Source: Octopus vulgaris
Lineage: Eukaryota
Assembly (NCBI GenBank): GCA_951406725.2
Contig: OX597817.1
Location: 81,282,001-81,346,000, forward strand
DNA: 64,000 nucleotides
Direction of reading: 5' to 3'
The notes under the pieces are model-generated. The model had not been told where the DNA came from, made no database searches, and saw only the letters and a program-made list of their open reading frames with translations. Positions 1 through 64,000 of the stretch are shown here, piece by piece. The position numbers were made by a program, and so were the translations under genes. Within the stretch, counting starts at the first letter, position 1. Every line of letters begins with the position of its first letter.

Positions 1-680
1 GGAATTTTTCAGCATTAAACTGCATATTATGGTCCTCTGCCCATCTGTAAATTGAGTCCAACTCCTACTGCAGGTGTGCAACATCGCTGGGGTTCTGTAT
101 TTTCTGCGAGACTTTTGTATTGTGTGTTGCTAGTAAGGGTGTCTATCTGAGATGGCCATTATGAAAAGTAGTGGTCCCAAGACAGTACCCTGTGGAACAC
201 CGCACACTATTTTTGCTTTCTTTGAGGTGGCTCCATTAGCCACTACTTCCTGACTTCTATCTTTTAGAAAGTCATGTAACCACTCTCCAAGTTTTCCAGC
301 TATGCCAAGATCACGCAGTTTGTAGCATATCATACCATGATCCACTTTATCAAAAGCTTTTGCAAAGTCAAGATATATTACATCCACATTTGAGTTGTTG
401 AGTAACTGCTTCAACATCCAGTCATAGTGCTGTAAGAGCTGGGTCAGGAAGCTCCTACATGGTTGAAAGTAATGCTAGGTATCACTCAGCAAGTTGTTTT
501 CTTCAAGGAATGCAATTAGTTTCCCTCTGACTATCCATTCCATGACTTTGCTGATGTGTGAAGTCAGAGAAATAGGCCTATAGTTTTTGGCATCTGCTCT
601 GCTTCCTCCTTTATGGATTGGGCATATTATTCCCTCTTTCAGTTTGCTTGGCAGCCTGCCATTTGCAAGAAAGTTTTATG
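1..680 (-). mobile_element. Decayed CR1/L2-group LINE reverse transcriptase fragment (in a ZNF236-like intron)
   Basis: ORF 130..417(-) has RT motifs DVIYLDFAKAFDKVDH and GVPQGTVLGPLLF; flanking sequence reads as NYRPISLTS with stops and frameshifts. Confidence 0.85.
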
Positions 681-1539
681 GAACCATATATATATATATA
701 TATACACCCAGAACCACACTAATAGCTTAGGAGTGAAATTTAGGATTTCTCAGTTTTCTGTGTATCGATTTTGATAAAACTTTTAACAGCTGGTTTGCTC
801 ACTATGGCAACATCATTATTGTTTTCATTATTCTGTATAACATTCTTTCTTTTTTATTGCAGTTTCTTCAGTTTTTGGGTGAACCACACTAATAGCTTTT
901 AAATGAAAATAGCCCATCTAGACATTTCTTTTTCAGAAAATGAAGGATAATGGTACATATTAAGCATACATTGCGTATATATTTATCAGAAAAACCTTAA
1001 TAACATTGTAGCATTTATTGACATAATGAATTATTTAACCACAGGATTGCCATTTCGATGGATAACTTCAAAAACCCTATTAGTTATGGAATCTGTCAAT
1101 TTCTTAATAGTAACAGGTTGGACAGCCTCTGCTGCAGCTTTGATGATCGCCCATAATACATGTTTCAACATAAATTGGCATCCATTGGCATAAACATCTT
1201 GTTTAATGATGAACCAAAGACTACCCCATCAAAAAGCCATCTCTACTCATTTTTTCAAACATATATATATATTTATTTACACACATATTTATATGGATAT
1301 ACATACATACATGCATATATATACATGTGTGCATATATATATATACTAAACATATAAACACATAAGCATATGGATCTAGTTTTTTTCATTCACAAAATAT
1401 GCATTTTTTAAAAGGAAGTAAAAAATCTGAAAATCAGCTATAATAATGTAGTCTTGCAATCTTATTGCTATGAAGGTATGATGTTGTGGAGAAAAAAATT
1501 GAAAGAAAAAGTTACAGAGGTTTAAAGATTGGAAAAGGG

Positions 1540-3165
1540 AACTACTTAAGAAATTAGACGAGGCTTTGGAATCTGGCTCTGCAGACAGAGTGCTGGCAGC
1601 GAGAATGGTCTTGTACCGTCACCTCAAAGCCAAGCATGAAGGCTGCAGAGTTAGAGCTAAGCTACGTGCAGTGAACCGAGAAGGTATTAACATTGCCGGA
1701 TGGGCTCGTCATGTGGAGTGTCAGAGGAGCAAAAAAGCCTCTATGAAGTCTTTAACTGATGAACAAGGGTATAAGATCTATGAACAGGAAAAGATGCAAA
1801 AGGCCTTTCACCAGCATTTCGCCGGCTTGTTTGGGCAGGGCGACTCACTTGAGTGTGGGGAGCCCTTAAAGAACTTCCTCACCGGTGGGCTGCGGTTCTT
1901 GGCACGTGAGGTGGAATGCTGTGAAGGACCGATTACACTTGTGGAGGTCAAAGAGGTGTTGGCCGATTACGTCAGGGATAAGTCGCTGGGACTAAATGGT
2001 CTACCCTATGAGTTTTATCATAGCATGCCGGACTTGTTCGGGGACCTGCTGGCGGGCGTCTACACAAACAGGCAACAGAATGGCAGGATTCCCAGTTCTG
2101 TGAGTTGGGGAGTGGTGATGCTGATCCAGAAGGACCCGAGCAAGGGGAATAATATAAGTAACTATAGGCCCAAAATTCTACTCAATGAAGAGTTAAAGAT
2201 TTTGGCCAAGGTGTTAGCAAAAAGGTTGATGCGTGTCATGGAGAAACTTGTAGGGGGTGGCAAACATGTGCCATTCAGGGCAGGTCGATCCAGGACAATT
2301 TTCACTTTATACAGGGTTGATAAATTAACCGGCAAAGGTGGGGCACTGGCCCATTTAGACCAAAGTAAAGCATTTGATAGGGTAGACCACCTGTACCTGG
2401 CGGCAGTTCTCGAAGCAGCTGGACTGGGCCCAGACTTCCGTAGGTGAATCTCTGCAATGTATAGCGGTATCCAATCCACCATTCAGATAAACGGCTACCT
2501 GTCAGAGCTGTTTTCGATCAAGTGCTCAGTTCATCAAGAGTGTCCCCTTTCCCCGCTTCTGTACATTTTGGCTCTTGAGCCATTACTGAGGATGTTGAAG
2601 AATTGGAGCGAGGTGGCAGAGAGGGTGGAAGCTCTAGTTCAGACTTGGTCAAGATGGGCTCTATTCCTGAAAGGAAGGGCAGAAGTGGTACAGGTGTTTG
2701 TCGCATCTGTAATCACCTACCGCCTAACCATTGTCCCTTGCCCCAACTTGTGGCTAGACAAGTTGGAGCACCTCCTCTTCCGCCTATTGTGGAAGGGAGG
2801 AAAGCCACTTGTAAGGCGTTCCGTCTGCTGCTAGGGACCACTAAAGGGTGGGTTAGGGATGCCATGGCTTATGATGCGCAGACATGTGTTGAGGCTGAGA
2901 CATCTCTGGCGCTACCTGGAAGGTGATAAGGTGTGGAATTCGCTGGTGGAAGAATTCTTTCCACAACCAGCCTCCTTAGAGAGATTTAAACCCGGTTTTA
3001 TAAAAAGACGGAATCTGACAGAATAGCAAAAGGAGTGTTAACAGGCACTCATGTTGATCCACAAGACAGGCAAGGCTGGCAGTGGGAATACCAGCTCAGT
3101 TTTGTATAAAGGGCTGGTAGAGGCTAAAGATGATGATGTCCTAGGAGGGGCTCTGGGGTTGGTTC
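1540..3165 (+). mobile_element. Decayed L1/Tx1-clade LINE ORF2 fragment
   Basis: Motifs DKSLGLNGLPYEFY, NYRPKILLN, LDQSKAFDRVDH and QECPLSPLLY across ORFs 1566..2447 and 2457..2834; stop codons present; the YADD segment appears deleted. Confidence 0.85.
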
Positions 3166-3583
3166 AATGACATGGCTACTACAGCTGGATGCCTTTCCTA
3201 ACACCAATCACTTTACAGAGTGTACAGGATGCTTTTATACAGCACCAGCAGAGGTGTTTTTATGTGACACCAGCACAGGTGCTTTTTACATGGCACCAGC
3301 ACCAACAAGCCCACATGATTAGGATCACTCAGCTTGTGGGCTCATGGGTGTTGACGCCACATAAAAGGCAGCTGTGCCGGTGCCATGTAAAAGTGCTTAT
3401 GAACAGGAAGGAAAAAACCTGGACACATAAAATGATGATGATAAGAAGGAGGACGATGACGACAATAATGACAAATGATAGCAATGATGATGGTGCTGAT
3501 GACGATGACAACGATGATAACGATAACAATGAAGATGCTACTAAGATGATGATCTTTAGGAAATTCAAGAAAAATGTACAAAC

Positions 3584-3787
3584 CTTTCGAATAGTATGCA
3601 TCTTGGGAGCACCAGTTGCTGCGTCATGCACTGTCGTAGTAAACAAAGATTGAGTTGTAGTGGTTGCAGCTTGAACAGAGCTAGAAACACCCTCCTCGTT
3701 AGTTTCTTGCTCACCTGTAATATTTACACTAGGAAGGCCACTGTTTTCAAGAGCCTGTTGCAGAATGTCAGCATTCATTGGTTCATT
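3584..3787 (-). CDS. ZNF236: ZNF236-like coding exon 9 (NEPMNADILQQALENSGL...MHTIRK)
   Basis: 204 bp, phase 0/0, bounded by tcaag| and |gtttgt; in frame with exon 8. Confidence 0.75.
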
Positions 3788-5020
3788 CTTGAAGATTTTG
3801 AGAAAAGGAGAAAAATGCATAAATATAGCAGAATATAATTCGTGACATACTATCGTCATCATCATTATTATCAATATCATTTCAATGTTCACTTTTCCAT
3901 GCTTGCATGGGTTGGACAGAGTTTTCTAAGGTAGAAAATTTTTCTGAGGGCTGATGCTCTTCCTGTCACCAACACTCACTTGTTTCCAAGCAAGGTAATA
4001 TTTCCCCATGGCCAAACATTCTTGTAGAATACTAGAAATTGCTTGTGATAATCACTTTACAATTATTACACAACATCAGGACAAAGAGACACACACATAT
4101 ATAATATAATATTTTATATATATATATTTTTTTTTCTTATGATGATGATGATAAAGTAGGCAGGGGAAGAGAGAGAAAATATAGGCAAAAGGGAGAGAGG
4201 GAGATATGTGATTGAGTAGGTTGTTAGAGTGTGGGACAAATGTAGTGAATGGGAGAGGGGAACATATAGTGGTAGGGAAAAGATAATTTGGTGACTCATG
4301 AGGGGGATTACTGTAAAATATGGGTGAGAGAACAGTATAAAGAGTAACAGAAGGATACAATTAAATTGTTCTGAATACAAACAGGAGTTGAGACCAAGTG
4401 ATATCAGGGTAAACCCGAGGTATACAGCTCCACCCTATTTTTCCAAATAATTAATACACAAGCAAATATTCTGCTAGTAAATTAACAGTGCACAAGCATC
4501 AACCTTATAAGTAGACTATCAGTAAATGAAAGCAACAAAATAACCAGATAAATTACTACTTAAGATATATCATAATGCCAATCACTTTACAGTATGCAGT
4601 GGGTGCTTTTTTGATGCGGCACCAGCATTAGTGAAGTTACCAACTAACTTGCAAGAAAAGACCCATTGACTGAGTAAGGGTGCAGTATTGAGATAGGTGG
4701 TTTTGCTGTAGATGTTGAGAACTTAAAGTATGGTAGAGGGACAGGGATGAGTATCTAATTGTAGAGGAGATATATAGCTACACTAGTTGGACACAGTAGC
4801 GTAAAGAGGTGGTAGTGATGTAAAATTAGCTCACAAGAATAGACATTACTAATATTATGAGAAAAATTACTTCAATACTTTCAACCATGTTTTTCAACAT
4901 TTATCAAAATCCTGTAAAATCAACACTCTAAAAGAAAGTTTATGACATCAATGATTTCTCGGCACTATTTCAGTAATTCTGTTAAATGAGGAAAGAACGG
5001 AATATAAAACCAAATCTTAC

Positions 5021-5128
5021 CTGACCAGCTAATTCTTTGTTGCTTGACTGCACAGACTGTTCAAGAATTTCACTGAACATTTTATCACTTTCATCACCAG
5101 GTTGCACGCTTTCTTTGCTATCTAATTC
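5021..5128 (-). CDS. ZNF236: ZNF236-like coding exon 8 (ELDSKESVQ...ELAGQ)
   Basis: 108 bp, phase 0/0, ttgcag| and |gtaaga, no stops. Confidence 0.75.
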
Positions 5129-5984
5129 CTGCAATGTTAGAAAACAATTTCTATACTTATTTTTCAGCAAAGGCTACAAGATGGAGGTAATCCTGGATTC
5201 TTCTAAGAATATGAAATATTTAATTTTGCAAGGGTTTATATTTTATAATCCATAATCCAAACTATATTTATTCAAATAGCTTTAAAATTTCATATCTGTA
5301 TTTGAATTGAGCCACATTTTTACAACTGCAAGCTTTTCTTAATATTATATATTCAACTATTCTTCAACTAAGTCAATTGAGATATATATAGGATAGTGTA
5401 TTTGACAACAGATACATCATTATAACTACCACAAAATTCGAGCTGATGATGAAGTAGTTTCCAACTTAACTCTTCTGCTTTCCAGCAGTAAATTCTTTGA
5501 TACATATTTTAAAAGTAAACATAAAATTATTGGTTCTTTCCATTATTTCATATTATTGAGATGTTATTTATGGCATAAAATAACAATCAGCTTCCTTTAT
5601 ATAAGCTGCATCAAACACCATTTCACAAAAATATATCACATTACTTCATTTGAAATATTGACATTTTTAAATTTCATTAACCATTTCTTAGTTACACCCC
5701 TTGCAGTTCTAGGAATAACAACACATTGTACAATCTGATGAAAAAGATTTACAAAGCAATTGATTTTTCATTATTTTTCCATCGGTCCCTTTCATTTATT
5801 ATTATTAGTATCATTATTATTATTATTATCATTATTATTATTATGAACTTAATGTATACAGTGCTCAAGTGCACTAAAACTCATCAGAAAGAGTAATCAA
5901 AGCTGCATAAACTGAACATAGAATATGCACAGGAAGTGAACAGTGAATAAGTCTTCAAAAAAAAAGAAAAAAAAAAGAAATGGG

Positions 5985-6310
5985 GTTGGAGACATCAGAA
6001 TGGAGGGTCTTGACAGCTAACAACTGATGGAGGTAGTTTATTTCATGCTTCGACAATTCTGGGCATGAAAAAATGTTTCCAAAAGTCATGGGTGCTGTGT
6101 TGCTTTTTGATTTTGTATGGATGTTAGACATAAATAATTCAAAAAGGTGCCCAGAATTGTTATTAGAAAGACAATGGATAATCTTATGGGTGTCTACCAA
6201 GTCAGCTACCAGATGTTTGAGCTTTAATGTGTTCATACCCAGGGATGTTCAGAGTATGTAGATGCATGACGGCGGGTATTTATCTGGTTACACATTTCTG
6301 AAGTTTCCAG
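5985..6310 (-). mobile_element. Decayed CR1-like LINE 3' end
   Basis: Degenerate translation (LVADLVDTHKII...HLFELF...) resembles CR1 ORF2 C-termini; followed by a T-rich tail on this strand. Confidence 0.5.
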
Positions 6311-6641
6311 GAGATTGATATGCTGAGCAAAAGTTGGTAAAAATACTCACTGAGGTAAATTAACTGTACTCACTGTTTCAGCATTTTAATGTACACTTTT
6401 TTGTGTTTGCATGGGTCAGACAGAATTCATTAAGGCAGATTTTCTATAGTTGGGTGTCCTTCCCGTCAACGATCCTCACCTGTTTCTAAGCAAAGTAATA
6501 TCTCCTCATGGCTTGACATGTTTTCAGAGACGATTGGATATGAAAATCATTACTTTTATGAGTGATGTTCATTTACAATCATCATACAATGTCAAGACAA
6601 GGAAAAACCTACTAACCACATCAATGTACACATACACACAT

Positions 6642-6683
<42 letters not shown>

Positions 6684-6697
6684 GTGTGTGTGTGTGA

Positions 6698-6740
<43 letters not shown>

Positions 6741-6848
6741 AGTGCTGAAAAGTTCCTGGCTTTAAGGGTATCACAAAAGGCTCATGGATTCTTTTACAGG
6801 ACTTAGAAAAACAGGAATTTTTTCAATACCCACTTGTGTGTGTGGGTG

Positions 6849-6937
<89 letters not shown>

Positions 6938-7257
6938 TTTCGGTTTACTGCATCAATGCATGAAGCTTGGTTGACATGAAGCTATAGCAAAAGTCCCTTA
7001 GGCAAGGTTCTATATAGTAGGACTGAACTTGAAACTATGAGGTTGGAAAGTAAACATCTTAACCACACAGCCATGCCTCTCCTAAAATTTGTAGCCTTGT
7101 GTCTATGTTAGAAATCAATATTTTTCAATTGATCCCACAAATTGTGGTTATCAAAGGCTAGAAAATCTTGCAATTTTGTAATTGATAGAGATTGAAGAGC
7201 CTACCAATAGGTAAGTAGTGCTTTTAACTACAAGAGAAAAGAAGAATTATAGCTTAC

Positions 7258-7377
7258 CGTTTCAGAATGAGAACGACTTATATGAGCATTTAAACTACCA
7301 AGTTTACGGAAGACACAACTACATTCTTCACACTGGAAATTAGGACTGTCGGAATCTTTAGACAAAGAATGGACACG
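7258..7377 (-). CDS. ZNF236: ZNF236-like coding exon 7 (RVHS...[22 protein letters not shown])
   Basis: 120 bp, tttcag| and |gtaagc; C2H2 finger closely resembling vertebrate ZNF236 [22 protein letters not shown] (from memory). Confidence 0.92.
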
Positions 7378-8155
7378 CTGAAAGAAATTGAAAATATATA
7401 TCATCATCATTATTATTATTATTATCATTTAGTTTGTTTCTCATGCTGTCATGGGTTGGATTGTTCATCAAAAGGTCATATGAGGGAGTGCTAAAAGTTC
7501 CTGGCTTTAAGGGTATTGCAAAAGGCTCAACTTTATGGATTCTTTTACAGGACTTAGAAAAACTGAAGGACTGCTGCAATAAGTGTGTGAACAACCGCTG
7601 CAATAAGTGTTCTCTGACTTGTTGGAGGTCAGAGGACCATGTCTGACTCCAATGTCTCAAGTTTAGCATGGTTTCTAAGACTAGATGCTCTGCCTAACAC
7701 CAACTACTGTATAGAATATACTGAGTGCATTTTTCACAGCATCAGCACAATAGTGGTTGCCTTGCCATCAAGAAGACTAAAGAGCCCTCTCAAGTCTTGC
7801 ATTGTCACTGATTAATTCAATTTACCATTCACTTGCAGAGTGTGCTGAGTATTTTTATGGCACCAGCACTGAGAGCATTAGCATGTATCTCAAAAAAAAA
7901 AACATAGAAAGAGATTCCATGATAAATGGAACAGATTCAGTCTCGAATTGATAATCTGATTTTCTTGGTTCTGCTCTTCAGACAATTTATCATTAGAAGA
8001 TTAGCAACAAGTAAAGAAATTCAGAATAAGTTGTGAAGTTCCAGCTTGCAGTAATATTTCATATATATTGTGGACTCTGCTATTGTATAAGACAGATAAA
8101 TGTTCTGCAAATTCTTGCTGAACAACCTGCACAGAATATTTTATTTATCAACATC

Positions 8156-8520
8156 AACATTAAAAAATCAAATGGAAATTGTAGTTGTGATACCTGTGCC
8201 GGTGGCACGTAAAAAGCACCATCCGAACATGGCCGATGCCAACACTGCCTTGACTGGCTTCCATGCCGGTGGCATGTAAATAGCACCAACCGATCGTGGC
8301 CGTTGCCAGCCTCCCCTGGCACCTGTGCCAGTGGCATGTAAAAAGCACCCACTACACTCACAGAGTGGTTGGCGTTAGGAAGGGCATCCAGCTGTAGAAA
8401 CACTGCCAGATCAGACTGGAGCCTGGTGCAACCTCCTGGCTTCCCAGACTCCGGTCGAACCATCCAACCCATGCTAGCATGAAAAACAGATGTTAAACAA
8501 TGGTGATGATGATGATGATA
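8156..8520 (+). mobile_element. SINE/RTE-tail repeat ending in (GAT)n
   Basis: Near-identical inverted copy at 21240-21545; ends catccaacccatgctagcatg...gttaaac(gat)n; many fragments elsewhere in the window. Confidence 0.75.
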
Positions 8521-9725
8521 GTGATCAAATGTTTGTGCTGTACATCTGCTCACTCCCTCCATCAAATCAACATTGCCTGTACAGGTGCATGGCGTGCCAT
8601 ATGTCAGATGTAAAAGTGATCACACAGCAAAGCAAAATGAAGTGTTTTGTTCAAGAACACAATGTACTGCCAGTTCAGAAATTGAAACTATGATCTTAAA
8701 ACTGCGAGTGCAATACCCTAACCACTATATCATCATTATTGTTCTAATGTCCACTTTTCTACGCTTGCATGGATCAGATGGAATTCTCTGAAGCCATCAT
8801 TGTTGTCAACCTTTACCTTCTATGTAAGGGAATATTTTCCCATGGCTGGACATATTTTTGTGAAAGAATGGAAATGAATAATATTGCTTGCAAGACAATA
8901 ATCCTTATATACAACTATCACGATATCAAGACAAGGAGTGACAAACATTCACACACGTCCACACATACATATGTGCACACAACCACACACACACATCATC
9001 ATCCTAATTGTTGTTTTAACGTTTATTTTTCTATGCTTGCATGGGTCAGACAAGACAATGTTGGGGCAGAATTTTCAACAGCCAAATGCTCTTTTGATGC
9101 CAACTGTCACCTCTCTATTAAACAGCCCTGGATATAGTTATAAAGAGAACTGAAAACAAACAACACTTTTTGAATGCACCTTTCATTTAGAATGATCAAT
9201 TAACATGTTGAGACAAATCAAGAAGCCTGGACATGCTTATGCAATGGACTGCAAACAAACAACACCATATGTATGATCATTGATGCTTTTTTTTTTTTAC
9301 AAACAGCAAACACATGTGAAGATGAGGAGAAATACAAAGTCAAATGCACAGACACACACACAAGTACATGCATGCATATATACATTCATGTGTGTATGTG
9401 TATACATATATATATATATACATACACACACACACAGAACAGATTTCTTCAATTTCCATTTATCAATTTTGCTCACAAGGTAATGGTCAACTCACAGCTA
9501 TAAGATGCTAAGCTGACAACATCCATGGAATAGGAGTGAACCCCTAACCACGTGATTCCAAAGTCATGCTTGTGCTCTCATACACACACACACACATGCA
9601 TGCACTGACACACATACATACATCTGACAGCAGAACTAGTTTGATCAAAACTGGTAGTAAATCTACAAAGTCTCAAAAGAAGCAATTATAAGGTCTTTTC
9701 TTCTTAACAGAACATTTCATCTCAC

Positions 9726-9883
9726 CTGTATGTGAGCTCGCAAATTTCCTTTCTGAGAAAAAGTTGCTGAACAAAATTCACAGGTATGAGGTCTTTCCCC
9801 AGTGTGCTTGGTCATGTGAATTTGAAGTGCACCTTTCTGATTGAAAGATTTATCACACATTGAACATCTGAACGGTCGTTCAC
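9726..9883 (-). CDS. ZNF236: ZNF236-like coding exon 6 ([53 protein letters not shown])
   Basis: 158 bp, phase 1/0, ttacag| and |gtgaga; two C2H2 fingers with a TGERP linker. Not in the ORF track; translated by hand. Confidence 0.95.
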
Positions 9884-9938
9884 CTGTAAATGAGTAAATA
9901 CTTAGTTTACATCACTTGTAAAGCAAGAGATCCATATA

Positions 9939-10079
9939 TAAGGTTGTCCCAAAAGTCCGTAGAAAGTCTTGGAAAATAATGGTCGTTATTTTGAGGAATA
10001 ATTTTTGTTGTTTTTGTTAGTACTTGGCGAGTAAAAATTCAATTATCGCAAGTGTTTACGAACTTTTGGGACAACCTAA
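9939..10079. mobile_element. mariner-type MITE
   Basis: Terminal inverted repeats aggttgtcccaaaagt(c/t)cgta at both ends, flanked by TA. Confidence 0.75.
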
Positions 10080-10376
10080 TATTAGAAGCTAAAACATATA
10101 TTTACAACACCTGTACATACACACATGCAGCTCCTTTCATTCCATTTCTGCAGTACTCTTACAGAGAAAGCTTCAACATTTAATGCTCAGCTTGTACCCA
10201 ACTTTGCATGACACACATTAAGTAAACCTCAAAACCTCACTTTCCATTCCACCAGGTACACGTATTTGTCAAATCTGAAAGCAATTTCAGTTGCTTCAAA
10301 CAAATAAGGTCACCAGTCCCAACAGTATCCCTTTGATTACTCTCAGTGTGTTACACAGCAAGCTTTTGTCTTCAAT

Positions 10377-10417
<41 letters not shown>

Positions 10418-10771
10418 ATATAACCCAATCTTTAGAAACATGTTATTATGCCTCCCATTCCAAAGAAAAGAACCCACTTTGACAGCCAACCTTTAGTAAA
10501 CATTTCTCCCTTTTTAATGACAACCTGTGCTCTTCCATAAAACCACACCTACTGGCAACCCACTCACATATGTCCCTCATTCAGTGGACTTTCACTTTTG
10601 ACAAATTTAGTAAAAACAGTGTTATCTTTTGACATTGGCAAAGATTCAAATGTAATCAGATCACACTCTCAGTGAGTGCTAATTCAGTTTTTACTAATGC
10701 ACACTATATCAAGTCAGGAGAACCTTAGTGTTTGTTTTTTCTTTCTTTTGTCACTCACCCACACCTTTCCC

Positions 10772-11044
10772 TTATAATTTAACACACTCACCAGTAAAAT
10801 TTCTTATTTTTATTTTCCTAAAATTTTTGTTGCATCTACTGACTTCAGTGGTATGATAATTCAGTGTAGGTAATAACATGTTCACTTTCAGAAGTTCATA
10901 ATGTACTAATAAACCTCATGACAACAAAATACAGCACAAAGTTGAATAGTGGTGGTAAGTGAAGATAAGGAGATGGAGAAATGTTAGGAAAATAAAAATA
11001 AGAAATAAGTGGAAATTTTACCAGTGAGTGTGTTAAATTATGAG
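10772..11044. repeat. Inverted repeat, about 50-60 bp arms with about 160 bp spacer
   Basis: ataatttaacacactcac...ttatttttattttcctaa at 10772-10821 is mirrored at 10984-11044. Confidence 0.7.
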
Positions 11045-11183
11045 GCACAAAAATGACTCTCCCCAGACACAACAGAATATGCTTCAACACACAAACTCAC
11101 ATAAAGAATCTTGCAAACCAAATCCAAAAACGAAATACCAACATTCATTTCTCCTTAATCCATCATCCATCCACACATTCAAA

Positions 11184-11240
<57 letters not shown>

Positions 11241-11527
11241 CATCCAGTGTTTGGAGTGTGAAACAAGAAATTATCAGAACAAAAATTAGCAGCTCTATTT
11301 TCTTGTTTTCATCTTGATGTTCACGGAGTACATCAAAATGAAAACAATGCATCTCTTCACCTATGTTCTTTCCAAAACAAAATGTTTATTGAAAGACTTT
11401 TTTGGTATTTGAGTTTGTATCTTTTTAGAATTTGCTATACTACAAAGAAATAATTTTACATCCCAAATTCTTTGTCCAAAAGTTCAAAAACAAAAGTAAC
11501 AGCTATTTTTGATATCAAGTAACTTAC

Positions 11528-11655
11528 CTGTGTGAATACGAATATGTCGTTCTACTTGACTTGGCTTCTGAAAAGATTTGCCACAATGATCACATTTATG
11601 GTGGAAAGTGGACCTATCGATGTTGCGTTTGTATGAGCGATGAGAAAGTGAAGAT
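11528..11655 (-). CDS. ZNF236: ZNF236-like coding exon 5 ([42 protein letters not shown])
   Basis: 128 bp, phase 2/1, ttgtag| and |gtaagt; the RNIDRS and FQKPSQ motifs are typical of ZNF236. Confidence 0.95.
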
Positions 11656-13007
11656 CTACAAAACAGAATTTATTGATAGAATATCAAAAGAGATAAAAAG
11701 TCTGACAATGTAGACAGTTAATGGTCCTAAGTAGCAAGAAAGCCCTTAAAATCAACTAGTGCTTTATCAGCCTGCAATACTGAGCTTGAATTTATACACA
11801 GGCCTGCACAATACAATGTGAATACATGTCGTCGGGGATATTCCAGATATCAAATTAGTTACAAATGTTATTTTGTTATCTTTTGAGAATCACAGCTGGT
11901 TAAGTCAACTTCTGACAAAATTACCAGCTGAGGTATCATGTTATTTCTGCACTGTATTCAGGGACCAAAAAGATTTATGTAATCCTTTATGAAAATGTGT
12001 AATTTCAGAACATTGCCCCACTTGACAAGCAATGTCTTCCCTCTGTTTGCATTTACCACTACTACAACAGCCTCTGCCCCTTTGAAATAGCTAAGTGTAT
12101 GACCAGTACAATTGGTCAAAGCTGCAGAGTAACACACAGCCAGCTGAGACATTAGAGATTCACACACTTAAACCTGCACTTTGCCATGTCTCTGACCAAC
12201 ACAGAACTTTATAGTCCAGATTAAGCTAGCTAGATGTAATTTCTTCTGTAAATTAATGGTGGTGATGTTTAGCTCTAGTATAGCCCTCATTAAGCAGACA
12301 TTCTAACCATGACCACCCATCTTCTTATATCTCCAGCAGTAAATTATACATGTCTTTTTTTTTTAACTAAGGTAGTAGGTGCAAGCATGGTTTTATAGTT
12401 AAGAAATTTGCTTCCCAACCACACATGTTCCAGTTCAGTCCCACTATGTGGTACTTTAGGCAAGTGTCTTTTATTATAGTCCCATGCTAAAAAAGGCCTT
12501 GCGAATGGATTGGCTAAAGACAAACTGAAAGAAGCTTGTCATATGTATGATGTGTGTTACTCTCCCCTTCTCTTGACTTTGCATGATAGTTGCAAATGAA
12601 TAGCAATGTTCTTTATTTCAAATCTTCCACAAAAACATGTCTGGTCATGAGGAAATACTACCTTACTTTGAAACAGGTAAGCACTGGCGTGGTGGACTTT
12701 TTTATATATATGGTGGACTTTTTACAGTTTCTGCTGTACATGTCTCCCACTACCACCACCTGACAACCAGTGTTGGTTTGTTTATGTCCCTGTGACATAG
12801 CAGTTTCACAAAAGCAGCCAAACAGAATATGTACAGGTCTTAAAAAAAAACAAATACTAGGGTTGATTTGTTAGACTATAAAACCCTTCAAGGCAGTGCC
12901 CCAGCACGACCACAGTCCAATGACTGAAACAGGTAAATGACAGAAGATAAAGACATTTGGTTTGGCTGGTGGCACAAGAAATGCAACTGGTGTAATGATT
13001 CTCTTAC

Positions 13008-13144
13008 TTGATGCGATAGTGTTGTTTCATGTGTTCCCGTAGTAAAGTGATTTTGCCGAATTCTTGTGAACATTGTCGACAGGTGTACGAACGGTTGTTA
13101 CCATGTTCTTCTCTGTGTTCTTTCATATGTTTGTCCAAGTGACT
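13008..13144 (-). CDS. ZNF236: ZNF236-like coding exon 4 (SHLDKHMKEH...CRQCSQEF...EHMKQHYRI)
   Basis: 137 bp, phase 0/2, tctcag| and |gtaaga; C2H2 finger. Confidence 0.92.
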
Positions 13145-13314
13145 CTGAGATGATGAAGAAAATGGACAAAGAAGAAATTTTTAAATTTAGGTTAAATTTA
13201 AGTGACAAGGTATTCAAAGGGCTCAGTTTCAAAGCCGTATAGTGTGACTCATTTGAAAACAACTTAGAATCAAGGTTTGAATAAAGTAATGACTAGGAAC
13301 AAGATATGCAATGG

Positions 13315-13618
13315 CAGTGAGGAGGAGGCAGAGGAAGAAGAGAAGGAGGAGAGGATGGGGCAGGGCGGGGGTAGGGCGGGGGTAGGGATGAGAAGGATGA
13401 GGGGAAGGAGGGTGGGAAGGGAGTGAGAAGGGGAGAGGTGAGGGATGAGAAGAGGGGCGAGAAGGGAGTGAGAAGGGGAGAGGAGGGGTGAGAAGGGGAG
13501 AGGAGGGAATGAGATGGGGGTGAAAAGGGGAAGGGAGGAGGGGAATGGGAAGAAGGGAATGGAAGGAGGGAAATGGGAGGAGGAGTCAAAACAGGAGAGG
13601 AGGAAGGGGAAGAGAAGT
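13315..13618. repeat. Polypurine (G/A) low-complexity tract
   Basis: About 300 bp of almost only G and A, with repeated gagaagggg units. Confidence 0.85.
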
Positions 13619-13859
13619 AGATTGTTCTGATTTGAGCACAAGGCCAGCAAATTTGAGGGAAAGCAGATTAGTCAATATCATTGACACACACCTCCACTCC
13701 TGTACTTGACTTGTACTTTATTTTATCAACCCCAGAGAGATGAAAGGCAAAGTAAAACTTGATGAAATTTGAACTCAGAATGTAGAGAGTTGGAAGAAAT
13801 ACAACAAGGCATTTTTTCCAACACATTATACCAATCCTGCCAGCTCACCACCATATTAC

Positions 13860-13904
<45 letters not shown>

Positions 13905-14389
13905 CCTTTCTACTATAGGCAAAAGGCCTGAAATTTGAGGGGAGTAGGTATCTGCATTCTGAGTTCAAATTCTCCTGAGGTCAAGCTCCTTCCCAAAATT
14001 TTCAGACTTTGTGCCTATAGTAGAAAGGATTACAATTATCCTTATGGCACAAACCCACTAGTTTTGAGAGGAATGTTATAGTCACCAAGCAGAGAAAGAT
14101 TAAGCCCACCCTTCCCTGCCAAAGAAAGGTGGTGAGTTGATTTTCACTATACACTCAGTAGATGGCTGGATTCATCTTACATGAGACAACAGTTGCTGAC
14201 ACAAGATCAAAGTCACTAATGCATGGACACTGAACAACTACATGCAGTATGGTTCTATGCCTTTGGATACAAGTCAGACACATTCATCTGTTGGTGTTTC
14301 CATGCCTGAAAAGCTTGTCTCAAACAGGTAATATCCCCACATTGCACTGTCATGCCAATAACAACAAACAAAAACAAACAACAACAATG

Positions 14390-14600
14390 GTTTCAAATTT
14401 TAGTACAAGGCCAGCAATTTCAGGGTAGGAGTAGGTCAATTACATCGACCCCAGTGCTCAACTGGTACTTATTTCATCGACCTCGAAAGGATGAAAGGTA
14501 AAGTCAACCTTGGTAGAATCTGAACTCAGGCCATAAAGATGGATGAAATGCCACTAAACATTTTGCTCAATCTGCTAACAGTTGTACCAACTCACCACCT
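14390..14600 (-). mobile_element. SINE of a second family (copies also near 13635-13860, 15020-15225, 17727-17935, 19870-20050, 50390-50595)
   Basis: Shared core gagttcaaattc...ggtcgactttgcctttcatcctttc...aagtaccag recurs at these loci. Confidence 0.75.
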
Positions 14601-14648
14601 TAACAACAAGAATAATAATAATAAAGAATAATAATAGTAATAGTTCAC

Positions 14649-14951
14649 CTGAAGACTGAACTCATCTCCACATTCTGTACACATGAGGCTTTCTTCTTTT
14701 ACATGCAGCATGATATGAGCTTTGAAGCTAGCAATCCGAGTAAACGTTATACCACATTCAGGACACGTTGGCTGCCGGTCATCATTCTGTGGATGTGTGG
14801 CCATGTGAAGCTTTAAATTGTCTTCAACATTAAAGGAATCGGTACAGTGTGTGCAACGATATGGCTTGTCTTCTTTATGCGTCTTGCTATGACGCTGTAA
14901 CTGATTCCATTTGGGAAAGTTTTTATCACAGCTTTTACATTGATAGGGACC
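14649..14951 (-). CDS. ZNF236: ZNF236-like coding exon 3 (GPYQCKSC...CTECGDEFSLQ; three full C2H2 fingers plus a partial one)
   Basis: 303 bp, phase 0/0, ttccag| and |gtgaac; lies within ORF 14592..14978. Confidence 0.95.
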
Positions 14952-15785
14952 CTGGAATAGAAGATAAAGAGAGATCAAAAATAAGAAAAATGAAAGGGGG
15001 GAAAAAAATAAACTCAGTCAATGATTTCAAATTTTGGCACCAGGCCAGCAATTTGGAGGATAGTGGAGAAATCAATGCATCAATTCCAGTGCTCCATTGA
15101 TACGTTATTTTATTGACCCTAAAAGAATGAAAGGCAAAATTGACCTTCGCTGAATTTGAGCTCAGAACACAAAGCTGAAAGAAATACCCTTAAATATTTA
15201 GGCCAGCATGCTGACAATTCTGTTAGTGGTCTCACTTTGTAACACCTTGGGCAAGCATCTTCTACTACAGCCCCAGGCTGACCATAGCTTTGTGAATGTA
15301 TTTTGTATTTGGAAACTGAAAGAAGCCTGTTGTGTGTGTATGAGTGTGTGAGTTTGTGTGTTTGTGTGTGTGTGCTTGTGTTTGAGTGTACTATGTTGAG
15401 ACATTACGTAATGATTGTAAATAAGCATAACTGTCATACAAGCAAGGTTATTTGTTTCCAGTCTTTCATGAAAAACATGTTAGCTAAGAAAAAAATATTG
15501 CTTGGAAACAGGTAAAGGATGGCAATAGGAAGGGCATCCAGTAATAGAAAACCTGCTTCAACAAATTCCACCTGACTCATGAAAGTAAAGATAAATGGAC
15601 GTTAAATGACAATGATGATGATGATGAAGGAGTAAGAGAAAGATGGCAAAAAAAAAAAAACAAGAGAGAGGGAGAGCAAGATAGAAAAAGAAAGGCAGGG
15701 AATAAGAGGGAAGAAAAGCAAAATCAAGTGTGTGAGAGAAACAGAGATAGAATGTGTAGTTTAGTTTACATAACATGAGACTTAC

Positions 15786-16051
15786 TTTTCCAACAGGAGG
15801 CTTGACACTAATGACTTCATTAGCTGAAGGCACTGGTTGAGGTTGTTCAAAGAACAAAGGAGTGAAGACACTGGTAACTTCTGCATGGTTAGTGGCAATC
15901 TCCCCAAAGACAACGGTATGTGAAATTTCCTGACACAAATCAGATGCTGTCTGTTTTGAACCAATTGGAACTCCATCTTCTTGACTGACAAATGTTACAG
16001 TACCTCCTTGAACAACCGTGTCTGCAACTTGGTTGAGGTATTGTGTGTAAT
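15786..16051 (-). CDS. ZNF236: ZNF236-like coding exon 2 (YTQYLNQVAD...VKPPVGK)
   Basis: 266 bp, phase 1/0, polypyrimidine-tcttag| and |gtaagt; open frame. Confidence 0.8.
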
Positions 16052-16519
16052 CTAAGAAAGAGAGAAAAAAATGGAAATATTAAAAAATAATCTGATGGTT
16101 TGAGAATTAGCATTGAAATTTAGTAAGAGAAGGAAAAGGCAGCAGTCTCTATGATCTTGGTAGGCTCACTGATATTTCTATATAGGCTAGACATGTGGAA
16201 ATATTGCCTTGATTAGAAATAGGTAAGGGTTAGCAACAGGAAGGACATTTAGCTGTAGAAAATCTGCTCCAGTAAATTCTGTTTAACCATGCAAAAAAAC
16301 GGGAAAGTATTCATTAAAATTATATATATATATAGTGTGTGTGTGTGTGCGTACGCAAACCGATTAGTCAGCATTTTCCACAGATATAAATTTTTTAATT
16401 CTTATAACATCAAGGTTAACTATTCATGCTTAGGTAATATATCTTTCAATCCAACACTGCACACTACAACAGAATTAAACATGCACATTCTCTCTTTTAC
16501 TCTCTCCACCAATAGTTTA

Positions 16520-16915
16520 CAATAAATCCGACCAACTGCCCATTAAGAGAACCCTATCTCTCAAAGGGTGTGGGCTATAGTGCCATCCCCACACCACCTC
16601 ATGACCTCATGAGGCACTACATGGATATGACAGGCAATGACTTTCCAGAGAGGTACACCCAACATATGCCCCTTTTCAGGTGTACAGACAATGAAAAACT
16701 CCACTTCCCAGGATCATGGAAACAACTTTCCCAACATCAGATGCAACGTCCTTGATAGGGCCCCAGCAAGTGTTTTTAATTGCCAACTTTCTTGTGAGAA
16801 AATGCATACTCAGGCAACCTGCAGCATGTACCAAAAGAAAAACCAAGCTAACTGACTGCTGTTCTCTAAGATATGCCCTGTTAATGAACTTTAAGCCATT
16901 GGCCACCAAGAAGAA
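16520..16915 (+). mobile_element. Highly decayed Penelope-like GIY-YIG endonuclease remnant
   Basis: HYMDMTGNDFPERYTQH and NIRCNVLDRAP parallel the YMGLTEGNFKARFNNH and NIRWKILAK motifs of the element at 58 kb. Confidence 0.55.
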
Positions 16916-17160
16916 ATACTATGCTGAGCTGACAACACATTATTACAGGGCATATAATCCCTGCTGCCTGTAAAGAAATTATTGTTCTCTATCAACCAGC
17001 AGGATTTTTCAATTTGCCACATTTTGGCAAACAAGTCTTAAATCAATGATTGATAGCAATTTGGATGGAGGAAGGAAAGAACAGCAGTTTCTTGTTTTTT
17101 TTAAAAAGAAATTATTTCCAGACAAAGGTGCCGAATATTTCAATAAATCCTATCATTTAA

Positions 17161-17379
17161 CCCTTTGGCATCAGATTGCTTTGTCAACTGTAATGTTTAA
17201 TTAAACACATTGTTTTTAATTAATCATCTATTATCTCATAGCTTTGAGATTTTGAAGATGTTACAATATATTATTAGAATGATATTGTAGGGTTGGTGTG
17301 AGAGGCTGAATATGACAGATTTGCACATAAAACAGGTAGAATCTTTGGGTTAGATATGGCCTGTTTAAATGCTAAAGGG
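17161..17379. mobile_element. piggyBac-type MITE (family copies at 18829-19052, inverted, and 29156-29333)
   Basis: Termini ccctt(t)agcatt...aatgctaaaggg bordered by TTAA or near-TTAA; internal homology among the three copies. Confidence 0.7.
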
Positions 17380-17963
17380 ATAATGTTTAACCCATGCTAG
17401 GATGAATTGGATAGTTTGACAGAATGCAATGAGCCAGAGTACTGCACTGGGCTCCAATGTTTACTTTGACAAGCTTTTTATGACTGAATGCCCCTTCTAA
17501 TATCAACCACTTAACTGAATGTACTGGGTGCTTTTGTGATTGGTACCAGCATTAGTGAGGTTACCAAGTAACTCATGAGACAAGACCCCTTTGGCTACAC
17601 AGGAACGTGATATTGAGAGAGGTGGTTTTATATCAAATATTGAGAAGCTAAAGTATGATACAGGGACAGGTATCTGGCTGTTGAAGAAATGCATAGCTAT
17701 TTACTCATTATTATCACATTAATAAAGGTAACAAGCTGGCAGAATCATTAGCATGCCAGGCAAAATGCTTAGCAGCATCTCATTCGTCTTTACATTTTGA
17801 GTTCAAATTCCACCCAGGTCGACTTTGCCTTTCATTCTTTTAGCATTGATAAATTAAGTACTAGTGAAACACTAGGGTCGATGTAATCGACTAGTTCCCT
17901 TCCCCCAAAATTTCAGACCTTGTACCTTTAGTAGAAATGATAATAATAATAATAATAATAATA

Positions 17964-18210
17964 GTGTCAACTACTGTTGGGTCCTTAGGACAGTATTAGA
18001 AGGCATCAAGAAGAATATAAAGGAAAGCAGAATAGAGTGCTCAACAAAGCTGTTACAAAAGGTTTGCCTCCTTGCCATGGCCAGAATAATCAGAAAAGTA
18101 TTAGATAGTTGAAAAGAACAGAGAGTATGGTACTGTAGGGTGCAGACAGCAAGCCCACTACACATGCAAGACTCCAGGAGTTTCAACAAAACCTGAGTTT
18201 GAAAAAAAAA
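17964..18210 (+). mobile_element. 5'-truncated R4/Dong-like non-LTR element in a (TAA)n repeat
   Basis: Translates ...LLQKVCLLAMARIIRKVLDS*, typical of R4-clade C-termini; (TAA)n on both flanks. Confidence 0.65.
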
Positions 18211-19667
18211 TAATAATAATAACCATGAATGCCCTGATGCAGTACCAGGTAGTAGTTCTCATGGCTTTTGAACTTAACTGATTGGATGTTTTATCATGTA
18301 CATGCTTTGTTTTGGTATAAGAGATGGGCTACAGCAAATATTCTGCTCAATACTACAGATTTGCTTGTCAGTTGTTTGACCTTAACCAGTTGAGCTTGTA
18401 CTTTGATGGTTGACAATATGTGCATCTTTGATCATGAGTAGAAGTAGTGGAGGAGCTTCATAGCCATCTGTTGAGAGAAATTCTTTGACATTTGAATATT
18501 GAGTAGTCTCAATAACACTACTCATTTCTGACATTTCTGCTGTTATTGCTCCCTATCCAAATTCCCTTCTCAGTCTACACACCATAGGTTATTAAGTTAG
18601 TATTGGGGCAACAAGAAAATACACCCAGTATACACTGTTAAACGGTTAGTAATAGGAAGGGCATCCACCCCTAGAAATGAAGCCAAAATAACACACACAA
18701 GCACGTCTTTAGGAGCAATAGCTCCAAATAAGAAATGAATCAGATTATGACGACTCATCCAACCCATGCCAACATGGAAAGTAGACAATGATAACAATGA
18801 TATCAATCCCTGAGAAATAAAAGTTTAATCCTTTAGCATTTAAACCAGCCATATCCAACCCACATGTACCACTTGTTTTATTTTCTAACCAACCAGCCAG
18901 ATCCAGCCTATCACACCTATCCTTCAGTGCCATTCTAAAAATATACAATCACATCATCAAAATTTCAAAGCTAAGAGATTATACATGATTAATTAAAAAC
19001 TATTTGAATGGAAAAGCATTACACTTGACAGAATAATCTGAATGTTAAAGGGTTAAATGAACCCCAAAATTATTGGAACTCAGAAACAAGATGAACCGCA
19101 ATGTTGGAAAAAAAATTACACTGTCCTAGTCAGTGTTTGATTTACACATGGTGTAAGCAGAAAGGTTAGGGGATCCCTACGTTAATTTTTTTTTAATCAC
19201 ATTAGATTTCATAAAAACTGAAAACATTTGAAAGCATTTTGAGTCCCCTCCTGATTGAGTTGCCTTAAACTGTGGTTTGTTTTGGTGCATGCTTAAGTTT
19301 GACACTAATCCTTTGACAATATATCTGAGCCTTCAAAATTTTTTTTAATAAAAGGGCTTTAAGTTGTAGCTTGCTTTAGCTCATGATTAAGTCCAAATCC
19401 ATTAAGCCACTCCAATATCTTAGTATGAAGGAGGTCGGCATAGTGGTTAAAGTATTCAGCTTATGGAAATGAATTCGTGTGTTGAAACAAACTTTGTTGT
19501 GTCCTAGGAGAATCATTACGCCAATAATAATACACGCACAGGCTCAATTCCACTTCTTTATGGACTAACAATAAAAAAGTGAAATTGATTTCGAGCGTGT
19601 ATTATTATTACTGACGTAATGATTCACCCAAGACACATCGCTCACTCTCTCTCTCTCTCTCATTCGC

Positions 19668-19711
<44 letters not shown>

Positions 19712-20604
19712 ATTTTATATCTATTTATACACACACAAATATATATGAATGTCTCTAGGCGTGTATATTTGCGTATGTGTTTGTGTATTATTGCAGTATT
19801 TTAGTTACTGTACGATGTTGTAGTATTATAAACTAAATTGTATTTTAAAGCAATATTTGTATCATATGGGAGGCGACGAACTAGAAGAATCGTTAACACG
19901 CCAGGCAAAATGCTTAGCAGTAGTTCATCCGTCTTTACATTCTGAGTTCAAATTCTATCGAGGTCGGCTTTGCCTTCCATCCTTTCACTGGGAGCCAATG
20001 TAATCAACTTATTTATTCCCTACCCGGAAATTTCAGGCCTTCTGCTAAAATATGAAAATAATATTCGTGTTTTAGTTACCCTCAAAGCAAAATAGAGAAC
20101 CGATTATTTACAAGTAATACTCTTCGGGAAAGGTATAAACAGCTCCCTACTGAGATTATCTCATAAACAAAATTAAAACTGGTGATAAGTAAGAGAGAGA
20201 GAAAGATGTGTTAGGGTTTGTGTATATCTCTTTGTTCCTTTACCACCGTACCCACCCCTTTATCGTTGTGTATTGTTTACAGTGTTAATGTAATACATTT
20301 CATCTCGTTCTGAATGCTGTTAGAGAAGTATAGAAACGAATGTTGAACTTTTCGTATCTTTCTTATGCACCCTACACATTCTTATTAAACCCCCAAATCT
20401 ATATTGATTGAGTAGATCTATAACCAAAAACGTTCTAATCATGATCATTCCTTCTTTTCTCTAATTTTTTTCAATGCCAGTCTACCATCTTAAACAAAAT
20501 AACGGAAGTGCCGTTTGAATAATGGGTAATTATTTTGGGTTTACATAGGGTAAATTGAAAACCAAAATATTGACGTTCACTTTTTCACTTGCATGCAAAA
20601 TTAT

Positions 20605-21238
<634 letters not shown>

Positions 21239-21239
21239 T

Positions 21240-21545
21240 CATCATCATCATCATCGTTTAACGTCCGTTTTCTATGCTAGCATGGGTTGGACGGTTCGAC
21301 CGGGGTCTGGGAAGCCAGGAGGCTGCACAAGGCTCCGGTCTGATCTGGCAGTGTTTCTACAGCTGGATGTCCTTCCTAACGCCAACCACTCCGTGAGTGT
21401 AGTGGGTGCTTTTTACGTGCCACCGGCACAGGTGCCAGACGAGGCTGGCAAATGGCCACGATCAGTTGGTGCTTTTTACGTGCCACCAGCACAGGTGCCA
21501 GGGGAGGCTGGAAAATGGCCATGATCAGATGGTGCTTTTTATGTG
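21240..21545 (-). mobile_element. SINE/RTE-tail repeat (inverted relative to 8156-8520)
   Basis: Direct sequence match to the reverse complement of 8156-8520. Confidence 0.75.
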
Positions 21546-22027
21546 CATGGGTTCTGCTCTTTTTGTATCGGTTAAGTTCTCTTGGCTGCTATAGATAAGG
21601 TTGGACAATTATGCTGATAGCAGCTGTTGGGCCAGAGACACTTATCCACAACTCTCCTCTGGTCTCAAGACAGTGGGCCTGTCCCTTTTCTTAATGGCAT
21701 GTTAGCTTTGGAGAGTTCTTGGTTCTTAGGGTTGTCTCTTCTCATACACAGAGCTGGTCTTAATTACCATTTGGTAATAGTGATATATCCTCTAAATGGA
21801 GATATCATTTTAATAAACCAAAAATTTATGTTGTATAGTATTTGATATACCTGTATTTGCCTGTTGTTTGAGTGCATACTGTTAACCACTCTTTTTCTTC
21901 CATCTCCTGTTTTTTTTTATTTAAACTGTACTCAATGGTTCCCTATTCTTCTCTATGCTCCATCTACACTATTGACAAGAGAATGGAGAACTGCTACTTG
22001 AAGTCGCAGACCAACTTAATTTATACA

Positions 22028-22063
<36 letters not shown>

Positions 22064-22544
22064 CATATATATATGTATATATATACATATATACATACAT
22101 ATATATATATATATAGATAGATAGATAAATATATACACACACATATGTAGTTAAAGAGAAAGAAAAAAGCATGCTTTTTTGTTCACCATTCAACATGCTT
22201 CTAACTTGCATACATATACACACAATGTGAAACACCTGAACACATTATCTGTGACGTGTCCTGAGATCATTAATCATTTTGGGTCTTTCAACATCAGACA
22301 CCCTCATCCAAGATTGACCAAGCCCTAGCTTGTGTTAGCACTGCCCTTACCAAAGCTCACACCTCTTGACCCACAGCCAATCTGATAGCCTTCTGCTAAC
22401 TGGCCCCTGCAATGCCAAGCATGTTATAATCTCTGCAGAGGGACTGGTTTGAAAACCATCTGCATCTCAACTTCATCAGATCACACCTTGCTTGTCACAC
22501 ATTGCTTCCATGTAGCTCCACCTGCTCCAACATATTTTCTTTTC

Positions 22545-22903
22545 TTATTACCTCTGCCTTACCAAAGGCAGAGGTATTGTTTTCAGTCATGTTTGTTTGT
22601 TTTTCCATGGACAACATATCTCAAGAACCACTGGATGAGTTCGGATGAAACTTTCAGGGATGTTTGGCCTCATGACTGGCACGAACTGATTAGATGTTGA
22701 GATCAATCTGAGACCAGACAACGATTCTGGATTATTTTTCCTGTTTTTTTTACTTAATTTTTGAGAGCGGTTGGGTTCATTTTTAGTATTCTCATTTGTG
22801 AGAGCAGTCAAATTTATTTTAGATATTCTCGTTTTAAAAATTATCTTTGGCTAATTGTTGGTGTTGCCTTGGGGGAGGTTTGCCCTCTCTGAGTGCTCTT
22901 GTT
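22545..22903 (+). mobile_element. Non-autonomous Helentron-type (HINE/DINE-like) element
   Basis: 5' ttattacctctgcc..ggcagaggt palindrome, (tgtt)n, 3' subterminal inverted repeat ccttgggggaggt and gc.ctctctgagtgc hairpin; second copy at 32558. Confidence 0.65.
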
Positions 22904-22909
22904 TTCATT

Positions 22910-23478
22910 TGATTCCTAAATGTGGTCCTCTAAAAGAATAGCAAGTTCTAACAGATGCACTTACATAGATGCCTTTGAAATCAGTATCACATCCAGCATT
23001 AGTGATAATGAGGCGACAGTTTCTGGAAGCTTCAGCTACATCCTCAGATCAGCTTTCAGTTCCCAGTTTTATTTTTGCTGTTGCAAGTAGGCCCAAGGTT
23101 GTGGACCTAACAGCTGGCATATTCTTCACACTAGCTCTAATGAAAATAATAAACTTTATTTGATTAAGGAGCCTGTTGAGGCTAATCCCACTTTAGATGG
23201 TGTCTGCTATGATCTTCAAAACCTTGTTATGCCTCCAGCAGTAGCATCCCATCCCAGGGCTTTTGGACAGCTACTGAGAATGTGCTCCAAGCTTCTTCTC
23301 AAGCACAAGGAGCAAGGTGATGACTCCAGCTTTTCCCAGTATAAGTTGGAGGAGCACAAAAAGACATCATAAACTACGAGAATTATGAATTTTATCCAGT
23401 GGAGTTCCACTTTCCAAAGATCAGGCCATGAGACTGTGTGCCACTACTTAGTCCCATCTTAGCCAGGTTTCTTGGCTC
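22910..23478 (-). mobile_element. Decayed HERO/NeSL-group (RLE) non-LTR retrotransposon fragment
   Basis: ORF 23216..23410(-) VYDVF..SNLYWEK..CSLC...SLEHILSSCPKALG is the CCHC knuckle region of RLE elements. Confidence 0.7.
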
Positions 23479-23493
23479 ACAAACATATATGCA

Positions 23494-23535
<42 letters not shown>

Positions 23536-23610
23536 AACAAACAAACAGGCTTCTTTCCATCTTAATCTACTAAATCCATTTACAAGGCTTTAGTTGATCT
23601 GGGGGTTTCT

Positions 23611-23995
23611 TTTTATTCCTTTACTTGTTTCAGTCATTTGACTGCGGCCATGCTGGAGCATTGCCTTTGGTCGAACAAATTGACCCCAGGACTAATTCTT
23701 TGTAAGCTTAGTACTTATTCTACTGGGGATCTTTTGTCGAACTAAGTTATGGGGACGTAAACACACCAATATCGGTTGTCAAGCGATGGTGGGGGATAAA
23801 CTGACGCACAAACATATATATATACGCACACACGACAGGCTTCTTTCAGTTTCCGTCTACCAAATCCACTCACAAGTATTTGGCCAGCCCGAAGCTATAT
23901 TAGAAGACACTTGCCCAAGGCGTCACGCAGTGGGACTGAACCTGAACCATGTGGTCGGTAACCAAGCTACTTACCACACAGCCACTCCTGTGCCT
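23611..23995 (-). mobile_element. tRNA-derived SINE, near full length
   Basis: Head gtggctgtgtggtaag...gttcagtcccactg (A/B-box-like); matches copies at 29562, 33774, 56269 and 62955. Confidence 0.85.
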
Positions 23996-24305
23996 ATAAA
24001 CAGAAGACACTTGTCCAAGGTGCCTTGAAGTGGAACTGAACCTGAGACCACATGATCTTGCCTACATCTAATCACTGGTTATTATTAATCATCACATGGC
24101 GCCGAAATTGTGGTGATGCAGTGGGAAGAGAATCTGTTACCTTGCTACAGACAGATGTATATAGGTTGCTTCTCAGATCACTGAGCTGTATTCTGAAAAT
24201 TGGAGCTTATATATACGAGTATTTGGATGCAGATATTCATATATATGTATGTGTGTGTGCACCTATCTGAATGTAGATATGGAAATACATCTATACATAT
24301 ATATA

Positions 24306-24384
24306 CAGGGTGAGTCAAAATTCTGTTAGCACGAGTACTGAAGAACAGAACAGAAAAGTGTTAACATAATTTTGACTCACCCTG
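24306..24384. mobile_element. 79-bp Tc1/mariner-derived MITE
   Basis: 24-bp TIRs cagggtgagtcaaaatt(c/a)tgtta(g/a); TA on both sides. Confidence 0.85.
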
Positions 24385-25089
24385 TACATATATATATATA
24401 TGCATACATAAATGTAAAAGTTTACTCTCTCTCTCTCAATACACACACACAAACTCAGATCTGTGTGTATCTAAAACACCATCTGTGTAAAGTGGTGACT
24501 GAGAAAAATAAAAGATCGTTAACTGGTTTGTTGTGAGATAGAACATAAGGACCGCCTCTGGGTGCTAAAAGGTGAACGATGATGAACCGGAGGAAGAGAA
24601 TAAGGGGTATAACTGGTTCAGGTTTATAAATTGATCTTTAGCTATGGGAAGCTCTCATTGTTTCTTTTCGGTTCATAAATACCGAAGACGAACTCTGTCT
24701 AACCAGGATGAGATTTGAACTCGGATAGAATACACAATCATAAACAAGGTGCCAGCAAAGTAAGGAGGCAGTTTGCTACCGCCAACGCTGTTGATGTTGT
24801 TTTCGTGGAGTTTTACATACATAAACATGAATATATATGTACGGGAGATACACGTACGTGCATATATACATATACAGAAAAGCACACATACGTACATATA
24901 TACATATACACAAAGGTACACGTACATGCATATATATATATATATATATACGCAAAGATACACGTATATACATAAACACAAATATGTATGCAAGTATAAA
25001 CATATTTGCATGAATGCATTTACGTGTTCGTGTATATGTATATATTCGTGCATTTATATGTGTGTGTGTGTGTACACACGCGTGTGTTG

Positions 25090-25120
<31 letters not shown>

Positions 25121-25481
25121 GCACGAACACAGGAAGAGAATCAATGCTGGAGTGAGGAACGGCGATAATATATTTATATATACAGAAAGAGAGAGAGAGA
25201 GAACATGCGAGGAGCGTATTATTGCGCCCATTGCTAGAACAGAACCCGTAGCTATGGCCGAACTATACAGGGGGAAAAAAATTAGCACCTCCGACGACAC
25301 TATTTTGGGGCACTATTTTCAAAGGTGGTGAAGGCGCACGGTTGTGATGCTTGCTCAAGGAAAAATAAATCGAAGCATGTGTCTATACACAGCTCTTACT
25401 GTTTTTCCACTTTATCCTTAATTTTTCTACTGATTATAGTTTTTTTTTTTAGTTTCCAGTGGTATGTCTATGATGACTTAC

Positions 25482-25533
25482 CTGATACATTTCCAACTGG
25501 GATGTGATCCGTCGACGGTGGTTCTATAGACAT
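25482..25533 (-). CDS. ZNF236: ZNF236-like first coding exon (MSIEPPSTDHIPVGNVS-)
   Basis: ATG at 25533, 52 bp ending G|gtaagt. Phase 1 joins exon 2 (G+AT = Asp). CpG-containing surroundings are consistent with a gene 5' end. Confidence 0.75.
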
Positions 25534-26449
25534 ATTTTTTCTTTTGAAATATTATTCACAAAATGGTGGTTGGTAATGAAAGGGGGAGGGAGAGGCAATA
25601 GAGAAGCTCTCGTCGTCACATCGAGGCTTGGAATACGACTGATGTAAAGGCCCCGGATGACAACTGCAGTTGCTGCTGCTGGCTGTTATTTTTTTTTTTT
25701 TTCCTTTTTGAAATTTTTGGTTGACTTCGGAAGGATTTTATGTAGGAATGGTCTCTGAGGGCTCGCCTTTTAATATCAGCCCCCAATTCTATGATACAAG
25801 CTGTTTTTAAATTATGAAACTTTAAAAAAATCTTCCATCAAAATTTCATGTTAATTTATGTTTCAAACACCGGCTTTATACTGACAAAGTTCTTTTACTA
25901 AATACTTCATTATATTTAAAATTAAATGTAAGACAGGCAATATATTTCAGCAGAAATATGATGATGAAAGGCAGTATTTTGGTAGAGTTTTGGAATTGGT
26001 AGCTCTGAATTATAGTGTCAGGACAAAAAAAAACATGGGTTTCTTGTTAAATTTCTTCTAACCACTTATATTTCAAAATTTCATCACATTATTTTCATGC
26101 TGATGAAAATCGCATTCATTTTTCTAATCAGAAAATTTGGTGAAATTTGATATATTTCAAATGGGTGAAAAAAAAATTAAGATTTATGACATGGAATTGG
26201 GAGAGGTAGAAAAATAGAAACAATTTTAATTTTGTTGGTGAAGAAAATTGGCAAAATTTTGTAAAAGCTATCGTTAAATGGTGGGAAATCTGAAAACTAT
26301 GGAAGTGGAAAGGATGAAAACTGGAATTTGGTGGTTGGGGTGGGGGGAATTCTTCCAGAAGCGTAATCCAGTGACCTGGACTGATATATATACATGTATA
26401 TATAGAGAGAGTTGGGGCAGGAGACATGCATGCATGTAATACCCATGCA

Positions 26450-26990
26450 TTACATTACAGTTACTGAAAAGCCAGAGCCACTGGTAACCTCCATCAGCCA
26501 ATGATAGTCTCTTGCCCTGGAAATAATTAAAAGATGGCAATGTCATTAGCCTCAATATCAGCAAAACTTTAAACTGTATCTGACATGCAAATCTCATGTT
26601 GAAAATGCTTGCGTATGATCACCCATCTCTCAGCTCTTGGATCAGTAGCTTCCTGTAAGATTGCCATGTGCATTGAGAGCTATTTCTGTCTATCATGCAT
26701 CAGGGTTCACTTTTGTCTCCATTTCTCTTCTTTCTAAACATCAATCATGTGTCTGCCACCACATCTAACAATATCCACCCTTATGCAGATCACACACTAC
26801 TCTTTATTTCTCCCAAAAATTCCAGGACTATGTACCATCCCCTTACAACCTAGAAACCACAGATTAAACACACACTAGCTTCTTAGACAGAAACATCCTC
26901 CAATGGGGATATACCAACATTGTCTCTTTCAACAGCAAGAAAAAACAAACACTATTCATATCAAGTAAACGTCATCACACCTGACAGCTC
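26450..26990 (+). mobile_element. Old LINE RT remnant (CR1/Jockey group)
   Basis: Degenerate SLNISKTL, WISSFL, QGSLLSPFLF and HPYAD motifs in RT order. Confidence 0.6.
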
Positions 26991-27149
26991 TTAATTATAA
27001 TTATAAAAACAAATATATGAATTAATGTAGACTTACCATACATTCAATATTTCAGGGTTATGACCCCATTTTCAAGAAACTGATAAATATTGCCAATGTG
27101 CATGTGTGTAGAGTGGACATGCATGGAAAGGTGTTGCTATAACAACCAG

Positions 27150-27995
27150 CTAGCTTACTGTAACTCTCTTCTGTTTTTGATATTTGGTTTTCTTTGGTTA
27201 TGAGGATGGCCACAGAGATTCTAACGTTGCCCCTGTTCTGCTGTGTTGCCTAGATGTGCACTATGAATTCCCTGGCCTGGCATTTCCGTAGATGTTTCTT
27301 CACAAAAGTGTCTGCCTGCATATGTTCCTTTATATGTATATACAGTTTTCTTGTTGTACTTCCTATGTAGGATGCGTCACATTTGCCACATATGGCAAAT
27401 AGGTCCTCCGGTACAATTCAGGGTTATTGATAAGGCAGTTCAATAATGTACACTCCTTGGAGTAGTGAGAGATATTCTTCGTGGACAGAGCTTTTCTCAG
27501 GGAAAGGCTGGTGTGTGCTATCTGTATGTCAAGTCCTTTCCTGCGGACTGCATGTTGTATTGCTGCAGTAGTTCTGTTGTCAAATTGTGGTAGCTTAAGG
27601 AAGCACATGCTAGACTTGGGAGTATGATGGTTCTTCCAGGGTTTATTGACCCTGATGTTTTTCAGGTGCTGTTGTTGGCTAAAGATGATGGGTAGCCATT
27701 CAGGGTTAGGTCTCTGAGAAACTGTTTGGTGTTGATGGCTTTGTTGGTCACTGTGTTGCAATTGTTGTTTATACATGCAATCTCGTTTCTCACGTATGCG
27801 GCATTGGCTCTGGTGGGTAAGGCTGATTGGTAGTGGACAAAAGGTTTCCTGCTTACAGCTTTTCTGTAAAAGTTGGTAAATATGGAGCCTTCCTCTGTGA
27901 TTCTGAGTTGAAAGTCAAGTAGAGAGAGGGTTCTAGATTCGTCTGGATGTTCAATCTCGAATTTGATGTTTATGTCAATGTTATTGAGGATCCAG
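27150..27995 (-). mobile_element. Penelope-like retroelement fragment (RT thumb plus GIY-YIG endonuclease)
   Basis: Hand translation gives ILNNIDINIKFEIEHP..LSLLDF..FYRKA..FVHYQSALP and then CGKCDASYIGSTTRKL..IKEH; frameshifted; begins at a (TA)n. Confidence 0.85.
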
Positions 27996-28013
27996 TGTAT
28001 ATATATATATATA

Positions 28014-28045
<32 letters not shown>

Positions 28046-28316
28046 GCGAAACTATTAAAAGTGAAACTACTTATAACTTACTCTGTCAAAGGTTTCACTT
28101 TTATTTTTTGTGTTTTGAGGCATAATACAGAACTAGTGCCAATGTTGCATTGTTTTAATCAAAAAACGCAAAGTTAGCTTCACTAATTAGCTGTTAGCAG
28201 ATTAGTGGAACTGTGCTCATCACTATATATATAGTCTGCTATTAGTTTTAGTTCATCAAGGATTTAGAGGTTACAGGATTTATTGGGTAAGGTGTTTGCA
28301 AATGGTGGATTTGTAG

Positions 28317-28474
28317 CAGGGGCAGACTGAGCCATCGGTCAATTGGGTACTGCCTGAGGGTCCGGAGCTCTGAGGGGTTCATGCTCTACATGTTAACTCT
28401 ACTAAAACACACATTCAAAGGGGCCTGGTAAACAGCTATGCCTGAGGGCCCTTAATACTTTCAGTCCGTCCCTG
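28317..28474. mobile_element. hAT-type MITE
   Basis: TIRs caggg(g/a)c(a/g)gactga; perfect 8-bp TSD atttgtag at 28309-28316 and 28475-28482. Confidence 0.9.
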
Positions 28475-29561
28475 ATTTGTAGAATGTATTTAAAGAGCAG
28501 AATAAATCTGTGCTTCATACATGTGTGCATTGTGATGCATTTCATGTCTTGTAAGATTTTCTTTTTTATGTTAGTAAGAAGGTATATATTAAAATTTTAA
28601 GTCAGATGTGGTAGATGGGAAGAGGAACTGATTGGTACTTCCAATTTATTTTCAGTTACTGTTGCAATAAAAGTAAAGTTGATATAAGCACTAAACACAA
28701 TAAAGAACTGCTAAGAGCAGCATTTGCGGGGATTCTCATCAATGATGCAAGAGTTCAGAACTGAATGTTTTTATGAAAATTATGAGAATTTTTTCTTACT
28801 GCAGGCTTGATTATCAATGTAGAATCTGTTGCAGGACAGTGAAGAAAGTTTGAAACTTAGGAAAATGAATTAAAATCAACAAACTAGAGTACTATTCAGA
28901 AATTCTAGTAAAAAATACAAAAAAGGCTTGACAGCACCATGGATGTCACTGTATACATTATATATAAGCAGAGCATAGACAAAACCTCTAAATACATCAT
29001 AGTAACAGACAGCTGGAACAACTATGTTTTAAGTGGTATAATCTCTACAATAATAATAATATCCAGCATAAACATTTATTGGGTTACATTTTTGTAGTAA
29101 AAGTAGTCTCTTCAACTGATTACTGACCTGTATTATCACAGTTCAATTTGGATAAACCTGTAGCATTCAGATTACTCGATGAAATTTAATACTAGCTTTA
29201 AGATGTTGTTGATGTGATTGTTCATTTTTAAAATGACATTTTAAAGTATGTGTGAGGGAGCAGATCTGATTGGTTTCAACATAAAACAGATTGAACATTT
29301 GGACTGAATATGACCGGTTTAAATGCTAAAGGATTAAGCATAACATGGTTGAAAATTGAACACATTTTTTTATCCTGGATCAGCAATGAATAAATCAGTA
29401 ATAAAAGAGGTTACATAAAATAAATATTTTTCTTTTGAAGATTATTTTTCATTTAGGCACAGGTATGGCTGTGCAGTAAGAGGCCTGTCGTGTGTGTGTG
29501 TGTGTGTGGGTGCGTGTGTTTGTCCTTCACTACTACTGGACAACTGGTTTTGGTGTGCATA

Positions 29562-29972
29562 TACTCTTTTATTTATTTCAGAAATTTGACTGCGGCCATG
29601 CTGGAGCACCGCCTTTAGTCAAGCAAATCGACCCCGGGACTTATTCTTTGTAAGCCCAGTACTTATTCTATCGGTCTCTTTTGCCGAACCGCTAAGTGAC
29701 GGGGACGTAAACACACCAGCATTGGTTGTCAAGCAATGCTAGGGGGAAAACACAGACACACAAACATATACACACACATACATACATACATACATATCTA
29801 TATATACATATACACGACAGGCTTCTTTCAGTTTCTGTCTACCAAATCCACTCACAAGGCATTGGTCGGCCCGAGGCTATAGCAGAAGACACTTACCCAA
29901 GATGCCACGCAATGGGACTGAACCCAAAACCATGTGGTTGGTAAGCAAGCTACTTACCACACAGCCACTCCT
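29562..29972 (-). mobile_element. tRNA-derived SINE nested in an older, oppositely oriented copy (29455-30130)
   Basis: Nearly identical to 62955-63352; both flanks are the two halves of a plus-strand copy. Confidence 0.85.
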
Positions 29973-31221
29973 TATATGTCCATGTAACTTAGCAATTCAG
30001 CAAAGAGACCAATAGAATAAGTACTAGGCTTTAAAAAGATAAATCCTGGGGGTTGATTTGTTCAACTAAACTATTTAAGGCAGTGCTCCAGCATGGCCAC
30101 AGTCAAATTACTGAATGAAGTAAACAATAAAAGGGAAAAAAAGGTTTCATCATTTTGTATAAGCACCAATGGATCTGATAAAAGTTAAATTATAATTATT
30201 GTATGTGTGTCATATTTCCTAACATTACCCATGGTGACAAAAGTATACTCCCAAGGTCACAAGTCATGAAACAGGTAACACTTTAGTAATTCAATAATAG
30301 AGTAATTCTTATGCCATCTTGAAGAAGAGAAATCTAAAATTTGGGAGTCATAATACTTCTACTAAGAGAGAGATTGACACTTCTCTGACAATTGAAGAGT
30401 TCTGTCAAAAACATTAGGCTTCTCTGCTGCCTTCCAGTAAAAGGTTTTTTCCACTGTTTGGATTATTTGTATTACATTTTTACTGCAGAATTTCTCTTAT
30501 TTTCTCAGCTTCTACTGCCTTACTATTAAAGACTAAAGACTGTTCAGATGATTAACGAATCTTTAGTTCATAAAATCAAAGGTTCTAGTTGTTTGAACAA
30601 TGGAACTATTCATTGCATGATACTATAAATGGCTGGCCAATCAACAAATACATCTATACAATACTTGTAACTTTAAGGCCGATACAATTATGACAAAGTT
30701 GTGCCATCAAATAATAAGTACAGATCATTTTTGAGCTTCCATACAATTTCTCTTTCAATTTCATTTGCGGACTTTTCTCAATGTGCTGCACAACAAGAGC
30801 CTCATGATTGAGAAAATTTTAAAACTACTCTGCCAAGCATCCATCTTTATATATAGTCATCTTTTTAGGTGATGCAATGAGTGTGTTTGTTCCTCAGTCA
30901 AATTTTATATACAACACTTTAACAATAAACTGAAGGATTACTCATTATTTATTGTGGAATAGATATTTATTAACTTTTACAAAAACATCAGCAGTGGCTT
31001 TGAAGCTTTGCTTGCTTACCATCAAACTGTGTTTTACTTAGGATTTTTTTGGCTTTACATATTCTTTGGCAAATTAAAAAAAAATTTTGGGGTGGGGAGC
31101 ATTCAATGGAAATATGTAAATGATAATTAGATGTGGTTAGGTAGATTGAGGAAGTAGTTGTGTAGAAGGTTGAGATAGAGGAGGGTAGGAAGAAAATCAC
31201 TATCACTGATTTCCTTGTAAA

Positions 31222-31260
<39 letters not shown>

Positions 31261-32163
31261 ATGTAGTGAGATCCAATCAGTGATGGCACAACAGTTAGTT
31301 AGCCTCTAGCATAAGAAGGCTTGTAAAGAAAACAAGAAGAAAACAATAATTGATCAATGAAATTTATTAATCCATGTATCAAATACATTCTGTTCCATAT
31401 CAAAATAATAAGATGATAGGTACTATACAACTCCAGTACAAAAGCAACTTATGTTATGTAGTATGCAATAATTAAATAAGTGAATGAAAGGAATGGAAGA
31501 AGTAGTTATGCACTACATATGTTTCAAAAATGTATGGGATCCATATCATGGAACATTAAAAGTGTTACATAAGTTTTCATACACCTGATTTTCTGATGAA
31601 TCCACCTTGCTTTGTAAAATCATTTGCAGACAAATAATTTCTTGTAACAAGGTATATGGTAAAATTATGTAACAATTTTAATGTTTCACACACACACAGA
31701 GTCATCACTGTTTGTAATGTTCACTTTTCCATGCTTGCATGAGTTGGATAGAGTTTGTTGAGAGATTTTCTGTGACCAGATGCCCTAGCTGTCATTCTCT
31801 CACCTGTTTCCAACTAAGGTGAATTTCCCCATCACCAAACATGCCACAGAATATTTTACTATTACCATGCAATAACAAGACAAGGGAATAATAACACACA
31901 TATACACACATATATACATACATATATAAGATATATATGAGAGGCTTCATTTAGTTTCTGTTTACCAAATCTACTCACAAGGCTTTGTTAGATCCAAGGT
32001 GATAATACAAGATACTTGCTCAAGGTGTCACACAGTGGGACTGAACCAGTGCCGTGTGGCTGGGAAGCAAAATTCTGACGCATACACACACACAGAGCAG
32101 TCTCTGCTTCTGTCTATATTTACCCAGTGTTTGTTCAACCCTGGATTATCATAGAAAACATTT

Positions 32164-32535
32164 GCCCAATGTGCAACACAGTGTGACTAAACCCCAAAAC
32201 CATGTAACAGGGAATCTACATAGCCTTGTCTGTCAATACTGATAGGATTTACTTCTACTTCCTTTCCATAATGCAAAATGTTTTTGTTTCAAGTGAGGCT
32301 CCATATACTTGCATTTCATTTTGTTTATATATTTCAGTTCATCTTTTTTGCCCAATGTGCAACACAGTGTGACTAAACCCCAAAACCATGTAACAGGGAA
32401 TCTACATAGCCTTGTCTGTCAATACTGATAGGATTTACTTCTACTTCCTTTCCATGATGCAAAATGTTTTTGTTTCAAGTGAGGCTCCATATACTTGCAT
32501 TTCATTTTGTTTATATATTTCAGTTCATCTTTTTT
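32164..32535. repeat. Tandem duplication, 2 x 186 bp
   Basis: 32164-32349 repeated at 32350-32535 with about one mismatch. Confidence 0.95.
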
Positions 32536-32557
32536 CACCTCCCCTCATTATCCTTCA

Positions 32558-33459
32558 TTATTACCTCCACCTTAGTAAAGGTGGAGGTATTGTTTTCAGT
32601 GATGTTTGTTTGTTTGTCCATGGACAAAATATCTCAAGAACCGCTAGATGGATTCGGATGAAACTTTCAGGTATGTTTGGCCTCATCACTAGCATAAACT
32701 GATCCGGTATCAGACAATAATTCTGGATTATTTGTCATATTTACTTTACTTTACATGATTACGATCTTATGTTGACTTTCAAGTCTTTCTCAATTATTTC
32801 CCTTTAGGCTGTTTCCAAAGTTTTATTTTCGCTTCTCTGTTAATTTTACTCATGTCTCTATCTTAGTAGAACCTGATGAATAAAGAAATCAAACTACATA
32901 AATAAACGGCAGCAAAACCATTCAGAAATTAAATAACATTAACATATTTTTATAATATATATATTATACATACATATTAACACTTTACAGTATACTTACA
33001 TATATACATACATCTATACGGGAATACTAAAGGAAGGACGGAATTTTAGAGAAGAGGAAATCAAAAGGTCTCATGCTATTCATTTAAAAATTCCTGAGTA
33101 GAACTTATTATTATTACATCCACCTTTGAAACTATTTTGAATGGTGAATTTGTTAACTTTGGCTTGTATTAGATAAGGATAAACTATTTATTGCTGTTAC
33201 TAAATTTTCTAAAGTCACCTTCACATTCCATAGCTACCATTGGGATCGATCTGGTACCAGACAAGGATTCTAGATTATTTTTCTGTTTTTTTTTTACTTA
33301 ATTTTTGAGAGTGGTCAGGTTCATTTTTTTGTATTCTCATTTGTGAGAGCAGTCAAATTTATTTAAGATATTCTCATTTTAAAAATCATCTCTGGTTAAT
33401 TGTTGAGAGGACATTTGTGTTGCCTTGGTGGAGGTTTGCGCTATCTGAGTGCTCTTGTT
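32558..33459 (+). mobile_element. Helentron-type element, second copy, with about 500 bp of extra internal sequence
   Basis: Ends match 22545-22903; the segment gatc.ggta.cagacaa..attct.gattattt occurs twice (about 32701 and 33248) around unrelated DNA. Confidence 0.65.
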
Positions 33460-33727
33460 CTCATTGACTTATGTACTTCAAATATTTCTTCTCTCTCTCT
33501 CTCGCTATAACTATATGAGAGTGTGTGTGTGCGTGTGTACAATCATCTTTATAACCATATTTAGTAAGTTCATGTATACCTGGATGTGGGAACATTTCTC
33601 ACCTTGGAAATAGTCCCCTGAGAAAATTTTTCTCATAGACATTGTGCACAAAATACATTGGGCTATGAATAATAAGACTGTGTGTGTCTATCTATCTATT
33701 TATCTATCTACGTCTCTTTTTCACTCA

Positions 33728-33762
<35 letters not shown>

Positions 33763-33773
33763 CTTTCTTACAC

Positions 33774-33964
33774 TTTTACTTGTATGAGTCATTTGACTGT
33801 GGCCATGATGGAGCACTGCCTTTAGTCAAACAAATCAACCCCAGGATTTTCTTAGCCTAGTACTTATTGTTTCGGTCTCTTTTGCCCCGCTAAATTACGG
33901 GGACATAAACACACCAACATTGGCTGTCAAGCGATGGTGGCGGGACAAACATAGACACACAAAC

Positions 33965-34009
<45 letters not shown>

Positions 34010-34172
34010 ACAGGCTTCTTTCAATTTCCATCTACCAAATCCACTCACAAGGCTTTGGTCGGCCTGAGGCTATAGTAGAAGACACTTGACCAAGGTGCCA
34101 TGCAGTGGGACCAAATCCGGAACCATGTGGTTGGTTAGTAAACTACTTACCACACAGCCATTCCTGTGCCTA
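33774..34172 (-). mobile_element. tRNA-derived SINE
   Basis: Matches the family at 23611 and 62955. Confidence 0.85.
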
Positions 34173-34556
34173 TACATATATTTACAGAGTGAGAGAGAGA
34201 GAGGGGGGAGATATTGTTGGCACTCTGTTGGATATGATGATAAGGGTTCCAGTTGATCTGCTCAACAGAACAGCCTGCTCATGAATTAATGTGCAAGTGG
34301 CTGAGCACTTTACAGACATGCATACCCTGAACATGGTTCTCAGGGAGATTAAGCATAACACAGGATGTGAGAAGGCCGGCCCTTTGAAATACAGATACTA
34401 CTGATTTTTGCCTGCTGAGTTGACTGGAGCATCATGAAATAAAGTGTCTTGCTCAGGAACACAATGAGCCACTGGGAATCAAACTCACAACCTTACAATC
34501 ATATGCTGAATACCCCTCACCACTAAACCAAGTGCCTTCATGAAGGAGATAAATAC

Positions 34557-34621
<65 letters not shown>

Positions 34622-34686
34622 TTTTTGCGTAATAAGATAAAAAAAACCAACGCTGTGTAGATATTAGAGCATTTATAGATAAAGGG

Positions 34687-34736
34687 TCTTACAGCTGTTT
34701 CTAGGATATTTATTAATTATATCCCTTCATCGGAGA
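34687..34736 (-). ncRNA. Minimal type I hammerhead-ribozyme-like motif (Penelope pLTR type, variant core)
   Basis: Minus strand reads tct-CCGATGA-a-gggatat..atatcct-a-GAA-acagctgt-A-aga; palindromic stem III and GUA triplet. Confidence 0.5.
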
Positions 34737-35292
34737 AGGTGTGAGAGGATAGTTAAGTCATAGTTAGTTTAGATGTGATACAAAATAGAGAGTGAGGTGG
34801 AGGAAAGAAAATAGATGCAAGATATGTATGGGTATTGAAGTTGTAAATCCATTTTTTAGGCATAATGGTATATATACAATATTCCAATATCCTATGAGTA
34901 AAGTCCGAAAGTCCAACAGAGTTTAAAATGAGTCCATCCAAATATAGAGTTTATAAGCAATGTAAGATTCCCTTATGAATGAGATCCAGCAGATTTTTAA
35001 ACTTGAGTGAAAATAGGAACAAATATTGAACTAATCTTTAATTCATACAACTAAAATTATGTTATTTGAAACATTCTGGTTCTGATATTTGTAACAGTAT
35101 TGACGGTGAAATATATCTCCGGATATACGCACTAACTAGTTGTAACCTCTAAAACCAACAAAAATTGAAATTTTCATTATAAACCAACATATATGTTACA
35201 GCTGAGGATAACAATATCTGATAAAGGTGATACATATGGACAACTAAGAAGAATGAGCTGGGTGGGGGACCTTGTTCACATAGACATTATAA

Positions 35293-35366
35293 CGCCAGTA
35301 GCAAGACTCGAACTCCTGATTTGTCGCTTGTTTGTCCGGTGCCCTATCCATTAGGCCAGCCAGAAA
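35293..35366 (-). pseudogene. tRNA-like remnant (Arg-like D arm) or SINE head
   Basis: Minus strand has tggcctaatggatagggca (A box) and ggagttcgagtc (B box); acceptor and anticodon stems do not pair. Confidence 0.45.
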
Positions 35367-35887
35367 TGTTTTGACTCATTCTGTTTAAATGGTGAGCAGC
35401 TCCAAAACCTGTAGAATTAATAGAACATTAGTGCATCATTTGTATTTTTACCCTTAGACATTAGATATTGAAAAAGTGAGTAAGCAACAACGTAGAATAA
35501 AAACCGTGTTGGAAACTAGGTTCATAGGGATCTTATATTTCTTATTGTACATATGTTCATTTATAAACGTGATAATTCAAAATGAACCGCGAAAAATACT
35601 CAGTTCAAATTATTATGCAAAGATAAGCAGTTGATTTCTTTTTAAATGTGAAATCCCCCTCCCTTCCAAATAAACTCAAAAGTAAGAAAACTTTCCTCAG
35701 AACCCACTATTATGTTTCTGAAAGGGATAAAGGAGGGGGCAAATCTAAAAATGTATAATAAAAACGCCTGAGATAACAAAACATAGTAGACATACATACA
35801 TATATAGATATATGTATATACACACACACACACTAAACCGTATAGATAGAAGCCTTGACAGCAAAACATAACCTTGACATTGCAATC

Positions 35888-35950
35888 ATGTCAAGCACCA
35901 ATATTTGCAGCGACCGAATATATCTTGGATTTGACTTCAGTACACAACAA
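35888..35950 (+). CDS. XYLB: First coding exon of a xylulose kinase (FGGY family): MSSTNICSDRIYLGFDFSTQQ
   Basis: aatcATG start, 21 codons, phase-0 donor caa|gtaaga. LG(W/F)DFSTQQ is the N-terminal signature of animal xylulokinase. No later XYLB exon was recognised in the window. Confidence 0.75.
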
Positions 35951-37088
35951 GTAAGACACTAAAATATTTCTTAAAGTTTTATTTTGGCTTCCTTTATTTG
36001 TCTTTCTATCGTTTGTTTTATCCGCAGTTAAAGTTGAAACATGATAAAGCTTTATTTATTAAAAAAAAAAATGAAGCCCAAAACGTATTCGAAATGATTC
36101 TGCTGAGTTTTATAAAGTGTTTAACAAGGTTCCTCTTACCGCCTTAACAATATCTACTCCTACTTCCCCCTCTTTCAAAAAAAAAAAAAAAAAACGTTAC
36201 CTCACACTAACATTCTTAATTTATAACAATTCTTCAAATTGTTGTTGTTTTAAAATTTTAAAAGAACAATGATGTTCTTAAAATTCCGATCAAGTACCGA
36301 AAGCAAGCAATTTATGAACTAACCTTCTAATGATTAATTGAAAAAAAAATTTTTTATTAAAAATATATAGCTAACATTAAAAATGAATAAAAGTTGATCT
36401 AGGTATAAAAGCGTTTTATTATTATTTTCGTAACAAAATTTCAGAAGTCGATAATATTTTTATAGTGAAAAAGCCTAACGGTATGGTGGGTGTTAAATTA
36501 TTTCGTGTAGCAAATAAGTGCACTGGACTTCGGACTGAATGTTAAATTTAGTTCAAATACAATCAGTGCCGTCTTTGCATTTCTTCCCTCCGTGATCGAT
36601 AAAATGAGGATCCATCAGTAATATATAATATATATAATAATTTAAATATACATTATATTGGTCGATGTTGTCGACAATGACCCCAAGACTAGACTTCGAA
36701 AGAAATTAAAAATACGGTAAATATAGAATAAAGGGGAAATAAACGCGTATGGATTTAGGACAGGGGGTGCGTTCTCTATTGTCGGAGATTAAAAAAACTT
36801 TAAATTGAGTGGATGAGGTAGGAGAAACAGAGGTAAACAAAAACATTCGAATTTCCGTTTGTATTTTTTGTTCTGATGTAATAGTTTCAGTTTACTTCTT
36901 CAACATTTACTGGATTAATGTTGAAACGTTGTCTTTTTCCTTAAACGCTGTCAAGAAGAAAGTTAGTGTATAAAGTTGTTTGTGGCATATTTTGCACAAA
37001 TGAAATTGAAGAAAATTTGTTTCTGCCAAGGGAGGTCACTCTGGTTTAAGTTTAATTCTCTTCCCGGTGAAAGAAAACGTCTAAAAAC

Positions 37089-37099
37089 AAATATGGCGG
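37089..37099 (+). promoter_or_regulatory. YY1-type motif (aaatatggcgg) upstream of USP34
   Basis: Matches AANATGGCG, common near housekeeping-gene TSSs; lies about 150 bp before the ATG in a CpG-containing stretch. Confidence 0.4.
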
Positions 37100-37246
37100 A
37101 TTGTTGAATGCTTAAAAAAAAAAAAAAAGGTATGGAAAACAAAAAACTTTTTCTCACGTTCGATTCGATTTTGTGATTCTGTCATGTCGAGTCGCTTATA
37201 ATTTATTCAGCAAGATTTCCTTGCGGTGTTTCTCAAGATTCTGAGA

Positions 37247-40200
37247 ATGTGTGATGTATGCTCTGGCCTGTTGTCCTTATTCGATAGCCACGATGAGCGG
37301 CTTCACAGCGGTGGTGGTCTTCGTCTGGGAAAGAATGAGATTCTGTCTGTGATTCAATACGTAAATATATGGCCTCAGAAACAATGTATGTGCTGCTACA
37401 AAGAATTTAAGAACTTTGAACGATTGAACAATATTGTTCAAATCGTTTTGACTGTTGCGATTCGGCACATTCAGACTCTGCCTGATGACTACGCCAAGGA
37501 AAAAGAAAAACAAGAAAAGCGTGATCATTGTTCTGAAGATGCTGTTTCTGATATTTCTGACAAGAACAAATCGTCAATTGATGGCTTGTCATCGGAAGAA
37601 ACGGAAAAAAATGATGCAGAAGAACTCGATGAATCCGAAGTTTGGGCCATGGAAGAAAAAGACCAATTACTTCAAGTAGTTACGAAAGTCTTTCTCATGA
37701 ACTTCCCCTCGTATGTGGCTTACAAACATGTCGTTCATTCATCTCTAGAAGAATTGTCTCAGCAGGAAACTCGAGCCTTGAACAATTATTGTGAAATCTC
37801 CGATTCTGAAGTTCCTCTGTATCTCTTGCGCAATGTTTGTTTTTTCTGTGATAGTAACGGTGTCCAAGCACTGCAACAATGCTTCGAGAAAGCTACACCG
37901 GACACGCTTCCATTCACAGTGGCTCATACTCTCATCAACATTATTGCAAATCTTCGTCTTTGGATGAATATCGCTACTGTGATGCAATGTATTGTGCCAT
38001 TACGAACTGCTGTAATTCGTTATATGTGTAAATTATCCGATAAAGACCTGCGAATGGCCGGCACCCGGAACATGACAGACCTCATGTGGGCAGCTGTGAA
38101 AGAACCGTTGGATACACATTTTACATATGACAAAGAAGGTTTGGATTTAGCCTTTAAATATTTCACTTGTTCAACTCTGACAATTCGACTGGCTGGTATA
38201 GCTCAGATTAACCGTCAGATTGATTTGTATAATGAATGCTGCAATAACGATACTTTAGTAGATGCAGAAAATGTTGGTAATCATTTAGCTAAATGGCTTC
38301 TAGAAAATAAGATTATTGAGCATATTTTTGGTCCTAATTTGCATGTGGAAATCATCAAACAAAGCCAGATTATTTTAAATTTTCTTGCCGTTGAAGGAAA
38401 AATCACAAATGAACATATCGACTGTATATGGACTGCCAGTCAAATGAAACATTGTAGTAAGCAAGTTTATGATATATTGATTCCCCTTATAAAAAATTTA
38501 GAACTGCAATTGGTTCAGCATTTGTCTAACTTAGTATCTGCCCTTGATCCCTCTGCACACACTGAGTCTACTTTATATTTAGCATCTGCTCTCCTCAAGT
38601 GCATCTGGAGCACTTGTGTTACGTCACAGAGCCATAATGCTGCCGTCCATCACCAACAACAACAGCCAGCTGACCAGCCACAGAGCATTGTAGCTGCTAT
38701 TGAACAAGAGGAAGAAGAATTAGAACATGGTAAATCAAGCAAACCAGAAATGAGCAGCAGCGAAAGTCTACAACTTTCTGAAGGGGAGACCGACAAAGTC
38801 CCTGAGATGGACAGCAACAAGAGAATTGGAATGGTTGATAATAAAAATGAGGAATTGCCTTCAGAGGATGATCAAAAAGAGTTGAACAAGGCTGAAAACA
38901 AAGCTGGCTCAACACGACAACAGATTTCTCATGCCAAGAAACATGATGATTGTTCTGAGAAACAACAGAAAAGCTGCGAGCAGTTTTCGGCCAACAGTGA
39001 CAACAGTGATGAAAGCGACATGGATGAAGGTACTCATCGGCAGCTCACTGGCCTTGGTCAAGAGTTTGTGGCTCCTAACCAGGTGGGAGGTGGCAGTAGT
39101 GGTAGCGAAAGTGATGTAGAATGTAGTGGTTCTAGCGCTGGAGAAGGTCAAATATGCACATCACTGAAACATGGAATGCAAAAACGCCGAGGTGTCAAAA
39201 GACAGCCAGTGCCATTAAAATGTCAGCAAAGGCCCCCTAGAAACCGAAACGCTCAAGCTTATCGTGATACAGAGCAAGGTACATGTTCTGATGAAGACGA
39301 TGATGATGAAGAGGAGGAAGAAGAAGAAGAGGAGGAGGAAGAAGAAGAAGAAGAGGAGGAGGAAGTGGAAGAAGAAGAGGAGGAGGAAGAAATGGAGTCA
39401 GAATATGAAGAATCTGATGATGAGATTCTAAAGCATGCTAAAATGGTACATATGAAACATTCTTGTCACGGTGAGAGTGAGGACAGTTCAGATTTTGATG
39501 CTAACGAGTCGAGAAGAGCAAAGCTAATGCACGAGACCAAACTTCGTTATGAGACTCAACATGCACTGCAAGAACATCATATACAGCTCCAGCAGCAAGG
39601 ACTTCTTAAACAACCTGCTTGTCTTGTTCTTCAGCGACAAGGCAAGAAACGCTATCGTATCCGGCCAGGGTTGCAAAGGTCTGAAAATCAGAACAGAATT
39701 CAACAAAGCTTGCATCCTGGTTCAGTTTCTCTTGAAGCTCGTGGTGATAGTGATGGTATTACTGGTCACTGTAAAGATTTGGAAGTTGGTGGGGACAGTG
39801 AAAAGAAAATGGCTATTTCAGATCCTGGTAACCTATCACAGGATTCACGAGATTCTCATGATTCTGAAGCCAGACCGTCCACATTAGCCAACCACGACAG
39901 TGCTGACAGCAGTATTCAAGGTGTGGCTTCCTCCCAATCTGCTCAGGAGTTTGAGAACCGTGCTGATGAAGCCGAAATGTTTGATTGTGCTAATTATATC
40001 CAACATATGCAAGCTCACCCACATGGACATATCCAAAGTGATTATATTGAAGACATATTGAGTCCTGAAGGTAGCTGCCACAGTTCCAGAATGAGTACAA
40101 AATCAGAAAAAAATATGGCAGATTTTGATGGGGAAGAAGTTCTCAGTGATGAGGAATTAGCTCAGATCAATGCACATCCTCATTTCAATACGCACCAAAT

Positions 40201-43200
40201 GCAACAACATCTCGCCAGTATGGCATCAATGTATCATACTCACATGCCACATGTCATTCATCCCAGACCATCTCAGAAAGAACTTTCAGTTTCATCTTGT
40301 ACCGATTTTACATTTGATGATGTCTGCAAGAAAGGGAACACGCTTCTCTGGGATCTTGTGCAAGATGACATGGCGTGTTTGCTACCCGATGGCTTGGTTG
40401 TTGAAGCAGAGAAAGCTCTTTACACTTTAGTGTGCTTTTCAACAGATAGGCGCATTAAAATCAAGTTCATTGAAGCATGCATTGAAAATGTGGCTGCGCA
40501 CCGGTCTGTAGTGGTATCTCTGCGTCTTCTGCCCAAAATCTTCAGCTCTTTTCAACAGTACCGCAGTGGCTCTGACAACCATGCTGTGACTATGTGGGCA
40601 GAAAAAGAACTGAATATGATGTCTCATTTTTTTAGTGATCTTATCCATTATACTGAGAGCCGAAAATGTGATCTACAGAAAAGTACATCCCTCTACAGTC
40701 ACAAGGAACAAATTAAGGTGAGGCTTTTGTTTTTAACTGGTGTGTTCAGTGCTCCTGGATCACCAGATAGTTTCCGTCTAAGTCAAGAACAGGTGGATAC
40801 TTTGTGGGCTTGTCTTGCTTTAGATCCAGAATGTTCTGATGAATGCTTGAGCTGGTTTCTTAATCAAGCCAAGAGCAAAGAGCATCACCATGCCATGTGT
40901 TTGGAAACATTCAAGCACATATTTCTTGAGAAAATGCCTCAGCTTAAACCTGAATCAATGAGTATGATCGGTTTGAATCTTTTCCAACAATTATCACACT
41001 TGGCAAGAATTGCAAATGCTTCTATAGATAATCAGTTGTCTGAGGACCAAGTGTGCGGCATGGACCAGCTGTGGCAAATTGCTCTACGGGCTTTGAATAC
41101 AGACGTCAGTATCACAGCCATCCAGTTCTTGAATAACTATTACATCAATTATGGAAATGGACTGTTGGAAAAAGAAGATGAATTTATTCGTCGATGCATG
41201 GACAGTCTTTTAACTGCCTCTCAGAAAGTTGAAGAAAATCCCGACATGAATCTTCTTGTTATTCAAAGAGGTTTGATTTTATTAAAAAATCACTTGGAAG
41301 GTTTTCGAAAAAGATATGCTTACCACCTCAGAAACTGGCAAATCGATGGACATGGCATTGTGAGTCACCAATGTAATGTACACGAGAAACAGTCAAGCCC
41401 AATTCGAATTCTCTTACAGCCAGCTGGTATCTCAGAAAAAACTCCATTAGATATGTTGTCTACTGATCTCATTGCAGAATTACGGGCTGAAGTTGCTCGG
41501 TGGTGGGAAGCTCTCCAGAAACAGCAACAACTTCAACGCCAGCAGTCCTCTAGTAACCATGGTAATTCAATATTGTCTCCTATCCTTGGCGCTATGCTGG
41601 GGGATGGGCCAATACGGATGATTACTCTTGGGCAGGAGCTTACTGTAGATAACGATGAGAAAACTTTGAGTGAAATGCAGTTTAAGGACTTGCAACTTGT
41701 TTTTGTTTCTGTTGGTGCAAGTAGACCACAGAGAAAGATGGATGGAACATTGCCATCATCATGCCTACCATCTCCTAGTCCTGAACAATTACCTATGATG
41801 ATACTTTTGCAAGAGCCAAGCTTCGAACGTCTGCTTACTTTGTTGGAACAACTGAGTAATCTAAGCTTCTCAACAGCTGATTTAGAAAGTAAAGAAAGAT
41901 GGAATTTACAAAGTAAAGGCAAAATATTTTCTCGGCGGGTTTGGGAATTGTTGATGTTATTACCAACAAGTCCTGAAATGTTATATGGCTTCCGAAGTAT
42001 TATGCCATCAACTCCCTACAAAGAAGAGACTCCACCTGAAGAGCCTATTGACTGGAATCGGCTACTAGATCCACAAAGACCACACCGTTTAATGTATTCT
42101 TTACAGATAGTTGAAGCATTATCAAAAAATCCAAAATGTAAGAAAAAATCAATTTCTCGATCTGGAGGAGGAGGAGATGCTGATAGTGATCAAGTTCTGG
42201 AAGGTCTGGAAGTTCCTGAAGAAGTTTGGACCAAGCAGTTCATTTCAAAAGGAGGGCTCAGTCATTTAGTTGATATATTTAAATCAAGTACCTTGCAAGC
42301 CAAAGCAGATGAAACTTGGAACCAGTGGAATCAAGAATGCTTGGCTTATTTGCTACGTCTAATAAGTCAGTTTTCTGTGGAAAGGTCAGATGCTGAAGCA
42401 GGCCATGATGACCTCTTTGAAAATTATGAGTTACCCCGTAAGAAAATGAAACGTCAAAAAAGTAATTGTGATAAAATTGTTGTACCTCGTCTCAACCAAA
42501 CCATTCTGTCAATGCTAAATGTCAATACAGACTTACAGATCATCATGCAAATCTTGTTTGATGCTGCTATACCAATAGAAAACAATTTATGCAATACAGG
42601 CACTTGGGGGAGGTCAGAAGTTGTTCATTATGCTTTAAATTTTCTTGTATCTTGGGCATATTCATGTGAAGAACTAAAAGATGCATTTTGTTCATCTCCA
42701 AATTTCAATTCTTGGCTGAAAAGGTTAACCCTGGAAGCCCCAGAACCCTGCGTCCGCAAGGAAGTTTGTACTGGACTTTATCAATTATGCTTAGGAAAGA
42801 CTTCGGAAAACAGAAATGGTTATGCATTTCTGTTACCCATACTATCTAGTATGCTGTCATTTCTACCAGAAGCTCTATTAATAAAACCCCGAGTAAATGA
42901 TGCCTACCTGCAAGAGGAGAAGAAAGAGACATATGGCCCTGGTTGCCGTGACTATTTCTGGTTGGTATGCAGATTTGTTGATAACATTTCAAAAGAAGAT
43001 GCAAACACTAAATCTGACAGTCTCGTGAATTTAGATATGTTATGTAAAGAAATTGCTAATCATATAATCTCTCGCTCTTTTTATGAAACCAGGAATGGTT
43101 ACGAGGAGGATGATGCCCTGATTGGTCTTTTAAATCTTTGTACTGCTATTTTGAAACATGAACCACCATTCAAAACATCTGAAAATGGTAGAGTATTTCT

Positions 43201-46200
43201 TGAGGACATTTTTTGGTGTCTCTTTGCGTTGCCATCACCAGTCAACAGAAAGCTGCCTAAGTGTAAAAGTCAAGCATCTCGAGCTGCTGCTTACGACTTG
43301 CTTGTAGAAATGGTAAAAGGTAGTGTTGAAAACTATGCTATACTGCATGAAAAAATGATGAAACAACACAGTAAAGATTCTCATGTACCCTACCCATGGG
43401 ATTATTGGCCACATGAGGATGGACGATCAAAATGTGGCTATGTAGGTTTGACTAACCTCGGAGCTACTTGCTATATGGCTACATGTATGCAGCATTTGTA
43501 TATGATTCCACAGGCAAGGCAGTCAGTATTACAAGCAAAGTGTACAGACCAGACAAAGCATGAAGCCACACTGATTGAGCTTCAGAAGATATTTGCTTAC
43601 CTTCAAGAAAGTGAGAGAAAAGCTTATAACCCCAAGAGCTTCTGCAAGACTTACACCATGGACAAACAACCTCTGAACACAGGAGAACAAAAAGATATGA
43701 CTGAGTTCTTTACAGATTTAATAACAAAACTTGAAGAAATGTCTTCAGACATGAAAAAGCTGGTGAAAAGTTTATTTGGTGGTGTCCTAACTAATAATGT
43801 TGTTTCTCTTGATTGTCCACATGTCAGTCGCACTGTTGAAGAGTTTTATACTGTCCGATGCCAAGTTACAGACATGAAAAATCTATATGATTCGCTTGAT
43901 GAGGTTACAGTGAAGGATATGCTTGAAGGAGATAATATGTATACTTGCTCAAAATGTCAAAAGAAAGTCCGTGCTGAAAAGCGTGCATGCTTCAGAAAAC
44001 TTCCCAAGATCCTGTGTTTTAATACGATGCGATACACTTTTAATATGGTGACTATGATGAAAGAAAAGGTAAATACACATTTTTCTTTTCCATTACGCTT
44101 GGATATGTCTCAGTACATGGAAGTGAACTTGATGGGACCAGATAAATTACAAGATGATGACGATAAGAATGACACCTTCACGAAAGATGAATCTGACTGC
44201 CATGAATATGAACTGATTGGAGTAACCGTACACACGGGAACTGCTGATGGAGGACACTATTATAGTTTCATCAGAGATCGCATTAGTCAGTCTAAGACTG
44301 GATTTGATAAGTGGTACCTATTTAATGATGCTGAAGTGAAACCATTTGATCCTAGCCAAATAGCTGCAGAGTGTTTCGGGGGTGAGATGACAAGTAAAAC
44401 GTATGATTCTGTTACTGACAAATTCATGGATTTTTCTTTTGAGAAGACCAACAGTGCCTATATGTTATTTTATGAACGGTGTTCTCCGAAGAAGAAAGAA
44501 GTGCCTAATGAAGAATCTGATGCTGCATCAGAGCCGCCACAGAAATTCAACTTTGATTTGTCAAAGGAACTTGCTGACTGGATATGGCAAGACAACATGC
44601 AGTTTCTACAAGATAAAAATATATTCGAGCACACTTATTTTGGATTCATGCTACAGTTATGTGGTTACATTCAAACGACATTACCTCGAGATGACCCAAG
44701 AAAAGTGCCTCTGATGGTTGCACAGCTGAGTGCGTCCTTTGTCTTAGAAACACATATTCATGCCAAAGAAAAACCTACTATGCTTCAGTGGATTGAACTT
44801 CTGACAAAGCAGTTTAATTCCTGCCAAGCTGCATGTGAATGGTTTCTGGAGCATATGGCAGAATGTGATTGGTGGCCTCAGCAGATATTAATTAAATGTC
44901 CTAACCAAATGGTGCGCCAGATGTTCCAGAGGTTATTAGTTCACGTAATTACACAACTCAAAAATGCCCAGTATGACCTTCTAACCTCAGGGAATCCCAA
45001 TGATGACCAAACCAAATCCAACAGCCTCAGTGGTCAGACATGTGCTACCAAATTTATCAGACGTATGTTAGCAATTCTTGAGCAAGGTGTCCGACCCCAC
45101 AGCAAGTATCTAACAGAATATTTCAGTTTTCTTCTAGAATTTGCCAAGATGGGCGATGAAGAATGTTTTTTCCTAATCAATAACAATGCTATATCAGCAA
45201 TTGTTAATTTCTACATGGGTCAGAAAGCTCAAGAAAATTATGTTGAAATATTGTCAGATGATGATGAAGAAGATGACGTCATTGCAATGCCTGAAGATAA
45301 GCACAGACCTCTGGCACTAGATAAAATGATAGCGCTGATTGCACAGCTGGTGGAGAGGTCACGAGGAGAAGACAATCAGTTACGCCTGAGTGAAAAAGAT
45401 TATAACAGCATCATTGGTGGCAAAGGATTTCCATTCCTTTACAATCAAATTAAAGACCATATTAATGTACGGCAGACGTGCAATTTAATTTTTAGTCTCT
45501 GTCGCTGGAATGACTCTTTGGCATTGGCAATTGTTCAGATGCTTTTCAATGCTGTCAAAAAACTGAATGCAGAACAGGCGCAACCATTTTTTAAGTTAAT
45601 GTCTTTATTAGTTGAATTCATTGGAGGTCCACCAGGAATGCCTCCCTTTTTACAGTATATTCTTCAGCGATTCTGGGAGCTCACAGAATGTTGTCCTCAT
45701 CAGTGTCTTGAATGGCTCTCGAATTTGGTCACTAGGAATAAAATTGCCAATGCATGGGTACTACAGCAGATGGACAATTGGGTCGAAGGTTATCTTATTG
45801 CTCATGGCAATGTACGGGTAAGAAATGCAGCAAGTTTCTTATTGGTTTCCTTAGTTCCCAGCCTAAATTTTCGACAAGCATTCCGCACAGCGAGAAGCAT
45901 ACTGAGTCCACATAAAGAACTACTACTCTCCTCAGATGCACTAGCTGTTCTACATCAAATCTACGAGCATTTGTTATCACTGCTGTCGCGTGCACGTCTC
46001 TATGTTGACCCTCAGGTTCACGGCACCAGCAAACTAGTTTGTTACTTTGCTGTTGTCACATACTGTCTGATTTCTAAAAAGGAAAAGTTAATGTTTGGTC
46101 GCTATTTTGCTGATTTATGGCAACTATTTCAACCCAAGTTATCAGAACCTCAGATCTCAATGCACCACAACAAACAAGCCATGCTTATGTTCTGGTATCA

Positions 46201-48529
46201 AGTGTGTCTAGACTGCCCAGAGAATGTAAAACTTATTGTCACCAACACACATGTCTGTAAAAATATTGCTTTTAATTATATCCTCGCTGACCACGATGAT
46301 CAGGAAGTTGTCATGTTCAATCGTTGTATGTTGCCAGCCTACTATGGCCTACTGCGCATCTGTTGTCAACAGTCACGTTCTTTCACAAGGCAGCTCGCTC
46401 AGCACCAAAATATTCTGTGGGCATTTAAGAACATTTCTCCTTATCCTGCCCAGTATACTGCTGCTGTTGAAGAACTCTTCAAAATGATGCGAGTCATGTC
46501 AATGAAGCACCAAGACAGTTCTGAAGAAGAATTGAAGGCCATCAATAACTTCAGGCGAACTACTATCCAGATGTACTTGCAGCACTTGGATGCTCGATCT
46601 GGCTGGCAAACACTCATCAACAGCTTCAAAATTCTAGTTGATAGTACAGATGACAGACTACTCATTATTTACCAGCAAGGTTTGCAAATGATAACTGAAG
46701 CATTCTTTACTCTTCATGTGATGTACCACGAGGCTACAGCGTGTCATGTGACTGGCGATATTGTTGATCTCCTTGCCTTGCTATTGCCTGTCCTCAAAGT
46801 TGCCAGGCATTACTTGGAACGGAAGAACCCAAGTACTTTACATGTAAAGGAATGCATCTTTAACTGGAATGAAAGAGCAGAGTTTGTTCGCAAGCTTCTT
46901 ACTCTCTTGAATTCTTATACTCCACCTGAAATCCGTCAGAGTTGTTTTGAAGTCCTCAAAGAAATGGTACTCACTTTCCAAAAGGACATAATCCCTACTA
47001 TTGTTACAATTCTGCGAGATTCCCACAAAGCATTTCAGGACACCAACCTACCAGTGTCTGTTGGTCCTTATTTCCCACGCAGGGGTCAGAAGACCATCTG
47101 CTCTAAATCTAATGTCAGACCACCAAGGCCTCAGTTTCAGATGTTGCTACACTCCAACCAACTGGAAGCTTCCCGAAATGTTGATGATTGTTATGATGCT
47201 GCACTGTCTGACTTCTTCAATCAATATCACCTGTTTATTGACTTGCTATGCCGGGTTGCTGTCAATCAACATAACCTTACTAAAGACTTGATCAATCTGA
47301 GTGCAATGGTTGCTTATGAAGGGGTACCTCTTCATTCACTTTATTTTGCCAAATTGTGGAATGAAATCTATCATTTAGAGCAGTTTGATAAGAGTTGCAT
47401 CAAAGTATTGTGCAACAGCTATTATTTCATTGAGTATGTCAATGCAGTTCTATTGGATGAACGCATGTCTCTCAACAGCCCTATAATCTACCAATTTTTC
47501 TGCAATTTCTTTCCTAAGGTTCACCAACAAGTCCTCAATGATCAAGGTCAAAGTTTACTTGATAGTCTTGTGGCTTCTATCACCGCTGAAAAATCAGCAA
47601 CAGAAAATGTAAAAACTGATCAGGAACTTTTTTCTATATGCCAACGTATTAATGGTGACCTTAGAGCCATGCTTTTAATATTTTCTGTTCAACCTCCAAA
47701 ACAACTTAGTAGTTTACTAACAGACAGCCTGCAACACATTCACAGAGTGTGTTGTGATTACCAACAACGTCAGAGATCTGAAAATGAAGATTCTTCACTT
47801 GCTGCTAGTTCAACCAGTGTTGTTAGCTTATCTACTACGACTACTACTACTACTGCTACTACGAATACTCCTACAATTACTACCACTGCTGCTACATCTA
47901 CCGTTCCCACTGCAGTATCGGTTGCTACCAACAGCAGTAAGACATCTTCATCATCACCTCTTTCCAGTCCTCTTCCAACTTCATCAGCTGTTACTTCATC
48001 TCCCACCACAACTAGTATCAATCCAGGCATTAACATCGACCCTATTACTACTGCTGAGACGTTAACTGAAGTCCCAGTAACAGCCGAAAAGCTTACTCGT
48101 TCGGAACACTTAAACAGTTCGGAACCAGATGAGTCTATGGAGACACCTACAAAGCGCCAGCGATTCAGTAACGACCCTGATGAAATGGAAACCGACAACA
48201 ATGCTGAAGAGGTGTCCCCTGGTTTCCAGATAGCATCTGAAAGCTCTCTTAGTGGAACTGGTGGAATTGGTAGTGGTGCTGGCCAGACTGGTAGTGGTAG
48301 GCTGTCTTCAGAAGAAGGCAAAGAAACTGATACAAAATGTGAACAGCACAGTCCTAACAAAGGGACAGCAGCCACAACATCAGGAACAACAACATCGACA
48401 ACCACAACTACCAGTACCACTTCCACAGCTCTCTCTGGGGCACGGTCCATCCACAGAGAAAAACCCAATTTCTTAGACACTGTTATAAAACATATTGAAC
48501 ATTTGTATGGATTTCTTGGCCTCAAGTAA
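37247..48529 (+). CDS. USP34: Ubiquitin carboxyl-terminal hydrolase 34, full-length and single-exon (3760 aa)
   Basis: Starts MCDVC (compare vertebrate MCENC..WTQRQCLCCFKE). Cys box GLTNLGATCYM (Cys codon 43469), His box VHTGTADGGHYYS (His codon 44255), FNDAEV, and USP34-typical motifs WDYWPHED and NIAFNYILADHDDQ. The ORF-track start at 37226 is a GTG. Confidence 0.97.
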   Translation: MCDVCSGLLSLFDSHDERLHSGGGLRLGKNEILSVIQYVNIWPQKQCMCCYKEFKNFERLNNIVQIVLTVAIRHIQTLPDDYAKEKEKQEKRDHCSEDAVSDISDKNKSSIDGLSSEETEKNDAEELDESEVWAMEEKDQLLQVVTKVFLMNFPSYVAYKHVVHSSLEELSQQETRALNNYCEISDSEVPLYLLRNVCFFCDSNGVQALQQCFEKATPDTLPFTVAHTLINIIANLRLWMNIATVMQCIVPLRTAVIRYMCKLSDKDLRMAGTRNMTDLMWAAVKEPLDTHFTYDKEGLDLAFKYFTCSTLTIRLAGIAQINRQIDLYNECCNNDTLVDAENVGNHLAKWLLENKIIEHIFGPNLHVEIIKQSQIILNFLAVEGKITNEHIDCIWTASQMKHCSKQVYDILIPLIKNLELQLVQHLSNLVSALDPSAHTESTLYLASALLKCIWSTCVTSQSHNAAVHHQQQQPADQPQSIVAAIEQEEEELEHGKSSKPEMSSSESLQLSEGETDKVPEMDSNKRIGMVDNKNEELPSEDDQKELNKAENKAGSTRQQISHAKKHDDCSEKQQKSCEQFSANSDNSDESDMDEGTHRQLTGLGQEFVAPNQVGGGSSGSESDVECSGSSAGEGQICTSLKHGMQKRRGVKRQPVPLKCQQRPPRNRNAQAYRDTEQGTCSDEDDDDEEEEEEEEEEEEEEEEEEEVEEEEEEEEMESEYEESDDEILKHAKMVHMKHSCHGESEDSSDFDANESRRAKLMHETKLRYETQHALQEHHIQLQQQGLLKQPACLVLQRQGKKRYRIRPGLQRSENQNRIQQSLHPGSVSLEARGDSDGITGHCKDLEVGGDSEKKMAISDPGNLSQDSRDSHDSEARPSTLANHDSADSSIQGVASSQSAQEFENRADEAEMFDCANYIQHMQAHPHGHIQSDYIEDILSPEGSCHSSRMSTKSEKNMADFDGEEVLSDEELAQINAHPHFNTHQMQQHLASMASMYHTHMPHVIHPRPSQKELSVSSCTDFTFDDVCKKGNTLLWDLVQDDMACLLPDGLVVEAEKALYTLVCFSTDRRIKIKFIEACIENVAAHRSVVVSLRLLPKIFSSFQQYRSGSDNHAVTMWAEKELNMMSHFFSDLIHYTESRKCDLQKSTSLYSHKEQIKVRLLFLTGVFSAPGSPDSFRLSQEQVDTLWACLALDPECSDECLSWFLNQAKSKEHHHAMCLETFKHIFLEKMPQLKPESMSMIGLNLFQQLSHLARIANASIDNQLSEDQVCGMDQLWQIALRALNTDVSITAIQFLNNYYINYGNGLLEKEDEFIRRCMDSLLTASQKVEENPDMNLLVIQRGLILLKNHLEGFRKRYAYHLRNWQIDGHGIVSHQCNVHEKQSSPIRILLQPAGISEKTPLDMLSTDLIAELRAEVARWWEALQKQQQLQRQQSSSNHGNSILSPILGAMLGDGPIRMITLGQELTVDNDEKTLSEMQFKDLQLVFVSVGASRPQRKMDGTLPSSCLPSPSPEQLPMMILLQEPSFERLLTLLEQLSNLSFSTADLESKERWNLQSKGKIFSRRVWELLMLLPTSPEMLYGFRSIMPSTPYKEETPPEEPIDWNRLLDPQRPHRLMYSLQIVEALSKNPKCKKKSISRSGGGGDADSDQVLEGLEVPEEVWTKQFISKGGLSHLVDIFKSSTLQAKADETWNQWNQECLAYLLRLISQFSVERSDAEAGHDDLFENYELPRKKMKRQKSNCDKIVVPRLNQTILSMLNVNTDLQIIMQILFDAAIPIENNLCNTGTWGRSEVVHYALNFLVSWAYSCEELKDAFCSSPNFNSWLKRLTLEAPEPCVRKEVCTGLYQLCLGKTSENRNGYAFLLPILSSMLSFLPEALLIKPRVNDAYLQEEKKETYGPGCRDYFWLVCRFVDNISKEDANTKSDSLVNLDMLCKEIANHIISRSFYETRNGYEEDDALIGLLNLCTAILKHEPPFKTSENGRVFLEDIFWCLFALPSPVNRKLPKCKSQASRAAAYDLLVEMVKGSVENYAILHEKMMKQHSKDSHVPYPWDYWPHEDGRSKCGYVGLTNLGATCYMATCMQHLYMIPQARQSVLQAKCTDQTKHEATLIELQKIFAYLQESERKAYNPKSFCKTYTMDKQPLNTGEQKDMTEFFTDLITKLEEMSSDMKKLVKSLFGGVLTNNVVSLDCPHVSRTVEEFYTVRCQVTDMKNLYDSLDEVTVKDMLEGDNMYTCSKCQKKVRAEKRACFRKLPKILCFNTMRYTFNMVTMMKEKVNTHFSFPLRLDMSQYMEVNLMGPDKLQDDDDKNDTFTKDESDCHEYELIGVTVHTGTADGGHYYSFIRDRISQSKTGFDKWYLFNDAEVKPFDPSQIAAECFGGEMTSKTYDSVTDKFMDFSFEKTNSAYMLFYERCSPKKKEVPNEESDAASEPPQKFNFDLSKELADWIWQDNMQFLQDKNIFEHTYFGFMLQLCGYIQTTLPRDDPRKVPLMVAQLSASFVLETHIHAKEKPTMLQWIELLTKQFNSCQAACEWFLEHMAECDWWPQQILIKCPNQMVRQMFQRLLVHVITQLKNAQYDLLTSGNPNDDQTKSNSLSGQTCATKFIRRMLAILEQGVRPHSKYLTEYFSFLLEFAKMGDEECFFLINNNAISAIVNFYMGQKAQENYVEILSDDDEEDDVIAMPEDKHRPLALDKMIALIAQLVERSRGEDNQLRLSEKDYNSIIGGKGFPFLYNQIKDHINVRQTCNLIFSLCRWNDSLALAIVQMLFNAVKKLNAEQAQPFFKLMSLLVEFIGGPPGMPPFLQYILQRFWELTECCPHQCLEWLSNLVTRNKIANAWVLQQMDNWVEGYLIAHGNVRVRNAASFLLVSLVPSLNFRQAFRTARSILSPHKELLLSSDALAVLHQIYEHLLSLLSRARLYVDPQVHGTSKLVCYFAVVTYCLISKKEKLMFGRYFADLWQLFQPKLSEPQISMHHNKQAMLMFWYQVCLDCPENVKLIVTNTHVCKNIAFNYILADHDDQEVVMFNRCMLPAYYGLLRICCQQSRSFTRQLAQHQNILWAFKNISPYPAQYTAAVEELFKMMRVMSMKHQDSSEEELKAINNFRRTTIQMYLQHLDARSGWQTLINSFKILVDSTDDRLLIIYQQGLQMITEAFFTLHVMYHEATACHVTGDIVDLLALLLPVLKVARHYLERKNPSTLHVKECIFNWNERAEFVRKLLTLLNSYTPPEIRQSCFEVLKEMVLTFQKDIIPTIVTILRDSHKAFQDTNLPVSVGPYFPRRGQKTICSKSNVRPPRPQFQMLLHSNQLEASRNVDDCYDAALSDFFNQYHLFIDLLCRVAVNQHNLTKDLINLSAMVAYEGVPLHSLYFAKLWNEIYHLEQFDKSCIKVLCNSYYFIEYVNAVLLDERMSLNSPIIYQFFCNFFPKVHQQVLNDQGQSLLDSLVASITAEKSATENVKTDQELFSICQRINGDLRAMLLIFSVQPPKQLSSLLTDSLQHIHRVCCDYQQRQRSENEDSSLAASSTSVVSLSTTTTTTTATTNTPTITTTAATSTVPTAVSVATNSSKTSSSSPLSSPLPTSSAVTSSPTTTSINPGINIDPITTAETLTEVPVTAEKLTRSEHLNSSEPDESMETPTKRQRFSNDPDEMETDNNAEEVSPGFQIASESSLSGTGGIGSGAGQTGSGRLSSEEGKETDTKCEQHSPNKGTAATTSGTTTSTTTTTSTTSTALSGARSIHREKPNFLDTVIKHIEHLYGFLGLK
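39290..39391 (+). repeat. Coding (GAR/GAY)n tract encoding 34 almost purely acidic residues
   Basis: DEDDDD followed by poly-E with a single V, within USP34. Confidence 0.9.
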
Positions 48530-49666
48530 CACACATTTAGCTAGGTTCTTCTCTACCACCTTCTCACTTTTTTACTTTGACTTCCTTAACATTTTATTTA
48601 CATTCTTTAATCCACATATATTACTACCATTCTTCTCTCTCTATTTCTCTTTCTCTCTGTTTTTTTCCCTTCTACATATCTATCATACTTGAATGTTTTT
48701 ACTAACTCTCTCTCTTTTTTTATATACACATTTTTTTTTTCTGTTTACATCAGTCTCACTTCACTTCGTCAATCATTGCATAATTAGTCACTCTTCAGTC
48801 TCCATCTTTAACAAGAAAAAAAAATGTAAAAAAAAAAAAGAAAATGCAAACAATAACTACAACAGAAAAAAAAAAAAAAAAGATAACCTTGCCAACACAC
48901 ATACACACATGCGCACATAACTTGGGCTGTTTTTTTTTTCCCTTTTTTTTTTCTAATGACACTGCCTCTTGTGGGTTCGAACTGACGGAATAAATTCTGA
49001 GTTCATTTTCTGGAAACATTTTTCATTCAATGACTCAATGAAGAGTTTATTGACTGGAACTGAAAGAAAAAAAAAAGCAGATTTTCATTTAGAACTGCAA
49101 CCAAGTAAAAAAGAATAAACACGATTCTATTGTTTTATTTTAAAGAGGAACAAACAGGTAGTAGAAGAATGATGATGGAAAACCTCATGGAGATATTTTT
49201 TACAAAATTGAAAATATGCAAAGATGTTTTCTATTATACCTATTTTAAAATTGGTTATAATTTTTTTTTCTTGCTTTAAAAGAGTAACAAAAAAGCATCT
49301 ACTCATTTAGTTGAATTAGTCAGCAACTTTGACAATTAATGCCCTGACCATATTGAAACTTGTTAGAATTATTATTATTGGTAGTATTAGTATTGTATCT
49401 TGTTCTTTCATTACCTGCAGATAGTTGGGTGTTGAATGTAATTAGATGAGACAAAAAAAAAAGAGAAAAAAAATTAAGGCTTTTGTGTAATTTGTTCCAA
49501 AGATCCACCCTCCTCTTCTGGTTTGGTAACTTTGTTGTTTAGCATTTTTTTTTACATATCTTATTTTCTTTCAAGTGAAAATTTGATAATTTTGGTAACG
49601 TTAAAAAAAAAAATTTAGCTTTTACTTTAAATAATTTCACTGTATTTTGTCATTTAAAAAAAATTC

Positions 49667-49879
49667 ATATATACGTGTGTGTGTGTGTTTGTGTATGTGT
49701 GTGTATATATATGTGTGTATGTGTGTGTGAATATATATGTATATGTATATATATATGTATATATATGTATATATGTATATATACGTATATATATATATAT
49801 ATGTATATATATGTATATATATATATATATGTATATATATGTATATATATGTATATATATATATGTATATATATGTATA

Positions 49880-49956
<77 letters not shown>

Positions 49957-50121
49957 ATATATATATGTATGTGTATATATATATGTATGTATATATATAT
50001 ATGTATGTATATATATATATGTATGTATGTATATATATGTATGTATGTATATATATGTATGTATGTATATATATGTATATGTATATATATGTATATATAT
50101 ATATATGTATATATATATATG

Positions 50122-50152
<31 letters not shown>

Positions 50153-50211
50153 GTATATATATATATGTATATATATATATATGTATATATATATATGTAT
50201 ATATATATATG

Positions 50212-50298
<87 letters not shown>

Positions 50299-50380
50299 GT
50301 ATATATATATATGTGTGTATATGTATGTATATATGTATGTATATATATATGTATATATGTATATGTATGTATGTATATAA
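49667..50380. repeat. About 710-bp compound (TA)n/(TATG)n microsatellite
   Basis: Direct reading; source of the spurious YI-rich ORFs. Confidence 0.97.
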
Positions 50381-51168
50381 TCTCAAAGTAGGGCAGTGAA
50401 GTGGCAGAATTGGTAGAGTGCTGAATTAAATTTCTTGTACTTAGTTATATTACCTTTAGGTTCTGAGTTCGAATCCCACCAAGGTTGACTTTTCATTCTT
50501 CTTGCATTGATTCCAGTCATGAACTGGAGTCAGTTAATTCGAGTAAGTCGGTCCCTCTTCCATAATCTTTGGCTTTGCCACCATTGTTAGAAGTCAATGT
50601 TTATCTGTCAGTATATGGCACCTTTATTTTTCAACCTGGAAATAATTTGCACAGCTTTATTAAACGATTAGATAGCAAAAAAAAAAAAAAATGTTAAAGA
50701 ATTAAGACTGTTATATTGAATTTAGTGGAATAGGATGCCTTTTGCAACAAGTATTCATGTTTAAGAAAAAGAGAGAGAAAGAAAGAGAAAGGGAAAAAAA
50801 TACCAAAATATTTGAAAAATACCAGTTCTTTTATTTTATTCCATATGTATATTTTTGTTTGATTTTCTTTTCTCTTGTGTTCTTGTTTATTCGTGAAACA
50901 TTGTGTTCAATGAAAGTATAACTATTGACAAACAAGAGAAAGATGAAAAATAGAAGACAAAAAAAAACCAAAAAAAAATACCCATACCAAATATAAAGAC
51001 AAGAATTGAATACAAAGAAACTGTTTTATTAAAAAAAAAAATAGAGAGGTAGACATTGTTATGAGTCTTTCTCCATTTGCTATGTAAGATGAAGAGTGAG
51101 AGAAAGAAAGAGTGAACGGAAGAATGAGTGAAAGGATGAGAGAAAGATAAAGAGAGAAATTCTAAATT

Positions 51169-51178
51169 AATAAATAAA
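51169..51178 (+). terminator. Candidate USP34 polyadenylation signals (overlapping AATAAA; ATTAAA nearby)
   Basis: aataaataaa at the end of an A/T-rich UTR-like stretch, followed by a GT/T-rich tract at about 51265-51290. Confidence 0.35.
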
Positions 51179-52876
51179 CTTTAAAAAAAAAGATACTTTC
51201 CATTAAATAATTACATTGATTTCATGATATTTCATTAAAAAGAAATGTTGAAAATATCAGCTTGCTGTTTTGTTTTATGTTTTTCTTCTCAGGTAACTAC
51301 TTTGAACAAAATAGATGCATTATTCATATTTTTCTGTATTTAAGATATTGCTTCTGTCTACCACAGCCACCACCATCATCATTATAATGATATGCAGCTG
51401 CAAAGCAATTATGGACTTTGTCATTGATGTTGATGTTTCTTATTACAGTAACAGTATTTTGCTCAAAGTTTGAGCGAGGATTGTAGGACAGGGGTATGTA
51501 TTTTTCCTGTTATTAGCTATAATGCCAGCAGCTTGTCATGTGGTCAGTATCAAGGAAAATATTTTTGTAGTTTCAAGCTTTTATCTCTTATCTACTAATG
51601 TTGTCTTGAGCCTTCATAAATGATATAATGTAAAACACCAACACTAGAGAATTAAATGTGGATATTCAAACTGCTAGATTACCAGACAACCAGTTGAGCT
51701 GGGAAATTGTTCATATCCTGTTATCATAGCTCTGTGTAGTATCTGTGGTTCAAACACTTTGGTGGACTTGGTAATTTGAGAGCTAATTGTAACACAGGCA
51801 AGGAACAACCAATGTTGCTTACAACAACAATGTAAAATCAACAAGCTACTTTGTTGCTCAGGTCTTCAGTTTAATTCCACCCTGAGAATAGATCAGTCCC
51901 CTACTCTCCTACCTAGGGAAACATTTGTCTTGCCTTTATAGCAGTAGACTGCAAAATTTCCAGGTTCTGTTTTCACATGCTCTTGTGACTTGAGCTTTTC
52001 ATTAGCAAGTCAACAATAATTGGACCAGATGTGTTTATTGTAAATACTAGCACTATTTCTCCACACTGACATCTTGATCCTCCATAAACTTATGATGATA
52101 ATCAACCCTGAACCAGTGCACTTAACGGACTGGGTAGGCACACAAACGGCTGGGTACTGGTTTCTGTCTCCATGGTCCAAAGCAGGGCATTTTTTAAAAG
52201 AGATTTTAGCAATTAGCATCAGTATATTCACATATAGAGATAATAAAGATGAATTTTGCTTTTCCTACTATCAATATAGTGTCTCTGTTGAGAACTAAGA
52301 AACAGGTTTTATTAATGGATTTATCAAAGATATCAATACAAAAACAGTTCTGTTTTTTCTGCAAGGGGATGGACTATTGAAGTACAAAGGTGTGTAAATA
52401 ATGATACTGTAACTTTCAGGAATGGCCATGTTGTACTGTTAGTAGTATCTACAGTGATCATGGCATTGCTTGCATTGTACTTTGCCAAGCTGGCAAAGGT
52501 TAGAAAGGAGGTGTAGTGAGATCTTTTATTGACAAAACTGAAGTCAAAATGTAGATATGGTTAATTCTGATGGTTTAGTGACAGCTCAGAGAATGAACTA
52601 TTTGCTTTAATGCTGAGTATCATAATGATAATTAGAATTCTAATGGAATCTTTTTCTTGTCAATGTTGTCCCAATGAGATCAATTTTATTGGTGTTTTTT
52701 AATATACTCTTTTTTTTGTGCTAAAACATTGGGCTTTATACAGTATGAGATATGATGTTTACATCCCTACCACTGATCATGTATTATAGCAAATTATGTT
52801 GAAATTAAATAGTGTAGAACATTCTGTTTATATTATATTATATTGTAAATAACTAAAATGATATATGATGTGTATG

Positions 52877-52914
<38 letters not shown>

Positions 52915-52971
52915 AATGAAATTGTATATAATGTGTGTATATACACATGCACACACACATGCATATATAGA

Positions 52972-53168
52972 CAAAGGGTACTGAAAAGTTCCTAGCTTGA
53001 AGGGTATCGCGAAAGGCCTGGTTAGAGGCCCATCTTTCACCAGACTTAGAAAAACTGAATGACCACTGCAATAAGTAATCTGAGAGGGGAATATGTTGAA
53101 TAAAATCATAATTAACTGATCCCCTGTATTTTTTTTACCCAAATCCAGGAACTTTTCAGCATCCCTTG
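52972..53168 (+). mobile_element. mariner-derived MITE (partial copies near 6738-6830 and 7480-7600)
   Basis: TIRs ..ctgaaaagttcct..aggaacttttcag..; internal GEYVE* matches a mariner transposase C-terminus. Confidence 0.7.
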
Positions 53169-53317
53169 TGTGCGTGTGTATATATATATATGTCGCTACA
53201 TACTTGTTTCTTGCATGAATCTTGCTAATCTGGTAACTGTTTATTGAATTTTCCGTGTTAACTGTAAACAAAGGATAATTCATTCATCCATTTATATCTA
53301 TCTATCTATCTACATAT

Positions 53318-53380
<63 letters not shown>

Positions 53381-53474
53381 TGTCTGACTGAAGATTGAAG
53401 GCTTCGAATGATTTGTCTGTGTTCCGTGTTTGTCCCTTCCTATATTTCACGTTCTTTATATATAAAATATTTAT

Positions 53475-53510
<36 letters not shown>

Positions 53511-53513
<3 letters not shown>

Positions 53514-54023
53514 GCAGTATCGCCCGGCGTTGCTCGGGTTTGTAAGGGAAATAACTATATAAGCATTTTTAGAGAGTTACTTCCCTTATAGATGCCAATT
53601 CGGACTTTCTTAGCCATTTCTGTTTTGGTGTCTTCAAGCCATGAAGTCGTTGTTCTAAAAGAACGCTGGTCTCCTTGACAACGCTTTACGACGTTGATTT
53701 CCTTACACTCCCTTCCCCACAGCTTCACGAGGGAGGTAAGAAGGGGGAGAAGCAAACAGGTGCAGGTGTGACCATGGACACCAACTCCGCCACCATCGAC
53801 ACACGAAAAATTATGCATTAAAATGGAATAAAAAATGATGTTAAATTATTTTTAAAATCGTAGACTCATCATAGACGCGCGCTAATACTCAGACGGGCTC
53901 GATATGAATCATGACTCTAAGATACCCGCTTTTGGTTAAACAGCACCGCAAAATGTGGGAGTAGTTAGGAATCTAAATCGAAGGGGACAGACACTCACAC
54001 AACTACAGTTTTATATATATAGA
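53511..54023 (-). mobile_element. Non-autonomous Helitron, 513 bp
   Basis: Minus strand: A|TCTATATATA... 3' hairpin cccgagcaacgccggg, then CTAA|T. This fits the canonical TC...CTRR ends in an AT target. Confidence 0.88.
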
Positions 54024-54065
54024 TATTATGAATACAAGAAGATGGAATGAACAGGCTTTATTCCA

Positions 54066-54138
54066 AATCACTACAATTGTTTTCGCGCATCAGAATCAGC
54101 TAGTAATTGCTGAAATGTAGTGCACTCATCTAGTGATT
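54066..54138 (-). ncRNA. Degenerate hammerhead-like motif
   Basis: aatcac-tagatga-gtgca..tgcgc-gaaa-acaattgt-A-gtgatt: 6-bp stem I, stem II and palindromic stem III present; core is mutated. Confidence 0.45.
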
Positions 54139-54790
54139 CTGAGTTCAATCCCAGAGAAAGTACTAAGGTGACTCAGAAGATAGCTGAAAAAGGCTGGAGT
54201 ACACACAGCCAAAACATAATGTACTCTACTATTTTAACTCCAGCTGTCTTCCTACAATGAGTATCACTCTCCTACCAACACACTTTACTCATAAAACACT
54301 GGTATATATCTCTATGGCCCAAATCAGGGTTTGCATATTTTAGCAATTAATTTAGCACCAGTTTATTCACAAGTATAGATAATTTCTTTCTATGAATAAT
54401 CATAACCTAGAATCTCTGTTAAGATATAACTAATCTATATGTAGGCTGATTGTTATATTTTTGTTATATATACAACTTATACAAATGTATATAGATATAT
54501 GTATCTTAGTGTGTATGTCAACCTTTTCCTTGTAAAAATAATGATACTCTACTGAAAATTATTGAGTGATGCTACAATTAAATGTTAAACTGTTTTTATA
54601 TAACTTAACATAAAGACAAACAGTAATACATGTGTGCGTGTGTGATTGTATGTATGTATGGGAAAAGCATTCAGCTTTAAAAAGCATACCAAAGCAGATG
54701 TTGAAACAGCCTTCTAACTAATTAAATTCTGTCAAACTGTTTAACCTATGTCAGCATTGAAAACGCATTAGAGGATGATGATGATTGTGA

Positions 54791-54830
<40 letters not shown>

Positions 54831-56268
54831 AAAGTCTGAGAAACCTTTATCAGATACATCAAAATCATGATTTCTGATTTAAACAGTTATCTTCATTCTT
54901 AACTCCTCCTCATCATCATCATCATTCTCGTTTCAACTCAAACTTGCCTTACAAATAAGGTCTAACCACATGCAAATATTGGATATATATATACCTAAGT
55001 ACTACTCACAAGCAAGCATGATCTACTGGCTTGTATTATGCATTTGCTAATTGGTTTAGATGTTTATGTAGTTGTGGATAGACAGAGACATCTCAGGGCC
55101 TTCCCATCCTTGACCTAGCAGAACATTGTGTGTGACAGCTAGAGAGAGAGAGAGAACATTAGGCTGGTACTCATAGCCGAGTTGACTGGAAGAACATGAA
55201 ATGAAGTGCATTGCTCAAGGACATACCATGCCACCCTGTCCAGAAATGGAACCCACAACCTTTTGATCATGATTCTTAATACTTTAACCACGAGGCCATG
55301 TTTCTTTTGCTTGGTTGTAAACAAGTACTACTATAACATTATCATTATTATTTAACATCCGTTGTCCATGCTTGCATGGGTTAGGTGGTTTGACCAAAGC
55401 TGGGGAGCTGCACCAGACCCCAGTCTGATTTGGCATGGTTTCTATGACTAGATGCCTATCCTAATGCCAACCATTTTACAGAGTGTGCTGAGTTCTTTTA
55501 TGTGGCATCACACAAGCTCTTTTACATGGTACTGCACTGGTGCTTTTACATGTCATCCCATGGACACTTTTATGTGGTACTGCCATGTGTGCTTTATTCT
55601 ACCAGAAGGACCAATCTTAATACTTCTGCTGTGGGGTATGGGTCTTCTTGAGTATGGCAAGGTGCCCAGTATCTCAGTCCTTTGTCATCTCACTTGAAAG
55701 GTTCAGCGTCCTGAGGTCATTCTTCAGTACTTCATCCCATGTCTTCCTGGGTCTCCCACTTCCACGTGTTCTATCCACCAGCTATAAAATCACCAGCTTT
55801 CTTAATTAATAAAACGTTAATAGTTAATTAGTGTAAATAATCATTTTGCATTGTCATTGTTCCAGTTAAACACATTCTAAATAACTGCCATCCATTTCTT
55901 TATTTTAATATTAGGTCAGACATAGTTTAAAGACAGTCATTTCATCAGCGGCTATTATTGATACTTGAACCTATAATCAATGCAAAGACTCCTTTGATGA
56001 GCTGAAACCATGCCCTAACAAACACAGCAGTCACATCACCATTTGGGGCATGGAGATGGACTGATGGTAACATAAATAGAAGTTTCTGGAGAACATTGAA
56101 TGCTTAAACTTACAAAAAGTGTGTGTTGTGAATTTAGGAAAGCAGTGACATATTTGCACTCATTCAAGAATGTGAACAAAGTAATTTTCTTAAATATTAT
56201 TTGTTAAATACATCCAAATGATAAACATCTTCACATTGCTGGCACTAAGTTTCACAGTTGCTAAAAAT

Positions 56269-56640
56269 GCAGGAGTGGCTGTGTGGTAAGTAGCTTGCTT
56301 ACCAACCACATGGTTCCGGGTTCATTCCCACTGCGTGGCACCTTGGGCAAATGTCTTCTACTATAGCCTCGGGCCGACCAAAGCCTTGTGAGTGAACTTG
56401 GTAGATGGAAACTGAAAGAAGCCTGTCGTATATATGTATATATGTGTGTGTTTGTCCCCCTAACATCGCTTGACAACCGATGGTGGTGTGTTTACGTCCC
56501 TGTAACTTGGCGGTTCAGCAAAAGAAAACGATAGAATAAGTACTAGGCTTACAAAGAATAAGTTATTGGGTTGATTTGCTCAACTAAAGGCGATGCTTCA
56601 GCATGGCCACAGTCAAATGACTGAAACAAGTAAAAGAGTA
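56269..56640 (+). mobile_element. tRNA-derived SINE, full length
   Basis: gcaggagtggctgtgtggtaag...gggttcattcc head; tail ends ctgaaacaagtaaaagagta. Confidence 0.88.
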
Positions 56641-57092
56641 TATTGATACCTGAAAAACAGATCTTCGTGTAGAGTTTTATATTTTTACAATCTCCGGTAA
56701 AGTCACACAGCATTTTGTATTATACTACAACAGTGTTCTTTGTTCATAGAAAAGTACCATAGAATGCAAATAGAAGGAATACACAATGTAGTGTAAGAAA
56801 CAGTTGCAAAACTTAGATAAAAATTCATTGTAGACTGGTGCTTGGCTGTGGATCTTTGATGTCGTTTGTTTGCTGACATCATCCGTAGATGGGTTAATTT
56901 TTAAGAAATTGAACCTATGAGATTTCAACTTGACTACTTACTATTGCTGCCGGGAGCTGGTGTGCCAATCATCGTAATGTTAATCAGTGGTAAATTGACG
57001 ATGACCCGTATATGTATTACTAGTAACTTGTAATATTAGTGGCGCTTGAAAGCATGAACCATGCAGGCTAGTTGAGTAAAATATATATATAT

Positions 57093-57433
57093 AATATAAA
57101 TTATAGTGCTGTAAAGCACCAGCTTCACTAGAAATAGGAGTCAAATGAACCCCTAAACCACATAGAGATCACTAAAACAAGCATGGTGAAATGTGGACAT
57201 TGAATAAAAATTATAGGTCTTACCTCCATGAAAGTGCCCCCTGGCGCAAATCCAGAAATCGATTCTAAGTTATCTGCCATTCTTTTTGCGATCTTTGCGG
57301 AGGTAAGACCCATAATTTTTATTTGCCACCTGTCTTTCACCATTCTTGTTTTAAGTGAGCTCTATGTGGTTTAGGAGTTCATTTGACTCCTATTTCTAGT
57401 GAAGCTGGTGCATTACAGCATTGTAATTATATT
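57093..57433. mobile_element. Foldback/MITE element with about 140-bp inverted arms
   Basis: 57093-57233 is the reverse complement of 57293-57433 with few mismatches; (TA)n on both sides. Confidence 0.85.
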
Positions 57434-57440
57434 TAAATAA

Positions 57441-57487
<47 letters not shown>

Positions 57488-57504
57488 TATATATATATAT
57501 ATAT

Positions 57505-59262
57505 CTTGGTAAAAACGGTAAGATAACAAAAGAAAGAAAGAGACCTCAATATTATGTAAATAGAGGAAATTTATCTATAAAATAATATGTTACAATTACT
57601 CAATAGTAAGAGAATTTCTAGCCTCTTCTCTGATAAGGACATTTTTAATAGCGTTGCCCCAGTTTATAATAAGGCTTTAAAAGATAGTGGTTTTAGCGAA
57701 AAAATAAAATATGCACCTGTTACTAGCCCAACAGTAAAGAAGAAAAATAGAAATAGGAAGATCATCTGGTTTACACCCCCTTACTCACCCGAGGTGACCT
57801 TCAATATAGGTAAATATTTCTTAACACTGATAGACATTTTCCAGTTAACCATACTTATAGGAAACTCTTCAATAAACACAATTTAGAAATTAATTTTAAT
57901 TCAACTACCAATTTTAAAAATATAATCACACATAACACAAAAACCATAACAAGAAAACAGCTGTTCATGCAGGAATAAAAAATTGTGCCCGCTAAATGGA
58001 GCTTGCATGTCCGAGACCATTATCTATGAAGCTACCGTGGACTCTATAACCACTAAAGACACCGTTTCGATGAAGAAATACATGGGCCTTACAGAGGGTA
58101 ATTTCAAGGCCAGGTTCAATAACCACACCTTGAGTTTTAGGCACTGGAACAAAAGAAAAGCGACAAAATTATCTAATCATATTTGGTCTTTAAAAGATAA
58201 AGGTGTCGATTATAACATCCGTTGGAAGATTTTGGCCAAATGTAAGCCCTACACCAACGGCAGCGGAAAGTGGTCTATGCGACATGGAGAGATGGCTTAT
58301 CTGGAAAAGCAGCTTAGACCCTACTACATGTCTAAACTCAAGGACAGAACTTTTCGGATCATGCCCATATGTGACAAAATTTTTGTTACGTTTTTGGTTC
58401 CCTAAAGAAAACAGATAGAACTTGCTTTCTATATTATGTCCCAAAAAGTTTTTTATCTCATTATACCTTTTATTATTTCATATATTTTAATATTTTCACA
58501 CACAATAATTTTTTCTGTACTCTTCTATCCTGCATTTTTTCCTGTGCCTATATAGACGTGTATATAGATTCATTTGTACACGTGTGTGAATATGTATGAG
58601 TGGGCAGTTTTAGATGTGTGCGAGCATAAGAATGCATATATATATAGACATTTTTACTTAGTATTTTTACAATTTTTTAAGGTTTATTTTTTTTGGGGGG
58701 GGGGGCATATGTATATTCATTTTTTGTGTATGCGTATATAAACATGTGCGGGTATGTACATATATGGGCGTGTGCGTGTATGAATGCATAAGGGCATGTC
58801 CGTATATGAACGTGGTTTTTATGCTTTGTATACTTCCTTATGTTTTTTTTCTGTTACAACCATGGTTTTTCTTGTGCTTGTGCGTATATAGATGTATGTA
58901 TGAACTTTTACGGTACGCGCGCGTGTGTGTATGAGTTTGTATATATATGCGTATACATTTGGCAAAAAATGCGAGTGAAGATGTGTACGTTTTCATAGTG
59001 ACGTATAAGTACGCACGTGGCTCCGCGAGCGCACATGTGAGTGTATGACTAGCCATGTTTACGTGTTTACTATGAACTTTTAATCTTATTTTATATAAGT
59101 AGCAGAATTATAACACAGTAATTTCCCTTTATATAACGGTATTTTTTCATAGCATTTTTCAGATGGCCAGATAACCGAAGAGATGGTGTTGTGGATTTCC
59201 ACTTCGGCATCTGAAACTCAGAGTTTTATCTTGACTATTGAGTAATTGTAACATATTATTTT
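57505..59262 (+). mobile_element. 5'-truncated Penelope-like element with GIY-YIG endonuclease and inverted terminal segment
   Basis: ORFs 57587..57886 and 57983..58418 read IIWFTPPYS..NIGKYFL, CPLNGAC..IIYEATV..YMGLTE..FKARFNNH..LSNHIW..LNSRTEL with frameshifts. 57578-57606 is the inverted copy of 59234-59262. Both ends abut (TA)n. Confidence 0.88.
59169..59231 (+). ncRNA. Type I hammerhead-ribozyme-like motif in the Penelope 3' terminal region
   Basis: agataa-CCGAAGA-gatg..gtgg/ccac..catc-t-GAA-act cag agt-T-ttatct: perfect 6-bp stem I, same strand and downstream of the PLE ORF. Confidence 0.6.
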
Positions 59263-59289
59263 ATATATATATATATATATATACATTTT

Positions 59290-59331
<42 letters not shown>

Positions 59332-59840
59332 CTATTTTCTTTCTAAACTGCACAAAGCCAGTCATCCTGGTTACCTTATCTTTTCTACCTGCTGTCACCC
59401 CACTGATTTCAGGAAAAAAGATAAAGAACAACACATAGGCCCCCAATAACAGCTGGGATATCAGTTTCATATATAGAACAATTTTAGTACAAGATACCCC
59501 AGCAGCAGCACTTTAATAAGCCACAACTAATCAAGACTATCAAGTACCCTATCTGAATATTTATAGTTTGTCTCAGTCACAACATTCATGAAAACAGGAT
59601 GAGATATACACAAACTATCACAGTTTGCACTCTACAAAAGAATAGTACATAAATATGAGCAATACAATTTCATGTCATTTCTCTAGTCTGTTGATTGTGT
59701 GTAGGCTATGTTTAAATATTCATTCAACTTCTTCCACTGCATGACATCTTGGGCAAGTGTCTTCTGCCATTGCCTCAAGCTAACCAAAAGCCTTGTGAGT
59801 GAATTAGGTTGACGGAAACTGAAAGAAGCCCATTATATAT

Positions 59841-59872
<32 letters not shown>

Positions 59873-60102
59873 GTGTGTGTATATGTATTTATTTATGTAC
59901 ATGTCTGTTTGTCCCTACCACTATCACTTGACAACCAATGCCAGTGTCTTTATGTCCCTGTAACTTAGTGGTTCAGCAAAAGAGACTGATAAAATAAGTA
60001 CTTGTCCTACAAAAAATAAGTCCTGGAGTCAATTTCCTTGACTATAACCCTTTAAGGCAGTGCTCCGGTGTGGCCACAGTCAAATGACTGAAACAAGTAA
60101 AA

Positions 60103-60142
<40 letters not shown>

Positions 60143-60744
60143 CGTGGCACTTTGGGTAGGTGTCTTCCACTATAGCCCCGAGCCGACCGAAGCTTTGTGA
60201 TTGAATTCGGTTGGTGGAAGTTACTGCTGTGTGTGTATGTGTGCGTATAGCTGCTCAGTGCCTCTCCGAAAGAGAGAGAAGGATATATATATATATTATC
60301 ATTGTTGTCATCATCATTGCATCCATTTTTCCATGTTTTCATGGGTCGGATGGAATTTGTTGACACAGATGTTTTATGGTTGGATGCTCTTCCTGTCACT
60401 AACCTACAATTATTTTTGAGCAGTTTCCAGACTGATAGCAAATGAACATCACTGTCATACAAATGATGTTATTCATTTCTAGCCTTCCTTGAAAAACATG
60501 TCAGGCCATGGGGAAATATTACCTTGTCTGGAAACAAATGCTCAAGTGCACTACATTTTGTCAGAAAAGGTTAAAAGAAGGTAGAGAAAGCAATCATAAG
60601 TCAAGTAAGAAAAGTTAACAATGATAGCAAGAAGCACTTACACAGTGTGCGGAATAAAACACAATAAGATAAATAAATGAACAGTAAAGGACCATAAGAA
60701 AGGAAAGACTGTATGGGTACATTAGAAGTAGTTGTAGCAAAATA

Positions 60745-61208
60745 TGAGAAGCATGAAATGTTTGGAGGATGCAGTGAACAGACAGCTAACAACCGACATG
60801 GTTAGTTTATCCCATGCTTCAATAAGGGAAATATATTTTGTGTCTGGAGTAATGGTTATATGCTGTTTCTTCATCTTATAAGCATGTCCATGTGTGGAAA
60901 TACTGGATTAAAAAATGTGGTTAAAGTTGTTGGATAAATATCATCAAACCCATGTTAGCAAATCATCCAACCCATGTTAGCATGGAAAGCGGACGTTAAA
61001 CGATGATGATGATGATGATGTTCCTACGAAGTTTGGCAAAATGAGAAGCATGAAATTTTCGAAGGATGTAGCTAATAACTGACATGGCTAGTTTATCCCA
61101 TGCTTCAACAATAAAAAAGATGTTTGTGTATGGAGTTTTTTGATCTTATAATCATGTCCATGTGTAGAGATACTGAATTAAAAAATGTGGTTAAAGTTAT
61201 TGGATAAA
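60745..61208. repeat. Diverged direct duplication (about 170-190 bp) of a LINE-tail remnant, separated by an RTE-type tail
   Basis: gagaagcatgaaat...aaatgtggttaaagtt.ttggataaa occurs at about 60745-60940 and 61042-61208. Confidence 0.7.
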
Positions 61209-62686
61209 CTTGTGGATTTTTCCCATGGCAGCTGCTAGACACTGAAACTTTTGTGTGCTTATGCTCAGTGATGCAGGACATTCAAGATATGGCAAGTGAC
61301 TGACTAAGGGCTTTTGTCTGGTTGCACATCTTTTGACAGCAACTAGTAGATTGGTATTCTGGACAAGATGGAGGTCCTAGGCTGAAGAGGCAGACTGTTA
61401 AATGTGGATGTACCATAGATATATATAGTTTTATATAAATAACTAATAAATGGAACAAAGGTCTTACTGAGTGATGCTAAGACATCTCTGTTCTTTTAGA
61501 CCACATTACATATCATCATCATCATCATCTTTTAATGTCCACTCTCCATGCTGGCATTGGTTGGACACTTTGAAAGAAGTTGGTCAGCTGGAGACTGTCC
61601 TGGCTCTATTTGTCTGTTTTGTCATGGCTTCTGTGGCTGGATGCCCTTCCTAATGTCAACAACTCTACAGAGTGTACTGGGTGCTTTTTACATGGTACTG
61701 GCATGGGTGGTTTTACCACCCAGTACACTGTAAAGTGGTTGGCATTAGGAAGGGCACCCAGCTGTAGAAACTACATCGTAATGTGTTAATTTCTAAGAAA
61801 GTAAGCCATGATTAGAGAAAGATTTGGCTGTTATTTCTAGCAAGTCGAGTGACCACATAAATGCCTCCTTGGTTGGCTCATTTTGAATTGGTGGGTAAAG
61901 TTGATGGAGAGGTTATAAGACTAATGCCTTAATGTTGAATTGGTTGTCTCATGAGAAAAGTGCAGTTTTTTTATATTTTAAAATTCATTTTGACTCTAGA
62001 GATACCATTATATTTTTTGTACTTCATTTCACTCTCATCTAAGTCCTTTAATTCACTTACTTGACTGCTGTGCTTCTTGTCATCTCTTCTGTATCTTATC
62101 ATATCAAATTCTATACCAAAACACTTTGTCAAACCCTTTATTCTGAGAGCTAATCATTAATCTTATCAACTCCACCAATCTGAGAGAGTGTATTATAGCT
62201 ACAGACACCCAGGTACCACCATATTTCCTATATATATATATATATTTGTGTGTGTGTATACACATATATATGTGTATATGTATATATATATATATGTGTG
62301 TGTGTGTATATATTTATTAAAATGGCGCATGAGATGTCTACCTGCTAGAAATAGGAGGTAGGTGCCTTGTGTGCTCTTTTGACAGTTACAAATTTTAATT
62401 CTATAGCTATCTAACACTATTTAATGCCTGCAACCACCGTTATTATTGCTGTTATTATTATCAATTATTTATATTTACCGCAGTTGATAATAACAATAAT
62501 AATAATATCTATATAAATATTCACATTTGAATATTTATTCTTTATGTATATATCTATATCTATCTATCTATCTAACTAAGACATTTGAAATTAACCCCAA
62601 TGTAATCGGTGAAACTAAACACGTGTCTGTTTTTATATACGGAAAACTGGTGGTTAGTTTTACAAATTACATTACCTGTGGAACGA

Positions 62687-62762
62687 TCACACTGACAAGT
62701 CTACGGACAATTGGATTATATAAGTGATTCATTTGTTAATAGACGAAACCGCTGTTCTGTGA
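62687..62762 (+). ncRNA. Degenerate hammerhead-like motif
   Basis: tcaca-CTGACAA-gtcta..tagac-GAAA-ccgctgtt-C-tgtga: perfect 5-bp stems I and II; G8 mutated. Confidence 0.45.
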
Positions 62763-62954
62763 GTAATTCTGATTTTTTTATATAATTTTCATCTGTCTTG
62801 CCCGCATAGTGCTCTGGTGTCCGCTGAATTTTCCTCTAGAGAACATTCTTTTCTTTGTAGTTTGATCGTAGGTGATCTACTTCTAGCATACGGCTGACCA
62901 CCTAGTGGTTTTGCACTTTAAATATACACATGTATATGTATATATATATATATA

Positions 62955-63352
62955 TACTCTTTTACTTGTTTCAGTCATTTGACTGCGGCCATGCTGGAGC
63001 ACCGCCTTTAGTCGAGCAAATCGACCCCGGGACTTATTCTTTGTAAGCCCAGTACTTATTCATCGGTCTCTTTTGCCGAACCGCTAAGTGACGGGGACGT
63101 AAACACACCAGCATCGGTTGTCAAGCAATGCTAGGGGACACACACAAACACACACACACACACATACACACACACACACATATATATATACACACGACAG
63201 GCTTCTTTCAGTTTCCATCTACCAAATCCACTCACAAGGCATTGGTCGGCCCGGGGCTATAGCAGAAGACACTTGCCCAAGATGCCACGCAGTGGGACTG
63301 AACCTGGAACCATGTGGTTGGTTAGCAAACTACTTACCACACAGCCACGCCT
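62955..63352 (-). mobile_element. tRNA-derived SINE, young copy
   Basis: Nearly identical to 29562-29972; retains CpGs. Confidence 0.88.
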
Positions 63353-63363
63353 ATATATATTTA

Positions 63364-64000
63364 CAGGGTGTTTCAAAAACTTTGATATCATTTAAGATGT
63401 AAATATCACAGAAACTAGAGGGTCAAAACAAATGAGACTAAGCAGTCTTAATGTTGAGCAACATAAGAGTTATTCCTCCAAATTTGAATGAGAAATTCAA
63501 AGGTATGTGGATTCCATGAACAATTTCACAAATGTTCAATATGCGCACCGCCTGAGACATGGCATGGCATACATCAAGTCAGCAGTCCAGCTCCTCTCAA
63601 GCACACTACAGCATGTCTTGGGTAACAGTCTCCAGTGTGGTTGTAATTCTCTGCTCAAGTTCCTTTTAGTTTGCAGGAAGAGGGGGGACATAGACCAGGT
63701 CCTTCACATAGCCCCATATTTACTCTTTCACTTGTCATCTGCCATTATGGCTTGAATGAGTTGCAGCTTATATGGTTTCGTGGGAGGATTCTGGGTTTCC
63801 TGACTTGTTCTTCTTATGGACTTCTTGGGGCTTCGCATGAGTTTTTGGTGAACCTGCTCAACCATCTCTTCCAATGTTAGTGGTCGTTCAGATCCTTTTG
63901 CTCTGCACAGACAGCCTTCCTCTTTGAATTTTTTGTGCCATGTCCAAATCTGCATTGACATTGGTAACTTTTTGAGAACTCTCTCATGCATGCTGCACAG
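63364..64000 (-). mobile_element. Internally deleted Tc1/mariner-superfamily transposon (DD37D/maT-like), runs off the window
   Basis: TA|CAGGGTG terminus. N-terminal HTH region (WHKKFKEEG..RSPKKSIRR..KPYKLQL) is joined almost directly to the C-terminus WGYVKDLVY...GGAHIEHL*, with stops. Confidence 0.85.

What the first reader, a model, noticed from the sequence alone, without database searches (positions are those of the whole stretch)
37247..48529. 11.3-kb single-exon USP34: retrogene or wholesale intron loss
Seen: 3760 codons with no intron, stop, frameshift or TE insertion, in a window where the neighbouring ZNF236-like gene has 52-303 bp coding exons and TE-filled introns. The catalytic Cys and His boxes are intact. 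Known: vertebrate USP34 has many dozens of exons. Inference: a full-length cDNA-mediated copy, exceptionally long for a retrocopy, is now under purifying selection and may have replaced the parental gene.
Basis: partly seen in the sequence, partly recalled or inferred. Interest (0 to 1): 0.75.

Follow-up and report, generated by a model that had tools for sequence, protein, structure and literature searches.

The report
Octopus USP34 lost all coding introns
The only copy we found of the octopus gene for a very large protein-recycling enzyme, USP34, is one unbroken 11.3-kb coding stretch, whereas clams, snails and chitons splice this gene from many pieces; a DNA copy of its own messenger RNA likely replaced the original gene long ago, a known kind of event at an unusually large size.

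Summary
Confirmed. Window 37247-48529 (+) is one 3,760-codon frame encoding a complete USP34, from start Met to C-terminal helix, with Cys and His boxes intact. Four probes find no second copy in the genome, while the same search sees exon-split paralogues such as USP9. The ancestral gene was intron-rich: isoforms of 12 of 12 bivalve, gastropod and chiton species differ by internal in-frame indels, and 51 of 78 animal loci gave called introns (81 positions). Octopus reads through these positions without scars. A second genome, sister to octopus in a tree (90% identity), is also intronless over residues 1517-2401, so the loss is likely older than the genus. Genomic k-mer shares of 0.98-0.99 argue against an artefact. 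Best reading: an old orphan retrogene (0.55); rival: cDNA overwrite in place (0.33). Synteny cannot separate them because coleoid chromosomes were reshuffled. A USP35/38-like gene is also intronless. The scan's earlier notes hold no intronless USP34 but list other octopus retrogenes. Known kind, unusual size.

The parts
37247..48529 (+). USP34 coding sequence, 3,760 codons plus stop, no intron
43442..44473 (+). USP catalytic domain (Pfam UCH, residues 2066-2409); other animals carry introns at about 12 shared positions here
43469..43471 (+). catalytic Cys2075 (GLTNLGATC)
44255..44257 (+). catalytic His2337 (HTGTADGGH)
44882..45730 (+). DUF3517 region (residues 2546-2828), shared with USP9
39290..39425 (+). 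acidic Glu/Asp run in the poorly conserved linker (residues about 480-930); in frame, not an intron
36001..38100 (.). CpG-undepleted zone (o/e 0.9-1.4), likely USP34's own unmethylated promoter region; it reaches about codon 280
   Evidence: reading inferred with PMC9476566
37130..37210 (+). candidate 81-nt GT-AG intron in the 5' UTR, seen by eye only, untested
   Evidence: sequence
25482..25533 (-). first coding exon (52 bp) of the divergently oriented neighbour ZNF236, 11.7 kb from the USP34 ATG
24501..26000 (.). separate CpG-undepleted zone at the ZNF236 start; about 10 kb of CpG-depleted DNA lie between the two zones

Best explanation
This is the only USP34 gene found in the octopus genome; it has no coding introns, and it is likely an old orphan retrogene: a near full-length DNA copy of the spliced USP34 messenger that likely inserted at this site, likely gained a promoter and likely outlived the intron-rich parent. 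Shown: one intact full-length frame, no second copy in four probes, introns in other molluscs, scar-free junctions, the same state over 900 residues in a second genome. Inferred: reverse transcription of a germline mRNA of more than 11.3 kb by a retrotransposon enzyme, insertion, promoter gain, loss of the parent, and an age older than the genus Octopus. The protein is predicted to work as an ordinary USP34 cysteine-protease deubiquitinase.
For: No parent: probes of residues 133-466, 1031-1418, 2066-2418 and 2852-3218 each return only this locus, apart from one 30% hit at E 0.06. Control: the UCH profile finds 80 matches, mostly single exons; 2 of 80 span the whole domain in one frame. The closest paralogue, USP9 on C9, is exon-split. 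Ancestral introns: 12 of 12 mollusc isoform sets differ by internal in-frame indels from residue 97 to 3425; 18 of 18 short ORFs that I picked match a named mollusc protein best (74-100%) and run out at residues about 1002, 1043, 1330, 1399 or 1484; 51 of 78 metagenome loci gave GT/GC-AG introns at 81 positions, 35 seen in two or more loci. Precision: at 30 of the 35 shared positions at least 8 of 10 molluscs align to octopus without a gap. Loss is total, including the 5'-most sites (97, 169-186), whereas in-place loss is described as local and often 3'-biased (PMC3652778, passages); retroposition is called the most parsimonious reading when all introns are gone (PMC3548309, passages). Cellular RNA is retro-copied in this genome: C20 holds a USP9 piece with one exon-exon junction already spliced. 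USP34 and ZNF236 lie on different chromosomes in 10 of 10 invertebrates listed with both. Age: P0315; synonymous exon-end signal gone, 8 of 26 G-ending versus 34% background; synonymous CpG high to codon 280 and low after.
Against: Relocation is not shown. Coleoid chromosomes arose by fragmentation and mixing (PMC9068888, passages), so the lost linkage with ZNF236 is expected under either model. No poly(A) tail, target-site duplication or parental remnant was found. The head-to-head neighbour does not share the promoter, unlike amphioxus SYCP1. Mammalian retrocopies have medians of 500-1,100 nt (PMC13251070, passages), so an 11.3-kb copy is far in the tail, though an in-place overwrite needs an equally long cDNA. 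The genome search scores only its best candidates (26, 6, 6 and 4), and the assembly may have gaps. The taxon of P0315 is unknown and it covers 24% of the protein.
Confidence: 0.55

Rival explanations
1. Overwrite in place: one or several long cDNAs recombined with the original locus and removed all coding introns, leaving the ancestral promoter. The gene then moved only with the general coleoid reshuffle.
For: Explains at once why no parent or remnant exists and why the gene has its own promoter-like CpG zone. Precise junctions fit. A possible 5' UTR intron remains.
Against: Needs removal of dozens of introns out to the 5' end; reported cases are a few adjacent introns, often 3'-biased (PMC3652778, passages). 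ZNF236, USP9 and most other USP genes keep their introns.
Confidence: 0.33
2. Gradual, intron-by-intron loss by deletion or break repair, as in compact genomes.
For: Some compact animal genomes have nearly intronless USP34: single frames of 2,299-2,829 codons in L062, L070, L071, L072, and 3,419 codons in L069, which may be an RNA contig.
Against: This 2.8-Gb genome keeps long introns in neighbours and paralogues; those compact loci still keep a few introns; no scars.
Confidence: 0.05
3. A retrocopy coexisting with an intron-containing parent that is missing from the assembly or from the search.
For: Only the best candidates are scored, and the assembly may be incomplete (notes).
Against: Four separate probes are negative; much weaker exon matches are found with a profile; transcriptome-sized runs hold 0.98-1.00 of this locus's own 31-mers.
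Confidence: 0.05
4. Assembly artefact: transcript sequence built into the chromosome.
For: No read-level alignment was obtained here; both genome-sized samples are flagged as possible sources of the assembly.
Against: Three genome-sized runs from two samples (2018, 2023) hold 0.98-0.99 of 610 sampled words of 41000-47000, against 0.71-0.85 expected with exons of 104-200 nt; an unrelated 526-kb contig shows the same state.
Confidence: 0.02

Closest known systems
Amphioxus SYCP1 retrogene replacement (PMC5803294; abstract and passages)
   Same: Single coding exon, multi-exon orthologues elsewhere, no parental copy, invertebrate, head-to-head neighbour.
   Different: Coding exon about 3.2 kb against 11.3 kb here; SYCP1 shares a bidirectional promoter with its neighbour, whereas USP34 and ZNF236 have separate CpG zones 10 kb apart; relocation is argued there, untested here.
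Orphan retrogenes of human and mammals (PMC3548309, 25 genes; PMC4772013, 10 families; passages)
   Same: All coding introns gone, parent absent and usually without trace, strong conservation, CpG-rich promoter, predicted broad expression.
   Different: Here a mollusc; Ka/Ks and expression breadth not measured; I saw no length table in the passages, so no size record is claimed.
Reverse-transcriptase (mRNA-mediated) intron loss in place (PMC3652778; passages)
   Same: Precise loss of adjacent introns through a cDNA.
   Different: Reported cases involve a few introns with a 3' bias; here every coding intron is absent.
Human USP34 (PDB 7w3r) and mollusc USP34 orthologues
   Same: Catalytic boxes, domain order, both termini; 61-69% global identity to molluscs.
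   Different: Gene structure only. The human count of about 80 exons is recalled, not from a call. The in-frame splice variants seen in other molluscs have no intron to arise from here.

Membership tests
USP34 orthologue | USP catalytic domain closest to USP34, not USP9/USP24 | tested here: met
   7w3r E 2e-188 versus USP9X 4e-64; nests within molluscan USP34 in a tree, 99/98
USP34 orthologue | intact Cys and His boxes and full length | tested here: met
USP34 orthologue | deubiquitinase activity | not testable with these tools
   predicted from conserved residues only
Orphan retrogene | coding sequence without introns across junctions of multi-exon orthologues | tested here: met
   81 intron positions from 51 of 78 loci and 12 of 12 mollusc isoform sets, all read through
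Orphan retrogene | no intron-containing parent in the genome | tested here: met
   four probes negative, with an exon-detection control; limited by assembly and candidate caps
Orphan retrogene | locus differs from the ancestral parental locus | tested here: inconclusive
   unlinked from ZNF236 in 10 of 10 invertebrates, but coleoid mixing predicts this anyway; only one neighbour tested
Orphan retrogene | poly(A) tail and target-site duplication | tested here: inconclusive
   none recognisable by eye among A-rich flanks; not expected in an old copy
Orphan retrogene | transcribed | tested here: inconclusive
   runs of 62-119 million contig letters from several studies hold 0.98-1.00 of the words, but are only guessed to be RNA; the one run on record as RNA holds 0.33; CpG pattern fits a methylated gene body
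Orphan retrogene | purifying selection (Ka/Ks well below 1) | tested here: inconclusive
   no relative's DNA in hand; protein-level constraint is clear: 85% to molluscs in residues 2001-2400 versus 17-34% in linkers, 90% to P0315
In-place RT-mediated intron loss | gene remains at its ancestral locus | not testable with these tools
   no Nautilus or squid gene order available; the orthologue table of PMC9068888 was too large to read
In-place RT-mediated intron loss | 3'-biased, partial loss | tested here: not met
   5' sites at residues 97, 169-186, 278, 322 are absent too

The most novel reading that the evidence does not exclude
The coleoid stem went through a wave of whole-mRNA replacements of large housekeeping genes, in step with its genome reshuffle; USP34 (11.3 kb, dozens of introns erased at once) and the USP35/38-like gene are two markers of it, and cephalopod retrotransposons could copy unusually long messengers in full.
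Probability: 0.2. Interest if true: 0.72.

Novelty: new member of a known kind. Interest (0 to 1): 0.5.

Why it matters
It shows that a single-copy, deeply conserved gene with an 11.3-kb coding sequence can lose its whole intron set, and with it the alternative splice forms that other molluscs make, inside a large, intron-rich genome. That stretches the known size range of RNA-mediated gene replacement (3.5 times the amphioxus case). The change is in effect irreversible, so it is a clean marker for cephalopod phylogeny. With a second intronless USP gene, it makes a testable question of whether the coleoid genome reshuffle included RNA-mediated gene moves. It does not imply a new protein function.

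Tried and rejected
Shared bidirectional promoter with ZNF236: rejected, two CpG zones 10 kb apart. Nesting in a host intron: not seen; ZNF236 starts at 25533 and a GLD-2-like gene converges from about 65 kb downstream. Hidden in-frame introns: rejected. C20 DUF3517 hit as a USP34 parent: it is a USP9 fragment. C6 hit: 27-30% identity with stops, treated as noise. Exon-end AG enrichment at lost junctions (8 of 35, p 0.002) is explained by amino-acid constraint; the synonymous test is flat. Search for cephalopod fragments in the linker gave none above mollusc level among 127 hits; records near the window's genome may be left out. Atlas look-up of a downstream exon gave no hit; PDB did not confirm the UPF1-like exon. 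My intron caller misses junctions: 27 of 78 loci had no call, and several loci likely come from the same species, so shared positions are not all independent. Read-level evidence (depth, junctions, UTR introns, dN/dS) was not obtained. A linkage-group test with vertebrate neighbours was dropped for lack of power. Not in print as far as searched: 'USP34'+'octopus' 0 papers; listings showed no cephalopod USP34 or cephalopod orphan-retrogene title; one search was too loose to use. Most subscription journals are not held.

Full report
Observation. The window holds one long frame, 37247-48529 (+), 3,760 codons, with no N. It is USP34: human 7w3r at E 2e-188, USP9X at 4e-64; Pfam UCH 2066-2409 and DUF3517. 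Cys2075 and His2337 boxes are intact. The frame begins at the orthologous Met and ends at the orthologous C-terminal helix. Global identity to mollusc orthologues is 61-69%. Octopus-only insertions are at most 19 residues, so no intron is hidden in frame. The genome is an octopus: the neighbour ZNF236 matches an O. bimaculoides record at 94% overall and an O. vulgaris record at 98.6-100% in 7 of 8 mapped pieces, and that record's chromosome has the length of C4.

Copy number. Probes of residues 133-466, 1031-1418, 2066-2418 and 2852-3218 found only this locus, apart from one 30% hit at E 0.06. As a control, the UCH profile gave 80 matches, mostly single exons; 2 of 80 span the domain in one frame: this gene and a USP35/38-like frame on C6. 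USP9, the closest paralogue, is exon-split over at least 32 kb on C9. The searches score only their best candidates, so this is strong but not absolute.

The ancestor had introns. (a) Isoform sets of 12 of 12 gastropod, bivalve and chiton species differ by internal in-frame indels at residues 97, 169-186, 322, 341-343, 493-502, 735, 2170, 2578, 2725, 2761, 3379 and 3425. (b) 18 short ORFs that I picked all match a named mollusc protein best and run out at about residues 1002 (11), 1043 (2), 1330 (2), 1399 (2) or 1484 (1), as exons do. (c) Of 78 metagenome loci, 51 gave called introns at 81 positions, 35 in two or more loci; 27 gave no call, and some loci likely share a species. Positions 1003, 1399, 1484, 2170, 2401, 2726-2727 and 3379 occur both in molluscs and in these loci. 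At 30 of the 35 shared positions at least 8 of 10 molluscs align to octopus without a gap: the loss is precise.

Not an artefact. Three genome-sized runs from two samples hold 0.98-0.99 of 610 sampled words of 41000-47000; exons of 104-200 nt would give 0.71-0.85. Both samples are flagged as possible sources of the assembly. Smaller runs from several studies hold 0.98-1.00 and are guessed to be RNA; their size (62-119 million letters against 2.8 Gb) makes that likely, but it is inference. No read alignment was obtained.

Age. P0315, an unnamed ORF on a 526-kb contig, matches residues 1517-2398 at 90.5%, against 58-72% for other molluscs. It ends by a frameshift into the coding sequence's own +1 frame, across the ancestral junction at 2401, and spans 16 shared intron positions. 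Gene calls from the same source on 295- and 314-kb contigs are exon-sized 61-residue ORFs, so these calls are not spliced. In a tree of 26 rows it is sister to the window (100/100), path 0.12 against at least 0.61 to other molluscs, comparable to Mactra-Mercenaria (0.08) and Mya-Dreissena (0.15). It is likely a distant octopod or a squid or cuttlefish; I cannot tell which. The synonymous exon-end signal has decayed. Synonymous CpG is 1.3-1.5 times expectation up to codon 280 and 0.5-0.66 beyond, which fits an unmethylated promoter now covering several former exons and a methylated body, the pattern of broadly expressed octopus genes (PMC9476566, passages). This reading is inferred.

Surroundings. 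The order is an SLC22-like piece (+, weak Pfam hit), ZNF236 (-), USP34 (+), about 65 kb without a recognised gene, a GLD-2-like gene (-) and a UPF1-like exon (+; label recalled from its motif, not confirmed). ZNF236 and USP34 diverge with ATGs 11.7 kb apart but have separate CpG zones. Coleoid chromosomes arose by fragmentation and mixing (PMC9068888, passages), so this cannot prove relocation. Its supplementary table, which may bear on this, was too large to read.

Mechanism. Precise loss of every coding intron points to a cDNA. The genome does retro-copy cellular RNA: C20 carries 13 or more bases of one USP9 exon joined exactly to the next exon, followed by the unspliced downstream intron at 92% identity. 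Two routes remain: insertion elsewhere with loss of the parent (0.55), or overwrite in place (0.33). Total loss including the 5' end favours the first (PMC3548309, PMC3652778, passages). The absence of any remnant and the gene's own promoter zone fit both. Stepwise loss, a hidden parent and artefact share the rest.

Against uniqueness. Compact animal genomes also reach USP34 frames of 2,299-2,829 codons, and L069 has 3,419 codons but may be RNA. What differs here is total loss in a 2.8-Gb genome whose neighbours and paralogues keep long introns.

Comparison and novelty. It works like amphioxus SYCP1 (3.2-kb coding exon; PMC5803294, abstract and passages) and the mammalian orphan retrogenes. 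Membership is met for intron absence and missing parent, and inconclusive for relocation, expression and Ka/Ks. Median mammalian retrocopies are 500-1,100 nt (PMC13251070, passages). 'USP34' with 'octopus' gave 0 papers; listings showed no such case. I claim no size record. Earlier scan notes hold no intronless USP34 but report other octopus retrogenes and a four-intron loss (unchecked). Verdict: real, old, a new and unusually large member of a known kind; interest 0.5.

Noticed in passing
L006:160-2814 (G000:C6, about 95.84 Mb, +): A second intronless USP gene: an 885-codon frame with Usp38-like_N and a whole UCH domain, closest to USP35/USP38. Vertebrate USP35 and USP38 are multi-exon (recalled); possibly another replacement.
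   Followed up: partly
L038:1500-2152 (G000:C20, about 17.669 Mb, +): Fragment of USP9 with one exon-exon junction spliced and the next intron, with its SINE, retained at 92% identity: likely a retrocopy of a partly spliced pre-mRNA.
   Followed up: partly
L046-L050 (G000:C4, about 81.396-81.427 Mb): GLD-2-like poly(A) polymerase on the minus strand (PDB gld-2 E 7e-9), head-to-head with a UPF1-like first exon (label recalled).
   Followed up: partly
G000:C28 about 12.152 Mb and C15 about 59.820 Mb: Two UCH matches with the same score, span and stop, on different chromosomes: possibly a duplicated segment or fragment of a USP gene.
   Followed up: no
L069:389-10646; L062, L070, L071, L072: USP34 frames of 2,299-3,419 codons in metagenome contigs of unnamed animals: convergent intron-poor USP34; L069 may be an RNA contig.
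   Followed up: partly
window 1503-2444 (+): Non-LTR retrotransposon-like frame in a ZNF236 intron (RVT_1 E 3e-6, below cut-off).
   Followed up: no
window 49670-50380: About 700 bp TA/TATG microsatellite 1.1 kb past the stop; it explains the six overlapping 220-270-codon frames.
   Followed up: yes
L057:3-1016 and L058:9535-9999: SLC22-like transporter piece with a long open frame, converging on the ZNF236 3' end (weak Pfam hit).
   Followed up: no
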